DNA of 64,000 bases from a virus (lineage: Duplodnaviria > Caudoviricetes): IMG/VR virus record IMGVR_UViG_3300034095_001474, positions 96,001-160,000 of that record; one strand, written 5' to 3'. Below the pieces are notes generated by a model, which had not been told where the DNA came from, searched no databases, and saw only the letters and a list, made by a program, of their open reading frames with translations. A program made the translations under genes and the position numbers. This document shows positions 1 through 64,000 of the stretch, one piece after another (positions within the stretch are counted from its first letter, which is position 1; the number at the start of each line of letters is the position of its first letter).

Positions 1-1
1 A

Positions 2-622
2 TTCAGTAACGATTTTCTTAACTTCACGTGACAATGTTGCCACAGTGATTGGATACCACAATTGCATCATGATAGTTTCTAAGAAGTTTGTTAACCAATA
101 ACAATTAGGGTCAGTGTTCTCAATAGTCATAAGAACGTTTTTAACACCTACAACTGTACCCTCTGGTACTGCTTTGATACGTACTGGTAATTTACCACCA
201 TGAACATCGATAATGTATTGGAATTTAGATTTGTCAAAGACATCATCACGACCAAACACACCAAGTTCAGTACCCAAGTACTCATATGCTTCATCTAATT
301 CTTCTTGTGTGAAGGCAACACCCTCTAAATATTCTTTGATGAACATTTCAAGACCATACCATACTGTTTCACTGAAACGACCACCACGTGATTCCATGTA
401 TGAATAAACAGTTGTTGTGTTTTCTTCATAGAATTTGTGGTGCGAGTACTTATAAGCATCACCCATAAGTACAAGATTGTTAGGTTTATCCATTGCTTTT
501 GAGATAAGACCTTCCAATGTTTCGATTGAAGACCAATCTTTATTTTTGATTGCCTCTGCCAATCTAGTTTTAATCACTTCTTTAAGTGCTAAACTTTTTA
601 AATTTTTATTTTCTGATTCCAT
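2..622 (-). CDS. nadV: Nicotinamide phosphoribosyltransferase (NAMPT), N-terminal part; runs off the window start and is absent from the ORF track
   Basis: Manual translation from ATG 622: MESENKNLKSL...LMGDAYKYSH...YSYMESRGG...GKLPVRIKAVPEGT...WLTNFLET...LWYPITVATLSRE, typical NAMPT motifs. Confidence 0.93.
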   Translation of the reverse strand, partial: MESENKNLKSLALKEVIKTRLAEAIKNKDWSSIETLEGLISKAMDKPNNLVLMGDAYKYSHHKFYEENTTTVYSYMESRGGRFSETVWYGLEMFIKEYLEGVAFTQEELDEAYEYLGTELGVFGRDDVFDKSKFQYIIDVHGGKLPVRIKAVPEGTVVGVKNVLMTIENTDPNCYWLTNFLETIMMQLWYPITVATLSREVKKIVTE

Positions 623-623
623 A

Positions 624-962
624 CTATTTTGTATTTATTATTATTGTGGGTTTCCCTAATTTTTCAGCTTTTGTTATGCTATCTTTAGTCCCTTTACTTT
701 CACCATCCCAAAATGCTATGATAGTATCAGCGTTGTTAACGATATAGGTATTTCTCAATACTCCAGCTGCTGCACCATGTTTTTTCCAATCTGGTTTAAA
801 TATAAGTGTTTCGATATTATTCTCTTTGGCATATCTTTCACCCAATGAGTCAGCACCATTCGCACCACCACTAACCAATAATTTTATTTGAAATGGTGAT
901 AATGTGGTTTTAACCAATTCATAGTCATCAAAACCTCTGCTACCAATTACTGCTACTTTCAT
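624..962 (-). CDS. SLOG-superfamily protein (DUF2493/YspA-like)
   Basis: VAVIGSR, VSGGANGAD, AGVLRN, AFWDGESKGT motifs; ends in TAG. Confidence 0.8.
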   Translation of the reverse strand: MKVAVIGSRGFDDYELVKTTLSPFQIKLLVSGGANGADSLGERYAKENNIETLIFKPDWKKHGAAAGVLRNTYIVNNADTIIAFWDGESKGTKDSITKAEKLGKPTIIINTK

Positions 963-1960
963 GAGATACTTTCTCCATATTTAACTTTAGCGTTTTCAAT
1001 AGCTGTTGGTATTTTAGCATTTTCCAATATGTTATTTTTAGACAAATAAACACACAAGTTAGCATACAAGTCTCTATGTTCAACCATGATGTCTTTATCA
1101 ACGTTGATATTCTTAGGTTCAACCCAATGCAATGAAGCGATATCATCAGATGGTTCAATACGTCCCCATAAGAACTTACCAATAAACAATGTTGTCATGA
1201 TACCAGATTCTGTTTTACCATATCTCCAATCAGTAACAGCACCACTGCAAACATATTTAATATCATCGATTTCAGCGTTACCACCAGTTTCTTCTTTAAA
1301 CTCACGTTTTGCTGCTTCTTCCCAAGTCAAATCAGTTCTATCAACGAAACCACCGATAAAACGGTAGAAGTCTTCATTTGGTTTTTTAGCCAAAAGGATT
1401 TGTCCTTTATCGTTGTATACTGTAATATCTACTGTTGGATATGTAACTGGTCTAGCAGCATATGTTGCGTGGATTACACCAGCTCTAAAGTCCTCAGAAG
1501 CCAAGATTTCTTTTGATACTTGTTTACGAACTTCAGTACCAGAATACAATATATCAGTTATCAATTCAACAACAGCATATTTTCCAGAATAGTAAGGAAT
1601 AAATGAATCACGACTACCATATAATACTGCACTCAAAGAGCTGCGTTCACCAAAAGGTACTTGGATTTGGTTGTCTAACTCTCTTGACCATTTTTCGTTA
1701 GACCTTTGGTCTTTCAATGGTAATACAATCACATTTGGATAAGATTGTTTAATCATCGCTTCTCTAGATGCATAATCCAATGGATTTGATTTTGTGTTTC
1801 CAATAACTGGTACACCCAAGAAAATAACTACTTTTTTATGATTTTCAATAACCTTATCAATAAGACTGATTTGCCCTTCATGCAATTTATGCACTTGGAA
1901 TCTTGCTACAATAACACCGATTTCGTAATCAGTTGGATTGATATTTGATTTAACTTCCAT
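959..1960 (-). CDS. nadM: Bifunctional NMN adenylyltransferase / Nudix (ADP-ribose pyrophosphatase)
   Basis: ARFQVHKLHEGQ nucleotidyltransferase motif, SNPL, SGTEVR; Nudix box GGFVD...AAKREFKEETG. Confidence 0.9.
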   Translation of the reverse strand: MEVKSNINPTDYEIGVIVARFQVHKLHEGQISLIDKVIENHKKVVIFLGVPVIGNTKSNPLDYASREAMIKQSYPNVIVLPLKDQRSNEKWSRELDNQIQVPFGERSSLSAVLYGSRDSFIPYYSGKYAVVELITDILYSGTEVRKQVSKEILASEDFRAGVIHATYAARPVTYPTVDITVYNDKGQILLAKKPNEDFYRFIGGFVDRTDLTWEEAAKREFKEETGGNAEIDDIKYVCSGAVTDWRYGKTESGIMTTLFIGKFLWGRIEPSDDIASLHWVEPKNINVDKDIMVEHRDLYANLCVYLSKNNILENAKIPTAIENAKVKYGESIS

Positions 1961-2037
1961 ATTTATCTTTTTTTATTTATAATACAAATGTATAAAAAAA
2001 TTCCCAATAAAACAAATTATTGGGAATCTTTTTTGAT

Positions 2038-3378
2038 TTATTTTGTTTGAAAACCCATTGTGGATTTCTCTTTCTCCACTTGACTAGAATAGAACCCTTT
2101 GTATGATTCATTAACCAATGAAACAGTGTCGTCAATTGACCAATTTTCATCATCTTCTGACATTTCTTTGATATTGTCAGCCAAGTTTGCAATAAATGCA
2201 CCAGTTATTTTAACTTTCTTGCCATTGATGGTTCCAGTCAATGCATCATAAACTTCTTTAACTTGCCATCTTTCTGGTAAATGGATATTACAAACTCTTT
2301 CAATTTGTTTCTCATCCAAGAATGAATAATCCAATGTGAAGTTAAAACGTCCAGGTCTTTCCGCAGCTTTATCAACCAAACCTTTATCGTTTGTAGATGC
2401 CAACAAACTGATTTTACGTTTCTTAACCCCATCAAAGAATGATAAGAATTGACCCAATAATCTTGTGTAACTTCCGTTATCACGTGAACCTAAGTATAAA
2501 TCGATATCATCCATAATGATAACGGCATTTTCAAAAATCTCACATGCTTCCATGATTGATGTCAAATCATCACTATTACCAAAATCTGGTATAATGAATG
2601 TAACATTAGGAATCAATTTACGTGCAATCTCACGAATGGATTCTGTTTTACCAGTTCCTGGTTCTCCGTTGAATAGGTATCTGGCATTTCCACCTCTACC
2701 AACACGACTAATAAAGTGTTCAATAAATTTTGTTTGAACATCATTCAACACTAATTCATTGCTAGATTCAACAATGTCAATTATTTCAATACCTTTGAAT
2801 CTACCTTCTCTCAATTTAACTTTGATACATTTTCCTCTGTATTCTGAGTTATTGAAAGCTAAAATCTTTATTTTTTTAAACAATTCAACAATTTTGGTGT
2901 ATTCAATACCTTTTTTACAAGTAATATTGATTTGATTAACCAACTCATTTCTTCCGTCAATAAACATTTTAGTTTGAAATACGTAATCGTTATCATCACC
3001 TTCAAATTTGCTGTTGAACCAAAATGAACCAGTAATTTCAAAACTACCACCAAATGTTATTCTACCAATACTATCTGTTATCCCATAAGATGAAACTTTG
3101 ATTTGGTTTTGTTTACCTTTAAAACACTCATATAAATAAGCATTAAAAATTGCGAATTCTATGAAACTTACTTCTTCACAATATGAATTTGTAGGATAAT
3201 CATCATCATCATCTTCATCATCATAACCATATTCATCTTTATCTGATTTTACACCAAAATCTTCATTGACAACATCATCATGACTTGATGATTCCAAATC
3301 ATCAATTTGTATTTTAATACTTGAAAGTTTCAAAAGTTCTCTTTCAAATTTTTTCGGTAATCTGTGTTTTTCGCTCAT
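2038..3378 (-). CDS. AAA+ ATPase with acidic N-terminus
   Basis: Walker A GEPGTGKT, Walker B IIMDDID, sensor STN, RPGRF. Confidence 0.85.
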   Translation of the reverse strand: MSEKHRLPKKFERELLKLSSIKIQIDDLESSSHDDVVNEDFGVKSDKDEYGYDDEDDDDDYPTNSYCEEVSFIEFAIFNAYLYECFKGKQNQIKVSSYGITDSIGRITFGGSFEITGSFWFNSKFEGDDNDYVFQTKMFIDGRNELVNQINITCKKGIEYTKIVELFKKIKILAFNNSEYRGKCIKVKLREGRFKGIEIIDIVESSNELVLNDVQTKFIEHFISRVGRGGNARYLFNGEPGTGKTESIREIARKLIPNVTFIIPDFGNSDDLTSIMEACEIFENAVIIMDDIDLYLGSRDNGSYTRLLGQFLSFFDGVKKRKISLLASTNDKGLVDKAAERPGRFNFTLDYSFLDEKQIERVCNIHLPERWQVKEVYDALTGTINGKKVKITGAFIANLADNIKEMSEDDENWSIDDTVSLVNESYKGFYSSQVEKEKSTMGFQTK

Positions 3379-3399
3379 ATCTTTTTTTTTTATTTTTAA

Positions 3400-3990
3400 T
3401 TAATTATGGTCTACTTGTTCAACTTCTTTTGACATCATATTTTGTTTAACATCAGTATAATGTATTGGACAATAATCCCAACCATTACAACCCATATCCA
3501 AAACTTTACGTTTGTAGTATTCTGGGTTTTGTTTAACTAAACTCTGATGACAATGACCATGTAAATGCCAATCCCCATGATGTGCTTTGTCCCATGAAAG
3601 TATTGGGTAATGCATCATCATAATCCCTTGACGTTTTCTAGGACTATCTTCGTCTGGTACTGAAAGATTGATATAGTCACTTATCGTTTCAAAACGATTT
3701 AGTTTTCTAATATCTTTTTCATCATCATGATTTCCCAATATATAATGTATCTTACCATTTAAACGTTTAACGATTTCTTGTGTTTGTTTTCCACTTCTAT
3801 CGAATGATAAATCACCCAAATAAAAGACAACATCGTTAGCAGCAATATAATGGTTCCAGTTTTCTATCAAGGACTCATTCATTTCTTCCACATCTTTGAA
3901 TGGTCTACCATCATATTTTATCACATTTGCATGGCAAAAATGATAATCAGATGTAAACCAAACATTTTGATGGTCTAATTTTATTCTCAT
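3400..3990 (-). CDS. Calcineurin-like metallophosphoesterase
   Basis: SDYHFCH, LGD, GNHD, HLHGHCH. Confidence 0.88.
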   Translation of the reverse strand: MRIKLDHQNVWFTSDYHFCHANVIKYDGRPFKDVEEMNESLIENWNHYIAANDVVFYLGDLSFDRSGKQTQEIVKRLNGKIHYILGNHDDEKDIRKLNRFETISDYINLSVPDEDSPRKRQGIMMMHYPILSWDKAHHGDWHLHGHCHQSLVKQNPEYYKRKVLDMGCNGWDYCPIHYTDVKQNMMSKEVEQVDHN

Positions 3991-4577
3991 TTGTTTTCTA
4001 ATTTAGCTTTTAATTGTGCCAACACTCCGTTGGTGTCACCCAAAGTGAAAGTAGCGGTTCTATCTGCTTTCTTTTCTATTTTCTTAACTGCTGACTGAAC
4101 CTTGTCGTCAGTAATATTTTTGGCTCTACCCAATAACGATTCACGTCTGATATTACCCAACAACCAATTGATGTGTTTATCACCTTTTAGTGATTTTGTG
4201 ACTACCCAATTGAAAAACTCTTGTGCAACTGGTACTGACATAAAAGTTGTTGTACCTTTTCCAGTAACACCTAATTTCTTCTCACCAATTAGTTTGGCCA
4301 TTGCTGTTGTCTTATCAGCGTTATCATCAAACATTGTCTTCATTGATTTCATCAAATCAGTTTTGAACTGCTCAGTTTGAATTCCTTCTAGAATTTCATT
4401 TACTGATATCAAATCATCATTTGATAAAGCACATTTGAAGTCAGCTTCTGGTTTTTCATTAACCTTCTCAATGTTTGATACTGGCATGTAACTGCGAACC
4501 AAATGATTAAGGAAATTTTTAGCTTTTGGGTTTTCAAGCATTTTATCTAAGCTTGAGTGGATTTCTTCTACTGTCAT
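3987..4577 (-). CDS. Hypothetical protein
   Basis: 196-aa ORF overlapping both neighbours in an operon. Confidence 0.7.
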   Translation of the reverse strand: MTVEEIHSSLDKMLENPKAKNFLNHLVRSYMPVSNIEKVNEKPEADFKCALSNDDLISVNEILEGIQTEQFKTDLMKSMKTMFDDNADKTTAMAKLIGEKKLGVTGKGTTTFMSVPVAQEFFNWVVTKSLKGDKHINWLLGNIRRESLLGRAKNITDDKVQSAVKKIEKKADRTATFTLGDTNGVLAQLKAKLENK

Positions 4578-4951
4578 AATTGTAATAAATAATTAAAAGT
4601 TATTAATAATTGCATATAATGTAAAACTTGGTCTAAACCTATCACAACAAAGAAATCGTGATATCTTTCTTCTTTGTATAGTTTACTAGTCAACCTACTA
4701 GTAAAATAATCTGTTATCCAGTGAGTAACAAAGATAACAATAAATGATAACCAAATACCTAAACTAGAAATATGAATAGACGTAAAAGGAAACACAAAAG
4801 ACCACATAACAATTGTTGTAAATGCATAAACTAAAACATGTAGACTTAGATAGTAATTGCTACTACTTTTTCTTATACTCATATGATGTGTTTGTAATAC
4901 GAAATCAGCAAACCAATGTACAATCAATATAAATAAAACAGACCAAATCAT
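4574..4951 (-). CDS. DUF3307-like membrane protein
   Basis: HWFADFVLQ, H...THWITDY, DQVLH with hydrophobic helices. Confidence 0.75.
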   Translation of the reverse strand: MIWSVLFILIVHWFADFVLQTHHMSIRKSSSNYYLSLHVLVYAFTTIVMWSFVFPFTSIHISSLGIWLSFIVIFVTHWITDYFTSRLTSKLYKEERYHDFFVVIGLDQVLHYMQLLITFNYLLQL

Positions 4952-5352
4952 CTTCCAGAAATTATTTTGTTAATAATAGCTGAAACTGCTTGATTATCAG
5001 CTTTACCCTTATAATTAGAATTGAATTCTTTCATCAATAAAGGCATTGTTGTTAACCCATTGTCATTGTAATAACCTCTGATAATAGTTTCAATCTCATC
5101 ATCACCCATAAGTGTTGGTAAGTATGGTTTGATATACTCTAACTCATTTAATGATTCAGCAGTGTTGGTTTGTTTCAAAGACTTTTCAATTTTCTTTAAG
5201 ATACCCAAAACTGTTTCATCATCTTCTTTCCCAGAACGACCAGCTTCATTTTGAACTTCACCTTTTACTACCCCCAAAAAGTTTTTCTTTTCCATTTCTT
5301 TAGCTTTGAAAGCTATCATGAAATCTACATTGATTTGTTCTTTTAAATTCAT
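4948..5352 (-). CDS. GatB/YqeY domain protein
   Basis: LKEQINVDFMIAFKAKE...ELEYIKPYLP...GKAD pattern. Confidence 0.8.
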   Translation of the reverse strand: MNLKEQINVDFMIAFKAKEMEKKNFLGVVKGEVQNEAGRSGKEDDETVLGILKKIEKSLKQTNTAESLNELEYIKPYLPTLMGDDEIETIIRGYYNDNGLTTMPLLMKEFNSNYKGKADNQAVSAIINKIISGR

Positions 5353-5355
5353 TTC

Positions 5356-5688
5356 CTATTTTTTTAAAACTATATAATAATGATATCCTTTATCACTATC
5401 TGTTGCGTAATACGCATATTTTATCTCACCACTTTTAACTTTTGCCGAGAACTCACTTCTTTCTTCTGGTTTAGCATCCAACGCTATTTTAATATATTTG
5501 TTTTCAGCTCTTTTTACCTTAATTTCAGTTGTGTCGTTAGTGTTTAACTCTATCTTTGTTTCAACAACTTTTTTAACCTCTGTTTCAACATCTGGTTTAA
5601 CAGCTACCATTGCTTTTGTGTCAACTCTTTTCTTAGGTTCAACTTTTGCAACTGGTTTTAGTGTAGCTTTTTTGCGTTCTTCACTCAT
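5356..5688 (-). CDS. Hypothetical K/E/V-rich protein
   Basis: ORF track; TACCTTTG promoter upstream. Confidence 0.6.
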   Translation of the reverse strand: MSEERKKATLKPVAKVEPKKRVDTKAMVAVKPDVETEVKKVVETKIELNTNDTTEIKVKRAENKYIKIALDAKPEERSEFSAKVKSGEIKYAYYATDSDKGYHYYIVLKK

Positions 5689-5739
5689 AACTTTTAATTA
5701 TAATACAAAGGTACAATATTATTTTTGATTTTACAAATA

Positions 5740-6249
5740 TTATGAAACTTTTTTTACGTATTCTTTGAAAATAAATTTGAAACCATTTTCTTCCAATATT
5801 TCAGATATGTTTATTAGAGTCCATTCTTCAACGTTAAAACCTTCTAAATACGTATCACCATCAATATCACCCCATACTTCAGTCAAATATAATTTTTTAG
5901 CTATTGGGAAGAACTGTTTATATATTTCAGCACCCCCAATAACAAAATTTTCTTTTGGTCCATAGTTGATAGATGATAAACTATATTCTATTATAAATTG
6001 ATTCAAATCTGATAAAACAAAACCACCATCAGCAACATAAGTATTGTCTCTACTGATAATAATGTTATCTCTTTTAGGAAGTGGTCTAAACTTCTCTGGA
6101 ATTGATTCCCAACACTTACGACCCATGATAACTCGTTTACCAGTAGTTAGTTCTTTAAAACGTTTTAAATCACTTGGTATATGCCATGGCAAGGCATTGT
6201 TTCTACCAATAACCATATTGGTAGAAGCAGCAACTATAATGCTAATCAT
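5740..6249 (-). CDS. folA: Dihydrofolate reductase
   Basis: IVAASTNMVIGRNNALPWHIPSDLKRFK, VIMGRKCWES, RPLPKR, VIGGAEIY. Confidence 0.96.
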   Translation of the reverse strand: MISIIVAASTNMVIGRNNALPWHIPSDLKRFKELTTGKRVIMGRKCWESIPEKFRPLPKRDNIIISRDNTYVADGGFVLSDLNQFIIEYSLSSINYGPKENFVIGGAEIYKQFFPIAKKLYLTEVWGDIDGDTYLEGFNVEEWTLINISEILEENGFKFIFKEYVKKVS

Positions 6250-6437
6250 TTCTTTTCTCTTATGATTTTACCGTCTTTCTCGGTGATTGAAACTAAACTA
6301 TCTTTGCTTGAGTAAGCAAATGGTGTGAATACCATGGAGTAACCATGATTTATCCATCTTTTGAAGATTAAATCTCCTTTTGCGTTAAATAGATATAATT
6401 CATTACCTACTATCTTCTTTTTAAATGTTCCTTCCAT
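6246..6437 (-). CDS. Hypothetical protein
   Basis: ORF track, operonic. Confidence 0.55.
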   Translation of the reverse strand: MEGTFKKKIVGNELYLFNAKGDLIFKRWINHGYSMVFTPFAYSSKDSLVSITEKDGKIIREKK

Positions 6438-6655
6438 AATAAAACTATTGGATTATAAATGTAAATTAAATTAACTACTATAACCATAAAGTTTAAAAAA
6501 ACCAATGGCATTCTTTCATGATATATTGAATATATCAAAAACAAAATACAACCTACCGTATTCAATAGTCTTAACATTATTACGTCTTTTACTATAAAAG
6601 ATATCAAAACTATTATTGAGGCACAGTATGCCATTATTTCCATATTTTCAGTCAT
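6410..6655 (-). CDS. Small inner-membrane protein (YgjV-like)
   Basis: Three hydrophobic helices, LRLLNTVGCILF. Confidence 0.6.
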   Translation of the reverse strand: MTENMEIMAYCASIIVLISFIVKDVIMLRLLNTVGCILFLIYSIYHERMPLVFLNFMVIVVNLIYIYNPIVLLWKEHLKRR

Positions 6656-6657
6656 AA

Positions 6658-6858
6658 TTATTTACAGTTTAACGAATCTTTTTTATATTTCAACGATAGA
6701 GATAATACATGATATGTATACTCATCATTGAATTGATTGTTGAATAACTCTAAATATTTCTCAGCATTATCAAAGTGGTCACACATTGTGCATGACTCAA
6801 TAATTGCCATTGCTTTATCTTCAGCAGCAATTTGTTCTGGTGTTTTTTCTTTTTCCAT
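6658..6858 (-). CDS. Hypothetical protein
   Basis: ORF track, operonic. Confidence 0.55.
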   Translation of the reverse strand: MEKEKTPEQIAAEDKAMAIIESCTMCDHFDNAEKYLELFNNQFNDEYTYHVLSLSLKYKKDSLNCK

Positions 6859-6864
6859 GTTTTA

Positions 6865-7107
6865 TTAATTTAATGAATAATCCAACAACATTTCACATTG
6901 TTTACAATATGGTGGTGGTGTTTGACCTATTGGTGTTTTAATATAATCAATATTGTTTAATTTTCTAATTTCTTTTACTTTACAAAATTTACCATCTTCT
7001 TCTCTACAACTAACATAGCACATAGTTGCACGACATCTATTACATAAAGCTACTGGTTCACCACCATTAAACTTTATTATTGGGTTTGGTTTCTTCATCA
7101 TTCTCAA
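6865..7107 (-). CDS. Hypothetical Cys-rich protein
   Basis: CNRC and CKQC pairs. Confidence 0.55.
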   Translation of the reverse strand: MRMMKKPNPIIKFNGGEPVALCNRCRATMCYVSCREEDGKFCKVKEIRKLNNIDYIKTPIGQTPPPYCKQCEMLLDYSLN

Positions 7108-7540
7108 GTTTTTTCTCTTCCATGTCTAACAATCCTTTTCCAAATCTTTTGACACGTTTATAATACCTTTCTTTAACTCTATCTGATATCGGAAGAGAAT
7201 TACCCTCATCATCTATTCTAACAAATCTAATAGATGTACTCATAGCAACTTCTTGTTCACCAGTATATACGTTATGTTTTCTTATCTCAATATACAATGT
7301 AACTGATGTGTTACCAAATGTTGATACATTTGCATATACTTTGATAATATTACCAACCTTGATTGGTTTCTTGAAAAACATTTCGCTAATTGATAAAGTA
7401 ACCATTCTAGGTGTATCACAAATTTGTGATGCATATGCTGCACTACTTTGGTCAATCAACGCTACCAAATTACCACCAAACATATTAGAATGAACACCAA
7501 TATCACTAGTTTTACATAAATAAGTTGTCACTAATTCCAT
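7067..7540 (-). CDS. Acyl-CoA thioesterase (hotdog fold, YciA-like)
   Basis: NMFGGNLVALID, FKKPIKVG, GNTSVT, FVRID. Confidence 0.85.
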   Translation of the reverse strand: MELVTTYLCKTSDIGVHSNMFGGNLVALIDQSSAAYASQICDTPRMVTLSISEMFFKKPIKVGNIIKVYANVSTFGNTSVTLYIEIRKHNVYTGEQEVAMSTSIRFVRIDDEGNSLPISDRVKERYYKRVKRFGKGLLDMEEKKLENDEETKPNNKV

Positions 7541-7616
7541 TATACCTTTTAATAATAAATATCTTTAAAAAGTATCATATTTACAAAGGTACAAATAAAT
7601 TTAATAAATAACTAAT

Positions 7617-8105
7617 TTATTTTACTTTATTGTCAAGTTGACTATTATCTAAACAATAGCAATCACCTTTGAATGTCCAAGTTGGGTCTGAACCTTTAGT
7701 ATCAACCTCACCTTTTTTCTTAAACTCAGCCTCTTCAAAAAATTCTTCTTTACCTTTCCAACCAATTATCCAACCTTTGGATAAATCTGTTAATATTGCA
7801 ACAAAACAATAATAATCACATTTTTGTTTTGTATTGAATGCAAATATGTTTGCTCTATGGTGTGGTTCTGGAGCCATATTCTGTAGTTTCGTCTTTACGT
7901 CAATCTTCTTGTCTTTGATAATCATATCATAATCGTAAGAACCAACATACTTTGTTTTACTTTTATATTTATCCCAAACTATAATTTCACCCAATGCACC
8001 TACTTCATTCCCTTTACCTTCAGTTACCGAACCTTTCAACACATTGAATTCATATAATTCTTGACCTCGTTTTCTTTGGTCATCAGTTATTAAAATTTCT
8101 GTCAT
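7617..8105 (-). CDS. Hypothetical protein, possible PD-(D/E)xK nuclease fold
   Basis: E...YDYD...IDVKTK motif. Confidence 0.5.
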   Translation of the reverse strand: MTEILITDDQRKRGQELYEFNVLKGSVTEGKGNEVGALGEIIVWDKYKSKTKYVGSYDYDMIIKDKKIDVKTKLQNMAPEPHHRANIFAFNTKQKCDYYCFVAILTDLSKGWIIGWKGKEEFFEEAEFKKKGEVDTKGSDPTWTFKGDCYCLDNSQLDNKVK

Positions 8106-8113
8106 AATTAAGA

Positions 8114-8374
8114 TTATTTTTTCTTTGGTTCTTCAATCAACATTTTTGTTAATTGTTTGATTGATTCAGTAATCAACTCATCTTTTTTTGCGTAATCATT
8201 TTGTTCAGCAACATGTATAAGTGTGCATAATGCTTCACATACACATGCAATGTCATTCACAATCATTTTTGCTGCTTCTTCTTTATTTACTGGTGGTTCA
8301 TTCTCTGGACCTTTACCAATAAGAATTTGTTGCTCTCTTTCAGTGTCAACATCAATGTAAATTGTATTTTTCAT
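8114..8374 (-). CDS. Hypothetical protein
   Basis: ORF track. Confidence 0.55.
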   Translation of the reverse strand: MKNTIYIDVDTEREQQILIGKGPENEPPVNKEEAAKMIVNDIACVCEALCTLIHVAEQNDYAKKDELITESIKQLTKMLIEEPKKK

Positions 8375-8445
8375 ATTAATATTTTTTTTACAAATATACG
8401 AATAAAAAACTAAAACAACAAATATTTATAATAAAATTAATTATT

Positions 8446-8592
8446 ATGGCAAAAGCAGCAAAAGGGGCTACTTCTTCGTCATCGAAGATTAGCAAAGGAA
8501 AAAAGAAAAGACCAGGAGTTCACTCTAAGTGTAAGACTTCAGTTTCTAAAAACGCTAAACATTATCAGAAAAAAAGCGTAGGACAAGGTTAA
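8446..8592 (+). CDS. 48-aa very basic small protein, below the ORF-track cutoff
   Basis: MAKAAKGATSSSSKISKGKKKRPGVHSKCKTSVSKNAKHYQKKSVGQG; ATATTTATA motif upstream, terminator downstream. Confidence 0.65.
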   Translation: MAKAAKGATSSSSKISKGKKKRPGVHSKCKTSVSKNAKHYQKKSVGQG

Positions 8593-8595
8593 AAT

Positions 8596-8624
8596 AAAAA
8601 AGGAGCTCAATGGCTCCTTTTTTT
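8596..8624. terminator. Bidirectional intrinsic terminator
   Basis: AAAAAAGGAGC-TCAATG-GCTCCTTTTTTT between convergent units. Confidence 0.8.
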
Positions 8625-8682
8625 ATTAATGGATTAACAAAAATGTTTTATGTACATCATTTCGTTGTGCACCTTCGGATGC

Positions 8683-8760
8683 ATATCGTGTTCAGTAAAA
8701 TCGTTTGTTCAGTCAAATCGTCTGTTCAGTGTCACTGAAGTCTTCGTTTCACTGAACACG
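8683..8760 (-). repeat. Three copies of ACTGAACA(N)ACGAT plus a GTTCAGTG/CACTGAAC hairpin
   Basis: Directly visible direct repeats downstream of the EndoVII gene. Confidence 0.6.
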
Positions 8761-9183
8761 TAAATATTTAATAGCTTCTGTTAGTATATGTTTACATTCT
8801 CGTAATTGACCAATAGCTGAATTACAATTTCGACAAAGTAACCCTCTAACTTCCATGGTTTCATGGTCATGGTCAACAAATAATCCTTTTGAACCACCTA
8901 ATTGATAATCTTTTTTACAAATAGCACATTTACCATTTTGATTATAATACATACCTTCATATTCTTCTAAAGTAATACCATATCGATATTTCAGCATTCT
9001 TTTCTTTGCTTCAAGTTTTACTTCTTCAACACTTTTAACTATTTTTGGTTTTCTTTCTTTAGGTGTATACCTAGCATTATTAGATATTGATTCGCATTTT
9101 TTACACCAAGAAAATAAACCATTTCCTCTCATTCTAAATTCACAAGAATCTTTATCTTCACCACATTTTGTACATTTTTTCAT
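8749..9183 (-). CDS. Endonuclease VII-type (HNH) homing endonuclease
   Basis: YGITLEEY...QNGKCAIC...VDHDH...VRGLLCRNCN; N-terminal Zn finger; start taken at MKKCTKC. Confidence 0.88.
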   Translation of the reverse strand: MKKCTKCGEDKDSCEFRMRGNGLFSWCKKCESISNNARYTPKERKPKIVKSVEEVKLEAKKRMLKYRYGITLEEYEGMYYNQNGKCAICKKDYQLGGSKGLFVDHDHETMEVRGLLCRNCNSAIGQLRECKHILTEAIKYLRVQ

Positions 9184-9258
9184 AATAACTTTTACTATAA
9201 ATATGTACAAAATTATAAAAGTTCAAATGTCTGAACATGGCAATATAATGAACACTAG

Positions 9259-9331
9259 TGTACCCGAAGAGATTCGAACTCTTGACCCCTCCGTTAAAAG
9301 CGGAGTGCTCTACCAACTAAGCTACGAGTAC
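9259..9331 (-). tRNA. tRNA-Lys(TTT)
   Basis: Cloverleaf, CTCCG-CT TTT AA-CGGAG. Confidence 0.92.
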
Positions 9332-9337
9332 ATATAG

Positions 9338-9411
9338 TCTCCCCGATTGGGCTCGAACCAATGACTCTCGCATTAAAAGTGCGATACTCTAGCCAACTGA
9401 GTTACGAGGAG
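9338..9411 (-). tRNA. tRNA-Lys(TTT)
   Basis: Cloverleaf, TCGCA-CT TTT AA-TGCGA. Confidence 0.9.
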
Positions 9412-9456
9412 ATATTATTTTTCCAATAACACTCGTAACCATTATGGCCGAGTGCC

Positions 9457-9498
9457 TTATTCCTTTTTCTTTCGCTTGATGTTGATAAGTGTTTTCAT
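9457..9498 (-). CDS. Lys-rich mini-leader ORF MKTLINIKRKKKE upstream of the tRNA-Lys pair
   Basis: Manual translation; followed by GCACTCG/CGAGTGT hairpin. Confidence 0.5.
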   Translation of the reverse strand: MKTLINIKRKKKE

Positions 9499-9533
9499 AA
9501 TTTAATAGTTTTTAATTTTTTTATAATAACGTC

Positions 9534-9632
9534 AGTAGGACTTAAAGGGAACCACTCATTTCTATCCCTTCATCAAACGGTAATTATCCGTTATTTGGCG
9601 TAATCCATACATTGCTGCACGTGTATCCTACT
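9534..9632 (-). ncRNA. CAGCAA-motif stem RNA (copy J)
   Basis: AGTAGGA/TCCTACT closing stem, GTGCAGCAA near the 5' end. Confidence 0.45.
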
Positions 9633-9637
9633 TATTG

Positions 9638-9709
9638 AGCGAGAAATGGGATTCGAACCCACGACCCTCTGGTTGGTAACCAGATGCTCTACCACTGAGC
9701 TATTCTCGC
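9638..9709 (-). tRNA. tRNA-Gly(ACC), A34
   Basis: GCGAGAA/TTCTCGC acceptor, U73, TCTGG-TT ACC AA-CCAGA. Confidence 0.88.
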
Positions 9710-9713
9710 ATTG

Positions 9714-9786
9714 AGCTAAAAATCAGAATCGAACTGATAACCTCTTCATTACTAGTGAAGTGCTCTACCAATTGAGCTATTTCAGC
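9714..9786 (-). tRNA. tRNA-Thr(AGT), A34
   Basis: Cloverleaf, CTTCA-CT AGT AA-TGAAG. Confidence 0.88.
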
Positions 9787-9845
9787 ATTGAGTGTGGTAG
9801 GTCAGCTGAACCTTGAGGCACCCACACTAGTTATCCCTCTTTTTG

Positions 9846-9916
9846 TGCAGAATGAGGGAGTCAAACCCTCGCCTCGGACTTGGAAGGCCCATGTGCTTTC
9901 GTAACACCTATTCTGC
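9846..9916 (-). tRNA. tRNA-Gly(TCC), somewhat degenerate
   Basis: GCAGAAT/ATTCTGC, TGGGC-CT TCC AA-GTCCG, T loop TTTGACT. Confidence 0.72.
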
Positions 9917-10008
9917 AAATTTCGAAGAAAGACAGTCACGGCCACCGCTGGAAATTCTTCTAATGTTAAAGTTTTGGCAAAATGTGGCTCGACCCAAATT
10001 AACACTTG

Positions 10009-10081
10009 AGCCTCAGATGGGACTCGAACCCATAACCTACTGATTACAAATCAGTTGCACAGCCAATCGTGCTCCAGAGGC
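10009..10081 (-). tRNA. tRNA-Thr(TGT)
   Basis: ACTGA-TT TGT AA-TCAGT. Confidence 0.88.
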
Positions 10082-10153
10082 AAATTGATTTTTATTATCC
10101 CCTTGAACTATGTCAAGTACATGGTTAAAAATCTAAATTCTACCTTAACTAAG

Positions 10154-10235
10154 TGAGGCTAGTAGGAATCGAACCTACTCAGCTTACGCAACAGATTTAC
10201 AGTCTGCCCCAGCTCTCCAACTCTGGCGTATCCCC
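10154..10235 (-). tRNA. tRNA-Tyr(GTA)
   Basis: GCAGA-CT GTA AA-TCTGT, long variable arm. Confidence 0.88.
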
Positions 10236-10242
10236 AAATAAC

Positions 10243-10302
10243 AGAATGGCATGTTGATTTTCAAATCCAAATTGAAGCTTTTTAATTTGCTGCAACCATT
10301 CT
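10243..10302 (-). ncRNA. CAGCAA-motif stem RNA (copy A) with an anticodon-like hairpin
   Basis: AGAATGG/CCATTCT stem, TTGCAGCAA, inner TTCAA-TTTGGAT-TTGAA. Confidence 0.5.
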
Positions 10303-10306
10303 TTAG

Positions 10307-10380
10307 ATGTCCGAGAGGGCTTCGAACCCCCAGATTCTCCCTTCAAAGGGGAGTGACTTTGCCAGTTTGTCTATCGGACA
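10307..10380 (-). tRNA. tRNA-Gln(TTG)
   Basis: U1-A72, CTCCC-CT TTG AA-GGGAG. Confidence 0.9.
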
Positions 10381-10437
10381 ATAATCTAATTCTACGCTCC
10401 GTTGCACACGGTCTATGAATTAGTAACAATCTGACAG

Positions 10438-10511
10438 TCGAATAAGCTGGATTCGAACCAGCGTGCTCGGCATTCCAAATGCCGCTAGATAAACCGCTCC
10501 TATACTACTCG
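10438..10511 (-). tRNA. tRNA-Pro(TGG)
   Basis: CGGCA-TT TGG AA-TGCCG. Confidence 0.86.
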
Positions 10512-10554
10512 TTAAAGTACGTTCCTATGAGTGTACGTACAACTGACCTCAAAA

Positions 10555-11208
10555 TTATTTCCTACCTTTTAACCATCCTTTATTAAGATAGGTATCTATT
10601 TCTTCTTTTTTAATTTTTTTGTTGGTACCATCTTTGGTTATCCAACATGTACCAAATTGTGAATTATTTTCACCACTTCCTTTACCTTTCATTACACTTT
10701 TAAGTAACTTTTTTGTTTCCTCAGAATGTTTCTTATTTTTAAAGTTACCTTCATTAGTCTCAAAATACTTTTTTTGAGACTTACTCATTTTATCTTTATA
10801 CTCTGGTGTTTCTTTTGCTTTAGCTATATTTAACATTCTTTGTTCTTTAGTGTTATTGAAATTGTTAATACCAGCTTCAGTGAAAACTTTTTTATGACTT
10901 TCAGACCAAATACGACCACCACCAGAACCACCCTCTTTTAAATTCATACAATTATTATCATTAATCATATCTGCGGTAATCGCTTTTATTTCAGCTTCAA
11001 TCAATAATTCTCTATTATCAAAGAACTCTAATATCTCTTTAACATGGTTTTTTTTACCATGTTTCCTTATACTATATCTTAATCTCTTTCCACTACCCAT
11101 ATAACCATCATACATGTTACATGTTGAGTGCATACCTATATAATATCTATTTGTCACCAAACAAGTAGTCTTATATAAGTAATGTATGTGCTTTTCTTTC
11201 CTTGCCAT
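10555..11208 (-). CDS. GIY-YIG homing endonuclease (Seg-like, NUMOD3 repeats) between two tRNA-Pro genes
   Basis: YLYKTT...YYIGMH, YMGSG, HSEETKK. Confidence 0.88.
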   Translation of the reverse strand: MARKEKHIHYLYKTTCLVTNRYYIGMHSTCNMYDGYMGSGKRLRYSIRKHGKKNHVKEILEFFDNRELLIEAEIKAITADMINDNNCMNLKEGGSGGGRIWSESHKKVFTEAGINNFNNTKEQRMLNIAKAKETPEYKDKMSKSQKKYFETNEGNFKNKKHSEETKKLLKSVMKGKGSGENNSQFGTCWITKDGTNKKIKKEEIDTYLNKGWLKGRK

Positions 11209-11255
11209 ATATTCTTTTTATATAAATATACTGCAAGGTACAAAAAAGTCAAGTG

Positions 11256-11328
11256 TCTAAATAGCTGGACTCGAACCAGCGGTCTCTGCGTCCCAAACGC
11301 AGCGGAATACCAACTTTCCCATATCTAG
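11256..11328 (-). tRNA. tRNA-Pro(TGG)
   Basis: CTGCG-TT TGG GA-CGCAG. Confidence 0.88.
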
Positions 11329-11422
11329 ATAATTTACATTCCTACTCTTGTATATGTACAACCCAAAATAAACCAATATGTCAAATAACTTTCCTAACTT
11401 GTAAAATGGTGTAGGTACCAAA

Positions 11423-11456
11423 TAAAAAAACCCGAAGTCATTTCTGAAATCGGGTT
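11423..11456 (-). terminator. Attenuator terminator of tRNA operon 1
   Basis: AACCCGA...TCGGGTT followed by a U tract. Confidence 0.8.
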
Positions 11457-11481
11457 TGGAATATCTTGTAATTAAGAAACT

Positions 11482-11577
11482 TTATTCTTCATTACTCAAC
11501 AGATATAACACACCCGATACACTCGGCTTTCCGCCTTGCGTTTGTTTCGGTTGATATGTGATAAATGTTGTTTTCAT
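11482..11577 (-). CDS. Leader peptide of tRNA operon 1 (K/T/Y/Q/P/G)
   Basis: MKTTFITYQPKQTQGGKPSVSGVLYLLSNEE; internal ATCGGGT complementary to the terminator 5' arm. Confidence 0.8.
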   Translation of the reverse strand: MKTTFITYQPKQTQGGKPSVSGVLYLLSNEE

Positions 11578-11649
11578 AATTTCTCTTTTTTTTAAATGGG
11601 TTTTTAGCCCGTTGTTTTAATAAATATAACCTTCTTTCTAAAAGTTATA

Positions 11650-11680
11650 CAAATGTACGAACTTTATTTTGATTTGTCAA
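11650..11680 (-). promoter_or_regulatory. Bacteroidota-type promoter for tRNA operon 1, followed by an ACTTTT-N12-ATATTTAT second promoter motif
   Basis: TTGACA...TACATTTG, i.e. TTG-N20-TAnnTTTG. Confidence 0.8.
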
Positions 11681-12113
11681 GTTTTTTCGTAACTTTTTTT
11701 TGTTTTTTTTCAATTTTATTCATTTCATCCCTTATTTCAGCAGCTTTTTCGTATTCTTCTTCTTCCAAAGCTATCGCCAAAAGTTCTTCAAGTGATTTAT
11801 TTTCTTCAAATGGTACTTCAGAAACTTCTAATTTCACCAAATCACCATCTTCTGTGTTCCATATAGACCTTTTGAAATATAAACCATCTGAATGAAATAA
11901 ATGTATTTCATGTGGTTCACCTAATTCATTGTCTATTTGATGTTGTTTATCAACATCAGTTATTTCTGAAAAGTTTTGTAGACTATCTATAATCTTTTTA
12001 GCTTTTTCTTCATAACTGTCATAATTTTTCTCTTTTCTAGGTCTCCCTCTTTTTTTAGACTTTTTATCGTTGTTATTAAAAAAAGCATCAAAAAGTTCAT
12101 CAAATGTTTCCAT
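11664..12113 (-). CDS. UVR (UvrB/C motif) domain protein
   Basis: LEELLAIALEEEEYEKAAEIRDEM. Confidence 0.7.
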   Translation of the reverse strand: METFDELFDAFFNNNDKKSKKRGRPRKEKNYDSYEEKAKKIIDSLQNFSEITDVDKQHQIDNELGEPHEIHLFHSDGLYFKRSIWNTEDGDLVKLEVSEVPFEENKSLEELLAIALEEEEYEKAAEIRDEMNKIEKKQKKVTKKLDKSK

Positions 12114-12114
12114 A

Positions 12115-12549
12115 TTATTTTTTTTTAGTTAATTTTCTGTGTGTATTCACTGCATGGTATTTAAAAGCCTTGATTGGATTTATATTGTAAAAGTACATAA
12201 ATAATATGAAAAAAGCAAATGCTAACATATACATTATTGATATTGTTAACCAATAACTCTTTGTAAGTAACGTTATTGTATAAACAACTATATCATAACC
12301 CAATGGATTTAAAAATAAAGCAATTGCAATAAATATATTTCCCCAGTTAATTTTCTTTAATTTAAAGAATAAATGTGAAAATAAGAATGATACAAATGCC
12401 AATCCATAAAGAATGTACATTGTAACCCAATAATCGTTTGTTAATTGTGTCAGTTTGAACACTAAAATGTCGAACCCAAATGGGTTTAGAAAAGTCGCTA
12501 TCACCAGACAAACTGTCCCCAGTGCTTTTCTGTTCACCACTATCATCAC
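12115..12549 (-). CDS. Membrane protein with an internal duplication
   Basis: FLNPFGFD...YW and FLNPLGYD...YW repeats. Confidence 0.65.
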   Translation of the reverse strand: MMIVVNRKALGTVCLVIATFLNPFGFDILVFKLTQLTNDYWVTMYILYGLAFVSFLFSHLFFKLKKINWGNIFIAIALFLNPLGYDIVVYTITLLTKSYWLTISIMYMLAFAFFILFMYFYNINPIKAFKYHAVNTHRKLTKKK

Positions 12550-12601
12550 TATCCATCTTGTTTTTTTTAGTTACAATCACATTATATTAATTTTATGATT
12601 C

Positions 12602-13336
12602 TTATTTTTCTTTATTTAATAAATATCCTAGTCCTACAGTTAAGTTATGAATCATAACAACTTTACTGGTGCTAGCATAATTAATAACATCTTGAATCAT
12701 AAATGATAAATGTTTACTAGACTTCAACGTCACCTTTGTGTTTCCAGTTATAATGACATTATTTGTTACCATACTAGGTTGGTAATAATACTCAGTGTAA
12801 AAACCAAATATGTTTTTTTGATAGTTAAATTTAACTCTAACTGAATGTCTTACATTTTCTTTGACACTATTATTAAAATATTCTGTATTTTGATATATAA
12901 TACCATAAGACAACGATAATTTTGAATTCTTGAACTTTTTCTTATAACCAATTCCCAACCCAAACCAATTATCATTCTGCATACTTCTCAACAATGAATA
13001 ATTGTATTGATTATTAACAAATGAAAACACATTTTTATGTTCATGACTTATATTTAATTTATGAGAAAATTCATTTTGATTTATACTTGGTGAAAAACCA
13101 ATAGTATAATTTAGTATTGAATTCAAATCTAAATTTTTAAAGTTGATGCCGTTATTTCCAATATATGTTATGTTTACATTATCTATATTGGATTGTGCTA
13201 ATACTCCAGTCAACGAATTATCAAAGTTGTATCCATTTAATATTTCTGAATTTGTAAAGAAAGCAGTGTCTACTGATAATGAATCTTGTGAAAATAAGTT
13301 AACACTAATAAACAAAAATAAAATTAATAATTTCAT
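12602..13336 (-). CDS. Outer-membrane beta-barrel protein (DUF481-like)
   Basis: Signal peptide, amphipathic strands, C-terminal LTVGLGY. Confidence 0.6.
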   Translation of the reverse strand: MKLLILFLFISVNLFSQDSLSVDTAFFTNSEILNGYNFDNSLTGVLAQSNIDNVNITYIGNNGINFKNLDLNSILNYTIGFSPSINQNEFSHKLNISHEHKNVFSFVNNQYNYSLLRSMQNDNWFGLGIGYKKKFKNSKLSLSYGIIYQNTEYFNNSVKENVRHSVRVKFNYQKNIFGFYTEYYYQPSMVTNNVIITGNTKVTLKSSKHLSFMIQDVINYASTSKVVMIHNLTVGLGYLLNKEK

Positions 13337-13653
13337 AAATATTTCCTAAAACTAAATAAACGTCTCTTTTTCAAATATGTCAAATCATGGTCATTACCAT
13401 ATGCTTCTTTTTCAAATGAAATATTCATATACCCTTTGGTATACAATTCAATCAGATACCATATATAAAAAGGTATAATCAACATCTCTATTTGCTGCCT
13501 CAAATGAATTCTCTCATGATTTATCAATTCAGCATCAATTATTGTATCAGATGCAATGAATATAAAGGGCCAGAATGCTAGACCCCTTATACCACCACTG
13601 TTACCAAAGAACAATCCGAAAAATCTTAACGCTCTATCGCTTACTACTATCAT
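13333..13653 (-). CDS. HExxH-containing small membrane protein
   Basis: INHERIHLRQQ, ISFEKEAY. Confidence 0.65.
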   Translation of the reverse strand: MIVVSDRALRFFGLFFGNSGGIRGLAFWPFIFIASDTIIDAELINHERIHLRQQIEMLIIPFYIWYLIELYTKGYMNISFEKEAYGNDHDLTYLKKRRLFSFRKYL

Positions 13654-13895
13654 ATAGGAAACATTTTATATTGGTTTGGAGAAAGTAGTTCCCATTTTTT
13701 TATTTCACCATCAACATCATTTATCTTTTTTTTAAGAATATTACGTTGTGTATCAAGTAATTTTAGTGCAGTACTATGCTCATGTTTCAAAGAATTCAAT
13801 TCTCTAATTTTAGCAGCAATTTCTTCTGGACCATAAATAGCACTATCTTTATTTTCAGTTAATAATGCTAATTTTTTCTTAATCATATCTTTCAT
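13650..13895 (-). CDS. Hypothetical protein with N-terminal IKKKL..LTE motif
   Basis: ORF track; ATATTTAT motif upstream. Confidence 0.6.
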   Translation of the reverse strand: MKDMIKKKLALLTENKDSAIYGPEEIAAKIRELNSLKHEHSTALKLLDTQRNILKKKINDVDGEIKKWELLSPNQYKMFPI

Positions 13896-13929
13896 ATTTA
13901 CAATTTATATATATAAATATGATGAAAGT

Positions 13930-14763
13930 TTATGATTTCAATAATAATTCTTTGATTTCTGTTACAACTTGTCTATGACCGTTGCCATAAGGTTCCCAAG
14001 CCAATCCCATTGCTTTCAAGTCATAATGCTTAACAATAGTACTAACAGTTTCACCTTCTGGAAATCCAACGATATAGATACTATCAGCCAATTCCACTGC
14101 CAAACGAATATCGTGTGTTGAGAATATGATTGTGTTGTATTCATCTGCTGACAATATACGACCAAATGATTCTTTTACTTTCTCAATATTTCCAACATCC
14201 AATCCAGAGAATGGTTCATCCAAAATCATGAAATGCTTAGAAGTAAGCATTTGTTCAATGATTGCAGTTCTTTGTCGTTGACCACCAGATAATTCACCAG
14301 AGTATTTATCTTTGTGTTCCATCAAACCCCAATCTGTTAAGTACTCTTTGATAAGAGCTTCTTTCTCTGGTTTTGTAAGTGTGCTTTTACGCAATGCGTA
14401 TTGGCAAATTTGATAGACAGTCTTATGTCTAAAGATTGTGTACTTTTGGTCAACAAAACCAATATCACCTTCAGCTACTTGCTTAGCATCTGATTTGTCT
14501 TCTGTTTTGAAGTCAGTGATAAGTACTTGACCACTTGTTGGTAACAATAACCCAGTCAATGCTTTGAATAGCGTAGACTTTCCACGACCAGAACGACCAA
14601 TGAATGCTATTGTTTGACCAGTAGACTCATGTCCATCTCTAATGATGTCTTTCTCTACGATTGTAACGTCTTTAAGGATTTGTTTATCCTTTCCGTTTTT
14701 GTCTTTATACCCTACTGATAATTTATCAACGTAAAGTATCGTTTCTTCTGCTCTATAACTCAT
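13930..14763 (-). CDS. ABC transporter ATP-binding subunit (SsuB/TauB-like)
   Basis: GRSGRGKST, LSGGQRQR, LDEPFSGLD, STHD. Confidence 0.93.
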   Translation of the reverse strand: MSYRAEETILYVDKLSVGYKDKNGKDKQILKDVTIVEKDIIRDGHESTGQTIAFIGRSGRGKSTLFKALTGLLLPTSGQVLITDFKTEDKSDAKQVAEGDIGFVDQKYTIFRHKTVYQICQYALRKSTLTKPEKEALIKEYLTDWGLMEHKDKYSGELSGGQRQRTAIIEQMLTSKHFMILDEPFSGLDVGNIEKVKESFGRILSADEYNTIIFSTHDIRLAVELADSIYIVGFPEGETVSTIVKHYDLKAMGLAWEPYGNGHRQVVTEIKELLLKS

Positions 14764-14908
14764 TTTTTAATATTTTAATTTCAATAATCGTACCTATCAA
14801 ATTGAGTGTGCCAATAAATAATGGAAACACCCAATAATCGTTTTTTAAAGATATTATACAAATACCTAAAATTATACCTCTTAATATACCTTTTACATAG
14901 TTAATCAT
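14753..14908 (-). CDS. 51-aa hydrophobic ORF
   Basis: Manual translation MINYVKGILRGIILGICII...; its TAG overlaps the ATPase start. Confidence 0.45.
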   Translation of the reverse strand: MINYVKGILRGIILGICIISLKNDYWVFPLFIGTLNLIGTIIEIKILKNEL

Positions 14909-15044
14909 GATTAACAGTTTTTTCTAATTTAACAATCTTTTTTTCTAGAACCACATTCTTATCTCTTTCTTTATGGAAAGCAACACAATAGGCGATTGAT
15001 ATCATTACCGCAGTAATCAAAGGGAATACTAATTTATTTTCCAT
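14901..15044 (-). CDS. 47-aa ORF with one TM helix
   Basis: Manual translation MENKLVFPLITAVMISIAY... Confidence 0.45.
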   Translation of the reverse strand: MENKLVFPLITAVMISIAYCVAFHKERDKNVVLEKKIVKLEKTVNHD

Positions 15045-15046
15045 GA

Positions 15047-15817
15047 TTAATAGTTTGAATATCTGAATATTAACTTTCTTAATTTTGTTAGAATGAAATC
15101 TAACGACAACCCTACTATGATGATTACGATTTGAACAGCAACTACTTTTCCGTTATCACCAATCTTATCACCATTTTTGATTAAAACGCCTAACCCACCA
15201 GCAGCAATAAGGATACTCTCAATACTTACAAGCATCATCCATACAATCGCTAAGTTTTGTCTAACCAATTCAAATACGTAATCAAAACGACCTTTGATTA
15301 CCACTTCCCAAAGGATTTCCCATCTATTGCAGCCTAGTGTTCTAGCATGGTCGAATTCTTCTTCTGGAATGTCTTTAATCATTTGCATAAGACTCGTTAT
15401 AAGGAATGTTGTCATAAACATTACCAACACCCATACTTGAATAGTTCTTGCATCGTTTACTAGAATAGTAATGTAGAATGCAATACCAGTAAGTGGCAAA
15501 TATCTAAGTTTAGATATAAACGTACCCAATGATTTAAAGACTGGAATAGCTGTCAAATAAGCAAAGAACAAAGAGATTATAACTGAATATAACACTGCTT
15601 GTGCACAAAGCCCTATAGAGCTTCCTAAATGCACCATAAGTCCTTCTGACCATAATGAACCCATACCGTGCAACACTTGTGCTGGAGTTGGGAATAAATG
15701 TGTTGTTCCAACACTACATGCAACCCAAAAAAGGATAATTGCGATTAACCAACCACTTTGAATGAAACCTTTTTTAATTCCAGTTATTGTTTCAAATGGT
15801 GTAAATAATTTTTTCAT
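15047..15817 (-). CDS. ABC transporter permease
   Basis: Multiple TMs; EAA-like loop DHARTLGCNRWEILWEV. Confidence 0.88.
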   Translation of the reverse strand: MKKLFTPFETITGIKKGFIQSGWLIAIILFWVACSVGTTHLFPTPAQVLHGMGSLWSEGLMVHLGSSIGLCAQAVLYSVIISLFFAYLTAIPVFKSLGTFISKLRYLPLTGIAFYITILVNDARTIQVWVLVMFMTTFLITSLMQMIKDIPEEEFDHARTLGCNRWEILWEVVIKGRFDYVFELVRQNLAIVWMMLVSIESILIAAGGLGVLIKNGDKIGDNGKVVAVQIVIIIVGLSLDFILTKLRKLIFRYSNY

Positions 15818-15932
15818 ATTTCTTTTATTTTAAATTTATAATACAAATGTACAAATTCTTTTTTAATAAACCTAATTTTAATAAAAAAACCCTAATATTT
15901 CTATTAGGGTTTTGAATTATATATATCGGTTG

Positions 15933-17777
15933 TTATTTTAACAATGTGATATCAACACGTCTGTTTGCCGCTTTACCACTTGCTGTTGCGTTGCTACCTA
16001 TTGGGTTAGCATCACCTTTACCAGTTACGATTTGGAAACGTTGTGAAGAAATACCTCGACTAGTTAAGTAATTAGCTACAGATTGAGCACGTCCTTGTGA
16101 AAGTGATACGTTAGAACTATGATTACCTACGTTGTCAGTATAACCGATTATGTTTAATTTAGCATCTTCAGCTTGAACAAGTAAGTTATAGATTGTTTCC
16201 AAGTCTCTTTCAGAACCTTCAATCGTTGCACTACCAGTAGCGAAGTTGATATTCCAATGACCAGAAGCCATAACTGTTGTTTTTGTTGCTGCATAGCTAA
16301 TCGCCTCAGTTTTACCAGCATATAAACCATCTTTGATAGAAGATAAGAAGTATAAGTTAACTGCATCTTCGTAAGCAACAACACCACTAGGACAAGATTC
16401 ATTGAAACCACATGGGTTCAAGTCAGTCAAGTATGCAGAGATTTGATTGTATACTGCTTTGTAACGATTTTTGTTATCACCACCCAAACCAAAGTATTGT
16501 TCAGCATCAGCATAGTTAAATACTCGTGTACCACCTACGTTGTAATCCAATCCAGCTTTTGTACCTTTTTGTCCTTTGAACATGTTGTACCAGTAGTCAG
16601 CGTTTTCAAAGTCATAAGTTGTAGCAACACATTCAGCAGCCTTACGAGCCCATTTGTCATATAACTTGATTTGGTTACAAGCAACGTATGTTTGTTTCAA
16701 GATTGCTTTAACTTCTTTCTCATGTAACAAAGCCCATTCTTTTACTACGATGATTGATGTTGCCATTTGGTTAACAAAGTCTTTTGTAGATACAACATCA
16801 GTAAAGCCAGTCAAAGCATCGAAAGCCATCTTATCTCCAGGTGTCCACGTTGTAGCACCATCAATTTTGTGGTCAACAGTTTTACCAGTCAATTTACCAT
16901 CAATTACTTCTTTCAAAGGTACAGTATATCCCATGTTTTGAGATTTGATAAGTTCTTTTACAGAGTTGATATAGTCATCATCTTGAGAAGGTACAAAGTT
17001 GATTGCGTTAGCATCATAAGTTGTTGGGTCTGGATTTACTGGAATCTTGTTAGCAGATGCATAGTTTACAGCAACTACCCAGTCACCATCGCCAATTACT
17101 GATGATATTACAGCACCTCTAAGAGTTTGTGGGTTATCTTTCCAAATTTTTGGTCCGATTAATTTATCTTCTCCACATGATAATCCGATAGCACCGATGT
17201 TTTGTACGTGGTATTTACCTTTACCAAACTTGCTATCCAACGATTGTTGTGTAGTTGTTATGTAGAAAGGAACACCATCACCCATGATAGATACAGCAAA
17301 TGCTGATTTATCAGATTTAGGATAGTCAACACCTTTTGAAAATTCTTCTACAAACTTAACTTGCATATCACGTAAACCACCAACCATGTCTTGACGAACG
17401 ATTTCTAAGTTTACACCAGCAGCTTCCATTAGAGACCCACTAGTTGTACGAGGACCACCATTTGCTACAATCATACCAGAGTTACCATTCCATGCATACT
17501 CAGCGATTCTAATTAATCCGTTTCCAGATACTACACTAGATGCTGTTGTTGTCGGCAAAGGTAGTAAATCACCTTTAGTAACGTTGTTTAACTCGTCTGT
17601 ATCGATATCTAAACTAGATAACTCTTTAGACACTGCTACTCTCAATCCAGGGGCAGCCACATAGACAATACCTAAAACGATTGCTAACCCTAAACCCATA
17701 ATAAGGGCTTTACTTAATTTAGTTAAACGAGCCCATTTTGCTGTTAAACCACTTTGTGTTCCATTTACATTTTCCAT
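15933..17777 (-). CDS. Membrane-anchored substrate-binding protein fused to a C-terminal OmpA peptidoglycan-binding domain
   Basis: N-terminal TM; INFATGSA...GYTDNVG...LSQGRAQSV...NRRVDI. Confidence 0.8.
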   Translation of the reverse strand: MENVNGTQSGLTAKWARLTKLSKALIMGLGLAIVLGIVYVAAPGLRVAVSKELSSLDIDTDELNNVTKGDLLPLPTTTASSVVSGNGLIRIAEYAWNGNSGMIVANGGPRTTSGSLMEAAGVNLEIVRQDMVGGLRDMQVKFVEEFSKGVDYPKSDKSAFAVSIMGDGVPFYITTTQQSLDSKFGKGKYHVQNIGAIGLSCGEDKLIGPKIWKDNPQTLRGAVISSVIGDGDWVVAVNYASANKIPVNPDPTTYDANAINFVPSQDDDYINSVKELIKSQNMGYTVPLKEVIDGKLTGKTVDHKIDGATTWTPGDKMAFDALTGFTDVVSTKDFVNQMATSIIVVKEWALLHEKEVKAILKQTYVACNQIKLYDKWARKAAECVATTYDFENADYWYNMFKGQKGTKAGLDYNVGGTRVFNYADAEQYFGLGGDNKNRYKAVYNQISAYLTDLNPCGFNESCPSGVVAYEDAVNLYFLSSIKDGLYAGKTEAISYAATKTTVMASGHWNINFATGSATIEGSERDLETIYNLLVQAEDAKLNIIGYTDNVGNHSSNVSLSQGRAQSVANYLTSRGISSQRFQIVTGKGDANPIGSNATASGKAANRRVDITLLK

Positions 17778-17879
17778 TTTTTTTCTTTTTTAATTGTTAT
17801 TTTTTAAACTTATAATACAAATGTAAGGAGAATATTTCAATTCTCCAAACATTTTTGTAATTATTTTTATTTTTTTTTT

Positions 17880-18701
17880 TTAGTATCTTAAACTAACTTT
17901 CTCTCTACGTCTAAAATTATAGATGTTTTCAATCATTAATTTACATTGTTCTCTATTAGCACAATCATACAATGCATTTGTTTGAGTTTTTAATTTACCC
18001 AAAAATTCTTTGTGGTTATAATTTTCATTTTGTAAAATTTGAATCATAGTACCAACAAAAACACTTTTATTGTATCCAGTGAAAAATTGTTTAAAATCTC
18101 TGATTTTGTCAGCCCATTCTTGTGCGATATCAAAATCTCTACCTTTCCAAGTTCCTTCTTCAAAAACTTGAGACATTTTCATTACTGAGTCACCATTAAC
18201 ACCTCTATTTTTTTGGTTAGCAAAACTGCCACTAGAAGTTGATTTGTTTGAACACAAAGAAATTGAATCAGTAAAACTAAAATCTGCATTGTTTTCAATA
18301 AATGTTCTTAATTTAATGTAAGAAATTTCACCCATGTCAGCATAACCTTCCATAAAATCTTTTTTGGTCCAGTTTTTTTGGTTTAAATTAAGTGTGTGAA
18401 CGTCAGTTAACGTATACCCATCTAACATAATGTAATAGAAACTGATATTTGCTTTTTTAGCCGCAAAAAATCTGTGTTGTCCATCAATTATCTCATAACT
18501 TCTATTTACTATGATTGGATTACATAATAAACCATTATCAAGAATACTATTATATAGTCTATTGATATGTTTAGGGTTTGGTGGTCTATTACCATCAATA
18601 CTTTTAAACTTTGAATAGTCGTTTGTTACATAAACGTTAATCCCAGTCATCTCTGTTACAGCTTCATCAAATAATGTTGGCTCTGTTGTTAAATTTTCCA
18701 T
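17880..18701 (-). CDS. ParB/Srx-like domain protein
   Basis: NRP...PIIVN...IIDGQHR. Confidence 0.7.
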   Translation of the reverse strand: MENLTTEPTLFDEAVTEMTGINVYVTNDYSKFKSIDGNRPPNPKHINRLYNSILDNGLLCNPIIVNRSYEIIDGQHRFFAAKKANISFYYIMLDGYTLTDVHTLNLNQKNWTKKDFMEGYADMGEISYIKLRTFIENNADFSFTDSISLCSNKSTSSGSFANQKNRGVNGDSVMKMSQVFEEGTWKGRDFDIAQEWADKIRDFKQFFTGYNKSVFVGTMIQILQNENYNHKEFLGKLKTQTNALYDCANREQCKLMIENIYNFRRREKVSLRY

Positions 18702-18884
18702 TTTATTTTATTTTTATATTGTTACTTTTTTATTTCGCAAGTCTAAGAAACTACCCTTATCGGTCTAAAACTCATCTTACTTTGGTAATACTCATATCGG
18801 GAACCACATACCCATAATATCTTGTCCACTCCTTCAAACCCCGTTGATAAGACTTGGGTGCTACTCGAACAGTTTTTTAGTGTA

Positions 18885-20003
18885 TTAGAACATTTCAGCG
18901 AAACCACCAGATTTAATCTGGTCATCACTTGTCAATTTATATTCTGGGTTAGAATATTGTTTCGCATTTGGAACAATATCGTTACCAATCTTGATTTTAT
19001 CAGCGATTTGATTCAAGTTAGCATATAATTCATCAGAATCTAATGAATAGTTACTAGTTAATGACTCAATATCTCTCAAGTTACCAGATGTAATTGCGAT
19101 ATCAGCAGCAATAGTTGATGTTACAACTTCCAAAGCATAATCCATTTCCCATCCTTTTGTGAAACCCATTGCTGATTTAGCAGCTGTAGTTGCAGCGTTA
19201 GATTTTTGACCAAACTCGTAGTCTTTCTTCAACATGTCGATAGTCGCATCAAAGTCTTGAATCTTTATATCCATAACTGTTTCAACCATTGTCAACTTTT
19301 GACCCATTTTCTTCATGATACTAGCACGAGAACCATACTTTTGAACGAAGTCTTTAGATTGAGTTAACTTGTTAGCAACACGTTGTGCTTCAGCCAATAC
19401 TTTTTGTAACTCAGAAGCATATTGTACGTACTCATCTTCCATCTTAGCCTCGATACCCATTTTCTTAACCATTCCGTCCATAGATACTTTTATGTTCTCA
19501 GCTTTTCCTTGCAACGCAATGATACGTGTTTGACCAGTGTTGGCATCTGTTTCAGATTTTTTAGCTTCAACTTCCATTTCTTGTTTCAAAGAAGCAATGT
19601 TTCCTTTAGCCATTCTAAAACTTTGTTGATTTTGAAGCATTTTACCTCTTTCAACTTCCAACTGAGCAAATGGGTCATACTTTATAAGAGATTTGTGTAA
19701 ACTTCTTGCAAAAAGACGAATCCCTTTTACGATTACTGGTGCTAATATCACCAAACCTATAATCATCACTCCAGTTGCAGCAACCGCTAACATTTGTCCA
19801 ATTGCTAGGAACACTGGAGGTAACACATATGTCCAAGCCGCCCATGCGATTGCACCAAATACTGCTAATTTTAAGAACCAAAATAAGTTCTTCTCACCTT
19901 TTCTGAAGGTATCTACTTTTGTAGCGATTTCATTCTGACTGAAATGCTTCATCATTGGCAACTCCATTAGGTTTGCGTTCAATGTTTTACTTTCTGTTTG
20001 CAT
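18885..20003 (-). CDS. Two-TM coiled-coil protein
   Basis: N-terminal TMs then heptad repeats. Confidence 0.7.
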   Translation of the reverse strand: MQTESKTLNANLMELPMMKHFSQNEIATKVDTFRKGEKNLFWFLKLAVFGAIAWAAWTYVLPPVFLAIGQMLAVAATGVMIIGLVILAPVIVKGIRLFARSLHKSLIKYDPFAQLEVERGKMLQNQQSFRMAKGNIASLKQEMEVEAKKSETDANTGQTRIIALQGKAENIKVSMDGMVKKMGIEAKMEDEYVQYASELQKVLAEAQRVANKLTQSKDFVQKYGSRASIMKKMGQKLTMVETVMDIKIQDFDATIDMLKKDYEFGQKSNAATTAAKSAMGFTKGWEMDYALEVVTSTIAADIAITSGNLRDIESLTSNYSLDSDELYANLNQIADKIKIGNDIVPNAKQYSNPEYKLTSDDQIKSGGFAEMF

Positions 20004-20010
20004 ACTTTTT

Positions 20011-20709
20011 TTATTTAAGATTAATTACTATTCCATTCTTAACTTGCTCGATGGATTGGATTACTTTATTTTTAGCCATATCGTTAGCAGCAAGTTTGCC
20101 TTCGATTTCTTGCAATTTAGGTCCATATTTACCATCAATTGCTTGAAGTTTTGTTTCACGGTCTTGGATTTGTGTTTTAAGAGCCTCCATTTGTTGTCTC
20201 ATCAAATCCAATTCACCTACCAATGATTGATTCTCGTTGGTTTTTAAATCAATCGTTTCTTGTTTCTTTGCATTACCTTTAGCGACATACTCATCGTATA
20301 CCTTTCCAATTTCAGCAATATAAAAGTTTGATTGTTCTACCAACTTATCTTTGGTAATAGTTTTGTCCATACCAGAACCCATCATAAATGCCATTTGGTA
20401 AATCTGTGGGTTGTCAGCACCAGCATTCATTACTGCTTGGAAAAACTCATAGAAATCATATCCAGATTGATTCAGCGAATCAAATCCTTTTTCATAAACT
20501 TCTAGAGCATTGTTCAAATGTTCTTGAGATACACCTACTGGTGCGTATGTTGGTGTTGGACTTGGAGTTGGTGTAGTTGGAAAACTAAACGAACTTGGTT
20601 GACTTGTTTCCGCTGTTGGAAACTTAGTCGTGTTACTTGGTGTTTGCTCAACTGTTGGTACTACTGCACTTTCTTCAGTATCTGTTACAAACCATGATTT
20701 AAAACTCAT
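20011..20709 (-). CDS. Coiled-coil protein with a P/T/S-rich linker
   Basis: ORF track; TACCTTTG promoter upstream. Confidence 0.7.
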   Translation of the reverse strand: MSFKSWFVTDTEESAVVPTVEQTPSNTTKFPTAETSQPSSFSFPTTPTPSPTPTYAPVGVSQEHLNNALEVYEKGFDSLNQSGYDFYEFFQAVMNAGADNPQIYQMAFMMGSGMDKTITKDKLVEQSNFYIAEIGKVYDEYVAKGNAKKQETIDLKTNENQSLVGELDLMRQQMEALKTQIQDRETKLQAIDGKYGPKLQEIEGKLAANDMAKNKVIQSIEQVKNGIVINLK

Positions 20710-20808
20710 TTTTCTTTTAATTTAATTGTTAATAATAAACTTTTAACAAAGGTACAAAACTTATTTCGATAAAACAAATATATTCGTAAATATTTTTAAA
20801 TTTTTTTG

Positions 20809-20879
20809 AAATTCATACTGGGCTCGAACCAGTGTCTGATGGCTTATCGCCCTCCGTGGTGCCACTCCACTAATGAATC
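20809..20879 (-). tRNA. Degenerate tRNA-like gene (Ile GAT-like, aberrant anticodon loop)
   Basis: Good acceptor, D and T arms; loop reads GGC-GATAA-GCC, no U33. Confidence 0.45.
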
Positions 20880-20976
20880 AACTATCTCCTTTTGCTCGGC
20901 AAAGCTCCATTTGATAGACGGATTATACGATATCAACTAGATTGCCGTCCAGTATCATTTGTACTCCCCAATTTTG

Positions 20977-21055
20977 TTGCGATTTGAGGAATTGAACCTC
21001 ACGGGGGTATATCTACCAATTCGTCTCATGAAAACGACCCTACACCATTATCGCA
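20977..21055 (-). ncRNA. tRNA-like RNA with a CAT anticodon hairpin placed before the D-loop-like sequence
   Basis: TGCGAT/ATCGCA stem, TCGTT-TT CAT GA-GACGA, AATTGGTAG, T arm TGAGG-TTCAATT-CCTCA. Confidence 0.45.
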
Positions 21056-21061
21056 ATTTTG

Positions 21062-21219
21062 TTCCGATGGAAGGACTCGAACCTTCATTCTCTGGTAAAG
21101 CCACCAGCGATGTATTCCTTTCTACGTTTGTTAAACCATCAGCTTCGTATTGTACACTACTAGGCTTGAAAACCAAACATTCTTTTATACCAAAAGGCAA
21201 CCAATTCATCTTCATCGGG
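21062..21219 (-). ncRNA. 158-nt tRNA-like RNA (acceptor stem + T arm, large interior)
   Basis: CCGATG/CATCGG and GAAGG-TTCGAGT-CCTTC. Confidence 0.45.
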
Positions 21220-21292
21220 TGAAGTTTATAAGGGCCGAGAGATTTACCTCCAGACTTCCACCACTTTGTTTTACTAAACAAAGAAAATAAGT

Positions 21293-21419
21293 AAAAGAGA
21301 AGCTTTGGGTCTTTCGGGGTTTCTGATTGAATGCAATGAGTAAGCTCTACCTACTATAAACCCTTTTTCGGTAATTAATACACTCTACCTTTCAATTACA
21401 GCTTAACTACTTCTCTTTA
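21293..21419 (-). ncRNA. Possible structured RNA
   Basis: AAAGAGAAG/CTTCTCTTT closing stem in a non-coding gap. Confidence 0.25.
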
Positions 21420-21421
21420 TG

Positions 21422-21528
21422 TACAGAATAAAGGATTCGAACCTTTGAGTCCCCGTGTATAGGTATCATACATACCACATTCCCAGACTTTATGTATGCT
21501 CAACCTTAAGCCACTCGGTCAATTCCAT
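21422..21528 (-). ncRNA. Class-II tRNA-like RNA with an 18-nt anticodon loop
   Basis: D arm ACC-GAGTGGCTTAA-GGT, CATACAT/ATGTATG stem, T arm AAAGG-TTCGAAT-CCTTT. Confidence 0.45.
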
Positions 21529-21615
21529 ATTTGAGGCTGAGAAGACCTCTGTGTTGTTATAAAAGAAATGTTTAACATTTCTACGTTCCTTTCTCAATGG
21601 AACAACACAATATTT

Positions 21616-21756
21616 GAGCATCAAGATTGACTTTTTTGTGCTAGCCAGTTACACCACACGCCCACACCTCTGTTAGGACATGCTGGGATTCGAACCCAGA
21701 CCCTTTGTTTTACAGACAATTTTGGTTTATTTGCTGAAACAATCTTTTGTATGCTC
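21616..21756 (-). ncRNA. CAGCAA-motif RNA (copy B) enclosing a circularly permuted tRNA (GTA anticodon hairpin)
   Basis: AAGATTG/CAATCTT carrier stem; order anticodon arm, T arm, closed acceptor CATGTCC/GGGCGTG, D arm. Confidence 0.75.
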
Positions 21757-21783
21757 TGTTTAGGTCAGAGGAACCTTCAATGT

Positions 21784-21920
21784 GGGGACAAGATTAACTT
21801 TTTTTCATACGTGCTCTACCACTGAGCTACCGACCTCTGCGAGACCAGGTGGGATTCGAACCCACGACCACGGCATTAACAAGGCTTGAATTTTTGGTTG
21901 CTGAAATAATCTTTTTACCC
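21784..21920 (-). ncRNA. CAGCAA-motif RNA (copy C) enclosing a circularly permuted tRNA (GTT-derived)
   Basis: AAGATTA/TAATCTT carrier stem; T arm GTGGG-TTCGAAT-CCCAC, acceptor CTGGTCT/AGGTCGG, D arm GCTC-AGTGGTA-GAGC. Confidence 0.78.
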
Positions 21921-21965
21921 TTGCAATATTCTACGCAGTTCCCCACGTAGAGTATTGTTTAACAA

Positions 21966-22601
21966 TTACTTGTTAGATGGTGTCACGTTAATTGACCCAA
22001 CTGAACCAGCTTTAGCTCTTTCGATACCAGCAGCTCTTTCAGCATCTAACTGTAAGTACAATTTAGTTACTTGTTCTTCTAAGAACTTGTTTTGAGTAGC
22101 TAATGTACCAATTTTTGCAGCATTTTCAGCAGCGACAGCTTTGTTCTCAGAGTGGATTAATTTAATCTCATTCTCATACTGAGTTTTCAAAGTTGCAACG
22201 ATAGTTGCTACTTCTTTTTTCACTGTAGCTTCAGTGTTAGTTCTTGCAGTGTCTAAATCAGAACGTAAAGTTGTTAATTCAGATGTTGCGATAGACGTGT
22301 AACCGTTAGATGTTAACCACTGAGTTACAACTCTTTCTTGGTTAGCTCTGAATGATAAGTCTAACTCAACGTCAGCTTGTCTACGTTTTTCAGCGTACTC
22401 AACTTCTAATGCAGAAATTGCTTCTTCTTTATTAGCTACTAACATAGTTAATTGCTCTGATTGGTCCGATAAAGTAGAAACTGTTGCAGTTGCTGCTTTT
22501 AATTCGTTTACAGCTTTAGCGATTTGTGCTGCTGCTTGTCCTAAAACTACTTCTGTGTTTGCAGAAGCTTTTCTTGCTGGTGTACTTTTTGGTGTTGCCA
22601 T
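21966..22601 (-). CDS. Ala-rich coiled-coil protein, directly upstream of the permuted tRNA-like RNAs
   Basis: 211-aa ORF with phage-like codon usage. Confidence 0.75.
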   Translation of the reverse strand: MATPKSTPARKASANTEVVLGQAAAQIAKAVNELKAATATVSTLSDQSEQLTMLVANKEEAISALEVEYAEKRRQADVELDLSFRANQERVVTQWLTSNGYTSIATSELTTLRSDLDTARTNTEATVKKEVATIVATLKTQYENEIKLIHSENKAVAAENAAKIGTLATQNKFLEEQVTKLYLQLDAERAAGIERAKAGSVGSINVTPSNK

Positions 22602-22667
22602 ACTTTTTTTTCTTTTTTTACTTTTTTTTTTATTATATTATGATTATTATATCCTTTTTCTATACTA

Positions 22668-22698
22668 CAAATATACGAACATTTTCTTTAAATGTCAA
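22668..22698 (-). promoter_or_regulatory. Bacteroidota-type promoter
   Basis: TTGACA...TATATTTG. Confidence 0.7.
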
Positions 22699-22780
22699 GT
22701 GTTTTTGTAATTATTTTTAAAAAATTTTAGTATTTAACTATTTGATTACCAATACTTTTCAATGAACTTTTTCTATACTA

Positions 22781-22811
22781 CAAATGTACGAACTCTTTTT
22801 GAATAATTCAA
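22781..22811 (-). promoter_or_regulatory. Bacteroidota-type promoter
   Basis: TTGAAT...TACATTTG. Confidence 0.65.
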
Positions 22812-22844
22812 ACTTTTTTACAATTATTTTTATTTTTTTTTTTG

Positions 22845-22938
22845 TGGAGAGATGTGGATTCGAACCACACTTTGGACGGATATTAAGTTATATCTTTCAA
22901 TAACACCACCCTTACTTTACCAATCAAGCTATCTCTCC
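22845..22938 (-). ncRNA. tRNA-like RNA with an extended anticodon arm (GAA-like loop)
   Basis: Perfect GGAGAGA/TCTCTCC acceptor, D and T arms; GGGTGG/CCGTCC plus GTTAT/ATAAC stems. Confidence 0.55.
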
Positions 22939-23211
22939 AAATTACCCTCTGAGATTACGAGGACTAGATTTTAACGGTTTTTTTCATCTTGAACAAAACT
23001 ATCTCTCAATTACGCCTATAGTTTTTAACACTACTCTTTGATTGAGCCTTTACATTAGTGTCTTACCACATAAAAATAAGTCAACCATTACGATGGGGGT
23101 AAGATGGTCTTCTTCCCGATTCCAACGAGTCCCCACTCTGGCCGTAGGACTATCTGCCAAGACGTTGTTTAAGTATCGTCATCATAACTTATGAGTACCC
23201 CTTACTCATTG

Positions 23212-23336
23212 TCGGAAGGGAAGGAATCGAACCTCCAAATAGCAGTCCCTAATAGTAGTTTTATGCTGAACATAATCTTTAAACAGATTAACTTTTTTTT
23301 ACATACTGCCGCCTTTACCAATTTGGCCACCTTCCG
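23212..23336 (-). ncRNA. tRNA with the CAGCA module inserted in a 58-nt anticodon loop (copy D)
   Basis: CGGAAGG/CCTTCCG acceptor, GCC/GGC D stem, GCAGT/ACTGC anticodon stem, insert AAAAAAAAG-TTAATCT-GTTTA-AAGATTA-TGTT-CAGCA. Confidence 0.78.
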
Positions 23337-23350
23337 AATTTAACTTTAAG

Positions 23351-23423
23351 TGGTGAGAGGTGGATTTGAACCACCGACACATGAGTTTTCAGCCCATTGC
23401 TCTACCAACTGAGCTATCTCACC
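23351..23423 (-). tRNA. tRNA-Phe(GAA)
   Basis: ATGGG-CT GAA AA-CTCAT. Confidence 0.9.
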
Positions 23424-23428
23424 ATAAT

Positions 23429-23610
23429 AACCGAAGATAGATTTATGGAATCTTGCTGCAACCATAAACATCTCTTATAGTCTTTATACTATCGTCATAA
23501 ACATTTATGAGCTTCACACACCATTAGAGAGCCGAGTATTTCTACTTATCCTTAGTGCGACACCCTCCGACACGTCTCTCCACGCTTCCTATCCTACGTC
23601 TTTTTCGGTT
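23429..23610 (-). ncRNA. CAGCAA-motif RNA (copy E)
   Basis: AACCGAA/TTCGGTT outer stem; TTTATGG-TTGCAGCAAGATT-CCATAAA hairpin. Confidence 0.4.
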
Positions 23611-23651
23611 ACTTTATTTTTAATACTTCAATGAACTTAATTTTAACACTG

Positions 23652-23682
23652 CAAATGTACAAACAATATTTGATATATGCAA
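23652..23682 (-). promoter_or_regulatory. Bacteroidota-type promoter followed by boxA-like AGTTCATTGAA
   Basis: TTGCAT...TACATTTG. Confidence 0.65.
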
Positions 23683-23888
23683 ATGTTTTTTATTTTTTTT
23701 TTAATCTAAATAGATGTCGTGTTGAATTACAGCGTAAGCATCCAGCTTAGCACCCAATTCAAAATAGTAACCGAACATGTCGTCACTAATTGCATTCTCT
23801 AACATATAAATTATATAGTTAGCCATCATCTGCATTGCTTTTTGTAGTATCTTTCTTTTCATATTACAAATGTACAACAATTTTTTGA

Positions 23889-24077
23889 TTAATCCAAATT
23901 TTTATTAATATTTTCTTTAAGATTTTTGTTCCCTTTTGAATTTGTTGGGTCAAACGGACAATGCCTACAAATATTTCCGCAGCATGTACCTCTTTTTTTA
24001 AGATAGCGTTCAGTATAAACTATCTTTCCTTTTTCTAGGTAATAATCGATTCCTTCTTCAAAACTAAATTTATCCAT
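23889..24077 (-). CDS. DUF5522-like Cys-rich small protein
   Basis: YLKKRGTCCGNICRHCPF. Confidence 0.75.
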   Translation of the reverse strand: MDKFSFEEGIDYYLEKGKIVYTERYLKKRGTCCGNICRHCPFDPTNSKGNKNLKENINKNLD

Positions 24078-24411
24078 TTTTGTTTTTATCTAATATTTTG
24101 TAGAACCATAATTTTATATATTCTCTTTGTTCATTATATGTTTTTTCATTTAATTGGAAATTGAATACATTTTTAATTTCTTTCTCACAAACTATTTTTC
24201 CATGTTTTATCAACCCAATTGAATTTATTTCACCTACTGGAATTAAAGAATGTGAAAAATCATTAACATCACTATCACCTAGAACAGTTAAAAATAAATT
24301 ATACTTACCTTCTTTTATTTTATTAGTATCAAAATAAGTATTAACGTTATTAATTTCAGATTCTTTAATTATCGGTAGTGAAACACTTAAATATAACCAA
24401 TATATTTTCAT
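24070..24411 (-). CDS. Hypothetical protein
   Basis: Start moved to MKIYWLY because the upstream part overlaps tRNA-Ala. Confidence 0.55.
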   Translation of the reverse strand: MKIYWLYLSVSLPIIKESEINNVNTYFDTNKIKEGKYNLFLTVLGDSDVNDFSHSLIPVGEINSIGLIKHGKIVCEKEIKNVFNFQLNEKTYNEQREYIKLWFYKILDKNKNG

Positions 24412-24427
24412 TTTTAAATAGTTTTTG

Positions 24428-24500
24428 TGGAGATGATGGGACTCGAACCCACATCCTTTACCTTGCAAAGGTAACGCTCAGCCAATTGAGCTACATCCCC
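24428..24500 (-). tRNA. tRNA-Ala(TGC)
   Basis: GGGGATG start, G3-U70, TTACC-TT TGC AA-GGTAA. Confidence 0.93.
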
Positions 24501-24583
24501 ATATAGTTTGGTAACTATTCGCAAGTTTCGAACCTTTTAATAGCTTTATATCCATACCCACCAAACCACTGGGTATTTACAAT

Positions 24584-24657
24584 TGGCGGTCCATGAGGGT
24601 AACGCTCCCTCGTCTTCGCAGTGACAGTGCGAGATTCTACTTTTATACTAATGGACC
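24584..24657 (-). tRNA. tRNA-Asp(GTC), encoded CCA, atypical T loop
   Basis: TCGCA-CT GTC AC-TGCGA, G73, T loop AGCGTTA. Confidence 0.82.
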
Positions 24658-24766
24658 AGTTATCAATTTTCTTTTATTTTCAGTCAGCGGCATTGATTGG
24701 CCTTTCTGTTAATCTTTATTTTCGACCTTTAATCCAACCTTCGTTTAGGTACAAAAAAGTCAATAG

Positions 24767-24838
24767 TACTCCCAGAGAGAATCGAACTCTCATTACCAGA
24801 TTGAAAACCTGGGGTCCTAACCGTTAGACGATAGGAGC
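24767..24838 (-). tRNA. tRNA-Glu(TTC)
   Basis: CCAGG-TT TTC AA-TCTGG. Confidence 0.88.
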
Positions 24839-24909
24839 GTGTTATCTGTCTTTCCAGATTGCCATACTCATACTCTCCAATGAAACGTAACTTTCATTGC
24901 AAGCGTTTG

Positions 24910-24981
24910 TACTGCCACGGAGAATCGAACTCCGATTTTATGGATGAAAACCATAGGTCCTAACCGTTAGACGATGGCAGC
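24910..24981 (-). tRNA. tRNA-Glu(TTC)
   Basis: TATGG-TT TTC AT-CCATA. Confidence 0.88.
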
Positions 24982-24987
24982 ATTTTG

Positions 24988-25060
24988 TGGTGATGGAGGG
25001 ATTCGAACCCCCGACACTCGCATCTTCAATGCGATGCTCTACCAACTGAGCTACATCACC
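24988..25060 (-). tRNA. tRNA-Phe(GAA)
   Basis: TCGCA-TT GAA GA-TGCGA. Confidence 0.92.
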
Positions 25061-25142
25061 GTTATTGTTTTACAAATGTACAAACTCTTTTTCAATTATC
25101 CTAATTTATTTGTACTTTTTTTTTTATTTTTTTTCTATAAAC

Positions 25143-25175
25143 AAAAAAAGCTCTGATTTTTAGGTCAGAGCTTTT
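25143..25175 (-). terminator. Attenuator terminator of tRNA operon 2
   Basis: AAGCTCTGA-CCTAAAAA-TCAGAGCTT plus a U tract. Confidence 0.85.
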
Positions 25176-25198
25176 ATCAATTATGTTAAACGATTACG

Positions 25199-25291
25199 TT
25201 AACTTATGATAATAGATGACCTCCCCAAGCTTTCATCGGCCTCGGCTGCAAAGTTAAATGCAAAATCAAATATGTTAGTTAATGTTTTCAT
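25199..25291 (-). CDS. Leader peptide of tRNA operon 2 (F/D/A/E)
   Basis: MKTLTNIFDFAFNFAAEADESLGRSSIIIS; AGGTCA complementary to TGACCT of the terminator. Confidence 0.8.
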   Translation of the reverse strand: MKTLTNIFDFAFNFAAEADESLGRSSIIIS

Positions 25292-25358
25292 AGTTTTTCT
25301 TTTTATGGGTTTTAACCCGTTGTTTTAATTAAATATACCGTTGTTTCCAAAAGTTATA

Positions 25359-25389
25359 CAAATGTACGACATTTATTCCAATTTGTCAA
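25359..25389 (-). promoter_or_regulatory. Bacteroidota-type promoter for tRNA operon 2
   Basis: TTGACA...TACATTTG, then AACTTTTGGAAA...ATATTTAA. Confidence 0.8.
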
Positions 25390-25413
25390 GTTTTTTTACA
25401 ATTATTTTATTTT

Positions 25414-25755
25414 TTATAAAGAATTTAAGTCTTTTACCTCTTTATGTTTGAATTCAGCACCATCTGTTGTTTTCATAGAAGGTACATATTCATATTCACC
25501 TTGGTACTTTTGTTTTAGATATTGCATCATTGCAGAACCATAACCTTTTCTTCTAAATCCTTCTCTAACTTCTATATGACTTACAGTTAACTCACCATCA
25601 TATAAAACATATTGAACAATACCCATTACATCGCCATTGATATATAAACCCAACTCATAATTATGTTGACCATCATAAGAATCTAAATGTTCTATCTTAT
25701 ATTCAACTTTTGGTTCAATCGATTCTCTTAATATTTGTTTTATAAAATTTTTCAT
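25414..25755 (-). CDS. GNAT-family acetyltransferase with N-terminal IKQILRES
   Basis: IEVREGFRRKGYGSAMM acetyl-CoA motif. Confidence 0.75.
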   Translation of the reverse strand: MKNFIKQILRESIEPKVEYKIEHLDSYDGQHNYELGLYINGDVMGIVQYVLYDGELTVSHIEVREGFRRKGYGSAMMQYLKQKYQGEYEYVPSMKTTDGAEFKHKEVKDLNSL

Positions 25756-25760
25756 CTTTT

Positions 25761-26453
25761 TTATTTATCACCATATTTTCCAGTTATTGCCATTGCCACT
25801 TTTTTTATAAATTCCCTTCTTTGTTCTGGTGTTAACCCAGCACCACCATTTTCATAACTATTAATCATGTTAGCAATAACAATTTCTTTTTTTCTCACCA
25901 TTTGATGCTTGTAATCCAAAACATCTCTCAATCCCATAAACCAAAATCCATCTTCAAATTCTAAATCTGATATTATTTCAGCTTCATTTCTAATTTCAAC
26001 ATTAGCATAAGCACCACCAGCTCTTTTGGGGTCCCAAACAGTAAACGCTTCAATATTCATAGTTGTTAATGGTGGATTTAAGTTATAAGGTCTATATATA
26101 CCATCTTTTAAAAACTCACCCATACCAGCATTTTCCCATATTTCAGTGTTTGGTATTACTATATCTAAATCACCGACACTAGTAGGAAATTCTGGGTCTA
26201 ATTGATTCATTTCATAAACCAACTCTGGATATAAGTATAATCTAGCAGAACCAGCAATAAAATATACACCTCTTTCAGAGTTTGGTTTTATACCAAATTT
26301 ATCAAATATTACAGTTTTTGATTCATGTAAATATTGTGACAATTTAGAATTCATAACCTCATTTAATTGATTACCATCTTTTAGTATTGATTCTAATTTT
26401 GTCCACACATTGTTTTCTTTCAATGCTTCATTAAATAATTCAGATAATTTCAT
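25761..26453 (-). CDS. Possible Pol-beta-family nucleotidyltransferase
   Basis: IAGSARL...GDLDIVI. Confidence 0.5.
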   Translation of the reverse strand: MKLSELFNEALKENNVWTKLESILKDGNQLNEVMNSKLSQYLHESKTVIFDKFGIKPNSERGVYFIAGSARLYLYPELVYEMNQLDPEFPTSVGDLDIVIPNTEIWENAGMGEFLKDGIYRPYNLNPPLTTMNIEAFTVWDPKRAGGAYANVEIRNEAEIISDLEFEDGFWFMGLRDVLDYKHQMVRKKEIVIANMINSYENGGAGLTPEQRREFIKKVAMAITGKYGDK

Positions 26454-26751
26454 ATTCTTTTAATCTTTCTATTGCTTCTTTATCATATTGGTTTTCAATA
26501 GTCAATGATTTAAAAGATAAAAACATATCTTTTGGACTTGGACCTTTTAAGAATAAAAAGTTGTAAGCCGACCATTCACTAGTTAAATAGTAACCATTTT
26601 CATTTTTCATTTTATCAAGCAAACACATTGGGTGTTTATTGATGTATTTCCAATCGTAATCATTACATACTTTACTTACTTTCTTCATAAAGATTGTAAA
26701 CTCAATGTATCTAACTACTAAAACCAAAGATATAAACCAAATCGCTATCAT
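26440..26751 (-). CDS. Hypothetical protein with N-terminal TM
   Basis: ORF track; ATATTTAT upstream. Confidence 0.55.
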   Translation of the reverse strand: MIAIWFISLVLVVRYIEFTIFMKKVSKVCNDYDWKYINKHPMCLLDKMKNENGYYLTSEWSAYNFLFLKGPSPKDMFLSFKSLTIENQYDKEAIERLKEYEII

Positions 26752-26826
26752 AATATAAATATTTAATGTTTATCAAATGTAATGATAATATTTTAATTAT
26801 CCTAATTATTTATGAATTTTTATTTG

Positions 26827-26908
26827 TACAGATAGAGAGACTCGAACTCTCACGCCTTTCGGCAAACGCTTCTAAGGCGTTCGGGTCTACCAATTCCCCC
26901 ATATCTGC
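26827..26908 (-). tRNA. tRNA-Leu(TAG)
   Basis: AACGC-CT TAG AA-GCGTT, long variable arm. Confidence 0.9.
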
Positions 26909-26913
26909 ATTTA

Positions 26914-27014
26914 AGATTGAAGTAGGACTCAAACCTACACAGCAGCCTTTGTTAGACCTCTAATGCTACCACCCCAGGTTATTGAGGCATGTCTATCAAT
27001 TTCATCATTCAACC
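26914..27014 (-). tRNA. Atypical Leu-like tRNA with a very long variable arm and irregular anticodon loop
   Basis: GGTTGAA/TTCAATC, Leu-type D loop, loop AATAACC, about 33-nt extra arm. Confidence 0.45.
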
Positions 27015-27018
27015 TTTG

Positions 27019-27100
27019 TACCGAGAGAGGGAGTCGAACCCTCACGCCCTACGGGCAAGGGATTTTAAGTCCCTCGTGTCTACCATTCCACCACCTCGGC
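27019..27100 (-). tRNA. tRNA-Leu(TAA)
   Basis: AGGGA-CT TAA AA-TCCCT. Confidence 0.93.
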
Positions 27101-27175
27101 ATTTGGATAGACATATGACCGTGTGGTCTATCCCGTCACCGTGACAAATAATTGACTAGTTCATGCATTCGTCAA

Positions 27176-27397
27176 TCAATCATTCATCAACACAATTTGT
27201 GCTTCTTCGAGAGGCATGTGTGTCTGCTGTTTCCATTGGTTGTCTCTGTAGTTCTTCCAACTCTTATGGTCAGAATTTCTATTTCTGTTACAACCTCTGT
27301 GTGGTGCACAAATTGGACACCCCAATATTTCTTCTCTAACAGTCATTTTATACACTCTGCTGTTGTTCGTGTGTTTTTTCTCGTCTTTTTTTCTCAT
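27176..27397 (-). CDS. Small basic protein (CPIC...C, SWKNYR..QWK)
   Basis: ORF track. Confidence 0.55.
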   Translation of the reverse strand: MRKKDEKKHTNNSRVYKMTVREEILGCPICAPHRGCNRNRNSDHKSWKNYRDNQWKQQTHMPLEEAQIVLMND

Positions 27398-27468
27398 AAT
27401 TTAAGTGTTAAGCATGTGCTTCACCTAAATCGAGTTCCTTTTCTAGTTTTCATATTCTTCATTTTTAG

Positions 27469-27541
27469 TAGGGGTAGAGGGATTCGAACCCCCGACCTAT
27501 TGCATGTAAGGCAATTGCTGCTACCGCTGAGCTATACCCCT
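27469..27541 (-). tRNA. tRNA-Val(TAC)
   Basis: ATTGC-CT TAC AT-GCAAT. Confidence 0.92.
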
Positions 27542-27731
27542 ATTTTTCTTTATCTTTAATCATATTTGTTGCACAACACTCATATAGTTCTGCTATGTTT
27601 TTTCTTTTATCACCTGGATATGTTGTTAATCCATCTAACAAACCACTATCAATCCATTTCTGAATCATTTCTTCACGTCTGTTTTTCATACGTTCAATAT
27701 TGTCTGATATTGAGTGACCTAAGTTTTCCAT
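27540..27731 (-). CDS. Small protein resembling the N-terminal segment of a gp23-like major capsid protein
   Basis: KWIDSGLLDGL...NIAELYE. Confidence 0.5.
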   Translation of the reverse strand: MENLGHSISDNIERMKNRREEMIQKWIDSGLLDGLTTYPGDKRKNIAELYECCATNMIKDKEK

Positions 27732-27745
27732 ATTCTTAATTTTTG

Positions 27746-27818
27746 TTGGCCTGGGGAATTTCGAAATCCCGACTTCTGCCATGTAAAAGCAGCACTCTTG
27801 CCTCTGAGTTACAGTCCA
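27746..27818 (-). tRNA. tRNA-Val(TAC)
   Basis: CTGCT-TT TAC AT-GGCAG. Confidence 0.85.
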
Positions 27819-27830
27819 AGGTGATGGGGT

Positions 27831-28094
27831 TTAATTACCCCATCTTATTGTGTTATTTGCAATTGCTTTTCGAATATATCTCATTAGCGTAATTGCTTTA
27901 TATGTTCTTTCAAAGCTTGACTCACCAATATCTTCAGTATTGGTTGTATCAATTGGGAACTCATATTTATACTTATCAGTTTGAACTGTGTAATATAAGT
28001 TACCTTCTTTGTAGTATGCGAACTCTGCTGTCGTTCCTTTTACTATTTCTGTAATCGTTTGTGGTACTACCACTGTTTCGTTAACTGTATCCAT
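27831..28094 (-). CDS. Hypothetical phage protein
   Basis: ORF track. Confidence 0.6.
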   Translation of the reverse strand: MDTVNETVVVPQTITEIVKGTTAEFAYYKEGNLYYTVQTDKYKYEFPIDTTNTEDIGESSFERTYKAITLMRYIRKAIANNTIRWGN

Positions 28095-28404
28095 TTTCTT
28101 TTTTATATTTTTCGTGCATTAAATGTATTGTATGGTAAGGACTTCCACCTTTACCTTCAACTATTTCATTGAAACCGTTTTCTTTGGTTATAACAGATTC
28201 TTCAGCTTTGATAGAACCTCTGAATTTATCACCATAACTTCCAGAAACTGTTTTGGTTGCTGGGTCTATATCACCCCAAGAACTTCTAAAGTTTCTAGGT
28301 TCAATAAATTCAACAAAATACTGCTTACCAGTTTGAATATACGTAATCACTTCTCTTCCAGTTTCATCTCTGTTAACTAGGAAATTCTTTCTAACATTTG
28401 TCAT
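28081..28404 (-). CDS. Hypothetical phage protein
   Basis: ORF track. Confidence 0.6.
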   Translation of the reverse strand: MTNVRKNFLVNRDETGREVITYIQTGKQYFVEFIEPRNFRSSWGDIDPATKTVSGSYGDKFRGSIKAEESVITKENGFNEIVEGKGGSPYHTIHLMHEKYKKENGYS

Positions 28405-28584
28405 AACATTTTTTTTTACTTTCTTTTAGTCTTTAACAACTTTTTTATTATTTTTCCCCAATTGAATGAATTATCCAATTTTACTACATTTGGTCTCATG
28501 ATTTCTCTAGACCCTTTGATATTCCCCGACATCACTTTTTTTCCTTCTTCGTTTCTTTCTGTTTTCATATTTTATTTGTTTTAG

Positions 28585-28657
28585 AACACCTAGTTGGATT
28601 CGAACCAACGCATAACGGTTTTGCAAACCGCCCCCTTAACCACTTGAGCATAGGTGC
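28585..28657 (-). tRNA. tRNA-Cys(GCA)
   Basis: GCGGT-TT GCA AA-ACCGT, U73. Confidence 0.92.
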
Positions 28658-28659
28658 AT

Positions 28660-28692
28660 AAAAAAAGCCCATCTAAATTGTTAGATGGGCTT
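28660..28692 (-). terminator. Attenuator terminator of tRNA operon 3
   Basis: AGCCCATCTAA-CAAT-TTAGATGGGCT plus a U tract. Confidence 0.88.
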
Positions 28693-28721
28693 CATATTGT
28701 TTTTGTTATTTAAGTCAAACA

Positions 28722-28796
28722 CTAACAAACATAGCCCACCCCGTCTACTGCAAGTAAACATAATAAAAGGACGTGTAATGTGTTAATTGTTTTCAT
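28722..28796 (-). CDS. Leader peptide of tRNA operon 3 (L/V/C)
   Basis: MKTINTLHVLLLCLLAVDGVGYVC; GGTGGGCT complementary to AGCCCATC. Confidence 0.8.
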   Translation of the reverse strand: MKTINTLHVLLLCLLAVDGVGYVC

Positions 28797-28846
28797 AATT
28801 TTTCTTTTTGTTTCTATTAAATATACCCCTATTTCTAAAAGTTACA

Positions 28847-28877
28847 CAAATGTACGACATTTATTTCAATTTGTCAA
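28847..28877 (-). promoter_or_regulatory. Bacteroidota-type promoter for tRNA operon 3
   Basis: TTGACA...TACATTTG, then AACTTTTAGAAA...ATATTTAA. Confidence 0.8.
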
Positions 28878-28939
28878 GTCTTTTCGTATTTATTTTTATT
28901 TTTTATTGACTATATGGTAAATATTATCTATAATTGAAT

Positions 28940-29263
28940 ATGGGATATGTTTATTTATTTTTAGAGGTTGATAAAGAAGGTAATGAAGCTTATAAGATTG
29001 GTATTACTAAAAATGAGCCAATCAAACGAGTGAAACAATTGCAAACTGGTAATTCACGCAAATTGACTTACCTTAAATCTTATAAATCAGAAAACTACTT
29101 AAAAGTAGAACGTTTTTTACATAGAAAATATATGATAAAAACTGAAGCTGAAAATGAATGGAGAACTCTTACTGATGAACAAGTTATTTCATTCATTAAA
29201 GATTGTGAGGAAGCTGATGAAAATATCAACTTCCTTTTAAAAAACAATCATTTTTATAAGTGA
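28940..29263 (+). CDS. GIY-YIG/T5orf172-like nuclease
   Basis: GYVY...YKIGITK...RVKQLQTGN...ENEW. Confidence 0.8.
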   Translation: MGYVYLFLEVDKEGNEAYKIGITKNEPIKRVKQLQTGNSRKLTYLKSYKSENYLKVERFLHRKYMIKTEAENEWRTLTDEQVISFIKDCEEADENINFLLKNNHFYK

Positions 29264-30429
29264 TAGAATTCTCTTCTAATCTTAATCAACAACTTGTTAA
29301 CCAATTCTGGGTCAATACCTTTAGGTAAATCAGATTCATCAAAAATCCTATCCATCTCTTTGATTTCAGCTTCTGCTGTATCAATAAGTGAATCTAAATC
29401 AATTTCGCCTCTACGAATAGACAATAGATATTCTCTATCTGGTCGTCTTACAATGATTCCTTCACCACGTCCAATTTCTTGTGACATTCTAATAAGTCTC
29501 ATACAATGCATCATATTCTTACCATCAATTTGTTGTCCATGTTTAACCGTATCAACGTATCTTGCAGTGTTTCTATTCTCAACCCATTCCATATATTCTT
29601 TATAGTCCTTGCAGTGAGCTGTATACCCATCTTTGTTGAACATGATGTTACAGATAGGTGTTTCACCCTTTGGAATACTTGATAAACGTAATTGATTGGA
29701 TTCAGCAGCATTATCAGAACCGCCAACCTTAGCAAGAGCCTTATAACCAAATCCCATCGCTTTACCTTGTGATTTTAACTCATTCTTCATAAATTCTCTT
29801 TGTTCTTCACTAAAAAACTCACCAAAACAAGCAGCCGCAATATTATCGTAAAAAACAGCATATAAATCTTTTGCGTGTGGAACATTGGTAATACCTAAGA
29901 ATTTTTCTTCATAACCCAGACCTTCACACCATTTTTTCCATGGAACTGATTGTTCACCTTGAATAACATAACAGAAATCCAACACATCTTTACGAGTAAC
30001 TGAACCTTGTTCTATGTTTTGTTTCTTGTTAAGACCTCTAGCTTTAGATATTTGTTGTACAGCATACCCACCAAATGAGTTCTTACACCCTTTGGTGATA
30101 AAATCAGCCTTGTGGTCCAATACATATTGAAACAATGGATGTTTTGTAATGATACAATCTTCTGGTGTGTTTAATAACTCCAATACTGTCGGATTTGAGC
30201 TTCCCATTAGTTCTAAGAACCTTTTAAGTTCCCAACCAGTATAATCCTTGTTTACGTTTAATTGTTCAACGTAACCAGTCCCTAAGATGTAATCTTGTGG
30301 TAAGATATATACAAACTTCTTATCAACATCAGATGTTGGAGTTTGTGTTCCATATGCTTGTGACCCAATGATACATTCAAATAGGATAAGCCCGTTTTGT
30401 TCTAAGTATTCGTGTGTAATCTTTTCCAT
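29254..30429 (-). CDS. RlaP-like (Pol-beta) nucleotidyltransferase
   Basis: IGSQAYGT.TPTSDVD, NPTVLELL, DGKNMMHCMRL, LLSIRRG. Confidence 0.8.
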   Translation of the reverse strand: MEKITHEYLEQNGLILFECIIGSQAYGTQTPTSDVDKKFVYILPQDYILGTGYVEQLNVNKDYTGWELKRFLELMGSSNPTVLELLNTPEDCIITKHPLFQYVLDHKADFITKGCKNSFGGYAVQQISKARGLNKKQNIEQGSVTRKDVLDFCYVIQGEQSVPWKKWCEGLGYEEKFLGITNVPHAKDLYAVFYDNIAAACFGEFFSEEQREFMKNELKSQGKAMGFGYKALAKVGGSDNAAESNQLRLSSIPKGETPICNIMFNKDGYTAHCKDYKEYMEWVENRNTARYVDTVKHGQQIDGKNMMHCMRLIRMSQEIGRGEGIIVRRPDREYLLSIRRGEIDLDSLIDTAEAEIKEMDRIFDESDLPKGIDPELVNKLLIKIRREFYHL

Positions 30430-30672
30430 TTATTTTAATATTACTTTTTTACAAATATATCTAACTAATGCACCATCATGGTCATATAGTTTAAAAAATT
30501 CACCAGTTAGTTCATGCAATTCCCACTCTCGTCTTTTTATATAGCTACCTCTATCGCCTTCATCAAAGAATGATTTACATTCATCCAGCGTTTTAAAACA
30601 TTCATCATAAACTGTAGTACTACCGTTTTTATTGTTGTAATAGTTTATTGTTATTGGTATAAATAATTCCAT
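30430..30672 (-). CDS. Hypothetical protein
   Basis: ORF track. Confidence 0.5.
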   Translation of the reverse strand: MELFIPITINYYNNKNGSTTVYDECFKTLDECKSFFDEGDRGSYIKRREWELHELTGEFFKLYDHDGALVRYICKKVILK

Positions 30673-30711
30673 TTCTCTTTATTTTTAACAAAGGTAAGTA
30701 TAATATTCCAA

Positions 30712-31176
30712 TTATCCTAAATTATTCAAATATCTTTTATATAATCTACAAGTACCAGAACTATTAAATAATTTACCTTTTACTGTTTTATAACCATTTT
30801 TGTTTAAAATGTCAGCTATCTTATCGTAAGAATAACCTTTATTTCTACCATCAACAACAACAACCATAGCTTTTTTATTATTTTCATTGTCTAAAGCTTT
30901 TTGTTTAATAGCTCTATTACCCTTATCTTTAGCTTCTTGAGTCAAGTTTTCTGGTTTACCTAACTTCACACCACGAGCTTTAGCTTTTTGTAATCCCTCA
31001 ATTGTTAACCGTTTATGGTCTGGTCTATTTTTTAATCCATGAACCTTACAGTGACATTCAACACATAATGGTATTGTTTTAGTACCACCTCGAACTCTAG
31101 GTATTACATGGTGCATTTCACCATAAGGTTCACCACATTCAAAACAAATATCTGTATCAATTGTTATTATAGCCAT
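30712..31176 (-). CDS. HNH endonuclease with a recombinase-like HTH tail
   Basis: CFEC...HHVIPR..GG...LCVECH; KARGVKLG; IADILN. Confidence 0.75.
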   Translation of the reverse strand: MAIITIDTDICFECGEPYGEMHHVIPRVRGGTKTIPLCVECHCKVHGLKNRPDHKRLTIEGLQKAKARGVKLGKPENLTQEAKDKGNRAIKQKALDNENNKKAMVVVVDGRNKGYSYDKIADILNKNGYKTVKGKLFNSSGTCRLYKRYLNNLG

Positions 31177-31177
31177 A

Positions 31178-31402
31178 TTACCCTAAAAATTCTTTCAATT
31201 CTTTTTCTAATTGTTCATATATGTTATCTCTAACAACACTATCATCAACACCCCATCTAATCGCATCATCTTTTATGTGTTGAGGTAACATCTCGAATAC
31301 TTTCAATAGTTGCTCATGATTCAACGATACATCTGTCAAATCAAATACTGTGTCATGTAGTGAATCAAAATCACCTTCTTCCCATTCTATTGTAATTTTC
31401 AT
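31178..31402 (-). CDS. Hypothetical protein
   Basis: ORF track. Confidence 0.55.
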   Translation of the reverse strand: MKITIEWEEGDFDSLHDTVFDLTDVSLNHEQLLKVFEMLPQHIKDDAIRWGVDDSVVRDNIYEQLEKELKEFLG

Positions 31403-31450
31403 TTCTTTTTATTTTTAACAAAGGTATGTAAAATAATTCAATCTACCAAA

Positions 31451-31990
31451 TTAATTTGTAATAAAACCTTTTTTAATACAATCATGTATGTATGTTGAGT
31501 GGAATATGTTCTTTTCATTGGCATATCCCATTGACATATGCAATCCAAAGTGTGGTCTACCCAAATTTATCTCTGCTCTTATCTCATGCAGCACCTCTCT
31601 TTCATCATTTGGTATGTTTAACCACCATGAACGGTCATCTGTTCTAGGGTTTAGGTCCAATACTATCTCTATTTGTTTACCATCCCATTTTTTCTTGCAT
31701 TCTTCCCAAGATTTTAACGCAGCTTCTTCAGATATAGTTCCGTTTTGTGTTAAATCTCTCATACTATCGTTGATAAATGATATGTGAGCACCCCTTAGTG
31801 GTTTGTTTAGTGTGATACTATATCTACGTTGTAAAAACCAAGCATAGTATTCACATATATCACCATCAATAAACACCATAGCAACCTTCTTCCAAGATGC
31901 TTGGTCCTTGTGTTTACGTGTGTAGTCCTCTGGTTCGAATCCAATAGTTCCATATAACGTTATTCTTTCTTGCATTTTCTCTTTGTTCAT
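31451..31990 (-). CDS. 2H-phosphoesterase-like protein
   Basis: Two HxS motifs, AHISF and LHMSM. Confidence 0.55.
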   Translation of the reverse strand: MNKEKMQERITLYGTIGFEPEDYTRKHKDQASWKKVAMVFIDGDICEYYAWFLQRRYSITLNKPLRGAHISFINDSMRDLTQNGTISEEAALKSWEECKKKWDGKQIEIVLDLNPRTDDRSWWLNIPNDEREVLHEIRAEINLGRPHFGLHMSMGYANEKNIFHSTYIHDCIKKGFITN

Positions 31991-32486
31991 ATGTTGAGGT
32001 TATGAATCCTTTTTGTGGTGAAAAATTCATTGGATTATAAATAGTTGGTGTTGTTGTAACACCAACACATTCTAGTATTTCAAAAAAATCTTCTTTATGT
32101 TTAATTTGTCCTTTTAAATCTTTTAAAATTTGTGCATCAATTTCTTTGGCTATCTCATCACTTAATATTTTAATAAGTTCAGCTTCAGCATCCATTACAC
32201 CATACCTTTGTAAATCAGTGATTTTATCAAATGACCATGTAGCTAGTAATTTTCTAGAACCTAATGAAAGATTATATGCGTTTTCATCATAACCCTTTGA
32301 ATAATACCAATCTTTTAAAGTATCATGAGTAAAATCTACATCATGACAAAATATCTTAACTAAATATTCTAGTAAGTTAACACCCCATTCTTGCTCATGC
32401 TGTTTATTAAAGAAAATACCTTCTTTTACAAAGTAATATCTATCTAAATATTTTACGATTTCTTCTTGTCTTTCAAAATTTTCCAT
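31914..32486 (-). CDS. Protein with a gp23 major-capsid-like segment
   Basis: MDAEAELIKILSDEIAKEIDAQIL. Confidence 0.5.
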   Translation of the reverse strand: MENFERQEEIVKYLDRYYFVKEGIFFNKQHEQEWGVNLLEYLVKIFCHDVDFTHDTLKDWYYSKGYDENAYNLSLGSRKLLATWSFDKITDLQRYGVMDAEAELIKILSDEIAKEIDAQILKDLKGQIKHKEDFFEILECVGVTTTPTIYNPMNFSPQKGFITSTYEQRENARKNNVIWNYWIRTRGLHT

Positions 32487-32522
32487 ACATAAATATAAGG
32501 AAAATTTTGAAAAAATCAAGGT

Positions 32523-33236
32523 TTAAGCTAATCTAAGTGGTCTTAAATAATCTCTAAGAAATGCGTTGACTGGACCACCAATCTTTTCTTCCCAATGTTT
32601 ATAGTTAGAAGCATTCTTTTCTTCCAATTGAGACAAAGCTTTCTCAGATGGTTTATGTCTACTATATGGTATTGTTTCTGGAACAAAGTCTGGATACAAC
32701 GTTCTATTGAATACCCTTTCATCAACCAAGAACACAAAAGCTGTCAATTGGTCACCCAAATCTGGTTCATGGAACCCTTGCAGATATACACCAACTTCAT
32801 GCATCGTATTCATATGAGTATTCAATGTGCCTAATCTTTCTGGGTTGTTGTTGGTAGTACCACCATTAAGAATGATAAAAGTTTTATCTTTGTCAGCCCA
32901 TTTTTTATAGATTGCGTTATGTGGATTAATATCTTCAACAGTTCTACCATAATCAACAACAGCATGTCCAAATTGGATACCTTGTTGAATTGGAGACATA
33001 TTGTAAGGTACAAGACCATACATTCTATATTCCAAATACATTTCAGTTTTACGTGGCATTGAATTAGTTTTTACACGACATAACTCAATACGTCTGTAGA
33101 ATTCTTGTACATCAATTTTCTCTTCATAATAAGAGTCAGTATAAAACGCCCAATCAGTTTCCCATGATGACATATCGATTATTCTCATGTTGGCATCTAA
33201 ACACCAATCATATCCAGTTTTAAGTATTTTTTCCAT
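32523..33236 (-). CDS. PTH2-like peptidyl-tRNA hydrolase domain protein
   Basis: QQGIQFGHA, TFIILNGG, FHEPDLGDQLTA. Confidence 0.6.
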   Translation of the reverse strand: MEKILKTGYDWCLDANMRIIDMSSWETDWAFYTDSYYEEKIDVQEFYRRIELCRVKTNSMPRKTEMYLEYRMYGLVPYNMSPIQQGIQFGHAVVDYGRTVEDINPHNAIYKKWADKDKTFIILNGGTTNNNPERLGTLNTHMNTMHEVGVYLQGFHEPDLGDQLTAFVFLVDERVFNRTLYPDFVPETIPYSRHKPSEKALSQLEEKNASNYKHWEEKIGGPVNAFLRDYLRPLRLA

Positions 33237-34543
33237 TAGTTTCCTATTTCAATTAAGTGTGATATAGTACATTGTTCTGCTCTATATATAATATATTCGT
33301 TATTTCTTAAATCAGCACCACCTTTAGCAAACACACTGTTATAACCTTCATTGTCCATTACTTTTTGTGATAATTTATAACAGCTAGAATCGTGATGCAG
33401 TATTTCTTTTTCTTTCCCTAAATGAACATCATACAATGCCAAATAAGCTTTATTGTCACCACCATTAGCCCAATAAGAACCTCTCAATGATGAGTAACCA
33501 ATTGATTTCTGTGCTTTATCAGCAAAATAGATACCATCACCAAACATTGAACCAGTATGTACTGCACCAGAAGGTCTGATAAGCAATCCACTTTGCATAA
33601 TGTTAAACCAGTTCTCATTTCTGGAACCATGCCAGTAAAGTCTTTTCTTTTTAACGTCAGCTTTCTCCAAGTTTTTATCAAATTTAACTTGTGTTTTGTT
33701 ATTTCTAACTTTGAACACTTTTTTGATTTGATTAACATTTGAACCCATCAATTTTTTAATAAGTGCTAACATTTCAGTATCGTTTTCAACTTCAACTGTT
33801 AATCCCATTTGGTCAAGGATAGTTACATCTTCAACAACTTCTTCTTCACCTTTGGCTTCAGCTTCAGCAGCTTTTTTAGCAGCATCTCTTTGTTGTTTAA
33901 TCAACTCAACTTGTCCAGCCATCGTATCCAATGCTGATTGTTCATTATCAATCAACCTTTGAGCACTAGTCAAACTACCATCATCCTCAATACCACTAAA
34001 CAAGTAGTCTTTAACATTATCCATTCTTCTTGGGATAATAGTATATAATTTCAATAACATATCATTGATATGTTTGATATCAACACCTATTTGTATCAAC
34101 CCACTAATATTGGTAATAACCTCTTGTGCAGCTCTTACTTGTTGTTCAGATACAGCTTCTTGAGTTACCTTATAGTTTCTTTGGATTGATTTGTTAGCAA
34201 ATGACATTAAATCATCAATCAATTTCTTAACAATATCATCTTTTATGTTCTCAACCTTGTTATCCAATGGTTTTGATTCATCAATAACTGGTTCAGCTAG
34301 TAAATCAGTAACATCAGTATAACCTTTTGTTTTGGATAATTTCTGTTTCAACACACTATCCCACTTGCTGCTAGGTTTATATTCTTCAACCAAAGACTTA
34401 CCAACACGTCCATATTCACATTTGATACGTCCATCTGTCAATTCCTCCATAATATAAACCTTGTTACTGTTTCCAGTACTGCCATTATCCACTGATACGT
34501 GGATAAGTTTGGCATATCTTAAACCATTTTCCTTTGTTATCAT
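33236..34543 (-). CDS. Poly(ADP-ribose) polymerase-like protein (WGR + regulatory + catalytic domains)
   Basis: NKVYIM...YGRVG; YTIIPR; WHGSR...GSMFGDGIYFAD...KSIGY...NEYIIY (H-Y-E triad). Confidence 0.9.
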   Translation of the reverse strand: MITKENGLRYAKLIHVSVDNGSTGNSNKVYIMEELTDGRIKCEYGRVGKSLVEEYKPSSKWDSVLKQKLSKTKGYTDVTDLLAEPVIDESKPLDNKVENIKDDIVKKLIDDLMSFANKSIQRNYKVTQEAVSEQQVRAAQEVITNISGLIQIGVDIKHINDMLLKLYTIIPRRMDNVKDYLFSGIEDDGSLTSAQRLIDNEQSALDTMAGQVELIKQQRDAAKKAAEAEAKGEEEVVEDVTILDQMGLTVEVENDTEMLALIKKLMGSNVNQIKKVFKVRNNKTQVKFDKNLEKADVKKKRLYWHGSRNENWFNIMQSGLLIRPSGAVHTGSMFGDGIYFADKAQKSIGYSSLRGSYWANGGDNKAYLALYDVHLGKEKEILHHDSSCYKLSQKVMDNEGYNSVFAKGGADLRNNEYIIYRAEQCTISHLIEIGN

Positions 34544-34600
34544 AATAAAACCATTTTAATAATACAAATGTAGCATTATTTTTTTAATAAAACAAATTTT

Positions 34601-35089
34601 TTAGAATAAATCGTCTAAATTTTCTGGTGCATCAGCGACTACATGTTTTTTCCACCAAGTTTTTAGCTTTCTTTTCATTTTAATTCTGAAAATATACCAA
34701 CTCCATGCTATGTTAGCTACTTTTCTACCTAACCAAGTATAGTTTGCGAAACCTTCTTCATCATATTCGTATTCAGCACATGGATATGGTCTACCACGTT
34801 CATCTAAATACTGCCAATAACCTTCTTCCTTGGTAATAGCACCTTCATAATCATCAGCTTCTTTCTCAACCCATCTCCAATCTTTACCTTCCACACCCTC
34901 TGGTTCATCAGTAGGTAATCCTTCTTGAGGTAACCCATAGTTCCAATTGCATGAACATCCTACATCTTCTGGTGATGAAATACAATCATCACAGATATAA
35001 GGACTATCACCGTTGGCATAACCTGGCATGTATACCCATACAGCCATTTTACCACAGTCACATTTCTTTTTACCACGCTCTAGTATCAT
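34601..35089 (-). CDS. Hypothetical Cys-rich protein
   Basis: ORF track. Confidence 0.6.
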   Translation of the reverse strand: MILERGKKKCDCGKMAVWVYMPGYANGDSPYICDDCISSPEDVGCSCNWNYGLPQEGLPTDEPEGVEGKDWRWVEKEADDYEGAITKEEGYWQYLDERGRPYPCAEYEYDEEGFANYTWLGRKVANIAWSWYIFRIKMKRKLKTWWKKHVVADAPENLDDLF

Positions 35090-35273
35090 CTTTGAATAGA
35101 TTTGGGTTATTCAACACAAAATTAAAGAAAACTGTTTGTAAACGTGTATCTACCATGAAACCATTCACGTATACAACACCATTTAGTATCTCAATTTCTT
35201 GACCAGCTGGTAATGACATATCTTTGCCAACTTCAGCAGCTTTTAACAGCTTATAAACTCCATTTTTTAACAT
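35070..35273 (-). CDS. Hypothetical protein
   Basis: ORF track. Confidence 0.55.
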   Translation of the reverse strand: MLKNGVYKLLKAAEVGKDMSLPAGQEIEILNGVVYVNGFMVDTRLQTVFFNFVLNNPNLFKDDTRAW

Positions 35274-36331
35274 ACTATAGTCAATTTAAAGAACATCTCT
35301 CTTACTTTTGTAGAGATGTATTTATTTACTTCTTTTGGTTCTACTTGGTTCTCAACCATAGTATCCATTTCTTCTTTGATAACGTCATTTACAACCCATC
35401 TAATAACATCACCCATCTTTTTAACATCGATTGGTTCTTGGTTAGGAAAAACGTTTTCCAATGCTTGATTAAAACGACTTTCTGTTACAGCGTAATCAAC
35501 AAACTTTTGAATACCATTTAATTTTTCAACATTAACATTCGCAAGTGTTTTAACTTTAGAACTAGAATGTTTTTCACCTTTCACCTTGAACCTATGTGTG
35601 TTACCTTTGAAATCAGCAGTCCAAACAATACCTTCACCAATTCCAGAAAAACCAAATGCTTTAGCAACTGGACATTCTTCTTCAACTTTGATAGTCAAAT
35701 TAGATAAGTCATTTTGTACCAATTGTGGCATATTGAAATCAATATCGATTGAATACGTTGGGTAGTCTTCGATGTTGTAAATATTATCCTCTGGACTAGA
35801 CAAGTAATGAGAAGGAATCCAATATGCTGGTTTAGCTTTCAATTCTTCCTCACTAGATGTATGTGGTGTTACCTTAACACCGAAGATAAAGAAAGATTTA
35901 GGTAAATTGGTAATACCAACACCTTTTTGAATGTTTCCACCACACCATTCACCATAAATAGTAACAGTATTATGTCTTACATCAAATAAATTTAATGAAT
36001 CGATTTGATTTGCAAATTTTCTAAATGCATGTTTCTTTGATTCAACAAAAAATGCAAATCCAGCGTTGTCTTTCTCTACTGTAATAATGTTCTCACGTGA
36101 TTGAGCCCAAAATTCGCTAGAATTTTCATCATAACCATAATCAAAAGATACACCAGCGTTTGTACCATGTAACTTTACTGTACCTTTGAACGTGATAACT
36201 GGTTTTGGTAAAGTTGGGTCATAAATTGCATCACCATTCTCATCCAAACCAACAAAATTGAAATGTCTATTGACATTAGATACAACTGTTCTAAATTGTT
36301 CAATAGACGGAAATTTAATCATTTTTTTCAT
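35267..36331 (-). CDS. RNA ligase, Rnl2-like
   Basis: KLHGTN (I), YGEWCG (III), GEGIV (IV), FKVK (V). Confidence 0.85.
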   Translation of the reverse strand: MKKMIKFPSIEQFRTVVSNVNRHFNFVGLDENGDAIYDPTLPKPVITFKGTVKLHGTNAGVSFDYGYDENSSEFWAQSRENIITVEKDNAGFAFFVESKKHAFRKFANQIDSLNLFDVRHNTVTIYGEWCGGNIQKGVGITNLPKSFFIFGVKVTPHTSSEEELKAKPAYWIPSHYLSSPEDNIYNIEDYPTYSIDIDFNMPQLVQNDLSNLTIKVEEECPVAKAFGFSGIGEGIVWTADFKGNTHRFKVKGEKHSSSKVKTLANVNVEKLNGIQKFVDYAVTESRFNQALENVFPNQEPIDVKKMGDVIRWVVNDVIKEEMDTMVENQVEPKEVNKYISTKVREMFFKLTIVC

Positions 36332-36335
36332 ATCC

Positions 36336-36797
36336 TTAAAAATTAAAAGTTATACTAGGAGTAACATAATCAACACCATCCCAGTTACTAAATGAAACAC
36401 CATATCCTAGTTTCTTATGTGTATAAGAAACACCAACACCATATTCAATAAAATTATGATTAGCGTTAAAGTAACCACCATAACCTAATATGATATTTCC
36501 ATATACTTTACCAATTGGAAAAGATGGAGATACTTTGAACTCATAGAAATAGTTACTCAATACATCATCATTTCTGAATATACCATCCAAACTACCACGA
36601 CCCAATACGATTGCTACCGCAACATCATGTTTAACCAAACCAAATTCTAACGAACTATATGAACCAGTGTTGAAGTCTGTGTTGTTTGATAAGGATAATC
36701 CCCATGAAACATACTTATTTACACTACATTTTGTTGAATCTTGTGCGAAAGTGCCGATAGCCCACATACACATTACTAATACTAATACTTTTTTCAT
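36336..36797 (-). CDS. Secreted or outer-membrane beta-strand protein
   Basis: Signal peptide, terminal aromatic ITFNF. Confidence 0.6.
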   Translation of the reverse strand: MKKVLVLVMCMWAIGTFAQDSTKCSVNKYVSWGLSLSNNTDFNTGSYSSLEFGLVKHDVAVAIVLGRGSLDGIFRNDDVLSNYFYEFKVSPSFPIGKVYGNIILGYGGYFNANHNFIEYGVGVSYTHKKLGYGVSFSNWDGVDYVTPSITFNF

Positions 36798-36809
36798 TTC
36801 TTTTTTACT

Positions 36810-38207
36810 TTAAACTGTTAAACCTATTGCCGCATTTTGTATTTCAATACACTCGTCAAGTGAGTTAGCCTCTAATTTATCATCTCTGAAGTGTTTGAAT
36901 GCTGGATATAACAATGAATAAGCACCAGTACTATCAAAAGATAACCCAGAACACTTAACTTCGATAATAGTACCTAGTAATTTTTCTTGATTTTCTGTTA
37001 TTTCAACCATCAAATCTTCTTTTAACCCTTGTGGTCTTGTTTTTAACTTACCACATGATGTCTCAACCTTCAATGAACTAACAACATTTTCATTTTTAGT
37101 ACCTTTTGTACCGTAATTGAATCCAGTAATCACTAAATCTAGTGTTAATTCTAGTTTCATTTTGATTTGCCATGTCGGTTTACCATCTTTCCACTCACCA
37201 TTATATGCTTTTAAGATAGTTCCTTCATCACCACGAGCCAAAATATCTTGGAAATGTGAAATTGCTTCCTCATAATTACTAACAATTTTACCTTCAACGA
37301 TAGAAACGTGTGATGTTTCGATACTTTTAAGTGATTTATTCAACTCAATAGCACGAGCACTATATGGTATAATAGATTTTGCATCAAAATACTCATAAGT
37401 AGTGATTCTATCCCATACAGTATAGCGAATTTTAGCTAACGCTTCATAAAAGTTACCATGTTTTTCTTCAAACGCTGCTAATTTCTTCTCATTTTCTTTA
37501 TCTGTACGTTCAGATTTGTTCTTAGAGATGTCAATTATAGATGCAATGATACCATTTGACTCATAACGAGTGATACCGTCCATAGTTAACTCCCCATTCA
37601 ACACACAATCCTCAAGTTGTGCAAGTTCTTCTACGAATTTAGCACCAGTAACGATAGTAGGCTCACCTTGTCTAGACTCTAACTCAACTTCACCACCTAT
37701 AATAACAGCGTTGCAGTAACGACCATCCATTTTTACTTGTGAAATACATTTAGCACCTTTGTCAAACAATTTACGTGCTTTCTTTTCATCAAAAGATACT
37801 GCACCCATGTATGGAGTTTCTTCAATCAACCCTTTGAACACTTTGTTCATAAAAGTTGTACCCATACCAATCTTGCAATCTTTATCGATAATACGTTCAA
37901 CGATATATGCATCATCTGGTTCTAAACTAGCCAATACATCACGTAATAGATTTGATGCATCAGCACCAGTTACTACTCTGTTGGCAATTGAACGTAATTG
38001 TTCAACAGCATATACTAAATCATTGGTTTGCTCTGTATTTCTAGTATACTCTGGAATACGTTTTATAAAAAACTTAATTCGTTTAGAGTTAGCCATATAC
38101 AATACAACCTCTAACAGTTCGTTGTCTACATACTTTCTAAGAACATCCATCTTAGCATTGTTACCACCAGTGGTAGCAATTTCGTCAAAAATTTCTTTAA
38201 TTTTCAT
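36810..38207 (-). CDS. ATP-dependent DNA ligase
   Basis: VKMDGRY, LNGEL, EGTILK, IKMK, OB fold with LLYPAF. Confidence 0.92.
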   Translation of the reverse strand: MKIKEIFDEIATTGGNNAKMDVLRKYVDNELLEVVLYMANSKRIKFFIKRIPEYTRNTEQTNDLVYAVEQLRSIANRVVTGADASNLLRDVLASLEPDDAYIVERIIDKDCKIGMGTTFMNKVFKGLIEETPYMGAVSFDEKKARKLFDKGAKCISQVKMDGRYCNAVIIGGEVELESRQGEPTIVTGAKFVEELAQLEDCVLNGELTMDGITRYESNGIIASIIDISKNKSERTDKENEKKLAAFEEKHGNFYEALAKIRYTVWDRITTYEYFDAKSIIPYSARAIELNKSLKSIETSHVSIVEGKIVSNYEEAISHFQDILARGDEGTILKAYNGEWKDGKPTWQIKMKLELTLDLVITGFNYGTKGTKNENVVSSLKVETSCGKLKTRPQGLKEDLMVEITENQEKLLGTIIEVKCSGLSFDSTGAYSLLYPAFKHFRDDKLEANSLDECIEIQNAAIGLTV

Positions 38208-38240
38208 ATTTTTTTATTTTGATATTACAAATGTACAAAA

Positions 38241-38750
38241 TTAAATTGAATCTACCAAAGCTAATTTCAATAAACTTTCCAAATAACCCCACATTTTTTT
38301 TGCAGAGTCTGGTGTATTCAAATACAACGTATCTTTAAACTCTTGGTATTCAGCAGCGTACATATCAATTTTACCACCATGTTCAATATTAGCAATTCTA
38401 TCACCTAATTTCAAAATGATAGCATCTGGGTTACTAGCAGTCTTAGGAAGAGTTTTGGTTTTCTTCTCTGCTCTATTTCTACCCAACTCGTCAGTAACAC
38501 AATAAACCATCTCAGCTATTTCTACACCAAAATGTCTTTTAATCTTGTTGAAAGATATTGCTCCATCCTCTATACTATCATGTAGGTATCCAGCAATTAT
38601 GAATTTGCCACTAAAACCAAATCTTTTCAATACTTCAACAACATCATCCAAGTGTTTCTCATATGGGTAAATTTCATCATATGATTGTGATGCGTGTAAC
38701 TTAACAGCAACCATTCTTGCTTCTTTGTAATCTTTCTCTGTATACATCAT
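38241..38750 (-). CDS. HD-domain hydrolase (SpoT/Mesh1-like)
   Basis: PYEKHL, YLHDSIED, LKLGDRIAN. Confidence 0.85.
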   Translation of the reverse strand: MMYTEKDYKEARMVAVKLHASQSYDEIYPYEKHLDDVVEVLKRFGFSGKFIIAGYLHDSIEDGAISFNKIKRHFGVEIAEMVYCVTDELGRNRAEKKTKTLPKTASNPDAIILKLGDRIANIEHGGKIDMYAAEYQEFKDTLYLNTPDSAKKMWGYLESLLKLALVDSI

Positions 38751-39157
38751 AACTCTTTTGTTTTTATTTTATTTTCTCTTTCTTCTGCATGCTTATCACA
38801 CAGTGTTTTCATCCAACCACCTTTTCTTCGTTCACCTTCTTCACCACATTCCTCACAAATAGAATATGACATTTGTTCATATGTCAATATTACTTCTCTC
38901 ATCTCTTGTGTTGTATTTTTAATAAAAAAACAAAGACCACCAAACTTCTCTTTCGATTGAATCATGTGTCTATCCCAACCCAACGATATAAGTTCGTCTA
39001 TAAGGTTCTTTAGCAACTCAAACCAACCTTCACCAACACCAAACATATATGGATTGGTAGAGGTAAGACTTTTCCAATCATAAACACCGTCAATGGATAC
39101 TAGATACTCTTCAAATTCTTCTTTATTCATCTTTCGTAGGTATTTCTTTAACTTCAT
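38747..39157 (-). CDS. Hypothetical phage protein
   Basis: QSKEKFGGLCF...CEECG...TLCDKH. Confidence 0.65.
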   Translation of the reverse strand: MKLKKYLRKMNKEEFEEYLVSIDGVYDWKSLTSTNPYMFGVGEGWFELLKNLIDELISLGWDRHMIQSKEKFGGLCFFIKNTTQEMREVILTYEQMSYSICEECGEEGERRKGGWMKTLCDKHAEERENKIKTKEL

Positions 39158-39314
39158 ATTGAGGATGGTCCTCTGATATTTGTCTTATTGTTATCTTACC
39201 ACTCATATCAACACCAAATGAGTCTTGATTAATATAACAGTCACCATATTGGTCAAAGAAGTATTGTTTTGTAACTTCTCTTTTATTGATTTTATCCCAA
39301 AGTATCTTTCTCAT
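39123..39314 (-). CDS. Hypothetical protein
   Basis: ORF track. Confidence 0.5.
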   Translation of the reverse strand: MRKILWDKINKREVTKQYFFDQYGDCYINQDSFGVDMSGKITIRQISEDHPQYEVKEIPTKDE

Positions 39315-39315
39315 T

Positions 39316-39567
39316 TTACCAAGTTATTGAGGAGTAAGAACCATCACGTTGGTCACCAGTATATTTGGTAACTTTAAAACCACGTTTTTCTAATTCTTGT
39401 TTGGTTAAATCATTAATATAAGCAGTAACAGTTGTGCTAAAGTTATTCAATTTAACAGCACTTTTAATACTGTCTAAACACATGTTTATCTCTTTCTCTA
39501 TTTTCTCCCCAAGAATATTCTCAGCAGTTTTTCTAGCCCAATCCGCTGTTATTTCACTATTATCCAT
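39316..39567 (-). CDS. Hypothetical protein
   Basis: Start taken at MDNSEIT to avoid overlap with the ligase. Confidence 0.5.
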   Translation of the reverse strand: MDNSEITADWARKTAENILGEKIEKEINMCLDSIKSAVKLNNFSTTVTAYINDLTKQELEKRGFKVTKYTGDQRDGSYSSITW

Positions 39568-39631
39568 CTTTTTTTCTTTTTCTACATGAAATATTTGGTA
39601 CCCTTCTGGTCCACCGTCTATTAATACCATC

Positions 39632-40756
39632 TTACAACATTTTATATAATAATTTATCATCGTATTCAAACATAAAGTCTTCAACGCTATTTATTTTGTA
39701 TTGAGCCAATCCGAAATACAATCCAGTGAATTGTTTTACTTCATATTTATCACATACTTCAAATACAGCAGCTGCATACTTTTTTTGTTCTTCTTTTGTG
39801 ATGTTTTTTGGTCTAAGCAATTGTAACTCAACCCAAATAACGTTCAACTTACCAACCAACTCATCGTATCCTTCTTTAAGACGATATAGTTCTTCTGTTC
39901 TTTCTGGGAAAGTAGCAGCAAACTCTTCTATCTCGTTGGTTTTTACGATTGTTAATATGTTGTGTTCAGCAGTTTTACCTTTTAAGTGGTGAACTGCAAC
40001 ATAAGCTGGGTTTTTCACCTTCACACGATTGTCGTTACCATCACGTACTACATATCCTTCTTCAGACCATGGCATGTTTTCAAATGTTTTCAACAAGTGA
40101 CCAACATTTGATGCGTTGATATCAAAAGACTTTACCAATGGTATACCTATTGACACAGCAGCCATTTCTAAGTCTTTTCCAGAAAACTCAACTAGTGTTT
40201 CTCTGTCTCTCACAGTCAATAGTGTTGCTGATGATTCACCATGTGGTTTTACCACTATGTTGTATGGTGTAGTCAACTCAAATACGTATATAAGGTCTTT
40301 GTTCAGTAAACATTCATTGAATGTGTATTTGTTATTTACAGTTTCCCAAAACAAGTCATTAAATGTTGTTCCGTTTTTGTTGTTCACTTCACCTTCACCT
40401 TCAGCAGTACCAGTAGTAGCTGCAAACCATTTTTCTTCATACCAATCCCAATAGACTTGTATCATAGTACCATCCAATTTTTCAAGTACATGTGCAGTAT
40501 TCCAATCTATCTTTGCAGCGTTTCCTTCTTCAGAATTGAAGAATTTACGGAATGCCAACGACATTACGTTCCAAGTATTTTTTTCAAGGATAATTCCACG
40601 ACAATCTTGCATTTCTGGCAAGGCCATAAGTGTTGGTGACACCAATTGGTCATACTTAAAAAGTATTTTACCATCATACTCTCTAGTTTTTAAACTAAAA
40701 GCTTTGATTGTTTTTTCTAATCCGTGTTTTATTAAGTAATTTTGTATCGCTAACAT
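39632..40756 (-). CDS. RNA ligase, T4 Rnl1-like
   Basis: RKFFN, EKLDGT, FEL...NIVV, EGYVV, RVKVKNPAY. Confidence 0.88.
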   Translation of the reverse strand: MLAIQNYLIKHGLEKTIKAFSLKTREYDGKILFKYDQLVSPTLMALPEMQDCRGIILEKNTWNVMSLAFRKFFNSEEGNAAKIDWNTAHVLEKLDGTMIQVYWDWYEEKWFAATTGTAEGEGEVNNKNGTTFNDLFWETVNNKYTFNECLLNKDLIYVFELTTPYNIVVKPHGESSATLLTVRDRETLVEFSGKDLEMAAVSIGIPLVKSFDINASNVGHLLKTFENMPWSEEGYVVRDGNDNRVKVKNPAYVAVHHLKGKTAEHNILTIVKTNEIEEFAATFPERTEELYRLKEGYDELVGKLNVIWVELQLLRPKNITKEEQKKYAAAVFEVCDKYEVKQFTGLYFGLAQYKINSVEDFMFEYDDKLLYKML

Positions 40757-40816
40757 AATATAATTTTTTAATGTTAGACAAAAGTACAAAATAAAAATGA
40801 AATAACAAAATAAAAC

Positions 40817-41176
40817 TTAATTTATTTTGTTATCGTCATCATCTTTCTTTAAATCGTTGATTCTTTTGATGTATTCGTCATATGATGTTTCTTCACTAGC
40901 TTTCTTTATCATTTCAGTAAACAAACCACCTTCAGCTTCTAACCCATCTAAAATACTTCTAGCTGAGAACATTGAGCATAAATCAGAGAATTTGTTGATA
41001 TCGTCATTTTCACCCAATAGTAACCCACTCATAAAAATAAGTATTGTACCTATTTGTGATATCGAAATATCATTTTTCTGTTCTCCTTCTAAAATGAGTG
41101 ATTGACCCATCTGCATAAATTTTGCACTTAAATCTAAGTGTCTATTAATATTTTCCATAAAACAATTTTTTAACAA
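40817..41176 (-). CDS. Hypothetical protein
   Basis: ORF track. Confidence 0.55.
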   Translation of the reverse strand: MLKNCFMENINRHLDLSAKFMQMGQSLILEGEQKNDISISQIGTILIFMSGLLLGENDDINKFSDLCSMFSARSILDGLEAEGGLFTEMIKKASEETSYDEYIKRINDLKKDDDDNKIN

Positions 41177-41194
41177 ATTTACTTAAACTTTTTC

Positions 41195-41830
41195 TTACTT
41201 GCAATAATAACTTGTATCAATTCTGATAGTAACACCATATTTTCTTGACAATGCATCAAATCTAGCATCTAACTTCTTGTCAGAACCAAAAGTTTCTTCC
41301 AACTCACCACTTTCATCAACAAAATAAACAACATATGAATTATCACCCCAAGATTTTCTAACAAACTCAACTTTAAGTTCACCTTTGAAATGTTCATCAA
41401 TAACTTTAGAAACATCTTCTTTGATTGCCATAACATCTACATTGTATTTGTAAGCAATTTTCATATCATTCAATGATTCAGATACCAATTTGTTATATTT
41501 ACCAAATCTACCATTTACCAATACTTCCATTGGTTGCCATTTAACCACATGTGGTTCATTGTGTTCTATGGTACCAGAATATTCTGCCAAATAAGTATAA
41601 CCCATAAAACCATCTTTATGTATCGCAAAGATTAACCTTAAATCTGTGATATCCAATCCAGTTTCTTCTTTTGTTTCTCTGATAGCCGTTATTTTTGGGT
41701 CATCATTATCTTCTGGGTCCATCTTACCTCCAGGTAAACCAAAATCATTATGGTCATCTTTTCTTGACACACCCAGAACATACCCTTCTGGGTTTATCAA
41801 TATCACTTGTGCTGATTTATTCACTATCAT
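41195..41830 (-). CDS. Nudix hydrolase
   Basis: LPGGKMD...AIRETKEETG. Confidence 0.88.
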   Translation of the reverse strand: MIVNKSAQVILINPEGYVLGVSRKDDHNDFGLPGGKMDPEDNDDPKITAIRETKEETGLDITDLRLIFAIHKDGFMGYTYLAEYSGTIEHNEPHVVKWQPMEVLVNGRFGKYNKLVSESLNDMKIAYKYNVDVMAIKEDVSKVIDEHFKGELKVEFVRKSWGDNSYVVYFVDESGELEETFGSDKKLDARFDALSRKYGVTIRIDTSYYCK

Positions 41831-41848
41831 ATTTACTTATTTTTTTTT

Positions 41849-42211
41849 TTAATTTTCAATTAATCCGTTAATAATGTCAGTTAGTACATCTAACTTAATT
41901 GGTTTATCAACAAATTGACTCGCACCAGTTCGCATTGCATGTAATATTTTATAATCATCAGTAACTGCCGTTAAGAATACGATTGGTGTTATTGTGTTTT
42001 GTTTTTTAATTTCATGACACATTTCTATACCATCCATATTTGGCATACGTATATCTGTTATAACAATATCGAATGTTTCTCGTCCAAATTCTAATAAACC
42101 CATAACACCATCAGAAGCTGTAGTTACAATAAAACCATTTTTATTAAAGTAATATGATAAAAATATTAATATATCTTCTTCATCATCCACAATAAGCATT
42201 TTTTTCCCCAT
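41849..42211 (-). CDS. Stand-alone response-regulator receiver
   Basis: LIVDDE, ITDIRMP.MDG, FLTA, KP. Confidence 0.9.
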   Translation of the reverse strand: MGKKMLIVDDEEDILIFLSYYFNKNGFIVTTASDGVMGLLEFGRETFDIVITDIRMPNMDGIEMCHEIKKQNTITPIVFLTAVTDDYKILHAMRTGASQFVDKPIKLDVLTDIINGLIEN

Positions 42212-42334
42212 GTCTTAATCTCTTTTAATTTTTATTACATAAGGTGAATATAATGGTTAAATACCTTTAGGACTATATCACTTAATAGACAATCATCCGT
42301 TTTTCTAACCATATGACATATACACGTAGTTAAT

Positions 42335-42553
42335 TTATTCACTATCATATTTACTTATATTTAGATTTCCATCAATAAAAACTTCACTTAGATTCAATAT
42401 TTCTTTTGCGTGAAATACTTCAACACCTTCCAATGGAAATGCTTCGCCAGTATAATAAAAGAATCTTATCTTATACAATGGACCTTCAACCCAAAGTATT
42501 TCACTTTGACAAAGACCATAGTGTTTTAATTGTAATTTTACTTCTTGTTTCAT
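42335..42553 (-). CDS. Hypothetical protein
   Basis: ORF track. Confidence 0.5.
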   Translation of the reverse strand: MKQEVKLQLKHYGLCQSEILWVEGPLYKIRFFYYTGEAFPLEGVEVFHAKEILNLSEVFIDGNLNISKYDSE

Positions 42554-43455
42554 TATTTATTAGTATTTGTAATCTCAGTAACAACACCTTTTATCATAAA
42601 TGATTTAATGTCTTGCCACTTTGTTATTTCATTGCTCATTACTGGCTTACCACCTTCTGGGTTTATCGCAATGGTTATGTGTGGTATTTCATTTTTGGAA
42701 TTAAACCCTTCAACTTGTACTGCCAAAGCCATATCAGATAACCCTAATTTGGTCACAGTAAGTACCACTTCTTTACCCAATTCAGATTTATCTTTCAACT
42801 CACCCAAATTTATTGTCATATGATGTGCAAATACTTTCCAATCTTGTGGTATCCATATACCCAACTTATCCATCAACGTACCTTTGGATTGTCCATCCAA
42901 CAATACACAAGAGTACAACACATCAGATTTTTTGTACATATCTTTAGATGCAAGTATTTTCTTTATGGTTAATGGACCAACAGATTTATGTGATTGTATC
43001 ATTTTTTGTATTTCAACCAATGGAACACCATGTGTATTTGATTCAGCTAATTGTTCAGCAGACAAACCTCTAGTACCCACATCAAATATTTGTATGTTGT
43101 TATCATCTAACCCCATTTCCAATGCTGCAACAACGTATGCTTTAGCACCATTAGCCTTTATGTTGGTGTTATCTATAACAACTGGCGTAATACCATCTTT
43201 AATAGATTTGATTGCGTTAGATAAGTTCTTAGAGTGCATTCTATTGAATGCTTTAGAATCGCCAGAAGTTTTTATCTTAGCAAAGAAACCTCTGTAATCA
43301 CCAGTCGCTGTTATAAGGTCATCAGTTGAATGGATAATACCGTCCAGCACAATAGACTTAGCCATTGTAGACTTTCCAGCACCTGGAATACCACGCATCA
43401 CAAACAATTCTTGTGTTGGTCTAGTTACATCGATATTTAATATATTCTTTTTCAT
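42553..43455 (-). CDS. Polynucleotide-kinase-like P-loop fused to a 2H cyclic phosphodiesterase (RNA end healing)
   Basis: RGIPGAGKST, IDNTN, THGVP; HHMTI and PHITI. Confidence 0.82.
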   Translation of the reverse strand: MKKNILNIDVTRPTQELFVMRGIPGAGKSTMAKSIVLDGIIHSTDDLITATGDYRGFFAKIKTSGDSKAFNRMHSKNLSNAIKSIKDGITPVVIDNTNIKANGAKAYVVAALEMGLDDNNIQIFDVGTRGLSAEQLAESNTHGVPLVEIQKMIQSHKSVGPLTIKKILASKDMYKKSDVLYSCVLLDGQSKGTLMDKLGIWIPQDWKVFAHHMTINLGELKDKSELGKEVVLTVTKLGLSDMALAVQVEGFNSKNEIPHITIAINPEGGKPVMSNEITKWQDIKSFMIKGVVTEITNTNK

Positions 43456-43492
43456 ACCACAAAAGTACGAATTTAATTCTTATAAAACAAAC

Positions 43493-44425
43493 TTATTTAA
43501 TTATTTTAATAATACTAGGGTTATATATTACATAGTGTGTTGTGTCTCTATATTCATCACCAACCATAATACCATCAATACCTAACTTAACGCAATTCCT
43601 AACAAATCCAACACCATCATACCTATAAAAATCAATCCAAACTTGCAATAAAACATCTTTGTCATTATCATTATATTGAAAAGCAGATTGTAAAAATTTA
43701 ACTAACCCTTTAGGGTATGGGTAATCATAATTAACTACATCATCTTTCCAATCCTCAGCCATCATAACCAACTTTTTTACAATTGCTGGTGTAATGGTTA
43801 ATTTACCAACTTTATCACCATACATTATCCTAGGAGTTAACTCAACATTAAAAACTCTACCTTTTTCTCCAGCATATCCGTATGCTTCTTGTTCTGATGA
43901 TGTAAAATAAACACCAGGACCATTTTGGTCAGTTGCTTCTTTACCACCTACAAACTCATCGCTAAAACCAGAAAAATCATTAGGACTACCGTGGTATGCT
44001 ATTAAATTTAAATTTTTGTATTTGTCTTCACCTAATAAAGATTCTTTAAGCATCTTCTTAATTATTTTTTTTGTTTCGTTTTCTCCCATCATAAATTTTG
44101 AATTAGGGAATAGTACTATTTCACCAAACTTACCATCTGGATATTTTGTTATAATAGCATCATATCCCTTGCTCATTAGTATGTTAGTTAGTTTTTCACC
44201 TTTAGCTTTATATTGCTTAGCTAAATCTCTTTTATATTCTATTTGAGTATCATCAGTGATATCTATATATAAAGGGTTATTTATTATAGCTTTACCTTCA
44301 ATCCAACCGTCTGGTACAAAATTAGTATTTTGCCTAACATATGTACCTTTTGGTTCAACATCTTGACCAAACCTAGAACCCAATTTAGGTGCTGGTTCTG
44401 TATTTTTAATTATATTTAATTCCAT
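43493..44425 (-). CDS. ADP-ribosyltransferase-like (polyvalent-protein ART type) protein
   Basis: AYHGS...GPGVYFTS...AYGY; internal IKKMLKES. Confidence 0.55.
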   Translation of the reverse strand: MELNIIKNTEPAPKLGSRFGQDVEPKGTYVRQNTNFVPDGWIEGKAIINNPLYIDITDDTQIEYKRDLAKQYKAKGEKLTNILMSKGYDAIITKYPDGKFGEIVLFPNSKFMMGENETKKIIKKMLKESLLGEDKYKNLNLIAYHGSPNDFSGFSDEFVGGKEATDQNGPGVYFTSSEQEAYGYAGEKGRVFNVELTPRIMYGDKVGKLTITPAIVKKLVMMAEDWKDDVVNYDYPYPKGLVKFLQSAFQYNDNDKDVLLQVWIDFYRYDGVGFVRNCVKLGIDGIMVGDEYRDTTHYVIYNPSIIKIIK

Positions 44426-44441
44426 ACTAATAAATATTGTT

Positions 44442-45833
44442 TTATTCGTTAAAGATTTTTTTAACTGAACCATCTTCATATATCAAAATCAACACCCCTT
44501 TGGTGTTCAAATCAACATCAGTACCATATAAGTTAACGATACGAACAACAATACGTATTTTTTTAGAGTTATCGACAGAAATTATATCATGATTTTTAAA
44601 TTTACCATCATAATCAGTTTGTTTTAATCTATAATAAGTAACGTTATCGTTTAAATCGTAATCATCATACTCATAATAATTTTGTGTGTTAGAATTACCA
44701 GCACCATTTATTGTTGCTATATTATAGAAGATAACACCATCTTGTGTCTTTTCGATATTGAAATAATCATTGTTGATTTCACTAGCTGTTGACCAAGTTA
44801 AATGGTTGTATCTTTCATTAACCTCTGCTTCAAAATATAATAATTCAATTGGTAACGCAACTGGGTCGGCTAATCCAATTTTAATGTTAGCTCTTAAACC
44901 ACCTCTAACTCCATCAGCAGTTGGATATGAAGCATCTAAAACTTTATAAGCAACTGCATTTGTTTTTGGTGTATAATAAAACCACGGTTCATCACTTGAC
45001 CAACTATTATTACGATTTTCCCACTTAATAAGTAAATTATTTATATTGTTCCAAGGGAAAGGAGTTTGCAACACAATTTCAACCCACCCAACAGTCCAAT
45101 TTACAGTCCCATCATACACTAATGTATAATTTGAAGATACGTAATTTGTTTGAGCATTCTCTTTTACAGTAGAAGACGGAAATGATGATAATGTGGTATG
45201 ACCCATATAAATCTTTTGGTTTGTTGCCGTATAAGGAATTGATGTTGCTGGGTCAACTTGAAAACGGATTTTTGTAATATTACCAACAGTGTTAATTTCT
45301 GACTGGAGATAAATCATATCAGTCCAACCATGTTTATAATAATGATTTGATGGAACATTATAATCACTAACTTCTCCACCACCAATACTTACAATAGTAC
45401 CTCCACTAGAATTACCTTTTTGGTATTTGATACGTGCATTTATTCCATTAAGAGTAGCACACGTATTACTAGATGTCCATCTAGTAAGTAACACCGAATA
45501 AGTTCCAGAAGTTGAACAATACCAAGTTATTTCAGATTGTGTGTTATTATAATCATCACTCTCTGCTAATAAAGTACCACCAGTACCAGTTGAATATAAT
45601 CTAAGGTAGGTATCAACAGTTGTTTCACCTACTGTTGAAAATGTGTATTCACTACCAGCAGTGGCGGCAAAATTAAATGCTCTCCTACCAGAACTATAGG
45701 TTGTACTATATTGTATAGTAGTAGTTGGTGTTATTGCAACATTTGTATTTGCAGTATTGCAATATTGAGATAAGGAGAAATTACTCGATAAAACTAATAT
45801 AACTAGACTTAATAATATATTTAACTTTTTCAT
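44442..45833 (-). CDS. Bacteroidota T9SS-substrate-like secreted protein
   Basis: Signal peptide, DTYLRLY...ESDD domain, LPIELLYF..LTWSTASEINNDYFNIEK, short CTD. Confidence 0.75.
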   Translation of the reverse strand: MKKLNILLSLVILVLSSNFSLSQYCNTANTNVAITPTTTIQYSTTYSSGRRAFNFAATAGSEYTFSTVGETTVDTYLRLYSTGTGGTLLAESDDYNNTQSEITWYCSTSGTYSVLLTRWTSSNTCATLNGINARIKYQKGNSSGGTIVSIGGGEVSDYNVPSNHYYKHGWTDMIYLQSEINTVGNITKIRFQVDPATSIPYTATNQKIYMGHTTLSSFPSSTVKENAQTNYVSSNYTLVYDGTVNWTVGWVEIVLQTPFPWNNINNLLIKWENRNNSWSSDEPWFYYTPKTNAVAYKVLDASYPTADGVRGGLRANIKIGLADPVALPIELLYFEAEVNERYNHLTWSTASEINNDYFNIEKTQDGVIFYNIATINGAGNSNTQNYYEYDDYDLNDNVTYYRLKQTDYDGKFKNHDIISVDNSKKIRIVVRIVNLYGTDVDLNTKGVLILIYEDGSVKKIFNE

Positions 45834-45886
45834 AACATATTGTTTATTATAAATATACACAAAAAATATTGAATAGCAATAAATAA

Positions 45887-46159
45887 TTAATCAATTTTTT
45901 TTAATACATCATCACCAAATTCTTCAACTAATTTATCTTTAGTTAAAAAATATGATTTTTCTTTACCATATATGTCATATTCAATAACGCAATATTTAGT
46001 TTGTTTTGATTTATAACCTTTGATTTTAATTATAATAAATTCATCATGACCACCATTATTTAAATGGTTTTGGTCAATCATGTTGATAACATTAACCTTT
46101 TTGTTATACACAAACAATTCTCTTTTATTTTCTTTACTCATAATATTTTGTTTATACAA
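45887..46159 (-). CDS. Hypothetical protein
   Basis: ORF track. Confidence 0.5.
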   Translation of the reverse strand: MYKQNIMSKENKRELFVYNKKVNVINMIDQNHLNNGGHDEFIIIKIKGYKSKQTKYCVIEYDIYGKEKSYFLTKDKLVEEFGDDVLKKID

Positions 46160-46189
46160 ATATACTAAAAAAAATATTGGTTATCAATA

Positions 46190-46276
46190 GCGGAAGAAGT
46201 AGGTCTCGAACCCAATACGGTTTCCCGTACCAATTGATTAGCAATCAACGCTCACACCCCGATGAGTTCATCTTCC
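46190..46276 (-). tRNA. tRNA-Ser(GCT)
   Basis: GTTGA-TT GCT AA-TCAAT, long variable arm, G73. Confidence 0.88.
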
Positions 46277-46280
46277 ATTG

Positions 46281-46353
46281 TGACCCTACAGAGATTCGAA
46301 CTCCGATTCCACCCTTAGAAGGGGCGTGTCCTATCCAGTTGGACGATAGGGCC
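46281..46353 (-). tRNA. tRNA-Arg(TCT)
   Basis: CGCCC-CT TCT AA-GGGTG. Confidence 0.9.
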
Positions 46354-46356
46354 AGA

Positions 46357-46839
46357 TTATTTTAATCTTTGTAAATGTTCTTTAATTGAATCCTTTTGTT
46401 TCTTAACCCCTTTGAAACTAGGACCATTTTTATTTATAGGAACTTCTATTGTTTTAGGTGATTTATCACCTTTTAAATTTATTGTGTATTTCCTATCATC
46501 AGTAAATGTGATTTTATTGTTGGTCTTGTTTATTGGTTCAATTTCCATTTTTAATTTTGGACCATCACCAGATTTAATTCTATGTATTTGAACATCACCG
46601 TCATATTCACCTTGAATAATGTTGTTTAAATCACCATCATCACTTCTTTCTTTTGAAAATTGTTTTGCTTCAAAGTAATCATTTCTTATACCAATAACTT
46701 CACAATCACCACCAACAGTTGCTGATATCATATCATCATTATATTGACCACCAGATTCACCACATTCACATTTTCTCCATTTGGTGTGAACTAATCTTAC
46801 AATATCTTCACATTTTTTACATCTAATTAATTTACACAT
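46357..46839 (-). CDS. Hypothetical protein with an N-terminal Cys cluster
   Basis: CKKC...CECG. Confidence 0.6.
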   Translation of the reverse strand: MCKLIRCKKCEDIVRLVHTKWRKCECGESGGQYNDDMISATVGGDCEVIGIRNDYFEAKQFSKERSDDGDLNNIIQGEYDGDVQIHRIKSGDGPKLKMEIEPINKTNNKITFTDDRKYTINLKGDKSPKTIEVPINKNGPSFKGVKKQKDSIKEHLQRLK

Positions 46840-46880
46840 ATTTCAATCGTTTATTATAAATATAATATTAATTCGATTTG

Positions 46881-46953
46881 TACACCTACAGAGATTCGAA
46901 CTCCGATTTAACGCTTCGTAGGCGTTTGTCCTATCCAATTGGACGATAAGTGC
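46881..46953 (-). tRNA. tRNA-Arg(ACG)
   Basis: AACGC-CT ACG AA-GCGTT. Confidence 0.9.
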
Positions 46954-46959
46954 GTGTTG

Positions 46960-47032
46960 TAGCGATAACAAAACTCGAATTTGTAATTCTGCCTTATGAG
47001 AGCAGCGTGATAACCAGTTTCACCATATCGCC
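46960..47032 (-). tRNA. tRNA(CAT), Met or Ile2
   Basis: CTGCT-CT CAT AA-GGCAG. Confidence 0.8.
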
Positions 47033-47044
47033 ATTTGAAATTTG

Positions 47045-47119
47045 CGGGTCCAGTCAGACTCGAACTGACATCATCCTGGTTAACAGCCAGAAGTTTTATC
47101 CAATTAATACTACAGACCC
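47045..47119 (-). tRNA. tRNA-Asn(GTT)
   Basis: CTGG-CT GTT AA-CCAG, G73. Confidence 0.85.
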
Positions 47120-47128
47120 GTAGTTTTG

Positions 47129-47200
47129 CTCTTCGAGGGAATTTCGAAATCCCGACCTATCCGTTAACAGCGGAGTGCTCTGCCTCTGAGCTACCGAAGA
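47129..47200 (-). tRNA. tRNA-Asn(GTT)
   Basis: TCCG-CT GTT AA-CGGA, G73. Confidence 0.88.
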
Positions 47201-47208
47201 ATATTTGT

Positions 47209-47285
47209 TGGAGGACTAGGTGGGACTCGAACCCACGACTTTCGCATTAACAGTGCGGAGCTCTAACCAACTGAGCTACCAATCC
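47209..47285 (-). tRNA. tRNA-Asn(GTT), encoded CCA
   Basis: CGCA-CT GTT AA-TGCG. Confidence 0.88.
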
Positions 47286-47295
47286 TTATTTTTTG

Positions 47296-47368
47296 TGCTC
47301 CCAGAGAATTACGATATCCCGACTTCCGCATTATGAGTGCGACACTCTGACCTCTGAGTTATGAGAGC
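47296..47368 (-). tRNA. tRNA(CAT), Met or Ile2
   Basis: CGCA-CT CAT AA-TGCG, atypical T loop. Confidence 0.8.
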
Positions 47369-55140: not shown

Positions 55141-55413
55141 TTATTCTTCAGAATCTTCAACTCTATATGAATATTCTTCATTATTTATTTTATCTCTAAT
55201 AATATCTTTCTCAACTAATTCATCTGATAATGAGTCATAATACTGTTCATTTTGAGGTTTCATTTCAGATGAATTACCTTCTAGATAATCAATTATTTCA
55301 TCGTTGGTCAACTTTTCTAATTCTGGATATTCATCCAAATCAATTGTGATTGGTTCTCGTACAATATATGTTGTATACGACTCTGTTTGATAAATTTTAA
55401 CTTTTCTTCCCAT
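55141..55413 (-). CDS. Hypothetical acidic protein
   Basis: ORF track. Confidence 0.55.
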   Translation of the reverse strand: MGRKVKIYQTESYTTYIVREPITIDLDEYPELEKLTNDEIIDYLEGNSSEMKPQNEQYYDSLSDELVEKDIIRDKINNEEYSYRVEDSEE

Positions 55414-55418
55414 AGTTT

Positions 55419-55982
55419 TTATTTTAATAAAGTTTTACCTAATCTTAATACTTTTGCTTTGAATTCTTCAAATGTACCGTTGTTTTCAATTATAACATCA
55501 GCACATGATTTATCAATGTTGAATGAACTTGCATCTTCGTTTGGTAATCTATCTGAAGCATCTACCCAAATAACCAAATCAAAAATACCTTGTCTTAAAC
55601 ATTCTTCGATTTCATCTCTGTCACGCATTCCTACATAACAATCAGAACGTTCTAGTATGCCTTTGGCTAATCTTGCTCTATCATCTTTGTTATAGTCGCA
55701 AATAGCTAAATACCATTCTTCTCTGTGATTCACTCGGTCCTCAAAACATTCTTCTGGTGTTTTGTAACCATACTTACCCTTTAACTCGTCATACAAAAAA
55801 ATATTTGCTGCTGATTGAGATGAAGACTCGAATGTATACCCAAATTCCTCATTAAACATTTCAGCTAAAGTATCTTTTCCATGTCGCATGTTACCGATAA
55901 TCAATAACTTTGGTTTTTTCTTTTTAGATAACTCTAAATCTTCAAGGTGTTCCCTTAACATGTTTTGTCCTATTCCTCCCAT
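55419..55982 (-). CDS. Deoxynucleoside monophosphate kinase-like protein
   Basis: IIGNMRHGKDT, CFEDR.NHR. Confidence 0.75.
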   Translation of the reverse strand: MGGIGQNMLREHLEDLELSKKKKPKLLIIGNMRHGKDTLAEMFNEEFGYTFESSSQSAANIFLYDELKGKYGYKTPEECFEDRVNHREEWYLAICDYNKDDRARLAKGILERSDCYVGMRDRDEIEECLRQGIFDLVIWVDASDRLPNEDASSFNIDKSCADVIIENNGTFEEFKAKVLRLGKTLLK

Positions 55983-55999
55983 TTTATTTTAGTTTTAAA

Positions 56000-56257
56000 T
56001 TAATCCCATTCTTCAAATGTCTGTTCTCTATTTTCGATTACACAAAGTAACCCTTTCAATATGTCGCAGTGATAAGTAATAAAGTTACCTTCAATATTCA
56101 TAACTGTGTTAACACCTAAAGCTGTGAAAAACTTTTCATTGTCAATATCATATTTTTCTAAGATAGCCATTATCTCACTACCCATGAATCCTTGTACATA
56201 TTTAGTTGGGTAATCATAAACAAATTCCTCAACATTTTCACTAGTTAATTTTTCCAT
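56000..56257 (-). CDS. Hypothetical protein
   Basis: ORF track. Confidence 0.55.
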   Translation of the reverse strand: MEKLTSENVEEFVYDYPTKYVQGFMGSEIMAILEKYDIDNEKFFTALGVNTVMNIEGNFITYHCDILKGLLCVIENREQTFEEWD

Positions 56258-56302
56258 ATTACAAATGTACTAAAAGTTTTTCGATTATACAAATTTTTAC
56301 AT

Positions 56303-56334
56303 AAAAAAAAAAGCCCATCATATGATGAGCTTTT
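56303..56334 (-). terminator. Intrinsic terminator ending the 56-57 kb RNA operon
   Basis: AGCTCATCA-TA-TGATGGGCT plus a U tract. Confidence 0.75.
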
Positions 56335-56343
56335 AATAATGTC

Positions 56344-56423
56344 AGAATAGTTTTGGGAATTGAACCCTTTCATCTAAATTTATGCAAATTTTAATTTAAC
56401 CTTAGTTTTGCTGAAACTATCCT
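56344..56423 (-). ncRNA. CAGCAA-motif RNA (copy F) with a T-arm-like hairpin
   Basis: AGGATAG/CTATTCT stem, TTTCAGCAA, GGG-TTCAATT-CCC. Confidence 0.55.
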
Positions 56424-56430
56424 TTCTTTG

Positions 56431-56501
56431 TAGCGTAGCGTGGAGTCGAACCACCCTTCAAGGTTATGAGCCTCATGTGCAACCACTTACACCATAACGC
56501 A
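56431..56501 (-). tRNA. tRNA(CAT)-like with an imperfect acceptor stem (initiator-like or pseudo)
   Basis: GAGG-CT CAT AA-CCTT; 1-72 mismatch. Confidence 0.55.
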
Positions 56502-56506
56502 ATATG

Positions 56507-56584
56507 TGCCCTAGACTGGCTACGAACCAATTATCCCATAGATACCTTTCGATACCCATCTGATAAAGTCTAAACTTCTAGGAC
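56507..56584 (-). ncRNA. tRNA-like element (acceptor + T arm only)
   Basis: GTCCTAGA/TCTAGGGC and TGG-TTCGTAG-CCA. Confidence 0.3.
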
Positions 56585-56588
56585 ATTG

Positions 56589-56659
56589 TTGGCCAAAATC
56601 TGTTTTTTTTTTCTTTTAAGTATAGATAGTTTTAATTGCTGAAAAGATTTTTTTGCCAA
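56589..56659 (-). ncRNA. CAGCAA-motif RNA (copy G), minimal
   Basis: TTGGC/GCCAA and AAATCT/AGATTT stems, TTTCAGCAA, 3' A-run. Confidence 0.55.
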
Positions 56660-56666
56660 TATTGTT

Positions 56667-56930
56667 ATCACAAGATGATTGTTTGCTTTTTTCATCCCAG
56701 CGGATTAACCCATTTTACGTCTTCGGCTTTGCTTTGGCGAGAGTCTACTGTTGTTCGACTACATCCTACTTGCACCTTTTGGGGTGGTCTGACGTTGACT
56801 TTTGTTTTCATTGGAAGTCTTACCATGTTATCTATATCCGTTGTTTGACAATGTTTTCACATTCTCTCACATACCATTTAGATTCTATCATAGTTTGTAT
56901 TTTTTGGTTGCAGAACCCATCTTTCTTGAT
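56667..56930 (-). ncRNA. CTGCAA-variant motif RNA (copy H)
   Basis: AAGATG/CATCTT stem, TTCTGCAACCAAAAAA. Confidence 0.45.
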
Positions 56931-56973
56931 AATATTTTTAATAAATTAAAGAACGTTTTGAAATAAATATATA

Positions 56974-57004
56974 CAAATGTACGAACACTTTATTGTTTTG
57001 TCAA
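56974..57004 (-). promoter_or_regulatory. Bacteroidota-type promoter followed by boxA-like CGTTCTTT
   Basis: TTGACA...TACATTTG. Confidence 0.75.
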
Positions 57005-57027
57005 CTAAAACATCAATTATTTTTAAT

Positions 57028-57273
57028 TTATTTTATAACTGATTGATTCTTAGTTGCTTCTAATACGTTTTTTTGAGAGAACTCTTCAACAATAATTAGT
57101 ATCTGATGTTTTATAGTGAGATTATGTACCACGTTTAATACTTGGTAATACATATCATTAATATAAATGTATTCGTCTTTTCTTGGGATAACTTTAAAAA
57201 TTACACCATTTTTTATTACGGACCATTTACTATCTAGTAGTGTTGTTATATATTTTGTCTTGAACATAAGCAA
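57028..57273 (-). CDS. Hypothetical protein
   Basis: ORF track. Confidence 0.5.
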   Translation of the reverse strand: MLMFKTKYITTLLDSKWSVIKNGVIFKVIPRKDEYIYINDMYYQVLNVVHNLTIKHQILIIVEEFSQKNVLEATKNQSVIK

Positions 57274-57341
57274 ATATATGATTAATTTTCATATTAGTCA
57301 ATATTTATTATAAAATAACAAGTAAATTAAAATTTAAAGTC

Positions 57342-57410
57342 ATGGGATGCGGATGTGGAAAACCAAAAACGAATACAACACCACCACCACCACCACCTCC
57401 AAGCGAGTAA
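57342..57410 (+). CDS. 22-aa peptide MGCGCGKPKTNTTPPPPPPPSE
   Basis: Manual translation; ATATTTAT upstream, terminator hairpin downstream. Confidence 0.5.
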   Translation: MGCGCGKPKTNTTPPPPPPPSE

Positions 57411-57456
57411 GGTTGTGTAAACATTAAAAAGGGTTCAGATTTGAATCCTTTTTTTT

Positions 57457-57738
57457 TTATCCTATATTTTCGTCTGTATTTTCTGGTTCTTCTTTTTTAT
57501 CACCTTTACCACCATTGCTTTTCAAAGAATGATAAGTTGTCATTCCAAATAATGCTGCAATAAATGCATAATCAATACTCAAAACCATTTCTAATTGTGT
57601 AAGATTACCCAACATTAACCATTTGACATGTATTATAATAACCAACAATACAATAACAAACGCTGTTAGTTTTCTAGAGCTATAACCTTCTCTTTTCGTG
57701 TTAAAGCTTTTTAAGATGTTGTCAATTATTTCTTTCAT
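57457..57738 (-). CDS. Two-TM holin-like membrane protein
   Basis: SSRKLTAF + TM1, TM2, charged C-tail. Confidence 0.55.
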   Translation of the reverse strand: MKEIIDNILKSFNTKREGYSSRKLTAFVIVLLVIIIHVKWLMLGNLTQLEMVLSIDYAFIAALFGMTTYHSLKSNGGKGDKKEEPENTDENIG

Positions 57739-57924
57739 ATCTATTTTTATAATAAATATATGAAAGAAATTTTTTAAAACGAAAATGCCTAATATAAGCG
57801 ACTATATTAGGCATATTATTACTGTTGTCCTTGGCAAGGCAGTAGTTTTTAAACAATTTTTGTTAATCTCTTAGTCATCATTTCTGACGTGCAACCACCA
57901 CTACGTGAAAGGTACAAGATTGTT

Positions 57925-58303
57925 TGGTGGAGTATTGGGGAGTCGAACCCCAGTGTTGAATATTCTTCAATGCTTTCTACATGTTTATCTAGTTTCTAAT
58001 CCTAGCAAAGTTGTGCTACGTTATTTATACCGATGGAGGTGCAGCGACCATCGTTGCTAATTTTTACAACTAAGAAATGTTGGTTCTTGGTGGATTACCA
58101 CTATCGGTGGACTTTACCACCATTTGCAATATTAGGCTACTGCAAGCTCTCCGTTAGAAACGAATGTCGCTTCATCTAGGAAATTTTCTGATACGATAAA
58201 ATCGTTGTCAATTCAAATTTTAATAGACAGATTTAAGTGCTTCCAATCTAGCACTACATGCTTACTACCTACGACTATATTCAGTCAATACCATTAATAC
58301 CCC
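57925..58303 (-). ncRNA. ssrA: tmRNA
   Basis: GGGGTAT/ATACTCC acceptor with G3-U70, 5' TTGAC, T arm GGGG-TTCGACT-CCCC, encoded ACCA, tag frame 58209-58132 ending LAVA-stop. Confidence 0.92.
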
Positions 58304-58375
58304 ATAAAATTAAAGAACGTGTTTAATAAATACGTGGGTTTCGGTTAAAAAACCCACTTATTTAATTTCTTATTA

Positions 58376-58406
58376 CAAATGTACGAACATTATTTTGATT
58401 ATGCAA
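58376..58406 (-). promoter_or_regulatory. Bacteroidota-type promoter for the tmRNA
   Basis: TTGCAT...TACATTTG; boxA-like CGTTCTTT before the tmRNA. Confidence 0.7.
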
Positions 58407-58418
58407 GTTTTTTTGTAA

Positions 58419-59144
58419 TTATTTTTTAGCTTTAACAATTTTATTTGTTATAATACCATCGATAATACCATAAGCTTTAGCTTCATCAGCATTCAACCAC
58501 ATATCACGATTTGTGTCTTCCAATACTTGTGCTGGGTCTTTATCAGTATATTCACCTAATAATCTGAACAACTCAGTATTGTATTTTTCACCTTCAGCAA
58601 TAGAAACACGAATATCTTGTAAGTTACCTTGTGCACCAGTTGATACTTGATGTAACATTACTCTACTATGAGCAAGACTATAACGTTTCCCTTTTGTACC
58701 AGCACCCAATAAGATACTTCCCATACTTGCTGCCATACCAGTGTTGATTGTAACTAAATCAGATGAGATGTAGTTCATAACGTCAACGATTGATAGACCG
58801 CTTTTAACGCTTCCTCCTGGACTATCGACATGCAGTGTGATGTCTTTTACTTCTAAGTTATCCAAGAACATTAGCTGTGCTTGTACAACTGTACTCATTC
58901 TGTCGTTAACTGGACCAGCTAACCAGATAATTCTATCCATCATCAAACGTGAGAAGATATCCATCTGTGTTACACGTAATTCTCTTTCTTCAAGAATATA
59001 TGGTGTTAATGATGAAGAAGGAACCATAAGTGAAGCTTGCGACCCATAAAGTTTTTCTTGCATTTGTTCCCATTGGTAATATTCCATTGAGGAAACTCCC
59101 ATATGCTTAATAGCATAGTCTCTAAATTCGTTATTTAAATCCAT
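58419..59144 (-). CDS. clpP: ATP-dependent Clp protease proteolytic subunit
   Basis: DIFSRLMMDRII, DSPGGSV, AASMGS, MLHQ, DTNRD.WL.A.EAK.YGIID. Confidence 0.95.
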   Translation of the reverse strand: MDLNNEFRDYAIKHMGVSSMEYYQWEQMQEKLYGSQASLMVPSSSLTPYILEERELRVTQMDIFSRLMMDRIIWLAGPVNDRMSTVVQAQLMFLDNLEVKDITLHVDSPGGSVKSGLSIVDVMNYISSDLVTINTGMAASMGSILLGAGTKGKRYSLAHSRVMLHQVSTGAQGNLQDIRVSIAEGEKYNTELFRLLGEYTDKDPAQVLEDTNRDMWLNADEAKAYGIIDGIITNKIVKAKK

Positions 59145-59147
59145 ATT

Positions 59148-59453
59148 TTAATCAAAATTTGTTGTTATAATTATTGGTGTGTTTTCACCCATCCATGTTG
59201 ATTTGATATTGTAACCATAATAATCAAATGCCATCTCTACCTTTACATCAAACTCATCTCTTCCGTCTAAATCATCTAAATCTGGTTCCATTTGAGCGAT
59301 AAGAATATCGATTATTTTTTCTTCATCATAAGCTACTATCGGACCTAAATTAGGTCTCTCGGCTATACCTATTATTGCATCATCAAACCCATCCATAAAT
59401 AATGCTTCTGGGTTTGAATCAGCTAATAATTCTTCTACTTCGTCTCTAGTCAT
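59148..59453 (-). CDS. Hypothetical phage protein
   Basis: DGFDDAIIG...AYD. Confidence 0.65.
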   Translation of the reverse strand: MTRDEVEELLADSNPEALFMDGFDDAIIGIAERPNLGPIVAYDEEKIIDILIAQMEPDLDDLDGRDEFDVKVEMAFDYYGYNIKSTWMGENTPIIITTNFD

Positions 59454-59908
59454 TATGAGAATTGTTTTTTACCTTTAGATGTTGCGTTAGCGGCTTCATC
59501 TTCAACTTGTTTTTCAGCAGCATAAAGAGTTTTGATGGACTCACGCAATGCTTCCCACTTATCAAATGTATGTTTAGCTAACACACCACTGAATGTTACC
59601 ACATCTGGTTTAGTGATAATTAATTTATCATTTTCCATATCATAATGGATACTAGCCAAAGATTCTTCAACAACAATTCTACGTTGGTCCTCAGTTAATC
59701 CTTCAAAAATCTTTTCATTCAAAACGATAATGATATCATCACCAGTTCTATACTTTAACAACTCATTCGCTTTGTTAATTTTGAAAAGTTCTTTTGCTTT
59801 GTTATTTACCAAAATCGTAATGTTTACGTGTTGGTCTAACCCAGCTGTTTTGATGACTTCATTATATAAGTCTTGTGTGTCTTCAAATGGTTCTTCAAAT
59901 TTTGCCAT
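59453..59908 (-). CDS. Hypothetical protein, possible phage metallopeptidase-like fold
   Basis: ORF track; PDV..F motif. Confidence 0.55.
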   Translation of the reverse strand: MAKFEEPFEDTQDLYNEVIKTAGLDQHVNITILVNNKAKELFKINKANELLKYRTGDDIIIVLNEKIFEGLTEDQRRIVVEESLASIHYDMENDKLIITKPDVVTFSGVLAKHTFDKWEALRESIKTLYAAEKQVEDEAANATSKGKKQFS

Positions 59909-59952
59909 ACTCTTTTTTTTTTAGTTTATATTAAATTATTTATACAAATATA

Positions 59953-60978
59953 CTAATTAGTTTGATGTGTTGCAACATTTTTTGTTAATTTTTCTTTTAA
60001 ATCGATAATTATCGATTTAACTTCATCATCAACACTTTTTGGCATATAAACGCCCAATGTAATCAATAAGTCACCTCTACCATCTTTACCGTATGTTTTT
60101 ATACCTTTATAAGGGATTCTAAGGTTGTTTCCAACATCACTATACTCTGGAATACTAATTCTTATTTTAGAACCCTCTATCGTCTCTATTTCGATTTTAT
60201 CACCCAATACTAATTGAGGATAAGATAACTTTAAGTTCATTTTTAAATCAGAACCAGACCTAGTGTATGTTTTATGTGGTGCTTCATGAATTTTTATATG
60301 TAAATCACCTTCATTACCACCCTTTACCCCATGACCTTTACCAGACATAACAAATGTCATTCCTTCTATAACCCCAGCTGGTATATCAACTTCAACATTT
60401 TCAACTGTATCAACCAAACCATAACCACTACATGTTTTACATTCTTTGGTATAAGAATTACCTATACCATTACATGCAGTACATGTAGTTACTTGTTGAA
60501 TTTGACCCATTGGTGTGTTGTATATATTTACAACATGTCCACTACCACCACACATAGAACAATCAACAATATCTTCACCACCATGACCTTTACAAGTTCC
60601 ACATTTTGCTTTTCTATTATATTTGTATGTTTTTTTAGTACCAGTAAATATTTCTTCAAGTGTTAATTTAACTAGAAGTGACATATCGGCACCAACGATA
60701 GTTTGAGGTTGGGTATGAAAACCACCACGGAAATGGTTTCTACCACCAAATGGTGAACCTTGTTGATTACCATTTGAATGACCAAATCTATCGTATTTAT
60801 TTTTCTTATCTGAATCTGACAATGTATCATAAGCTTCAGATATCTCTTTAAATTTATCTTCAGACCCACCTTTATCTGGATGATGCTCTTTTGCTAGCTT
60901 TCTATAAGATTTTTTAATTTCATCAGATGTAGCACCTTTTTTAAGTCCTAAGACTTCATAATAATCTTTTTTGCTCAT
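59953..60978 (-). CDS. dnaJ: DnaJ chaperone
   Basis: DYYEVLG, HPD, four CxxCxGxG repeats, C-terminal domain. Confidence 0.95.
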   Translation of the reverse strand: MSKKDYYEVLGLKKGATSDEIKKSYRKLAKEHHPDKGGSEDKFKEISEAYDTLSDSDKKNKYDRFGHSNGNQQGSPFGGRNHFRGGFHTQPQTIVGADMSLLVKLTLEEIFTGTKKTYKYNRKAKCGTCKGHGGEDIVDCSMCGGSGHVVNIYNTPMGQIQQVTTCTACNGIGNSYTKECKTCSGYGLVDTVENVEVDIPAGVIEGMTFVMSGKGHGVKGGNEGDLHIKIHEAPHKTYTRSGSDLKMNLKLSYPQLVLGDKIEIETIEGSKIRISIPEYSDVGNNLRIPYKGIKTYGKDGRGDLLITLGVYMPKSVDDEVKSIIIDLKEKLTKNVATHQTN

Positions 60979-61035
60979 GCTAAATATTTATTTTTTTACA
61001 AATGTACTTAATATTATAATAAAAAACAACTTTTT

Positions 61036-61689
61036 ATGATTTATAGGGTAATATTAACATCAAACGGGAAATACAAGAAGACTTTACATAGATGTAAAAC
61101 CAAAGAAACCGTTTTTAACAATTTTCATAAATTGATAGATGAGAATAATATTTTATATCCTAAAAGATTTTTAATTACCAATGTAATTAAAAAAGTTAAA
61201 TATCAAATTTGTGTAACTAAACCCACAGAAGAAACTGATACTTTCAGAATTCTTAGGGATGATTATGGTAAATTATATACTGAAAAACCTCTGGGTGATT
61301 GGACTATCTTGACTTCTGAAGATTATGATGTTGAAGAAACATTTTCTATCTATGGATATGAAGGAGAAGAAAGACCTACAATTAGAGAAATAGTTAAAAG
61401 GTTGATGTATGGTGCTCACGCCAAAAAAATGGTCAAACAAATTATTGTCGTTCATAATAAACTAATTATTTATAATGAGGACCAATTTGACATGGTTTTA
61501 TGTAAAAATCTAGTAGATGCACAAAGACTGCATCACACCCTAGCAAAGATAGTTAAAAAACAAAAGATAAAAAGTCTTATGTTTATGGGGACAGCCACAC
61601 CAGCTAGTGTAGGACGAATTTATGATATCATACATGAAGAAACTGGCTGGCCATACACCAAAATTAGAAGAACTAGTGCTAGACCTTAA
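61036..61689 (+). CDS. Hypothetical protein
   Basis: 217-aa ORF filling the gap, convergent with the next gene. Confidence 0.7.
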   Translation: MIYRVILTSNGKYKKTLHRCKTKETVFNNFHKLIDENNILYPKRFLITNVIKKVKYQICVTKPTEETDTFRILRDDYGKLYTEKPLGDWTILTSEDYDVEETFSIYGYEGEERPTIREIVKRLMYGAHAKKMVKQIIVVHNKLIIYNEDQFDMVLCKNLVDAQRLHHTLAKIVKKQKIKSLMFMGTATPASVGRIYDIIHEETGWPYTKIRRTSARP

Positions 61690-62066
61690 ACACGTGTTTC
61701 TGTAACGAAATCAATTAGTATTTCACCAATATTTTCGTCAACACCTTTTTGATAAACATATACTTTATCTTCTGGTAATCTTGCATCTAAATTAACTGGG
61801 TAACGCATCGAAACATAAGTTACATCACCTTCTTGTTTATTAAAAGGAATGTGCTTGATTAATGTTTCATATAGGTTTGGGTGTACAGATACACCTATTT
61901 CAGCTTTTTCATCCAACCCTTTAATTTGAACGACTAAAAGTTTTATTTTAGTAACAAATGTACTATTCCAATCTTTTTGCATAGTATCACGTTCTGGCAT
62001 TATATCTAAATATTCTTTCCAACCGTAATAGTTCCATTTTTCTTGCCATTTACTTTCCATAATCAA
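61686..62066 (-). CDS. Hypothetical protein
   Basis: ORF track. Confidence 0.55.
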   Translation of the reverse strand: MIMESKWQEKWNYYGWKEYLDIMPERDTMQKDWNSTFVTKIKLLVVQIKGLDEKAEIGVSVHPNLYETLIKHIPFNKQEGDVTYVSMRYPVNLDARLPEDKVYVYQKGVDENIGEILIDFVTETRV

Positions 62067-62305
62067 TCAACAAATAAATTTTCCAATTTTTTAACCAATT
62101 CTGTTATTTTAACATTGTTGGTTAAAATTCTTGTTTCAACATGTTCTGGTATGTTCACAACATATTCTGATTTCAATTTTGAGTTCTCTCTTTGTAGTTT
62201 ATCGCTCTCTCTTAGGTATTCATCATATAGTTTACCTTTATCTTCTCTAGTCATTACATTTACATTTACCATTTGGGTTATTACCACAATCACATGGTTT
62301 TTCAT
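62063..62305 (-). CDS. Hypothetical protein (probable start at MTREDK)
   Basis: ORF track. Confidence 0.5.
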   Translation of the reverse strand: MKNHVIVVITQMVNVNVMTREDKGKLYDEYLRESDKLQRENSKLKSEYVVNIPEHVETRILTNNVKITELVKKLENLFVD

Positions 62306-62654
62306 TTAGAATTTCTGCCATTTTAGCAATTTCTTCAACAATTTCTTCGTCAGTCATATCAATTTCTTCATCTAAAACGTTGATATCTTCAGCAATAGCA
62401 AAACTTTTCTTGATGTCTTGAACCATTTCATTTATTTTAGACATATCAGCTTCAGCAACGATTGATGGATTGATGCACTCAACTCTTTCTTCACCTTTTG
62501 TTGGAATAAAGAATGCCATTGCGTTTGCATTTTTATGTATCAACATAGTGTTTATTGATTCAGCAAATGGTTGGATAATTTCTTTAACTTTCATCATTTC
62601 TGCATCTAAGTAAAAGACAAGCACCATCGGATAATTTGTTTCATTTTCTTTCAT
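62247..62654 (-). CDS. Hypothetical protein
   Basis: ORF track. Confidence 0.6.
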   Translation of the reverse strand: MKENETNYPMVLVFYLDAEMMKVKEIIQPFAESINTMLIHKNANAMAFFIPTKGEERVECINPSIVAEADMSKINEMVQDIKKSFAIAEDINVLDEEIDMTDEEIVEEIAKMAEILNEKPCDCGNNPNGKCKCND

Positions 62655-62658
62655 TTTT

Positions 62659-62928
62659 TTAATTGTTTAAGTATTCCTCGAATTTAACTTCTTGGATTAT
62701 ATCTTTTTTATTTATTTTAACTAGCGATTCATTGCTCACAAAATGTTCAACAATAAGCTCATTTATTCTGGATTCTTTATTTTTTTCACCGTATTCGGTA
62801 AAACCGTTTAGTTTAACGTCACCACCACCTTGGTTCAATATCAAATAAATTAGATATTCTGTGATAACTTTTTCACCATCCATGGTGCTTTTTAATTTGT
62901 CAATTTCTTTTACAACAATTCTTTTCAT
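62659..62928 (-). CDS. Hypothetical protein
   Basis: ORF track. Confidence 0.5.
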   Translation of the reverse strand: MKRIVVKEIDKLKSTMDGEKVITEYLIYLILNQGGGDVKLNGFTEYGEKNKESRINELIVEHFVSNESLVKINKKDIIQEVKFEEYLNN

Positions 62929-63041
62929 TCGTCTTTCTTTAAATATAATGTTATGTATTAAATAATAAACAATAGTATCGATTTTTTTTCATAGTGTAAA
63001 CACTAAAAACAAAAAAACCCCACAATTGTGAGGCTTTTTAA

Positions 63042-63216
63042 TGACTTGTTACAAGATACGGGGGCATTTACTTCAAACCCAGTTAAGAAGTTTTCCAATT
63101 TTATAAAAATAGAGGTTTTGGGAACCTACGTGGAATCTTTCGATTCACTTTCCATGTATATAATTGTTTTTTTTAAGTTTTTTGGTTGCAGAATGCATCT
63201 TTTAAAAAACAAGTCA
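63042..63216 (-). ncRNA. CTGCAA-variant motif RNA (copy I), directly downstream of the TROVE-like gene
   Basis: TGACTTGT/ACAAGTCA and AAGATGC/GTATCTT stems, TTCTGCAACCAAAAAA. Confidence 0.55.
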
Positions 63217-63217
63217 T

Positions 63218-63258
63218 AAAAAAGAGGGATGGGTCATTTAACCATACATCCCTCTTAA
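63218..63258 (-). terminator. Terminator-like hairpin after the TROVE-like gene
   Basis: AAGAGGGATG...CATCCCTCTT plus a U tract. Confidence 0.75.
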
Positions 63259-63262
63259 TATT

Positions 63263-64000
63263 TTAAATAGTTACTGGTGCGTAACGCTCAGAGTCAATAA
63301 CACTCAACATCATAGATATTGGAGTCATGTCTTTACCAGCTAATAAATTAGTAAGCAATGCTGGAGAGAAACCAGATACCAACGCAGTACCTTCTTTATC
63401 AAATTGTACTGGTTTGTTATTATCTCCTCTTGATTGGATGTTCCAATATACTAACTTAGGCATTGTGTACCCAGCTTGAGTATAAAGAGACTCAACCATA
63501 TCTTGAGCAGTCCACCCACGAACACTACCACAATTGAATTCCATGTCTGACAACATAAGAATCATTGTTGGCATTTCTTCTGGTGCAACATTTGACTCAA
63601 CAGCTTTGTTTAAAAGCATTCTAAACGCTTTTTCAACATTAGTATCATATCCAACTGGCCCTTGAATTTGTCTGTATCTCTCAGACAAACTACCTTTAAG
63701 GTATTGTAATGTTGGGTTAGATGTAAACGTAATGAATGCATCTTTGAAAGGACCTTCGTTTCTTTCTGAAATGTATAACCCCAAAGAGATTGCTACATCC
63801 ATACAAGTTACGTTAGCGTTGTTCCCAGCTGGAGTACCCATTGACCCAGAAACATCCACCATTGGTAAAAGTCTCTCGTTGTTACCTTCCATGTAGTTAG
63901 GCAACGCATCCCATTGTACGTTAGCACCTTTGGTGTTACCAGTTTTCATGTTTTTAACGATGTCGTATGGATATACTGCACCAGCATTTATTTTAGCCTC
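63263..64000 (-). CDS. DUF2828 / TROVE-vWA (Ro60-like) protein, C-terminal part; runs off the window end
   Basis: KINAGAVYPYDI, QWDAL, MIDAS DVSGSM, AISLGLYISE, FITF, TN, LSDMEF, YWNI, SGFS. Confidence 0.8.
   Translation of the reverse strand, partial: EAKINAGAVYPYDIVKNMKTGNTKGANVQWDALPNYMEGNNERLLPMVDVSGSMGTPAGNNANVTCMDVAISLGLYISERNEGPFKDAFITFTSNPTLQYLKGSLSERYRQIQGPVGYDTNVEKAFRMLLNKAVESNVAPEEMPTMILMLSDMEFNCGSVRGWTAQDMVESLYTQAGYTMPKLVYWNIQSRGDNNKPVQFDKEGTALVSGFSPALLTNLLAGKDMTPISMMLSVIDSERYAPVTI

Follow-up and report, generated by a model that had tools for sequence, protein, structure and literature searches.

The part played by the tRNA-like half of the bacterial Y RNAs has been an open question since 2014. 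tmRNA possesses a chargeable tRNA-like acceptor/T domain, the exon-intron junctions of BHB (bulge-helix-bulge) introns are marked by a 4-bp helix between two 3-nt bulges, and group I introns have a catalytic core of ~200 nt or more (P1-P9). The Y RNAs of the YrlA class mimic tRNA, and the YrlA of M. smegmatis is cut by RNase P and has CCA added (PMC4201824). Amongst phages, Bas63 encodes a Ro60-like protein, gp130, upstream of its tRNA genes that counters a defence system, and the PhageMaP preprint guessed that some annotated tRNA genes might be Y RNAs, giving neither RNA sequences nor a motif (10.1101/2024.10.10.617714).

The element considered here lies in a 64,000-nt stretch of DNA (the window; positions 96,001 to 160,000 of IMG/VR record IMGVR_UViG_3300034095_001474) from a lake-water phage, runs with small word shares having been left out of habitat claims. 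It sits in a minus-strand run of tRNA and tRNA-like genes, with a tRNA-Phe ending 13 nt upstream, and no terminator-like site was found in 22700-23760. Read on the minus strand it is CGGAAGG-UG-GCCA..AGGC-G-GCAGU-(58 nt)-ACUGC-UAUUU-GGAGG-UUCGAUU-CCUUC-CCUUCCG-A, that is, an acceptor, a D arm, an anticodon stem with a 58-nt loop, a 5-nt variable loop, a T arm and a discriminator A; CCA is not encoded, CAA coming next. The loop, AUGUAAAAAAAAG-UUAAUCU-GUUUA-AAGAUUA-UGUU-CAGCA-UAAAACUACUAUUAGGG, contains what is here called the handle, a helix followed by UNCAGCA(A) (UNCAGCAA), together with A-rich linkers or strand. The parts of the element are as follows.

23212..23336, minus strand: whole tRNA-shaped RNA, 125 nt, nt 1 = 23336 (Rfam tRNA, ARAGORN -i, covariation in 7 homologues)
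23330..23336, minus strand: acceptor 5' strand CGGAAGG, pairing with 23213-23219 (CCUUCCG), 7/7 pairs forming
23311..23327, minus strand: D arm GCCA-AAUUGGUAA-AGGC, nearly invariant in the alignment of the Pro group
23305..23309, minus strand: anticodon stem 5' strand GCAGU, forming five perfect pairs with ACUGC at 23242-23246
23292..23304, minus strand: A-rich 5' linker AUGUAAAAAAAAG, part of a module common to sister RNA B (GUAUGAAAAAAAG)
23273..23291, minus strand: handle hairpin UUAAUCU-GUUUA-AAGAUUA, 6 bp UAAUCU/AGAUUA
23264..23272, minus strand: UGUU-CAGCA, the conserved single-stranded signature UNCAGCA(A), 3' of the 3' strand of the handle
23247..23263, minus strand: 3' linker and anticodon-like remnant UAAAACUACUA-UUAGGG, reading UU-AGG-G(A)
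23220..23236, minus strand: T arm GGAGG-UUCGAUU-CCUUC, from the Rfam alignment, 3/5 pairs covarying
23212, minus strand: discriminator A73, as in two canonical tRNA-Pro genes of the phage

The element is matched over its entire length by the Rfam tRNA model (RF00005), scoring 47.5 bits where the gathering score is 29, with an E-value of 4.9e-7 in a search of the whole window; the alignment spans the full model positions 1-71 and has a 53-nt insertion in the anticodon loop. ARAGORN, when introns are permitted, reports tRNA-Pro(agg) i(33,53). The 7-bp acceptor stem, D arm, UUCGA T loop and discriminator base of a tRNA cloverleaf are all present; the 7-nt anticodon loop (U33, purine 37, fixed stem register) is absent, and a loop of that size arises in the window copy only after notional removal of 51-53 nt together with a shift in the stem register. 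A preliminary description of the locus had reported a tRNA with C1-G72, A73 and a short variable loop, and a perfect GCAGU/ACUGC stem enclosing 58 nt, and on both points the sequence is as it said. To judge from C1-G72 and A73, which the element has in common with the canonical tRNA-Pro genes at 10437 and 11255, the tRNA body is of tRNA-Pro descent, and the tRNA-Pro identity set (G72, A73, G35, G36) appears from the sequence to be complete. The remnant UU-AGG-G(A) corresponds to a Pro (AGG) loop with one A fewer than in the closest homologue (L265), in which a canonical UUAGGGA loop follows directly upon the insert.

The flanks of the insert had been described as Tyr-like (GUA) on the 5' side and Leu-like (UAG) on the 3' side, and neither assignment survives: AUGUA belongs to the module shared with B and its GUA is not kept in homologues, whilst the 3' flank is a Pro-type motif, NGG in the relatives, in a class I body with Pro identity. 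The duplication of AT noted at the same time is true of the window copy but is not conserved among relatives. A group I intron was rejected, the insert being of 51-58 nt; an Rfam search of 22600-23700 at E up to 1 gave no match to ribozymes, riboswitches or group I introns.

Homologues of the element numbered 11 on viral and metagenome contigs, of which 7 were aligned for covariation and 4 more came from metagenomes. The preliminary description had named want of conservation in relatives, together with the detection of degraded fragments only, as what would speak against it, and all five helices are kept in the 11, with compensatory changes. In the aligned set 95.7% of cells pair, as against 33-51% when the partners are slid, and both sides have changed at 13 pairs, with at least one such pair in each of the five helices. 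Changes on both sides affect 5/7 acceptor pairs among homologues, compensatory changes are found at two of the five pairs of the anticodon stem, and U-A/C-G pairs of the handle helix are swapped to C-G/U-A in two homologues (L197 and L203). The motif U/A-NGG-R(A) is kept in 11/11 homologues just before the 3' stem strand, at a distance of 1, 2 or 3 nt depending on the homologue. No insert-free copy was found by a scan with the D arm. BLAST of 22800-23640 against 50,697 isolated phage records gave a match to the neighbouring tRNA-Phe only, and the 119 loci found in a 16-mer scan (AAGATTNTNTTCAGCA) were all chance matches but one (L001).

Several other genes in the window bear on the interpretation of the element.

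21787..21894, minus strand: sister RNA B, permuted tRNA-like, with Asn-type loop UUGUUAA and the same handle made by its 5' and 3' ends
21620..21760 (approximate), minus strand: sister RNA C, permuted tRNA-like, with Tyr-type loop CUGUAAA, a short variable loop and the same handle
63045..63215, minus strand: handle RNA directly 3' of the Ro60-like gene, AAGAUGC/GUAUCUU helix and then AUUCUGCAACCAAAAAAC, as read from the sequence
63263..64000, minus strand: C-terminal part of a phage Ro60-like protein (DUF7788, vWA-like; Pfam DUF7788 E 4.5e-45), the gene running off the window end
52437-53552: phage CCA enzyme
57925-58303: the window's own tmRNA

It had been proposed that the insert is the carrier stem of B and C closed by a loop, and this is borne out: the 58 nt comprise both terminal-stem strands of these permuted RNAs, loop-closed, and both GCA(C)GUAUG--AAAAAAAGUUAAUCU and AAAGAUUAU-UUCAGCA can be aligned with B at a cost of only 1-3 indels. 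The sequence AAAAAAGTYAATCT has three occurrences in the window, exactly B, C and the element, where 0.42 matches were expected by chance and three were reached in 1/100 shuffles. Sister RNA B scores 41.4 bits against the Rfam YrlA model, below the gathering score of 69 (E 3e-7 locally), and the same model (RF02553) gives no match to 23212-23336 at E up to 1 and none to the handle RNAs of phage Felix O1.

Phage RNAs that share the handle make up a large family with two topologies. A pattern scan gave 95 matches in 77 viral loci, against a rough estimate of ~2-3 by chance, with ~23 unique normal-order and ~49 unique permuted forms. UNCAGCA(A) persists in lake phages, Lachnospiraceae elements and Felix O1 alike, including cases in which the helix has another sequence; the family consensus is given as UNC(A/U)GCAA and the motif in the window element is UGUUCAGCA. 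A scan of bacterial genomes yielded 38 matches where ~25 (a rough estimate) are expected by chance, and only recognisable handle contexts were used; the other "intron" calls made by ARAGORN in one genome (G017) were left out, being heterogeneous and partly mis-parsed tandem tRNAs. The insertion point varies (28/29, 29/30 or after 31), as do linker lengths, and short repeats flank several insertion points. Many members have perfect 7-nt anticodon loops and matching discriminator bases, and the anticodon types seen in the family include Asn, Tyr, Asp, Lys, Arg and Glu. Near-identical short-variable-loop bodies bear the anticodons GUA/GGA/AGA, a further set of near-identical bodies bears GUC/UAA/UUA/CAA/GUU, and some members (L129, L144 and L122) have a GNRA hairpin or nothing where the anticodon arm would be. 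There is also redundancy with canonical tRNAs, in that the window has two canonical tRNA-Pro genes and in a complete relative of 353 kb three canonical tRNA-Asp genes accompany the handle-Asp. Gene finders label handle RNAs as intron tRNAs or pseudo-tRNAs, and as a result of such mis-calling phage tRNA counts and the codon-usage arguments made from them may be inflated.

It is conceivable that the element is a disabled tRNA-Pro gene, in which recombination placed a copy of the handle module in the anticodon loop and the gene now decays as a by-product that serves no purpose itself. The missing loop nucleotide of the window copy relative to L265, a chimeric homologue whose 5' and 3' halves mismatch (L266), the short repeats at insertion points and the canonical tRNA-Pro genes in the window would all suit such an origin. 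Decay is, however, hard to reconcile with the keeping of five helices, by compensatory changes, in 11 homologues from different contigs, or with an alignment of the Pro group in which the acceptor and T stems have diverged but the handle and the D arm have hardly changed. Unrelated phages and Lachnospiraceae elements, moreover, repeatedly contain handle tRNAs in normal order and of several identities, and this explanation is considered very improbable.

An important consideration is the protein with which the handle is associated. Full-length relatives of the window's Ro60-like protein consist of DUF2828 and DUF7788, a branch undetected by Pfam TROVE, and a PDB sequence search with the DUF7788 fragment and a full-length relative produced nothing usable, Ro60 surfacing by fold search only. 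An AF2 model (pLDDT 83) matches Ro60, Rsr and the Ro60 of phage phiLo with E from 4e-10 to 2e-6 and a TM of about 0.6 for most; as modelled, the DUF2828-DUF7788 protein has a Ro60-like fold. DUF7788 was present in 22/25 handle-bearing contigs of at least 100 kb but in only 3/21 controls (Fisher p = 6e-7), a genomic co-occurrence measured against a small control set (21) chosen without regard to phylogeny, and in 14/14 of the handle-bearing contigs of at least 100 kb that were at least 90% complete. The three positive controls also have the handle motif, once 1.1 kb from the gene. Lachnospiraceae MAGs with handle RNAs had the protein in 5/5 cases, on the same contig in at least three. It is found in 710 cultured phage records, amongst them Felix O1, whose ORF42 belongs to the DUF7788 family (E 2e-45) and has four CAGCAA handle RNAs within 1.6 kb downstream. 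RtcB adjoins the Ro60-like gene in two genomes (G009 and G018). Beside the DUF2828 gene of Vibrio phage ValKK3 no obvious RNA gap was seen. In the window, the Ro60-like gene lies ~40 kb from the element at 23212-23336.

As the handle co-occurs with a Ro60-like ring protein, the RNA is most likely a form of Y RNA, one with an open acceptor that is new, and not a tRNA with an ordinary intron. The reading favoured here, at a probability of roughly 0.55, is of a Y-like RNA that has the shape of a tRNA, descends from tRNA-Pro and is bound by the Ro60-like protein of the phage. The preliminary description had offered a chargeable Y-like mimic or a new kind of protein-dependent tRNA intron, and it is the former that fits a handle found with a Ro60-fold protein, in two topologies, across many phages. 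The RNA folds as an ordinary cloverleaf in which the 7-bp acceptor is left open and the anticodon stem bears a 58-nt loop instead of one of 7 nt, and the handle in this loop would be the docking site for the ring protein (DUF2828-DUF7788), in which case the insert would be a functional module retained in the RNA and not an obligatorily removed intron. The tRNA half would probably be cut by RNase P and then receive CCA from the phage CCA enzyme. The Pro-type acceptor end and the single-stranded U-NGG-R-A motif may be offered to a tRNA-binding partner, for which a synthetase, a modification or repair enzyme and a host anticodon nuclease are candidates, and the RNA would either divert this partner or tether it to the ring protein, in the way that Y RNAs link partners with Ro60.

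Several observations run counter to the Y-like reading, among them the 40 kb that separate the element from the Ro60-like gene in this copy. The 7-nt loops, the discriminators and, in the Pro group, the wobble-only variation of NGG make up the pattern of real decoders; the handle is without the GNCGAA of known Y RNAs and the element is missed by Rfam YrlA; and the enrichment of ligases, with the window's heal-and-seal kit, would suit splicing. That kit is full (an Rnl1-like ligase, an Rnl2-like ligase, kinase+CPD, RlaP and the CCA enzyme), and Rnl1 or RtcB is present in 15/25 handle-bearing contigs but in 0/21 controls.

Such enzymes fit an alternative in which the element is a protein-dependent tRNA intron. 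A 51-nt module would be cut out between nt 31/32 and the U-U-AGG-G-A loop by some endonuclease, and the phage kinase-2H phosphodiesterase and an Rnl1- or Rnl2-type ligase would seal the halves into a decoding tRNA-Pro(AGG) of 74-77 nt, with ...GGCAGU joined to UUAGGGACUGC... or a register-shifted equivalent; B and C would undergo the same cuts via a circular or two-piece intermediate, like archaeal or algal split or permuted tRNAs. In members whose insert falls within the 5' strand of the stem, its removal would leave a nick in a duplex, a substrate of Rnl2-type ligases. Judging from tRNA-ribosome structure, an insert left in or beside the anticodon loop could hardly be accepted by the ribosome; the canonical loop of L265 stands directly after the insert, and NGG, in 11/11 homologues, varies only at position 34. 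The junction motif is one and the same in intron-like and permuted forms and occupies an identical site in the tRNA, a feature also of the BHB-bearing genes of Archaea and red algae, and "enigmatic" tRNA introns have been reported for the Lak megaphages (10.1101/356790).

Neither a spliced read nor a joint nor a gene copy free of the insert has appeared, however, in the thin metatranscriptome cover and the D-arm scan. Four metatranscriptome contig sets contained no insert-skipping joint on 21500-23700, cover that is far too thin to establish an absence of splicing, and the pieces were almost all T or D arms of foreign tRNAs. One contig is unbroken over nt 1-91, insert included, and this is weak evidence because such libraries can contain DNA. 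There is no bulge-helix-bulge, distances of 6-13 and 8-14 nt separate the junctions from the handle and their tRNA position varies, the NGG-stem spacing varies by +/-1 nt, beyond what a 7-nt loop tolerates, and the window copy gives such a loop only in a shifted register; the variability of insertion points, linkers and anticodon-motif spacing is such as a precise splice would not tolerate. G35U distinguishes L197 from L203, some members are entirely without an anticodon arm, and short-variable-loop bodies with Tyr, Ser or Leu anticodons would not be served by bacterial synthetases. The redundancy with canonical tRNAs likewise argues against obligatory splicing. There is at least one near-complete phage with the handle (G008) in which neither Rnl1 nor RtcB nor Rnl2 was seen, no splicing endonuclease (EndA/Sen) was detected among the 40 window ORFs scanned with Pfam, and we know of no endonuclease candidate for the splicing of handle inserts. 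Excision as an intron is regarded as unlikely; were it true, bacterial viruses would for the first time be seen to have a protein-dependent system of tRNA splicing.

It may alternatively be the case that the RNA is a conditional reserve, an inactive pro-tRNA stored on the Ro60-like protein that would be turned into a working tRNA, or serve as a substrate for repair, only once host anticodon nucleases had depleted tRNAs. The anticodon types seen in the family, Asn, Tyr, Asp, Lys, Arg and Glu, appear to overlap known anticodon nuclease targets. A reserve would unite the protein association, the retained anticodon motifs and the ligase enrichment, and would accord with the adjacency of RtcB and the Ro60-like gene in G009 and G018 and with the response of bacterial rsr-yrlA-rtcB operons to damaged tRNAs (PMC7790460), but it meets the same objections over spacing and junctions as the intron and could not be served by members without an anticodon arm; it is judged decidedly improbable. 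A wider system of phage protein-dependent tRNA splicing or rearrangement, in which the Ro60-like ring protein would hold the handle of intron-like and permuted genes whilst a nuclease and the heal-and-seal ligases made working tRNAs from them, possibly only under anticodon-nuclease attack, is rather doubtful, and would if true be a bacterial-virus counterpart of the archaeal and algal BHB system with a different recognition module.

The BHB introns and the split or permuted tRNAs of Nanoarchaeum, Thermofilum and Cyanidioschyzon resemble the handle RNAs in having intron-like and permuted forms with one junction motif at the same tRNA place, but the element, on inspection of fold and alignment, has no bulge-helix-bulge, its junctions have long variable single-stranded linkers and its setting is the bacterial host world. 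The tRNA introns of the Lak megaphages (10.1101/356790), likened here by description, also occur in large Bacteroidota phages with many tRNAs, some with short conserved inserts, but insert-free alleles exist in Lak, none being found for the element, and the paper mentions no Ro60-like link. The tmRNAs, one-piece and permuted two-piece, share with the element an acceptor/T domain, the replacement of the anticodon arm by a large functional insert and both normal and permuted gene orders; unlike them, the element is without an open reading frame, pseudoknots and SmpB logic, and keeps its D arm and anticodon stem. Felix O1 has a protein of the same DUF7788 family in the same setting among tRNA genes, but its RNAs are terminal-stem forms, one of them permuted tRNA-like, placed between annotated tRNAs, and no normal-order tRNA with an embedded handle was found among those examined. 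The occurrence of the protein in 710 cultured phage records and the counter-defence phenotype that a preprint reports for the Ro60-like gp130 of Bas63, a Felix O1-like phage, make the idea testable at the bench.

The closest comparison is with the YrlA-class Y RNAs and Ro60/Rsr (PMC4201824; RF02553; phiLo Ro60-Yrl, PMC12135203). In YrlA the 5' and 3' ends form the protein-binding helix and the acceptor-like stem is closed, whereas in the element the acceptor is open and the handle is closed by GUUUA in the anticodon loop; YrlA has the GNCGAA(N)G motif beside the stem where the handle family has UNCAGCA(A); the element retains an anticodon-like NGG, and other handle RNAs a whole anticodon arm; and the protein of the handle RNAs is of the DUF2828-DUF7788 branch. 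The two are alike in combining a tRNA-like domain (D arm, T arm and acceptor-like stem) with a helix and a single-stranded motif, the YrlA of M. smegmatis acquires an open, CCA-tailed acceptor end, and in both the genomes encode a Ro60-fold protein, with the RNA often beside its gene and near RtcB. Encoding together with a Ro60-fold protein, a mark of Y RNAs, is seen here in the co-occurrence counts, in the fold match and in the gene fragment with its adjoining handle RNA. What the tRNA-like half of Y RNAs does could be learnt from the natural variation within the handle family, since complete bodies, open and sealed acceptors, and anticodon motifs or none are all found with one recognisable handle and one co-occurring Ro60-like protein.

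The Rfam tRNA model covers the element, a tRNA-Pro-shaped RNA, from end to end at 47.5 bits, above its gathering score of 29, and the alignment places an insertion of 53 nt in the anticodon loop. The element was not called by plain ARAGORN without introns, and was returned as tRNA-Pro(agg) i(33,53) when introns were allowed. The element and two permuted tRNA-like RNAs of the window, B and C, read as follows.

23336 to 23212 (-): element, CGGAAGG UG GCCA AAUUGGUAA AGGC G GCAGU [58 nt] ACUGC UAUUU GGAGG UUCGAUU CCUUC CCUUCCG A
58-nt insert loop of the element: AUGUAAAAAAAAG / UUAAUCU / GUUUA / AAGAUUA / UGUU / CAGCA / UAAAACUACUAUUAGGG
21787-21894 (-): B, permuted tRNA-like RNA
about 21620-21760 (-): C, permuted tRNA-like RNA

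B and C have the 3' end ...GCACGUAUGAAAAAAAGUUAAUCUUG and the 5' start AAAGAUUAUUUCAGCA..., both of which terminal strands align to the insert of the element with only 1-3 indels, and AAAAAAGTYAATCT has three occurrences in the whole window and no more, one each in B, C and the element (0.42 expected). Thus the insert is the stem that B and C form from their termini, here capped by a 5-nt loop, with the acceptor end open rather than sealed, and the preliminary description, which had placed the same module in all three and called the element a circular permutant of B and C, is borne out. Since a tRNA-Phe ends 13 nt upstream and no terminator-like site was found in window 22700-23760, the element belongs, as a single unit, to a polycistronic array of tRNAs and tRNA-like RNAs. 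The tRNA-Phe/element pair is flanked by two G+C-richer, apparently structured non-coding stretches (window 23429-23610 and 22950-23205 (-)) that have the motif CUCAUAA(A)UGUU(U)AUGACGAUA in common and no Rfam family match; the upstream one contains UGGUUGCAGCAAG. A recurring TTCGTACATTTGTAG / TTTGTACATTTGCAG ahead of RNA blocks (window 22660-22800, 23640-23690 and 23860-23880 (-)) resembles the Bacteroidota-type -7 box TAnnTTTG and is probably a phage or host promoter for the RNA arrays.

Pattern scans revealed close homologues in IMG/VR (L001, L197, L203, L131 (=L194), L186 and L225) and in JGI metagenomes (L261, L263, L265 and L267). In seven aligned sequences 95.7% of pairing cells were paired, compared to 33-51% when partners were slid by 1-3 columns, and both sides had changed at 13 of the 27 pairs, with at least one such pair in each of five helices, among them the anticodon stem around the insert and the helix of the handle (a hairpin helix followed by UNCAGCA(A), with A-rich linkers), where U-A/C-G has become C-G/U-A in L197 and L203. 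There is hardly any variation in the D arm and handle, in contrast to the divergent acceptor and T stems; that the element is a dead gene is very unlikely. A D-arm scan found no insert-free copy of its tRNA, the remaining tRNAs with this D arm being unrelated class II molecules with a CAA anticodon. One chimeric copy (L266, Ga0315284_10318100, 52-190) combines the 5' half and handle of the Pro group with a 3' half to which neither the anticodon strand nor the acceptor strand can pair, and is either recombinant or decayed.

The C1-G72 pair and A73 of the element are those of the window's two canonical tRNA-Pro(UGG) genes. The 5' AUGUA had been taken as a Tyr-like flank, a reading that is ruled out: AUGUA is part of the module, its position being occupied by GUAUGAAAAAAAG in B and by AAGUA, AAUGC, AAGC or AUGGA in relatives. 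Directly before the 3' stem strand, U/A-NGG-R(A) is found in 11/11 homologues, as UGG, AGG or CGG. In L265, the closest homologue, the same insert is combined with a canonical UUAGGGA loop in register, relative to which the window copy is one A short, and hence the stem shift made by ARAGORN. Given this missing A, an NGG-to-stem distance of 1, 2 or 3 nt among homologues and a G35U difference between L197 and L203, the NGG motif is kept, yet outside the exact register required by a 7-nt loop. Several other unusual tRNAs were observed. Those with A34 (window 9637-9786, 20808-20879 and 23212-23336) comprise Gly ACC, Thr AGU, Tyr-like AUA and Pro-like AGG, with His-like AUG and Asn-like AUU loops in relatives; unusual for bacteria, they may point to an A34 deaminase used by the phage. 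The remainder are listed here.

22844-22938 (-): tRNA-Asn(GUU)-like (ARAGORN -i; Rfam tRNA 36.9 bits), 21-nt insert at canonical 37/38 forming a small hairpin, GAUAU-AACUUA-AUAUC, without the CAGCAA motif
55024-55095 (-): amber-suppressor-type tRNA, anticodon CUA, called Pyl by ARAGORN
57925-58303 (-): phage tmRNA, tag peptide EATFVSNGELAVA

The pattern AAGATT-N3-5-CAGCA-N20-50-GGTTCGANTCC yielded 95 matches in 77 viral loci, against a rough estimate of ~2-3 by chance. Of the unique matches, ~49 have the permuted layout of B and C and ~23 the normal tRNA order with the handle closed, mostly with 7/7 acceptor pairs; in the latter the 5' linker measures 6-13 nt, the 3' linker 8-14 nt, and the handle lies at one of three positions.

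After nt 31: Pro group, L134, L159
Between 29 and 30: Asp GUC, Glu UUC/CUC, AUG types
Between 28 and 29: Lys UUU, Arg CCU

In L129, L144 and L122 the anticodon arm is absent or replaced by a GNRA hairpin; the short GNRA-capped hairpins of L129/L138/L180 and L144 (IMG/VR jumbo phage contigs) are AUUC-GAAA-GAAU and GUC-GAAA-GAC, one in a normal-order and one in a permuted RNA. Near-identical C-type bodies with a short variable loop carry GUA, GGA or AGA and, because bacterial Tyr, Ser and Leu tRNAs require a long variable arm, handle RNAs with such anticodons are unlikely to be ordinary decoders. Contigs of Lachnospiraceae MAGs (L272, L275, L278, L287, L291, L299 and L301) hold compact handle tRNAs of normal order in arrays that are linked to a DUF7788 gene, with nearly one body and 7-nt loops bearing GUC, UAA, UUA (ochre-reading), CAA or GUU, looking as if the anticodon were varied on a fixed scaffold; tandem neighbours have another helix and the same GCAGCAAC motif.

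A candidate protein partner is encoded by a gene that is cut off by the window end and whose C-terminal part is Pfam DUF7788; full-length relatives are of about 490 aa, with DUF2828, DUF7788 and a weak vWA match. The best PDB matches of an AlphaFold2 model (34-sequence alignment, pLDDT 83) are Ro60 structures (E 4e-10 to 2e-6, TM about 0.6 for most): Xenopus Ro60 (2i91, 1yvr), human Ro60/La/misfolded pre-5S rRNA complexes (9nfa, 9nf8), Deinococcus Rsr (2nvo) and Thermus phage phiLo Ro60 (9kop, 9l5y). Of the contigs at least 100 kb long, 22/25 that bear handles had DUF7788, versus 3/21 controls (p = 6e-7), as did 14/14 of these handle-bearing contigs that were at least 90% complete. Each of the three positive controls has three AAGATT..CAGCA motifs, one motif lying 1.1 kb from the gene, and in two negative controls checked such motifs were not above background. 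All five Lachnospiraceae MAGs with handle RNAs encode the protein, and in at least three of them it shares a contig with the RNAs. The Ro60-like gene of the window is directly followed by a handle RNA (AAGAUGC/GUAUCUU helix and AUUCUGCAACCAAAAAAC), and in a 208-kb phage contig (G009) one lies about 110 nt upstream of a DUF2828-DUF7788 gene that stands last in an operon-like series (L240, 150-5395), after a Thg1-like 3'-5' polymerase, RtcB and a metallophosphoesterase in this order. In Salmonella phage Felix O1 the homologue is ORF42, annotated 'RNA-binding protein' and directly upstream of the tRNA cluster; just downstream of it, in gaps between annotated tRNAs, are four unannotated CAGCAA-handle RNAs (2330-3300 of L310, NC_005282.1 21500-30500) with a terminal helix of the AGACC(A/G)UU...AACGGUCU type and, after it, UA-CAGCAA, one being permuted and tRNA-like with a sealed acceptor. 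Felix O1 would thus be a cultivable model for the family.

We consider that the element is a stable Y-like RNP, with a probability of roughly 0.55. In favour are the handle-protein association; the permuted forms, in which the handle forms the termini and no intron in the usual sense is possible; the variability of junctions, linkers and NGG spacing; members lacking anticodon arms and many anticodons on one body; the absence of insert-free alleles from the D-arm scan; and redundancy with canonical tRNAs, the window having two tRNA-Pro genes, and the complete 353-kb relative G017 having three for tRNA-Asp in addition to handle-Asp. An intron is a doubtful but serious alternative, as anticodon motifs and discriminator bases are better kept than shape alone requires, an insert at this position should block decoding and ligases are enriched in handle-bearing phages: Rnl1 occurs in 11/25 handle-bearing contigs and RtcB in 4/25, each versus 0/21 controls, and Rnl2-type ligases in some contigs with neither, with none of the three in one 92% complete contig (G008). 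A single 245-nt metatranscriptome contig spans nt 1-91 without a break, insert included, and no spliced joint was seen in such contigs, whose cover is minimal. That handle RNAs serve as a conditional reserve is improbable. The RNA repair set of the window (29254-30429, 35267-36331, 39632-40789, 42553-43455 and 52437-53552) comprises an RlaP nucleotidyltransferase, Rnl2-like and Rnl1-like ligases, a kinase + 2H cyclic phosphodiesterase gene with a Trl1-like healing layout and a CCA-adding enzyme; among these genes lie a PARP-like gene (33236-34543) and an ART-PolyVal gene (43493-44479). This set fits an RNA-repair setting like that of bacterial rsr-yrlA-rtcB operons (PMC7790460) and is just as compatible with splicing.

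Both tRNA-mimicking Y RNAs and phage homologues of Ro60 have already been published (PMC4201824, PMC12135203, PMC7824862), and enigmatic tRNA introns were reported in Lak megaphages (10.1101/356790). No published description was found of the UNCAGCAA handle, of a tRNA gene in normal order that encloses a closed Y-type module, or of the pairing of intron-like with permuted forms in phages, and the Rfam model of YrlA, a Ro60-bound RNA with a tRNA-like part, detects neither the element nor the Felix O1 handle RNAs. The PhageMaP preprint (10.1101/2024.10.10.617714) describes Bas63 gp130 as Ro60-like, located upstream of tRNA genes and countering the ppl defence, and guesses that Y RNAs lie among the annotated tRNAs.

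Follow-up and report, generated by a model that had tools for sequence, protein, structure and literature searches.

Within the 64,000-nucleotide stretch of viral DNA analyzed here (the window), a minus-strand cassette probably acts as a multivalent, ribosome-mediated transcription attenuator that gates a run of Phe-Glu-Glu-Asp-Ala tRNA genes and matches their transcription to decoding demand. In this cassette (cassette 2 of four paralogs), we observe the expected sequence elements and two alternative folds, all of them conserved and covarying in relatives, and a match between leader codons and downstream tRNAs. The initial annotation had proposed the same reading; every element that it named is present at the position it gave, on the minus strand, and our analysis supports the reading and adds to it a matrix of codons against tRNAs, tRNA linkage in relatives, covariation and a counterpart in phage phi17:2.

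Promoter, leader ORF and tRNA genes of cassette 2

The window is AT-rich (32% G+C) and contains 34 tRNA or tmRNA genes identified by ARAGORN, all on the minus strand, together with four further minus-strand tRNAs identified by Rfam only. The gated genes occupy 24427..25060 (−) (ARAGORN and Rfam) and comprise tRNA-Phe(GAA) at 25060-24987, two copies of tRNA-Glu(TTC) at 24981-24909 and 24838-24766, tRNA-Asp(GTC) at 24657-24587 and tRNA-Ala(TGC) at 24500-24427. ARAGORN calls all of these except tRNA-Asp, which is matched by Rfam only (44.8 bits) and has a T-loop that reads AGCGTTA in place of the usual TTCGAAT-like loop. A search of GenBank phages with 24300-29000 returned the tRNA genes as the sole matches and no close relative, an IMG/VR scan with our first promoter pattern gave no match, and the neighboring 230-aa protein had no relatives in IMG/VR.

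An RlaP RNA-repair nucleotidyltransferase, a T4 Rnl1-type RNA ligase, the head domain of a CCA-adding enzyme and a PARP catalytic domain (Pfam; 29254-30429, 39632-40789, 52437-53552 and 33236-34543, all on the minus strand) lie among the tRNA clusters, and together these genes look like a tRNA maintenance island. An ORF at 47400-47700 (−), among the tRNA genes of the His/Asn cluster, shows HNH-type CxxC ... CANCH ... H motifs by eye and is probably a homing endonuclease. Downstream of a TACATTTG promoter at 23659 (−) come ~235 nt without an ORF and then a second tRNA-Phe (23423-23350; region 23212-23660). This tRNA adjoins a 125-nt Rfam tRNA match (23336-23212) in which there must be an intron or insertion of ~50 nt.

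Bacteroidota-type promoters have a consensus of TTG at −33 and TAnnTTTG at −7, spaced by about 19-20 nt. The promoter of cassette 2, P1 (25359..25410, −; defined by box counts and alignment), consists of an A/T-rich upstream stretch, TTGACA (25389-25384) and the −7 box TACATTTG (25366-25359); it can be read as TTGACA, 17 nt and TACATT or, equally, as TTG, 20 nt and TACATTTG. With both elements at the right spacing, P1 has the sequence of a strong promoter of this type. The box occurs 24 times in the window against 6.6 expected, with 22 of the 24 occurrences on the minus strand, and is therefore a genuine promoter box of the Bacteroidota type. Four small ORFs (boxes at 11657, 25366, 28854 and 49075), which are the four leaders discussed below, are preceded by a sub-class whose upstream half is conserved; their promoters are almost the same in alignment. 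One promoter class, which combines an A/T-rich upstream stretch with a TTGACA-like −33 element (degenerate at some sites) and TCGTACATTTG, is found on the minus strand at 11657, 22788, 25366, 28854, 49075, 56981 and 58383, ahead of the tmRNA gene, the four leaders and further RNA units. The class to which P1 belongs looks like the stable-RNA promoter of the phage.

The 5′ UTR (25292..25352, −), which is conserved among the paralogous leaders (alignment A1 and fold), spans ~60 nt and contains a small predicted hairpin, GGGTTAAAACCC, at 25318-25307, followed by an A-rich stretch ahead of the AUG; our guess is that transcription from P1 starts at its upstream edge. The leader ORF (25291..25199, −) has 30 codons and a TAA stop (25201-25199) and encodes MKTLTNIFDFAFNFAAEADESLGRSSIIIS. 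Its control codons, 8-20 (FDFAFNFAAEADE; 25270-25232, −), comprise four Phe, four Ala, two Asp, two Glu and one Asn, so that 12 of the 13 belong to the set {F,D,A,E}, the same count at the same coordinates as in the initial annotation. Given a background frequency of 0.23 for F+E+D+A in the long ORFs of the window, the 12 matches among the 14 residues at positions 7-20 have a binomial P of 1.4e-6, and at least 12 of 13 residues from this set are found in only six of 59,037 stop-free 13-aa windows in six frames. The single exception, the Asn codon AAC (25255-25253), is a 3-nt insertion peculiar to the window: none of the 20 other leader versions has the insertion, and in two further samples, from lake and sediment, the majority of contigs lack the three bases at 25253. 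Because the control codons are interleaved, with no long runs of a single codon, sensitivity to any one tRNA may be modest. A search of PHROGs with the four leader peptides of the window gave no matching family.

Alternative folds in cassette 2 and its homologs

Pattern scans of IMG/VR and metagenomes identified relatives of the cassette 2 leader in lake, salt-marsh and sediment samples, some of them on contigs of 200-360 kb. These amount to 21 distinct versions of the F/D/A/E leader on phage and metagenome contigs, in which frame, length and stop position are kept and the sole indel is of 3 nt. Wherever a locus extends to at least ~600 nt downstream, Phe, Glu, Asp and Ala tRNAs come after the leader. 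Alignments A2 and A3 show only silent changes in the control codons, or swaps between members of the set (Ala GCC to Glu GAG), and codons 2-6 and 20-30 are variable; the invariance of the control peptide is partly built in, because most homologs were found with a pattern that demanded it, and linkage to tRNA genes was not demanded. Some of the homologous clusters contain an extra tRNA (His, Asn, Met or one with a TCA anticodon) that has no counterpart in the leader codons. The TCA-anticodon tRNA is present in two F/D/A/E clusters (L041 and L049; 'SeC' in ARAGORN) and may be an opal-reading tRNA in jumbo-phage contigs. The homolog L023 has a tRNA-Met (CAT) gene after the P1-type promoter and ahead of the leader ORF (region 2595-2770); being upstream of the leader ORF, this tRNA would be made regardless of the gate.

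Two folds compete downstream of the control codons. The intrinsic terminator (25175..25143, −), identified by folding and conservation, has an 11-bp stem (25175..25146), an 8-nt loop and seven U residues, with a predicted energy of −13.5 kcal/mol (z = −4.8); its stem carries compensatory changes in L023 (CT/AG to TA/TA). When the transcript is folded only up to the terminator loop, with the 3′ arm not yet made, a 61-nt composite hairpin of 21 bp appears instead (25222-25162, −; −15.1 kcal/mol, z = −4.0), and we assign this hairpin as the antiterminator from its fold, covariation and a chimera test. Its outer helix pairs AGGUCA of codons 24-25 (25222-25217) with UGACCU (25167-25162), a segment that straddles the end of the terminator 5′ arm and the loop. 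The initial annotation had noted this pairing as a six-base-pair contact; the pairing is real, but folds and covariation indicate that the helix does not stand bare and instead closes the 21-bp composite hairpin. It stacks on two further helices, the inner hairpin bearing the leader stop codon in its 5′ arm, and together with a 2-bp helix (CU:AG) it sequesters the terminator 5′ arm. The mutually exclusive part of the two folds amounts to about 8-9 bp. A different 5′ arm that would pair with the terminator 3′ arm, AAAGCTTGGG, was noticed by eye and dropped in favor of the composite hairpin, which has folding and covariation behind it.

At equilibrium, the full RNA favors the terminator plus the inner hairpin (−19.1 kcal/mol) over the antiterminator (−15.1 kcal/mol), so antitermination has to be under kinetic control, as it is in the classical trp operon case. 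Folding predicted no anti-antiterminator of the 1:2 type for the cassette 2 leader, and an untranslated leader would therefore read through. To represent the ribosome in silico, we masked 30 nt of the transcript. With the A site at codons 8-18 the antiterminator is left intact, covering of it starts from codon 20, and with the A site at the stop codon the inner stems are melted, leaving the 6-bp outer helix alone.

The eight-sequence alignment A2 is too uniform for covariation to be scored across the whole antiterminator, and a wider set of homologs was therefore needed. Across 16 homologs, 90.6% of cells in the outer helix hold standard pairs, as against 19-40% when the partner strand is slid; A-U is replaced by G-C or U-A at both ends, both sides are changed in six cells, and none of 500 shuffles matched the observed covariation score. 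Native leader/terminator pairs dock with −12.1 kcal/mol compared with −9.2 ± 0.6 kcal/mol for swapped pairs, and in the terminator-arm chimera test none of 20,000 permutations reached the native value (P < 5e-5, a statistic that ignores the relatedness of the homologs). Truncated folds yield an antiterminator in all 21 leader versions, and each of these folds pairs 6-10 bases of the terminator 5′ arm. In L039, where the terminator loop is altered, the pairing now comes from another leader segment, ACUGUCA, the strand that pairs with the arm having moved to codons 27-29.

Second promoter, paralogous cassettes and phage phi17:2

A second −7 box with a poor −33 element past the terminator had been flagged in the initial annotation as a possible source of basal bypass transcription. 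We located it as P2 (25073..25104, −; box match and homologs), which combines a perfect TACATTTG at 25080-25073 with TTAG at −33 (25104-25101) and lies downstream of the terminator, 13 nt upstream of tRNA-Phe. P2 is conserved in 11 of the 21 leader versions, and in three of them (L014, L028 and L007) its counterpart has TTTG at −33 with proper spacing. Three other versions have long gaps in which none was found, and the remaining seven have no room for it: there the first tRNA begins 8-15 nt past the T-run with no promoter between. L023, whose tRNA-Phe is seen by Rfam only, is one of these seven. P2 is conserved in one sub-lineage, where it probably provides basal, ungated expression, in line with the role first proposed for it. 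Because seven homologs have no room for P2, we regard the gate as the ancestral design and P2 as an added bypass, and the gate alone therefore feeds the tRNAs in several relatives. In the strain represented by the window, P2 could be the source of most tRNA transcripts.

The sequence of the cassette is present in many lake-water DNA runs. In a lake metatranscriptome, a contig covering 24981-25190 bridges the terminator and tRNA-Phe and starts upstream of P2 (one run, depth 2.2, with DNA carry-over possible), and a contig from the same library (28547-28741) bridges the terminator of the Cys cassette and tRNA-Cys. These contigs fit readthrough from P1, if weakly. In metatranscriptome run X24, no contig covered the leader ORF (25242-25398) or the neighboring protein genes; because transcript starts, ends and levels cannot be read from contigs, we draw no conclusion from this gap.

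The window contains three further leader cassettes, identified by paralogy at 11424-11681, 28661-28878 and 48864-49098 (−). The four leaders share a common UTR and an MKT or MRT start and diverge afterwards. The tRNA sets behind them, in order, are {PQYTGK}, {FEDA}, {CVL} and {HWSIMNR}, which jointly cover all 20 amino acids. Residues 7-20 of each leader fall in its own set at 12/14, 12/14, 10/14 and 14/14 positions (binomial P of 5e-5, 1.4e-6, 3.8e-6 and 4e-8) and in any other set at 0-2 of 14. A full TAnnTTTG box between terminator and first tRNA is found in cassette 2 only; at the place of P2, cassette 1 has the weaker look-alike TACATATA. Cassette 1 also appears, from its predicted structure, to use classical 1:2 pairing. 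In L006, L017 and L030 (IMGVR_UViG_3300033984_000473, 232,931 bp), a 36-aa basic ORF, MATHKRVAHTRV..., stands before a Ser-His-His-Trp-Ile-Met-Asn cluster; it follows the same promoter and UTR, replaces the usual His/Ser/Asn/Trp/Arg leader and may itself be a leader.

An independent case is the cultured Cellulophaga phage phi17:2 (NC_021798.1; locus L033), whose three leaders follow the same design although its tRNAs are partitioned differently. Their leader/terminator cassettes lie on the minus strand of the locus at 7204-7080, 6244-6106 and 4685-4536; one of them overlaps an annotated 'hypothetical protein', gp077, and two are unannotated. Leader 1 (MKIQRLHLQELEQP...) precedes Pro, Glu, Gln, His, Leu, Leu and Arg(ACG) tRNAs and matches them at 11/14 positions, leader 2 (...TKTGITVIDKTKGARAY...) precedes Ala, Lys, Ile, Gly, Met, Asp, Thr, Val, Arg(TCT) and Met (11/14), and leader 3 (MKTNYCTYNNSNWSFSY...) precedes Tyr, Ser, Asn, Trp and Phe (12/14). 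The match of leader 2 rises to 14/14 once tRNA-Lys is counted. This tRNA-Lys (TTT; L033 5872-5944, −), to which the Lys codons in the leader (leader b) had pointed, is an ARAGORN match absent from the GenBank annotation of phi17:2. The correspondence extends to Arg isoacceptors, with CGT in leader 1 accompanying tRNA-Arg(ACG) and AGA in leader 2 accompanying tRNA-Arg(TCT). In predicted folds, the terminator 5′ arm is taken up by a hairpin in each of the three cassettes, and the leader stop codon lies within that hairpin. Cassette 2 shares its promoter class with the other three cassettes of the window and with the phi17:2 leaders, and in all of them a leader ORF whose control codons match the tRNAs behind is followed by antiterminator and terminator.

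Proposed mechanism and comparison with known systems

From these features we infer that the leader ORF is translated, that ribosomes stall within it and that the two folds switch in vivo. In the mechanism that we propose, P1 would transcribe the leader and its ORF would be translated. With Phe-, Asp-, Ala- and Glu-tRNAs plentiful, the ribosome would reach the stop codon and, because that codon lies inside the antiterminator hairpin, would melt the inner stems; the terminator 5′ arm would be freed, the terminator would form and RNA polymerase would halt at about 25143. Should any of the four decoding activities run short, the ribosome would stall at codons 8-19 and leave codon 24 onward free, the antiterminator would zip up as the terminator 5′ arm emerges, and polymerase would continue into tRNA-Phe-Glu-Glu-Asp-Ala. 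The new tRNAs would relieve the stall and close a negative feedback loop. P2 would set the floor, a basal, ungated supply in the lineage of the window.

We weighed three other readings. One of them, which we consider improbable, retains a translated switch but takes its main product to be the terminated leader RNA or peptide, acting in trans in the manner of rnTrpL/peTrpL, or else takes the cassette to be a timing device in which readthrough is the default early and is shut off once translation is efficient; neither form senses demand for four tRNAs. Attenuator-derived small RNAs and peptides with trans roles are known (PMC6614838, PMC7298713), and the predicted readthrough of an untranslated leader would suit this reading, which nevertheless leaves unexplained why the codons of each leader track its own tRNA set and why these sets differ between phages along with the tRNA partition. 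Less probable again is a leader RNA that senses tRNAs without translation, its tandem codons serving as T-box-like specifiers that pair with the anticodons of uncharged tRNAs and stabilize the antiterminator. The anticodons of the tRNAs behind the leader complement its codons, in phi17:2 down to the isoacceptor, but the codons sit in one conserved frame that runs from an AUG with an A-rich leader to a stop at a fixed position and has a 3-nt change as its only indel; the stop codon always falls inside the antiterminator, where it is relevant only if a ribosome arrives, and no T-box or other riboswitch was matched even at E <= 10. Least probable of all is that the ORF is a free-standing gene for a small peptide, served by a promoter and terminator of its own, with the tRNAs transcribed from P2 only and the F/D/A/E bias coincidental, a reading that draws on the strong terminator and on the perfect, 11/21-conserved P2 box just before tRNA-Phe but is opposed by the match of each of the four window leaders and three phi17:2 leaders to its own tRNA set, by the seven homologs without P2, by the covariation of the leader strand with the terminator arm, by the lack of a PHROG family for the peptide and by the RNA-library contig that bridges the terminator.

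Phage tRNA genes are usually viewed as fixed supplements to codon usage or as replacements for cleaved host tRNAs. A leader-peptide attenuator placed before tRNA genes would form a feedback loop that lets the ribosome gauge decoding capacity and has the decoders themselves as its product; it would carry a textbook mechanism over to phages and to targets of a new class, and it predicts which tRNAs are co-regulated. More tentatively, and with considerable doubt, we suggest that tRNA-rich Bacteroidota phages possess a demand-driven circuit of tRNA supply, in which a few multivalent attenuators cover the 20 amino acids and each gauges ribosomal decoding of one codon set and switches on exactly its matching cluster. 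Because the signal would be decoding and not the level of an amino acid, such a circuit would also register when particular host tRNAs are lost, as they might be to anticodon nucleases, and answer with replacement tRNAs. If so, this answer would stand beside the phage genes for an Rnl1-like RNA ligase, an RlaP-like protein and a CCA-adding enzyme. Cellulophaga baltica infected by phage phi17:2 or phi4:1 offers the same design in culture.

Full-text literature on leader-peptide or attenuator control of tRNA genes and on phage tRNAs contained no report of such an arrangement, in a search whose coverage excluded most subscription journals, and the full-text literature on leader-peptide attenuation in Bacteroidetes held nothing directly usable. 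The terms 'tRNA gene' and 'tRNA operon' are absent from a genome-wide survey of attenuators (PMC2965389). Against Rfam, the Thr_leader (RF00506) and Phe_leader (RF01859) models score 23.2 and 16.3 bits, compared with a gathering score of 55, and the matches cover the terminator region only; by sequence, cassette 2 belongs to neither family. A covariance-model search of cassette 2 for T-boxes gave no match at the gathering score or at E <= 10.

T-box riboswitches bind uncharged tRNA directly and need no ribosome. Cassette 2 resembles them in that readthrough of a terminator upstream of translation-related genes would be set by the state of specific tRNAs, but it differs in having a conserved ORF and no match to the T-box covariance model. 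In the pheST attenuator of Escherichia coli, the leader peptide pheM contains Phe codons and the signal is charged tRNA-Phe. Cassette 2, like pheST, would place a component of the translation apparatus under attenuation by leader-peptide Phe codons; the pheST attenuator, in contrast to cassette 2, regulates a synthetase and not a tRNA, and it senses a single amino acid.

The closest parallels in design are the multivalent attenuators of enterobacteria, namely thr, with Thr and Ile codons, and ilvGMEDA, with Ile, Val and Leu codons (general model in PMC1183508). Like these, cassette 2 combines a short leader ORF containing codons for several amino acids with an intrinsic terminator and a competing antiterminator, and the position of the ribosome would decide the fold. 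Unlike them, it interleaves codons for four amino acids, places its stop codon inside the antiterminator and has no predicted 1:2 pause or anti-antiterminator hairpin. It also belongs to a phage of Bacteroidota-type hosts, and the genes that it would gate are five tRNA genes, outside the classical scope of genes for amino-acid biosynthesis or aminoacyl-tRNA synthetases. The proposed mechanism is a textbook one, and what is new is its target, tRNA genes, and its setting, a phage.

Follow-up and report, generated by a model that had tools for sequence, protein, structure and literature searches.

The short region in front of the phage tRNA-Cys gene on the minus strand is probably a ribosome-mediated, leader-peptide transcription attenuator, which would gate a tRNA operon comprising tRNA-Cys, two tRNA-Val, tRNA-Leu(UAA), tRNA-Leu(UAG) and five small ORFs. 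This is a reading of sequence. An initial annotation of the DNA had proposed an attenuator here, and the proposal is well supported by conservation in relatives, by covariation of the antiterminator and terminator, by ribosome footprint geometry and by three tRNA-matched paralogues elsewhere in the window (the whole stretch of 64,000 nucleotides that was analysed).

In the mechanism we propose, transcription would begin at the promoter at 28877, and we infer that ribosomes translate the 24-codon leader behind the advancing RNA polymerase. A ribosome reaching the stop codon would cover a segment that we call region 2 (28742-28733), the 13-bp terminator would form and transcription would end 2 nt before tRNA-Cys. 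A ribosome slowed on codons 7-15, which include six Leu of both codon families, one Val and one Cys, would leave region 2 free. Free region 2 would pair with the 5' arm of the terminator once that arm had been made, no terminator would form and the tRNAs would be transcribed. Because the sensor codons are decoded by the very tRNAs that the operon yields, a restored supply should close the circuit again, a negative feedback.

The window comes from a large uncultured phage, judging from its matches to freshwater metagenome contigs. It is AT-rich (~32% G+C) and has 37 tRNA-like genes and a tmRNA, which like nearly all of the other genes are encoded on the minus strand. Fifteen DNA runs from lake and freshwater metagenomes contain the stretch, and a DNA search with 28400-29300 against cultured and deposited phages gave zero matches. 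Directly upstream of the unit is a gene for an RlaP-like nucleotidyltransferase (29254-30429, minus strand; Pfam PF10127, an 'RNA repair pathway' family, E 2e-21), with a T5orf172/MUG113 domain gene on the opposite strand (28934-29263, plus). The RlaP-like gene stays beside the Cys/Val/Leu unit in many relatives. Judged by this protein, the nearest cultured phage is Tenacibaculum phage PTm1 (39% identity), which is without tRNA genes, and two huge uncultured phages with RlaP-like proteins of 48% and 46% identity have zero tRNAs within 12 kb of the gene.

Parts of the unit and their predicted folding

Read 5' to 3' on the minus strand, the unit consists of a promoter, a leader ORF, an antiterminator, a terminator and tRNA-Cys. 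The promoter-like block (28846-28878) has TTGACA (28877-28872), a gap of 17 nt and a second element, TACATTTG (28854-28847), which fits TAnnTTTG, the Bacteroidota −7 consensus. The same 33-nt block occurs as an identical copy at 25358-25390, giving two in the window against zero expected by chance, and promoters of this type are biased towards the minus strand, with 10 sites there and a single weak site on the plus strand. Between 28878 and 26790 it is the sole TAnnTTTG site with a matching upstream context.

The promoter is followed by a 49-nt 5' untranslated leader (28797-28845), A-rich before the ATG and carrying the block AACTTTTAGAAA ... TATATTTAAT; there is no Shine-Dalgarno sequence in these 49 nt before the leader ATG. 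The leader ORF (28722-28796) has 24 codons and a TAG stop (28724-28722) and encodes MKTINTLHVLLLCLLAVDGVGYVC, with the 6 Leu, 4 Val and 2 Cys originally counted. Its regulatory residues are concentrated in codons 7-15 (28752-28778; TTA CAC GTC CTT TTA TTA TGT TTA CTT, read as L H V L L L C L L), eight of the nine being Leu, Val or Cys. Among the 240 small ORFs (20-35 aa) in the window, this leader alone has a nine-residue stretch with at least eight of these amino acids and all three represented.

Three helices can be drawn in the RNA. A 7-bp hairpin, P1 (28743-28759; GTTTACT with AGTAGAC), begins in the Cys codon, reaches the Asp codon and adjoins region 2 on its 5' side. Region 2 itself, GGGGTGGGCT (28733-28742), is the 5' strand of the antiterminator; it lies within codons 19-22 and ends 7 nt before the stop. 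It contains GGTGGGCT, and the pairing of this segment with AGCCCATC in the 5' arm of the terminator (28691-28683), as first suggested, was borne out as a 9-bp duplex including G-U pairs with an energy of −16.2 kcal/mol. A 28-nt spacer separates the leader stop from the terminator hairpin. The intrinsic terminator (28660-28693) has a 13-bp stem (28693-28681 with 28676-28664), a 4-nt loop and seven T residues (28666-28660); at −18.5 kcal/mol it is the top terminator-like site within 24000-31000. The initial annotation gave this stem 11 bp, which is too short, and was right that it abuts tRNA-Cys (GCA; 28584-28657), the first regulated gene, which begins 2 nt past the T-run.

With the nascent RNA folded up to the terminator loop, before the 3' arm is made, the minimum-energy structure is region 2 paired with the 5' arm. 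After the 3' arm has been added, the terminator is the favoured structure in the in silico fold. The outcome should thus be set by the order of synthesis together with the occupancy of region 2.

We then placed a ribosome on the leader by masking a footprint from −18 to +11 around the A site at every codon. With the A site at codons 2-15 the 9-bp antiterminator is kept; at codons 16-17 it is weaker, and from codon 18 through the stop it is lost, with 0 bp remaining when the ribosome sits on the stop codon. Since the antiterminator is intact up to codon 15, the sensor is assigned to codons 7-15. Four of the 12 Leu, Val and Cys codons (V17, V20, V23 and C24) are located where a stall would favour termination, and these are therefore not sensors.

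P1 excludes region 2, and no clear hairpin was found that would sequester region 2 when the leader is untranslated. The predicted default without a ribosome is the antiterminator, so that the unit would stay ON except when a ribosome passes quickly through the whole leader. The logic would thus depart from the textbook attenuator and rest on kinetic coupling. P1, directly 5' of region 2, is a candidate pause or timing hairpin for RNA polymerase. An ORF in the +1 frame, starting from the ATG in TTA-TGT (28761-28681), is open in several relatives; we regard it as incidental, as neither its length nor its end is conserved and its start lies inside P1.

Downstream of tRNA-Cys, and likewise on the minus strand, are tRNA-Val genes at 27818-27745 and 27541-27468, tRNA-Leu(TAA) at 27100-27018 and tRNA-Leu(TAG) at 26908-26826, the last tRNA of the operon. 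The order Cys-Val-Val-Leu-Leu-Leu had been expected; the Cys gene and both Val genes are present, and the Leu genes number two, TAA and TAG, by ARAGORN and Rfam. A third tRNA-Leu was found neither by ARAGORN, with or without introns, nor by Rfam at E values up to 1. Five small ORFs lie among the tRNAs, at 28568-28416, 28404-28081, 28094-27831, 27782-27540 and 27397-27176 (minus strand; 50, 107, 87, ~80 and 73 aa). All five are conserved at the protein level at the matching place in relatives (47-76% identity for the 107-aa ORF). No Pfam or other named family fits any of them. One falls into a PHROG of unknown function, and their atlas scores do not exceed 0.76. No further phage-type promoter was found from 28878 down to ~26790, and the promoter at 28846-28878 therefore seems to serve the whole of this ~2 kb, with its five tRNAs and five ORFs. 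The small ORFs between 26826 and 28568 would then share the regulation of the tRNAs.

RNA libraries provide a weak hint of expression. A 195-nt contig from a freshwater metatranscriptome is identical to 28547-28741 and extends across the terminator and the T-run over all of tRNA-Cys. It is compatible with read-through transcripts; DNA carry-over is possible, and contigs show no transcript ends. The same run holds one other exact piece of the 2.1-kb region, 60 nt at 27100-27159, just upstream of tRNA-Leu(TAA). Matches in other RNA-library runs were confined to cross-matches with the tRNAs of other organisms and pieces of related strains, and a lack of coverage in these libraries is uninformative.

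Conservation in relatives and in paralogous units

Relatives were sought in IMG/VR and in JGI and other metagenome contigs with the RlaP-like gene as a handle, which gave 92 loci. Among these are 22 distinct units of the Leu/Val/Cys type, from lake and freshwater contigs, and all 22 have a leader rich in these three amino acids, with an invariant ATG and an open frame of 24-28 codons whose changes in length are in frame. The orthologous leaders begin M-K/R/N/I and have a core such as LLLCLL-VV; every one contains TTA together with CTT or CTA Leu codons, Val codons and TGT. Across the relatives, 50-63 nt separate the stop codon from the T-run, and the gap from T-run to tRNA-Cys is 2-15 nt in all of them. 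Val and Leu tRNAs follow tRNA-Cys in every relative contig that continues far enough.

The three helices were scored for covariation on an alignment of the 22 sequences. In the antiterminator 84% of cells are paired and seven of the nine pairs have changed on both sides; for the terminator the figures are 87% and 10 of 13. P1 has 95-97% of its cells paired, with three of seven pairs changed on both sides, for example from U-A to C-G and from A-U to G-C. In controls in which the helices were slid, 31-50% of cells are paired and changes on both sides are lower in every control. When region 2 and the terminator 5' arm were swapped between relatives, the mean energy was −9.6 kcal/mol, against −12.7 kcal/mol for cognate partners, a mean that not one of 10,000 permutations attained. 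Because P1 covaries, the conservation of the residues 'LCLL..V(D/N)' is partly an RNA constraint. The invariant Cys codon also forms part of P1, which leaves two possible causes for its conservation.

One more distant relative (locus L058, 3333-3758) has a terminator 2 nt before tRNA-Cys, behind an ordinary 90-aa hydrophobic ORF and with no leader; downstream of its tRNA-Cys are tRNAs for Pro, Gln, Tyr, Thr and Gly. We considered whether this was a divergent leader and rejected the idea, as the ORF there is the end of the ordinary 90-aa gene. A terminator beside tRNA-Cys can thus exist without an attenuator switch.

Codon choice in the leaders differs from that of the phage's genes. GTT makes up 54% of the Val codons in phage genes compared with 7 of 109 in leaders (from the window and loci L001-L059), while GTC, the rarest Val codon in phage genes (3%), makes up 24% of leader Val codons. 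Compared with the genes of the window, leaders favour TTA, CTA/CTT and GTA/GTG/GTC and under-use TTG. This bias is partly forced by P1 and region 2 and is only a partial match at the codon level, and it is not independent evidence for the sensor.

The window contains three paralogous units, at 11680, 25389 and 49098 (units 1, 2 and 4, the Cys/Val/Leu unit being the third), which share the promoter, the block in the 5' untranslated leader and a peptide beginning M-K/R-T. The leader peptides are enriched in P, Q, Y, T, G and K, in F, E, D and A, and in H, W, S, I, M, N and R, respectively, in each case exactly the set of tRNAs downstream, a match that counts three tRNAs missed by ARAGORN and read from Rfam alignments. 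These are tRNA-Asp GTC (24587-24657), tRNA-Ile GAT (48000-48080, minus strand), which apparently has no D arm and a long variable region, and a CAT-anticodon tRNA (47296-47368, minus strand), which with tRNA-Ile GAT completes the Ile/Met part of the fourth set. Together with C, V and L, the three sets comprise all 20 amino acids, once each and without overlap. When the best nine-residue stretch of each of the four leaders is scored, the value is 8-9 against the unit's own set and 1-7 against the other sets; for any one set, no more than a single further ORF among the 240 small ones attains the own-set score. In all four units the antiterminator lies inside the ORF and the stop-to-T-run distance is 50-58 nt. 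The pairing of leader and tRNAs also holds in relatives, where every F/D/A/E leader is followed by tRNAs for Phe, Glu, Asp and Ala, and every L/V/C leader by tRNAs for Cys, Val and Leu.

The block AACTTTTAGAAA ... TATATTTAAT is common to the 5' untranslated leaders of all four units, on the minus strand at 28797-28845, 25292-25357, 11578-11650 and 49018-49065. It could be an element for translation initiation or for binding a factor. Units 1 and 2 have an additional small GGG/CCC hairpin ahead of the ATG.

The helices P1, antiterminator and terminator could be a real RNA switch that is set by a protein, or by direct binding of tRNA as in a T-box, rather than by a ribosome; they are the best-supported parts of the unit, leader translation being something we infer, and the shared block offers a place for a factor to bind. 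We consider this unlikely. No T-box or other riboswitch family is present in the window at Rfam gathering scores, and near the unit there are only chance-level matches below threshold. The ATG is invariant, the frame stays open in 22 relatives and the distance from stop to terminator is fixed, and the agreement between leader amino acids and tRNA sets in four units makes sense only if the codons are read.

The end of the leader peptide helps to separate the attenuator from a second alternative, in which the product of the ORF is a true membrane peptide, small and hydrophobic, whose transcript stops at the hairpin, and leaky, unregulated read-through yields the tRNAs. The peptide is hydrophobic, its LLLCLL-VV core is conserved in relatives, a composition of Leu, Val and Cys would by itself also fit, and terminated transcripts would serve as small mRNAs for it. 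However, relatives have four types of terminator stem, CCCATC, CCCGAAG, GTCCGA and CCTGGTTCG, and each is mirrored in the last codons of its leader: CCCATC occurs with the ending VGY, CCCGAAG with FG and GTCCGA with SD, complementarity being restored each time. As the endings track the terminator arm, the C-terminal third of the peptide is dictated by the RNA and not the reverse, which argues against a function of the peptide there. The uninterrupted hydrophobic run, V9-V17, has nine residues, too few for a membrane span, and relatives tolerate N, S, Q, P and H within the core. The paralogous leaders, with their common start and wiring, are polar or acidic and each is matched to its own tRNAs. 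A membrane peptide would also give the conserved, covarying antiterminator no role, and we regard this explanation as very unlikely.

The TAG stop codon and the amber suppressor

The initial annotation noted that this leader is the only one to end in TAG, which is true among the four paralogous leaders, and suggested that the phage's amber suppressor might extend it and so alter termination. The elements of this idea all exist. A tRNA with the anticodon CTA, which would read amber codons, lies at 55024-55095, and the stop is followed in frame by TGT TTG ACT TAA (28721-28710). If the suppressor were active, Cys, Leu and Thr would be added before the TAA, and the TAG would become a second input, as the ribosome would terminate 12 nt further on and the frequency of transcription termination would change. 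In a steric-free fold, a ribosome at this downstream TAA (codon 29) leaves region 2 uncovered.

An ORF just downstream of the amber-reading tRNA (54630-54974, minus strand) has an in-frame TAG at codon 4, and no other among the long genes of the window needs TAG read-through. Suppression is thus probably used somewhere in the phage. Reading TAG as sense hardly lengthens any phage gene, from which it follows that TAG is not globally recoded.

The pattern of stop codons in relatives does not support a role for TAG in the switch. The 24 distinct orthologous leaders end in TAA (16), TGA (5) or TAG (3), and the share of TAG, 3 of 24, resembles that in the phage's ordinary genes, where the 81 ORFs of at least 80 aa in the window end in TAA (63), TGA (11) or TAG (7). 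One TAG among four leaders has a probability of ~30% by chance. Programmed read-through is recognised by a recoded stop that is conserved among relatives, and here TAG stands in only those three of 24. Four relatives have tandem stops, TAG-TGA in L048 and TGA-TAG in L028, L032 and L045, which suggests selection for a fixed stopping place for the ribosome. The closest orthologue with a TAA stop, L014, carries the identical TGTTTGA spacer behind it, so that TGT TTG ACT TAA is a spacer and not a conserved coding extension.

The geometry points the same way. A ribosome that terminates in unit 1 or 4 normally stands between region 2 and the terminator arm, and since read-through in the Cys/Val/Leu unit would copy this normal arrangement, no switch is expected from it. 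The leading edge of a read-through ribosome would moreover still be ~6-8 nt short of the terminator arm. Given the unconserved TAG, the tandem stops and the geometry of units 1 and 4, a second input through the TAG is highly improbable.

Relation to known attenuators and to phage tRNA supply

Leader-peptide attenuators that sense one or several amino acids control the ilvGMEDA, ilvBN, leu, thr, his, trp and pheA operons of enterobacteria. The phage unit resembles these in its short leader with regulatory codons, its mutually exclusive antiterminator and intrinsic terminator and its use of ribosome position to decide between them, and it resembles ilv and thr in sensing more than one amino acid. 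It differs in what it controls: tRNA genes rather than biosynthetic enzymes, with a product that would act directly on the sensor codons. In the trp and his attenuators a lack of translation gives termination. The phage unit, unlike these, is without a clear 1:2 hairpin to mask region 2, and when the leader is untranslated it is predicted to read through by default, not to super-attenuate. The unit shows no sequence relation to these attenuators and belongs to no curated RNA family. The curated Rfam leader families (Leu, Thr, Phe, His and Trp) fell below their thresholds (Phe_leader at 23.7 bits against 55 and Thr_leader at 20.9 against 55, E ~0.6-0.8), and these sub-threshold matches over the terminator, with one to Qrr, are at chance level and were not used.

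Control of the translation apparatus by the supply of charged tRNA is known from the E. coli pheST attenuator, with its pheM leader, and from the T-box riboswitches of Firmicutes, both of which act on aminoacyl-tRNA synthetases; T-boxes bind tRNA directly and need no translation. The phage unit is similar in placing the translation apparatus under control and dissimilar in having tRNA genes as its targets. No T-box was matched in the window at the gathering threshold, nor near the unit at E values up to 1. An attenuator-like leader of E. coli tRNA-Phe genes was considered as a parallel and dropped, as upstream of pheV in MG1655 there is no Phe-rich ORF or terminator.

The mechanism of pheL attenuation has been summarised (PMC3082878), and ribosomes there pass the pheL stop codon by +1 frameshifting, an event judged to be apparently incidental (PMC3082878). 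This bears on the same question of movement beyond the stop that the TAG raises; in the phage, read-through would need a suppressor tRNA, and most relatives have another stop codon in place of the TAG.

Phage tRNA clusters have been described as a supply or counter-defence against host immunity that cleaves tRNAs, as with AriB of the PARIS system (PMC12409363) and Cas12a3 (PMC12851939). In these studies phage tRNAs replace or supplement those of the host; it is the tRNAs that are described and not a control of transcription that senses demand. Full-text literature searches found no paper on leader-peptide control of tRNA genes, phage or cellular.

Immunity of this kind is a plausible trigger for the unit. 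A failure of decoding could stem from cleavage of tRNAs by a host immune nuclease or from a difference in codon usage between phage and host. Much more tentatively than for the attenuator itself, we suggest that the unit and its three paralogues may together form a sensor of decoding capacity for all 20 amino acids, in which decoding would be monitored separately for each codon family and only the block of tRNAs in short supply would be transcribed, giving a demand-driven counter-defence circuit with feedback from its own tRNAs, more than a housekeeping attenuator.

Leader-peptide attenuation is textbook knowledge for amino-acid biosynthesis, and we found no published case for tRNA genes or for a virus that gauges the decoding capacity of its host. 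What we propose is an established mechanism whose targets here, tRNA genes, are of a new class. The VGY, FG and SD endings that follow the terminator arm show an RNA switch dictating part of a peptide's sequence. If the proposed control is true, the unit would be a modular, naturally occurring sensor that reports how available particular tRNAs are. It would also open to testing the question of whether phages carry tRNAs because of codon bias or as replacements for those destroyed by host defences, and would mean that large phages supply tRNAs on demand rather than simply carry them.
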